The position numbers and the translations under genes were made by a program. Positions 1-5,702 of a DNA stretch of 5,702 bases are shown in pieces; position 1 is the stretch's first letter; each line of letters begins with the position of its first letter. The notes under the pieces were generated by a model that saw only the letters and a list, made by a program, of their open reading frames with translations, did not search any database and was not told the DNA's origin. Source of the stretch: an uncultured archaeon (GTDB lineage: Archaea > Asgardarchaeota > Lokiarchaeia > Sigyniarchaeales > Promethearchaeaceae); the NCBI GenBank assembly GCA_964426185.1, contig CAYRPF010000121.1:1-5702 (forward strand). The letters run 5' to 3'.

Positions 1-2
1 GA

Positions 3-56
3 GAAATTCAGAAAAAATTGGAAATTGCAAAAAATTTCCTTACTAATAATATTTGA
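3..56 (+). CDS. Possible 3' end of a convergent gene entering from the left edge
   Basis: Frame +3 reads EIQKKLEIAKNFLTNNI followed by tandem TGA TGA (54-59). It looks helical and amphipathic but is too short to confirm. Confidence 0.2.
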   Translation, partial: EIQKKLEIAKNFLTNNI

Positions 57-268
57 TGAATTTTCAAGTCGAAGGATAAATTAGAAGATTTCTCATTTTT
101 CTCTCGAAAGATCTTGGTTTGGGGCTTTCGAGGACGACCTAGCATATAAATTCGAATTTTTAATGTGATAAAAACTTTGTGGAAAATATCCAAAAGAAGA
201 TTCGTATGTAGAAAGACAACTTCTTCTTCGCTTTGGCAGATGATATTCTTCAAATACATAAATTAAAT

Positions 269-296
269 GAAAATTCAGAAAATAGAATAAAAAAAA
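269..296 (-). terminator. Oligo-T tract, putative archaeal-type terminator of prpE
   Basis: The minus strand reads TTTTTTTTATTCTATTTTCTGAATTTTC, starting about 46 nt after the prpE stop (A8 at 289-296 on the plus strand). No GC-rich hairpin is seen. Confidence 0.4.
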
Positions 297-342
297 GGAG
301 TATCCAAATTGATCCTTGAATTTTGAAATTCATCTATTATTT

Positions 343-2256
343 CTAATTTTCTAAAATTTTTTCAATTGCATTGCGAATTTCTTCCACCGCGGTTCTATCT
401 TCAATGGTAGAAATATCCCCAAGATCTTGCTGCTCTGCAATTGCTTTAATTATCCGTCTCATGACCTTTCCAGACCTTGTTTTTGGTAAGCGAGAAACCC
501 TTAACACATCTTTAGGCGTTGCGATAGGACCGATCCCTTCCCTTATTGTTTGGATAAGCTCTTGTTTCATCTTTTCATCCCATTCAAAGCTTTCTTTCAA
601 CACAACCAACACCAATGGAACCTGTCCCTTTACAGAATGAGCGATCCCTATTACCATGTTCTCAGCTACTGCTGGGTGTGAATTAAGCAGCTCTTCAATT
701 TCCCGAGTTCCCAATCGGTGGGCGGCCACTTTAATAACTTCATCCGCCCTTCCCAACACAAAATAATACCCATCTTCATCTTTTATTGCATAATCTCCGG
801 TATAATAAACTTCTTTACCAGGGATCTCTTTGAAATAGGTTTTAACGAAACGTTCATCATCTCCATAAACCGTCATCATAAATCCAGGAGGAGTAGGGGG
901 ATGAGCAACTAGAAATCCTTTCTCATTTGGAGGTACGATATTTCCTTTCGCATTTACTACTTCCAAATTCCACGACCAAGTTGGAAAAGTAGGAGATCCA
1001 GGTTTTATCGGAATATTATCCACTCCGACAGGGTTGCAAAGAACAGGCCAGCCAGTTTCAGTTTGCCAATAATTATCTACAATTTCGACTTTACCCAATA
1101 CTCTCTTCGCCCATTGATATGTGGGGGGATCTAACGGTTCTCCAGCAAGAAACAAATATTTTAAACAGCTGAGATCATGTTTGGTTATCCATTCTTCCGG
1201 ATACTTACGCAGCATACGAAAAGCTGTAGGTGAGCTGAAAACTACATCCGCTTTCACCTTAGCAATTGTTTCAAACCAAATTCCTGGATTCTGTTCTCCA
1301 TATTTACCATGAAGTGGAGTTCCGTCATAAACGATAGAAGTTATACCGGCAATCAAAGGTGCGTATATTGTATAAGAGTGACCTACAACCCACCCTATAT
1401 CAGAGGTGGCAAAATACACGGAATTTTCATGACATCCGTAAAGTGAAAAGATGGAATGATAAAGTGCTACCATATATCCACCAGTATCGCGTAAAGCGCC
1501 TTTTGGTCTTCCGGTAGTACCTGAAGTATAAAGAATGTAGGATGGATGATCTGAAGGTAACTGCTCACACTCTACTTCTTTAATAGGACATTTTTCTAAT
1601 TCGGTTTTCCAATCAAGATCTCGACCAGATACAGGATCATAAGATTGAATTCCGAAATTTACCACTAACACCTTAGGAACCTTATATTCTGCAATTTCTA
1701 CCGCTTCATCCACGATTTCTTTCAATGGTGTGATTTTTCCAGCGCGTTTGCTGGCATCACTACAGATAATTAATTTTGGCTTGGCATCATCAATTCTTAC
1801 TGCGATTGATTCTTTACTGAACCCCGCAAAAATAATTGAATGAATTAATCCAATGCGAGTGCAAGCCAATGCAGCTGCACATGCCTCAATTGACATCGGT
1901 AAATAAAATATCACCCGATCACCTTTTTTCAATCCTAAATGGAGTAAAAGCCCTGCAATTTGGTTAACCAGTTTGTATAATTCTTTGTAACTTACCATAA
2001 TAAGATTATCTTCCACCGGATTTACATAAATATATGCAGGGCGGTCGGCATGAGATTCAGATAGAGCCCACCTATCAACTGCATTGTAACAGATATTTGT
2101 AGTTCCGCCTTTAAACCAACGATAAAAAGGGGGGTTGGAGGCATCGAGAATTTTCTCGGGAGGTTTAAACCAGTGCAATTTTTGGCTAATTGGGGCCCAA
2201 AATTTTTCTGGGTCGGAGATGGATAGCTGATATTCTTCTTGATATGTCATAACCAA
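343..2256 (-). CDS. prpE: AMP-forming acyl-CoA synthetase, propionate--CoA ligase (PrpE)-like member of the acetyl-CoA synthetase family
   Basis: 637-aa ORF (TTG at 2256; alternative ATG at 2250). It has the ACS N-terminal segment (SISDPEKFWA...WFKPP...RWFKGGTTNICYNAVDR), the AMP-binding P-loop YILYTSGTTGRPKG, SDIGWVVGHSY, YYTGD, GRADEVIKVAAHRLGTREIE, and the C-terminal PKTRSGKVMRR with the catalytic/acylation Lys (K597, codon 466-468). LAGEPLD and DNYWQTETGWP match PrpE-type pocket motifs rather than Acs-type VGEPI/DTWWQTETG. Confidence 0.9.
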   Translation of the reverse strand: MVMTYQEEYQLSISDPEKFWAPISQKLHWFKPPEKILDASNPPFYRWFKGGTTNICYNAVDRWALSESHADRPAYIYVNPVEDNLIMVSYKELYKLVNQIAGLLLHLGLKKGDRVIFYLPMSIEACAAALACTRIGLIHSIIFAGFSKESIAVRIDDAKPKLIICSDASKRAGKITPLKEIVDEAVEIAEYKVPKVLVVNFGIQSYDPVSGRDLDWKTELEKCPIKEVECEQLPSDHPSYILYTSGTTGRPKGALRDTGGYMVALYHSIFSLYGCHENSVYFATSDIGWVVGHSYTIYAPLIAGITSIVYDGTPLHGKYGEQNPGIWFETIAKVKADVVFSSPTAFRMLRKYPEEWITKHDLSCLKYLFLAGEPLDPPTYQWAKRVLGKVEIVDNYWQTETGWPVLCNPVGVDNIPIKPGSPTFPTWSWNLEVVNAKGNIVPPNEKGFLVAHPPTPPGFMMTVYGDDERFVKTYFKEIPGKEVYYTGDYAIKDEDGYYFVLGRADEVIKVAAHRLGTREIEELLNSHPAVAENMVIGIAHSVKGQVPLVLVVLKESFEWDEKMKQELIQTIREGIGPIATPKDVLRVSRLPKTRSGKVMRRIIKAIAEQQDLGDISTIEDRTAVEEIRNAIEKILEN

Positions 2257-2278
2257 TCGTGTTAAATTTGGCGAGAAA

Positions 2279-2295
2279 CTTTAAAAGATCTTTGT
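2279..2295 (-). promoter_or_regulatory. Putative archaeal BRE/TATA promoter for prpE
   Basis: The minus strand reads CAAAGATC-TTTTAAAG. The TATA-like box (2286-2279) ends 23 nt before TTG 2256 and 29 nt before ATG 2250, and no obvious SD is present. This spacing fits a leaderless or short-leader archaeal transcript. Confidence 0.45.
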
Positions 2296-2327
2296 AATCT
2301 AAAATAACATAAAAATCATTCCAAATA

Positions 2328-2344
2328 GGTCATTAACGATGACC
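2328..2344. promoter_or_regulatory. Palindrome GGTCAT-N5-ATGACC, possible operator or small hairpin upstream of prpE
   Basis: Perfect 6-bp inverted repeat with a 5-nt spacer, about 40-60 bp upstream of the putative prpE TATA box. Confidence 0.3.
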
Positions 2345-2441
2345 CAGTCTAGTATTGAATACAAATGGCTAAGCTAATGTCAACCCTTTGGTGCTTGGGA
2401 GTAAAGTAAATCCCACATTACTATTGTAAATTGAAGGAGTC

Positions 2442-2513
2442 TATCATCTATAAATGAGAAATTTGCATCCATTTCAGATTTAGAGTCATTTTCGACCTTA
2501 TGAGACTTCGCTG
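2442..2513. repeat. 72-bp direct repeat, non-coding copy (duplicate of A2M gene 3' end)
   Basis: tatcatctataaatgagaaatttgcatccatttcagatttagagtcattttcgaccttatgagacttcgctg aligns without gaps to 3295-3366 with 6 mismatches (66/72). Confidence 0.95.
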
Positions 2514-2527
2514 TGATAGCGAGTTAA

Positions 2528-3223
2528 TTAGGCCAAATAAGCATATTTCTTACGTTTTTTGAGAATTTTGACAGCACAAACTCCAACAGTGACAATGCCT
2601 ATAAAAACCAAAGAAATCCATCTTCCGCCGCCTATGGATCTACTCGATTGAATTTGAGAAGTATCATCTGTTTCTGGAGCAATATCATAATAATTATCCG
2701 GATATTTGTATTTGGCTTCAATATCATTTTCCAAGATAAAATAATCGACGTTATCCCAGAACCAGTTATCGATTATTGAAGATGCGCCGCTGTCCTCTAT
2801 TTCTATACCGATTAAGTTCCTTATCTATGAATTAGGAAAATCAGTACCAGTATTAATGATAATGCAGTTCTTAATTTTCAAGTATGCGCTCGAATCCCGA
2901 ATGTATATGCCCGAACCAGCCCCACCCGCATCAATCTCCAGATTCTCTATCACGTACGGGTATGCAAATGTTCCACTGCCCGTCACCGCATCGCAATCAT
3001 CCCAATCGTGGGCAGGATCATTACCGTCGATAAATATGGGGGAGTGAGCGGCGGCGAAACTGGGTTCTATAACCCCCATTGTATTTGTTTTCAGCATTTT
3101 TTTAGTTTGGTTGTTAGTTGGGTTGGAATAATTTCCCATAATTCCCAAAGCACCTAATATTCCCAGCAACACTAACGCCAAAATAATTTTATTACTGGTT
3201 TTTGTCATATTAGTTCCATCCAA
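2528..3223 (-). pseudogene. Membrane-anchored right-handed parallel beta-helix (NosD/PbH1-like) surface protein interrupted by one in-frame TAG at 2825-2827 (pseudogene or amber read-through)
   Basis: ORFs 2825..3223 and 2528..2734 are in the same frame (2827-2734=93 nt). The 30 intervening codons are open (IRNLIGIEIEDSGASSIIDNWFWDNVDYFI). The joined product is about 231 aa (226 from ATG 3208, which is preceded by GGATGGA). It comprises an N-terminal signal/TM helix (KIILALVLLGILGALGIMG), an archaeal beta-helix cap (HSPIFIDGN...GSGTFAYPYVIENLEIDAGGAGSGIYIRDSSAYLKIKNCII), one PbH1-like turn after the TAG, a S/T/D linker, a C-terminal TM helix (WISLVFIGIVTVGVCAV) and a basic tail (KILKKRKK). 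Confidence 0.7.
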
Positions 3224-3283
3224 TACTTTTACAAATTCACGAATTCTTTCCCGAAGCCCATTACATTAACGCTTTCCCCTTTA

Positions 3284-5701
3284 TTATACTTCTGTATCAT
3301 CTATAAATGAAAATTTTGCCTCCATTTCAGATTTAGAGTCATTTTCAACCTTACGAAACTTCGCTGGTAAAATCTTATTTATCATTTCCGGTTTTTTAGA
3401 AGATATGTAGGCAATTCCTGCAATTCCTAATGAAATTCCGATGATTATGCCAATAGTGGCATAAGGTGGCAAAGTGCTGAAGATCTTGAATGGATCAAAG
3501 AAATATTGAGCAATGTTTCCATAGATATCGAATACTTGGATAATGAAGGTTACTTCAGAATCAATATTTTCAAAGGTATCTACCACGATATTAAGAGTTT
3601 CATTACCGTCTTTATTATAAAAAGTCAAAGATGTCCAACTATTTCCTTGTAAATAGAACACCCTTACTTTAGATATTTCATTATCATCAGCAACATTAAA
3701 AGAGAGTTGCACTTTGGGACTATCTGCCGTCAGATCGCTTATTGAGCAATCATTGATAACTGGATTTTCGATATCTCTATAAATTTCATTATTTACTGAG
3801 TATTCCATAGGAATATTTTCTAAATTCTCTCCTCCAGTTTTTAAGGAATATCTATCATACATTCCCCAAAGTTCAATTTGTCCACCAAATGAGTTCTTTA
3901 CGTCAATTACTTGAATCTGATAGGTTATTGTTATGAAATTTCTTGGCAATTTGGCAAAATATATATGTATTTTGGACGGATTAATTTCCACCGGAAAATC
4001 TCCGCCTGAATTCGATGAAATCTGGAGAGAGTCTGGGATGTACTCTGTTCCTTCGGGAATTTCATCATCCAAGGCATAAAACTGACGATTTTGTGCATTA
4101 TTTTCGATTTGAATGGATACTGTAATAACATCTCCAGTGAAAAGCCGCCTTCTTACATCGAAAGATTTCGATAAACTTATTCCATCCTTTGATACTAATC
4201 GGGATGACCTTTCAGAATTAGAACTAAGAGGTACTATTTGAGTTCTGCTATCAGATTTCTGACTTGAGGCGGGAGTTTCACCCACTTCACAATAAATAGG
4301 ACCTATTTTTTTCTGGAAATGCTGTAATGAGGTGCTATTTTCCTTAGGATTGGTGTAAATCAAATCCCCAGATATTTTCAATAAACCTAACACATAGTTC
4401 CCACTAGTAATAGGAGCATTCAAGATAAAATTCGCTTGAGATGTTCCCAATGGAATATTTTCAAGATAAATCACTTCAGAATCAGGAGTATCCAAAGAAA
4501 AATCGGGATTTAAATCATCTAATTCCAAAGTTATATAGTTCAAAGAATACCAAGAGGGTATATCGCGAAATATCACTGAGAAATTGAATTGTGACCCTGG
4601 TGAGACCACGAGATCGCTCGGAATCTCGATTGTTGGTTCAGTACGCACAATTTGGGTAGTTTCAAACATGAAATAGTACTGACCATTTCCAGAAGAGTTT
4701 AAAGTAATGGTGTTGTTTCCTGTTTCCAGATCAGGTGAAACTAATAATTGGATTTGAGCAGGAATCCACTCATCTGTGTAGTTTAAGCGATAAACTGGAT
4801 CAGATTCATCATTCAAAGTTATATCTAATGTTCCGTTGAATTCTACGATTTCTGATGTAATGGTATGATTCTTCATAAAAATTAAAGCTTGAATTGCTGA
4901 AGATGTATCAGCCGTGGTCCACCATCCATAACGCCCTTTGTGTGAAAGTAAAAACTGGGTAGATTTTTGAAGCAATGGAAAATGTCCGAGAAAATCGTCC
5001 TCAGCTAAAGTCATAATTACATTAGCAGTTATCTCAACAATTCCCCCGAAATAACCCCAATACCAATAATTAGATGAGCTAAAGGTCCAAAATATTTCTT
5101 CATTTTGAGTTTTTTTGCTATTTAAAAGGTAATTGATTAATTCAGTGGATCTAATTGTATTTTCGAAAGTGGTATTATGAACAGCAAGATAGTACAACGC
5201 AGCTCCGTACGATCCCCTATAATCCGCTGTATCCCATTCAGTTGCTAAAAATGAAAAAGCCTTGGATAATACTGATGAGAGATCGATTGTAGTAATTTGC
5301 TGAGAAATTAACAACTTGGCTATATAAGCAGTGGCCTCAAAAGCGGTTTCACCATAATGTGAACTTAAAGACCATGAACCATCTGGGTTTTGCAAATCGA
5401 TGAAATAATCAACAGCTGATTCAAATTTATAAGGGTTTACATAAAAACCACTTCTATCAATTTCAATTAAAGCCGAGAGAACGATGGAAGTCATATAAAT
5501 GCGAGACTCGTCATCGTACCACCAACCCCACCCTCCATCGGAATGCTGCATACTATATAAGCGATTAAGACCTTCAGCTACAATCTGATTGATCTGGATT
5601 TCAATATCATCTGTGAGTTCCCCTGAAACCTTCAGATATTGATATATCAATACGCTGGGTAATAATTTAGGAACTGTTTGTTCTACACATCCATACGGAT
5701 A
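3284..5701 (-). CDS. Alpha-2-macroglobulin family thioester-containing protein (5'-truncated by window edge) with C-terminal transmembrane anchor
   Basis: The frame is open from 5701, so the TTG at 5650 is internal; the extension reads YPYGCVEQTVPKLLPSVLIYQYLK with a GCxEQ thioester motif. TED barrel motifs follow: GLNRLYSMQHSDGGWGWW, YMTSIVLSAL, DLQNPDGSW, VEITANVIMTL, FLLSHKGRYGWWTTADTSSAIQAL. A C-terminal MG/receptor-binding-like domain is present (GISLSKSF...GDVITVSIQIEN...YALDDEIPEGTEYI...WGMYD), then an Ig-like domain, a TM helix (YATIGIIIGISLGIAGIAYI, about 3404-3463) and a tail ending TAA TAA. Confidence 0.9.
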   Translation of the reverse strand, partial: YPYGCVEQTVPKLLPSVLIYQYLKVSGELTDDIEIQINQIVAEGLNRLYSMQHSDGGWGWWYDDESRIYMTSIVLSALIEIDRSGFYVNPYKFESAVDYFIDLQNPDGSWSLSSHYGETAFEATAYIAKLLISQQITTIDLSSVLSKAFSFLATEWDTADYRGSYGAALYYLAVHNTTFENTIRSTELINYLLNSKKTQNEEIFWTFSSSNYWYWGYFGGIVEITANVIMTLAEDDFLGHFPLLQKSTQFLLSHKGRYGWWTTADTSSAIQALIFMKNHTITSEIVEFNGTLDITLNDESDPVYRLNYTDEWIPAQIQLLVSPDLETGNNTITLNSSGNGQYYFMFETTQIVRTEPTIEIPSDLVVSPGSQFNFSVIFRDIPSWYSLNYITLELDDLNPDFSLDTPDSEVIYLENIPLGTSQANFILNAPITSGNYVLGLLKISGDLIYTNPKENSTSLQHFQKKIGPIYCEVGETPASSQKSDSRTQIVPLSSNSERSSRLVSKDGISLSKSFDVRRRLFTGDVITVSIQIENNAQNRQFYALDDEIPEGTEYIPDSLQISSNSGGDFPVEINPSKIHIYFAKLPRNFITITYQIQVIDVKNSFGGQIELWGMYDRYSLKTGGENLENIPMEYSVNNEIYRDIENPVINDCSISDLTADSPKVQLSFNVADDNEISKVRVFYLQGNSWTSLTFYNKDGNETLNIVVDTFENIDSEVTFIIQVFDIYGNIAQYFFDPFKIFSTLPPYATIGIIIGISLGIAGIAYISSKKPEMINKILPAKFRKVENDSKSEMEAKFSFIDDTEV
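3295..3366. repeat. 72-bp direct repeat, coding copy (encodes AKFRKVENDSKSEMEAKFSFIDD of the A2M tail)
   Basis: tatcatctataaatgaaaattttgcctccatttcagatttagagtcattttcaaccttacgaaacttcgctg, offset 853 bp from the copy at 2442-2513. Confidence 0.95.
5678..5692 (-). other. Thioester motif GCVEQ (Cys 5687-5689, Gln 5678-5680)
   Basis: Reverse complement reads GGA TGT GTA GAA CAA, in frame with the 3284 ORF and matching the CxEQ signature of A2M/complement/TEP proteins. Confidence 0.92.
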
Positions 5702-5702
5702 T

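Follow-up and report, generated by a model that had tools for sequence, protein, structure and literature searches.

A thioester protein of the A2M family with a C-terminal membrane anchor in Asgard archaea: a probable tethered protease trap

Introduction

Much is known of the A2M-family thioester proteins of animals and of a few Gram-negative bacteria, but archaeal members have barely been examined. The bacterial proteins of the YfhM/ECAM and Salmonella type are membrane-tethered traps which carry an N-terminal lipoprotein anchor and end at the MG10 domain, and YfhM is paired with pbpC. CD109 and Drosophila Mcr are tethered at the C-terminus. The hydroxyl-reactive TEPs of the C3/C4B/TEP1 type have a catalytic His about 115 residues past the thioester Cys.

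Archaeal A2M homologs have been discussed as possible immunity or conflict proteins (Makarova et al., 2021; PMC8416519). That survey, covering mainly Halobacteria and Methanomicrobia, describes Ig-like/MG domains and a TED in which CxEQ is intact, as well as a signal peptide in most cases, and its phyletic table lists two homologs in Heimdallarchaeota LC_3 (PMC8416519). The protein described here has an archaeal host, a signal-type N-terminus, Ig/MG domains and a CxEQ TED in common with these homologs; Asgard members, a C-terminal membrane anchor, a tail motif and a wHTH neighbour are not discussed there (PMC8416519). We found no published description of the Asgard proteins or of their C-terminal anchor in the literature.

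Results

The window encodes the C-terminal part of a protein of about 2,060 residues

The window analysed here is the entire contig C121 (5,702 nucleotides). The frame at 3284-5701 on the minus strand comprises 805 codons and a stop; its translation starts YPYGCVEQ and it stays open up to the contig end, where the 5' end of the gene is cut off. An earlier note on this DNA had remarked that an intact GCVEQ motif was missed by the ORF track. The motif is found at fragment residues 4-8, and the public gene call is consistent with the remark, being a 653-aa product which begins only at residue 153 of the frame. The gene is single-copy. Its features are as follows.

3284..5701, minus strand: A2M-family thioester protein, C-terminal 805 codons and stop (open frame; 803/805 against P0225)
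5678..5692, minus strand: GCVEQ thioester motif, fragment residues 4-8, C1261 in the full-length protein (sequence; family invariance)
4856..5701, minus strand: TED, alpha/alpha toroid, residues 1-282 (Pfam PF07678; model; Foldseek)
4667..4840, minus strand: beta strands after the TED, residues 288-345 (model)
4277..4642, minus strand: extra beta-sandwich with a long hairpin, residues ~354-475 (models; profile alignments)
4205..4276, minus strand: disordered Ser-rich linker, residues 476-499 (pLDDT; poor conservation)
3809..4195, minus strand: MG8/receptor-binding-type domain, bMG10 equivalent, residues ~503-631 (VIA-align; weak Pfam match)
3482..3769, minus strand: membrane-proximal FN3-like beta-sandwich, residues ~645-740 (VIA-align; pLDDT 84-90)
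3395..3466, minus strand: single TM helix, residues 746-769 (hydropathy; model; conservation)
3287..3394, minus strand: cytoplasmic tail, residues 770-805 (tail alignment)
3290-3310, minus strand: acidic tail motif S-F-I-D-D-T-E, residues 798-804 (tail alignment)

The full gene, whose recovery the earlier note had advised, was obtained from another MAG, where a 15-kb contig carrying MHA1776248.1 encodes a near-identical protein of 2,061 aa (P0225), residues 1257-2061 of which match the fragment at 803 of 805 positions (99.75% identity). Judged by the size of P0225, the fragment is the C-terminal part of a protein of ~2,060 residues; the N-terminal ~1,256 residues, comprising the bait and the N-terminal two thirds, lie outside the window and are described through this copy and through orthologs. 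No match to the missing N-terminus was returned from the assembly by tblastn with the Harpocratesius ortholog or by a Pfam A2M family search. In P0225, MG2 (344-439), A2M_BRD (827-935) and A2M (1052-1132) all score above the Pfam cut-off and are followed by the TED in the canonical order, and Pfam scans of the orthologs likewise contain the MG2, BRD and A2M domains.

There are exactly two hydrophobic segments in P0225 (residues 7-31 and 2002-2024), and from its sequence the N-terminus is a predicted signal-type segment. It has no Cys within residues 1-60, the first being residue 664. The protein thus lacks the N-terminal lipoprotein anchor of YfhM-type proteins, a distinction that the earlier note had drawn, and has a C-terminal TM helix as its anchor instead. 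The same note had pointed out that no pbpC follows the gene, which holds more widely: there is none among the neighbours in 12 Asgard loci, and the transglycosylase family PF00912 has no match in the organism's own genome (92% complete).

Domain architecture of the fragment

The architecture read from the sequence by the earlier note, namely a complete TED barrel, a C-terminal MG-like domain, a further Ig-like domain and a single TM helix with a charged tail of roughly 40 residues, was recovered in all its parts. Pfam TED_complement (PF07678) matches residues 2-273 (E 7e-23, 81.6 bits against a cut-off of 22), and in an AlphaFold2 model with a mean pLDDT of 80 the TED (residues 1-282) is all-helical, with pLDDT mostly 85-95. 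Strands follow at 288-296, 304-307 and 332-340. In the model, residues 288-345 lie where the returning CUB half is expected and are putatively assigned to it; bacterial and eukaryotic profile alignments continue through this stretch. At the beta-sandwich that follows (~354-475), bacterial A2Ms skip Asgard-profile positions ~1560-1700, whereas the Thermoplasmata-type proteins align through them. This extra domain is present in the Asgard and Thermoplasmata-type proteins and absent in bacterial relatives. The linker behind it (476-499) has a pLDDT of 29-35 and no majority residue in the family consensus.

A second structure model, covering residues 346-745, was used to identify the two beta domains that precede the membrane, which the first model places at residues 503-623 and 648-740. 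With VIA-align, residues 505-631 superpose on the receptor-binding domain of bovine A2M (1ayo_B; Z 13.5, rmsd 2.6, 121/130 residues) and on C3c MG8 (Z 12.0), so that the MG-like domain fits the A2M RBD/MG8 fold. Residues 645-745 form an FN3-like beta-sandwich (6gvl, Z 11.6; 2ic2, Z 11.1), and a Foldseek search with the stalk returned generic Ig-like stalks only. The sole strongly hydrophobic segment of the fragment (residues 748-766, hydropathy 2.15) coincides with the model helix at 746-769, beyond which lies a charged tail of 36-39 aa where a basic juxtamembrane stretch precedes the acidic motif.

Of the Pfam models that the earlier note had named, TED in the fragment and A2M in P0225 score above cut-off, bMG10 falls short (residues 514-598, 24.4 bits against 26.2) and A2M_recep has no match in the fragment, P0225 or the orthologs. 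Foldseek with the whole model, also proposed there, confirms the family by matching C3, C5, TEP1 and C4dg; the TM-scores of ~0.3 reflect domain arrangement and are uninformative on the closest relatives. NCBIfam gave no match to a C-terminal sorting signal and no equivalog name. N-glycosylation sequons number 1.21 per 100 aa, where the genome median is 0.57; an enrichment was considered and discarded, since composition by itself predicts 1.13 and the density is therefore uninformative.

An Asgard clade with a C-terminal tether

The earlier note left it conditional whether the host is an Asgard archaeon. It is: the closest locus is that of Ca. Harpocratesius repetitus FW102, from the same genus. 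We collected ~43 Asgard orthologs of the same build. The family occurs patchily, in 31 of the 301 Asgard genomes sampled, and orthologs are present in the cultured strains Promethearchaeum syntrophicum and Lokiarchaeum ossiferum. The Asgard proteins form a single clade (SH-aLRT 99-100) apart from the sampled bacterial A2Ms, and the recent transfer from bacteria which the earlier note had named as a possible objection did not hold. In 42 Asgard sequences the C, E and Q of the thioester motif are invariant, with G-C-x-E-Q in all, and a TM helix at the C-terminal position is common to all 42. The family divides into a Loki-type and a Hod-type branch, and the retention of this architecture across both implies selection.

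Sister to the Asgard clade in both trees (SH-aLRT 94) are the Thermoplasmata-type proteins (P0055, P0066, P0093 and P0108; ~2,460-2,650 aa). These have the extra beta domain between TED/CUB and MG8 and the C-terminal TM helix in common with the Asgard proteins, but are ~400-600 residues longer, contain a CARDB-type domain (PF07705) and have different tails.

The nearest non-archaeal relatives by profile are A2Ms of Chloroflexi, Ignavibacteria and others. Together with YfhM/ECAM and the Salmonella A2Ms (4ziq, 4u48), the Chloroflexi and Ignavibacteria proteins share the monomer-type build of the Asgard proteins: extra N-terminal domains, MG2, BRD/bait, A2M, CUB-TED with CxEQ and a C-terminal MG10/MG8. 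The Asgard proteins differ in the beta domain added before MG8 and in the FN3-like domain, TM helix and tail that follow it; a C-terminal TM was seen in none of the main bacterial rows. CD109 (8s3o), A2ML1 (7q1y), A2M (6tav) and Anopheles TEP1 (2pn5) share the bait region, thioester TED and MG8/RBD fold, and no solved structures score higher with the Asgard profile (186-250 bits). The tether of CD109 is, however, a C-terminal GPI anchor rather than a TM helix with a cytoplasmic tail, and the Asgard proteins are ~600 residues longer than animal TEPs, with additions at both the N- and the C-terminus.

A hypervariable bait position favours trapping over tagging

At the bait position, between BRD and A2M, the orthologs contain a hypervariable, indel-rich stretch of ~40 residues (P0004 residues 1000-1040), with column entropies of 3.07 and 2.39 against ~1.2-2.0 in the flanks and a gap fraction of 0.25-0.33. 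Together with the intact GCVEQ, the TED above cut-off, the MG8 fold and the canonical domain order, this stretch argues for a trap, as does the presence of the monomeric trapping or tethered TEPs CD109, A2M and A2ML1 among the closest solved relatives by profile. We conclude that the protein is probably a membrane-tethered trap for foreign proteases, belonging to an archaeal branch of the A2M family.

An activated thioester could instead link the surface protein covalently to another cell, a syntrophic partner, a virus particle or a substrate surface, in the manner of C3b or insect TEP1. The domain set is equal to that of tagging TEPs, C3, C5 and TEP1 stand high among the Foldseek matches, the tether on a beta-domain stalk resembles adhesin and pilin stalks, and cultured Asgard archaea live in tight contact with partner cells. 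In a gapped alignment, uncertain in this loop, a His of the protein (H115) also falls beside the catalytic His of TEP1. In the rest of the family this column, with the same uncertainty, holds S, E, Y, D or Q, and neither His nor Asn is conserved in the loop of the family alignment; H115 was accordingly dropped as a conserved catalytic His. Pfam scans of the fragment, P0225 and the orthologs gave no anaphylatoxin (ANATO) or C345C (NTR) domain, which, with the lack of a conserved His or Asn, agrees more with an A2M-type than with a C3-type protein. There is likewise no convertase-type processing region, the hypervariable stretch sits exactly at the A2M bait position, and a membrane-tethered tagger would label only what contacts the cell. 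On this balance we consider covalent tagging or adhesion unlikely.

A conserved tail motif and a winged-helix neighbour in the Loki-type branch

In 22/22 Loki-type sequences the protein ends in a long tail bearing [ILV]-[ST]-F-[ILV]-[DE]-x-[ST]-[DE]-[DE], a motif-bearing tail that the Hod-type branch lacks. Among the ORFs of at least 150 aa in this genome, no other has the motif after a C-terminal TM-like segment, and the idea of a general sorting tag was abandoned for that reason. Directly upstream, 6/6 Loki-type loci and 0/5 Hod-type loci have a small gene encoding a wHTH protein with two TM segments, orthologs of which (at least 275 bits) were found in seven genomes, each with a Loki-type TEP. 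In Hod-type loci PolB and MFS genes lie upstream, an arrangement we judged to be housekeeping synteny.

These observations raise the possibility that the Loki-type thioester protein, its acidic tail motif and the co-inherited membrane-tethered winged-helix protein act as a transmembrane alarm, with a protease attack on the ectodomain, or its capture of a ligand, signalled through the membrane to a DNA-binding protein; we regard this as a rather improbable reading. Slightly less probable still, in our estimate, is a sensor of surface damage in which cleavage or engagement of the ectodomain would be passed through the tail motif to the wHTH protein and change transcription, with trapping secondary; it would be compatible with a trap. 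The conservation of the motif, its uniqueness in this genome behind a C-terminal TM-like segment and the strict pairing with the wHTH gene all speak for such a relay. The co-occurrence is nevertheless statistically weak, as it may reflect a single evolutionary event, and the neighbouring regulator may just control expression. All Pfam HTH matches of the wHTH protein lie under the cut-off, its interaction with the TEP is putative, and the upstream wHTH gene was not found in this assembly.

By profile score, bacterial A2Ms are closer to animal TEPs than the Asgard proteins are

The earlier note had suggested that, with an Asgard host, the protein would bear on the origin of the eukaryotic TEP/complement proteins, and the profile comparison speaks against this. 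A matched bacterial profile built from 42 sequences scores the eukaryotic TEPs at 160-307 bits, against 110-250 bits with the Asgard profile, a comparison of profile-score similarity that is separate from the trees of archaeal and bacterial sequences. The bacterial profile gave the higher score on CD109 (307 versus 250 bits), A2M (286 versus 246), TEP1 (240 versus 186) and C3 (160 versus 110), and by these scores bacterial A2Ms resemble animal TEPs more closely than Asgard proteins do. Among solved structures the Asgard profile does favour CD109, A2M and TEP1 over the E. coli and Salmonella A2Ms (60-72 bits), but it reaches 350-550 bits on the nearest A2Ms of bacteria and of other archaea. The structures from enterobacteria are divergent outliers, and a eukaryote affinity drawn from PDB scores alone was rejected in view of the nearest-bacterial scores and the matched bacterial profile.

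Descent of the eukaryotic TEP/complement proteins from this protein through the Asgard ancestor of eukaryotes, for which the Asgard host and a C-terminal tethering reminiscent of CD109 and Drosophila Mcr could also be cited, is highly improbable given these scores, the N-terminal extension before MG2 (whose start at ~residue 344 aligns to ~residue 110 of C3), a C-terminal domain that weakly matches the bacterial bMG10 model only, the patchy occurrence within Asgard and the fact that, to our knowledge, TEPs among eukaryotes are essentially restricted to animals.

Discussion

The analysis shows the sequence features, the predicted fold and topology, and conservation across the family; for the tethered protease trap that we favour, we infer thioester formation, bait cleavage, trapping and a protective role. 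The protein would be exported through its N-terminal signal-type segment and held on the outer face of the membrane by the single C-terminal helix, with the short tail in the cytoplasm. The ectodomain would consist of an array of macroglobulin domains, the hypervariable bait loop, the TED with its Cys-Gln thioester and the MG8-type domain, all lifted above the membrane by the FN3-like stalk domain. Cutting of the bait by a foreign protease would trigger a rearrangement in which the thioester is exposed and reacts with an amine of the protease, leaving the protease caged and covalently attached at the cell surface and potentially protecting the exposed membrane proteins of the archaeon. In the Loki-type branch, control of the gene, or a response to it, is the probable role of the dedicated membrane-tethered winged-helix protein encoded just upstream.

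Two aspects sit less easily with this reading. An occurrence limited to 31 of the 301 Asgard genomes sampled speaks against a protective role that cells could not do without. Simple trapping also accounts neither for the extra archaeal beta domain nor for the second disordered linker or the conserved cytoplasmic motif, none of which is matched in characterised traps. Were the alarm reading true, these archaea, the closest archaeal relatives of eukaryotes, would possess a sensing innate-defence module beyond a passive trap. On present evidence the Asgard protein should not be cited as the root of animal complement.

What the family does record is an old archaeal branch which rebuilt the tether, with a C-terminal TM helix on an FN3-like stalk in place of an N-terminal lipid anchor, and a sub-branch of it which added a conserved cytoplasmic motif and a predicted dedicated, membrane-bound DNA-binding partner. 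Since orthologs are present in cultured P. syntrophicum and L. ossiferum, the thioester chemistry, trapping, surface location and link to the regulator are all amenable to laboratory work. Within the poorly known surface of Asgard cells, the protein is a candidate component.

A membrane-tethered thioester protein in a relative of Harpocratesius

The window takes in contig C121 from end to end (5,702 nt). Contig C121 belongs to a 3.26 Mb assembly of 155 contigs that is 92% complete, and its genes are laid out as follows.

Features of the contig
3284..5701, minus strand, last 805 codons of the A2M-family thioester protein (TEP) gene
2531-3208, minus strand, small inserted gene of 226 codons, with an N-terminal signal anchor and a C-terminal TM helix
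343-2256, minus strand, acetyl-CoA synthetase gene on the 3' side of the TEP gene, encoding ACAS_N, AMP-binding and AMP-binding_C domains
8-259, minus strand, 83-aa ORF at the contig end, low in GC (31%) and without a Pfam match

The TEP frame is open up to the contig end and starts with YPYGCVEQ. Its closest locus in the species-level genome collection, with 60% identity across all 805 residues, is that of Ca. Harpocratesius repetitus FW102 (genome G210). This genome and the window's are placed together in one genus, which NCBI assigns to Promethearchaeota, the Asgard phylum, and the downstream position of acetyl-CoA synthetase is common to the window's genome and Ca. Harpocratesius repetitus. 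The Asgard host considered in the earlier note holds.

Residues 2-273 of the fragment match the Pfam A-macroglobulin TED domain (E 7e-23); a bMG10 match at residues 514-598 stays below the threshold. An AlphaFold2 model (mean pLDDT 80) was obtained from a 42-sequence family alignment.

Layout of the fragment in the AlphaFold2 model (fragment residues)
1-282, all-helical TED
288-340, beta strands at the expected place of the returning CUB half
about 354-475, beta domain with a long hairpin
476-499, Ser-rich disordered linker
503-623 and 648-740, two more beta domains
746-769, single long helix, overlapping the only strongly hydrophobic segment of the fragment
thereafter, tail of 36-39 residues, basic at the membrane side and acidic at its end

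Residues 346-745 were also modelled separately (pLDDT 74), and this model was aligned against about 48,000 PDB representatives. Residues 505-631 match the A2M receptor-binding/MG8 fold (bovine A2M RBD 1ayo_B, Z 13.5, rmsd 2.6, 121/130 residues; C3c MG8, Z 12.0), with similar scores for CnaB-type pilin domains, and residues 645-745 are FN3-like (Z 11.1-11.6). The description made from the sequence alone (thioester motif, TED, MG-like and Ig-like domains, one TM helix, charged tail) is borne out by the open frame, Pfam, both models and the PDB alignment, and is therefore correct.

In the window's assembly, the N-terminal part of the TEP was not found, either with the Pfam A2M family or by tblastn using its closest full-length ortholog. 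The public gene call on C121 (P0124, window 3284-5242) is a 653-aa product that begins past the motif, at residue 153 of the open frame, which is why the deposited protein lacks a thioester motif. It falls in one 90% cluster with P0225 (MHA1776248.1, 'MG2 domain-containing protein [Promethearchaeota archaeon]', 2,061 aa), a full-length copy from another MAG whose residues 1257-2061 match the fragment at 803/805 positions. P0225 contains MG2 (344-439), A2M_BRD (827-935), A2M (1052-1132) and TED (1240-1529) domains, a single CVEQ and exactly two hydrophobic segments, at 7-31 (preceded by MVSQKKK) and 2002-2024. Cys is absent before residue 664, so there is no lipobox. Cleavage of the N-terminal segment would give the protein a type I topology.

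Shared architecture, occurrence and phylogeny of the Asgard TEPs

Archaeal A2M homologs with CxEQ and signal peptides have been described, chiefly for Halobacteria and Methanomicrobia, and a phyletic table gives two for Heimdallarchaeota LC_3 (Makarova et al., 2021; PMC8416519), a paper in which neither Asgard members nor a C-terminal anchor is discussed. A search of full-text literature, with thin coverage of subscription journals, turned up nothing substantive on Asgard or Lokiarchaea and macroglobulin.

Among longer proteins, a word-indexed search brought up about 43 relatives, each 1,940-2,080 aa long and matching over 90-100% of the fragment, from Harpocratesius, Lokiarchaeum ossiferum, Promethearchaeum syntrophicum, Hodarchaeota, Hermodarchaeota and Heimdallarchaeota. 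All Asgard relatives have GCxEQ at about residue 1,190-1,270, with Cys, Glu and Gln invariant, and a C-terminal TM helix; nearly all have the N-terminal hydrophobic segment. The main bacterial relatives, in contrast, end in an MG10-type domain without a TM helix. Bacterial A2Ms skip Asgard-profile positions about 1560-1700 (an extra beta domain) and do not align past the MG8-type domain. Alignment of Thermoplasmata-type proteins continues through the extra domain, and the TM helix recurs in Thermoplasmata and Nanoarchaeota relatives and in two proteins clustering with Nanoarchaeota. An exhaustive HMMER scan of residues 346-805 against 1.84 billion cluster representatives gave only 99 matches, those to the full module being solely proteins of about 2,000 aa or fragments of such. 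Occurrence is patchy: at a threshold of E 1e-10, 31/301 sampled Asgard genomes are positive, 27 of them, including the window's, with one near-full-length copy. Most matches fall in the window's own family (4/6), one genus of a sister family (4/22) and one distant family (18/21); none was found in three large families (0/76, 0/28 and 0/19).

Two trees were built, one of 120 rows and 571 columns of the A2M-CUB-TED core (LG+G4) and one of 53 rows (LG+C20+F+G4), and they agree on the following. A branch separates the Asgard TEPs from the other rows (SH-aLRT 100 and 99). The Loki-type group, which includes the window's protein, is a clade (SH-aLRT 100), and Thermoplasmata-type proteins are the sister of the Asgard set (SH-aLRT 94). 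P0047, another protein compared, follows next in both trees, and the division between all of these and the other bacterial-side rows is supported at 98-99. A recent transfer from a bacterial clade, named beforehand as the case against an evolutionary claim, is excluded by these trees, which are unrooted, contain no eukaryotes and are compatible with an archaeal branch either inside or outside bacterial diversity.

Relation to eukaryotic TEPs

The Asgard profile was compared with a matched 42-sequence bacterial profile against PDB sequences.

Profile scores in bits (Asgard profile, bacterial profile)
CD109: 250, 307
Human A2M: 246, 286
TEP1: 186, 240
C5: 112, 166
C3: 110, 160
E. coli YfhM: 72, 288
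Salmonella A2M: 60, 269

Taken alone, the Asgard scores suggested an affinity with eukaryotes. Two controls take this impression away: bacterial and other archaeal relatives from the word-indexed search score 350-550 bits with the Asgard profile, and the bacterial profile outscores it on the eukaryotic proteins. Ahead of MG2, Asgard TEPs differ in carrying a long extension, and their C-terminal domain weakly matches solely the bacterial bMG10 model in Pfam. Given these scores, the extension and the bMG10-only match, the idea that animal TEPs arose in Asgard archaea finds no support in similarity. The earlier interpretation is supported in part: its Asgard host stands, as do a tethered thioester protein of type-I-like build and the lack of pbpC, but the significance for eukaryotic TEP and complement origins is not supported.

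Clues to mechanism

The most variable, indel-rich stretch of full-length orthologs lies between BRD and A2M, the canonical bait position (in the compared protein P0004, residues 1000-1040, entropy 3.07 and 2.39, gap fraction 0.25-0.33). Pfam scans of P0225 and orthologs found no anaphylatoxin or C345C domain. In a gapped alignment that is uncertain at this loop, the TEP1 catalytic His falls beside H115 of the window's protein; this column is S, E, Y, D or Q across the family, which makes it unlikely that the family as a whole uses a C3-like acyl-imidazole route. Together these features favour a putative A2M-type trap. We infer both thioester formation and trapping.

An insertion downstream of the TEP gene

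A 72-nt direct repeat (window 2442-2513 and 3295-3366; 66/72 identical, spacing 853 nt) flanks the inserted gene. Of its two copies, the upstream one forms the 3' end of the TEP gene, in frame, and retains the last codons common with Harpocratesius; the downstream one is an orphan that lies out of frame and no longer has these codons. In Harpocratesius only a 233-nt spacer separates the TEP stop from acetyl-CoA synthetase, so about 850 nt with the small gene were inserted in the window and the TEP gene end was duplicated. The inserted gene encodes the first part of a right-handed beta-helix, matched weakly by Pfam Beta_helix, is broken by an in-frame TAG at 2825-2827, and has weak paralogs on contigs C98 and C79 of the same assembly. 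It is probably a degraded surface-protein gene.

A partner gene and tail motif of the Loki-type branch

A small gene of 170-188 aa lies in the region directly upstream of the TEP gene in 6/6 Loki-type loci, on the same strand and directly adjacent in four, and separated from it by one divergent AIM24-family gene in the other two. Its product (mean column identity 64%) has weak, consistent ArsR/TrmB-type HTH matches, all below the Pfam cut-off, followed by two hydrophobic helices. Orthologs that reach 275 bits are limited to seven genomes, 7/7 with a Loki-type TEP; in the remaining two Loki-type genomes, the window's and G222, the TEP gene is cut at a contig end. The long tail with [ILV]-[ST]-F-[ILV]-[DE]-x-[ST]-[DE]-[DE] is likewise confined to the Loki-type branch. 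It reads SFIDDTE in the window's protein, the only one in that genome with the motif after a C-terminal TM-like segment. Hod-type TEPs, by contrast, end in a stop-transfer tail that is short and basic, and the place of the partner upstream is taken by PolB and MFS genes. That tail and partner occur together hints at a functional link; one single evolutionary event may lie behind the co-occurrence.

At the C-termini of the Hod/Heimdall-type proteins P0026-P0046, a conserved I-P motif is followed by a TM helix and, as the last residues, a short basic RKK cluster. This layout resembles the tripartite signals that archaeosortases or exosortases cleave; NCBIfam sorting-signal models gave no match to one of them, P0038.

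The TEP-linked regulator (L004:5430-5987, L030:6130-6663, L031:13177-13743 and relatives) is itself a member of a large family in Asgard archaea, made up of small proteins that combine a winged helix with two TM helices at the C-terminus. This wider family matches at 90-146 bits in 180/301 sampled Asgard genomes, often in several copies and with up to 10 matches per genome. Such a widespread family of membrane-tethered DNA-binding proteins in Asgard archaea may merit separate study.
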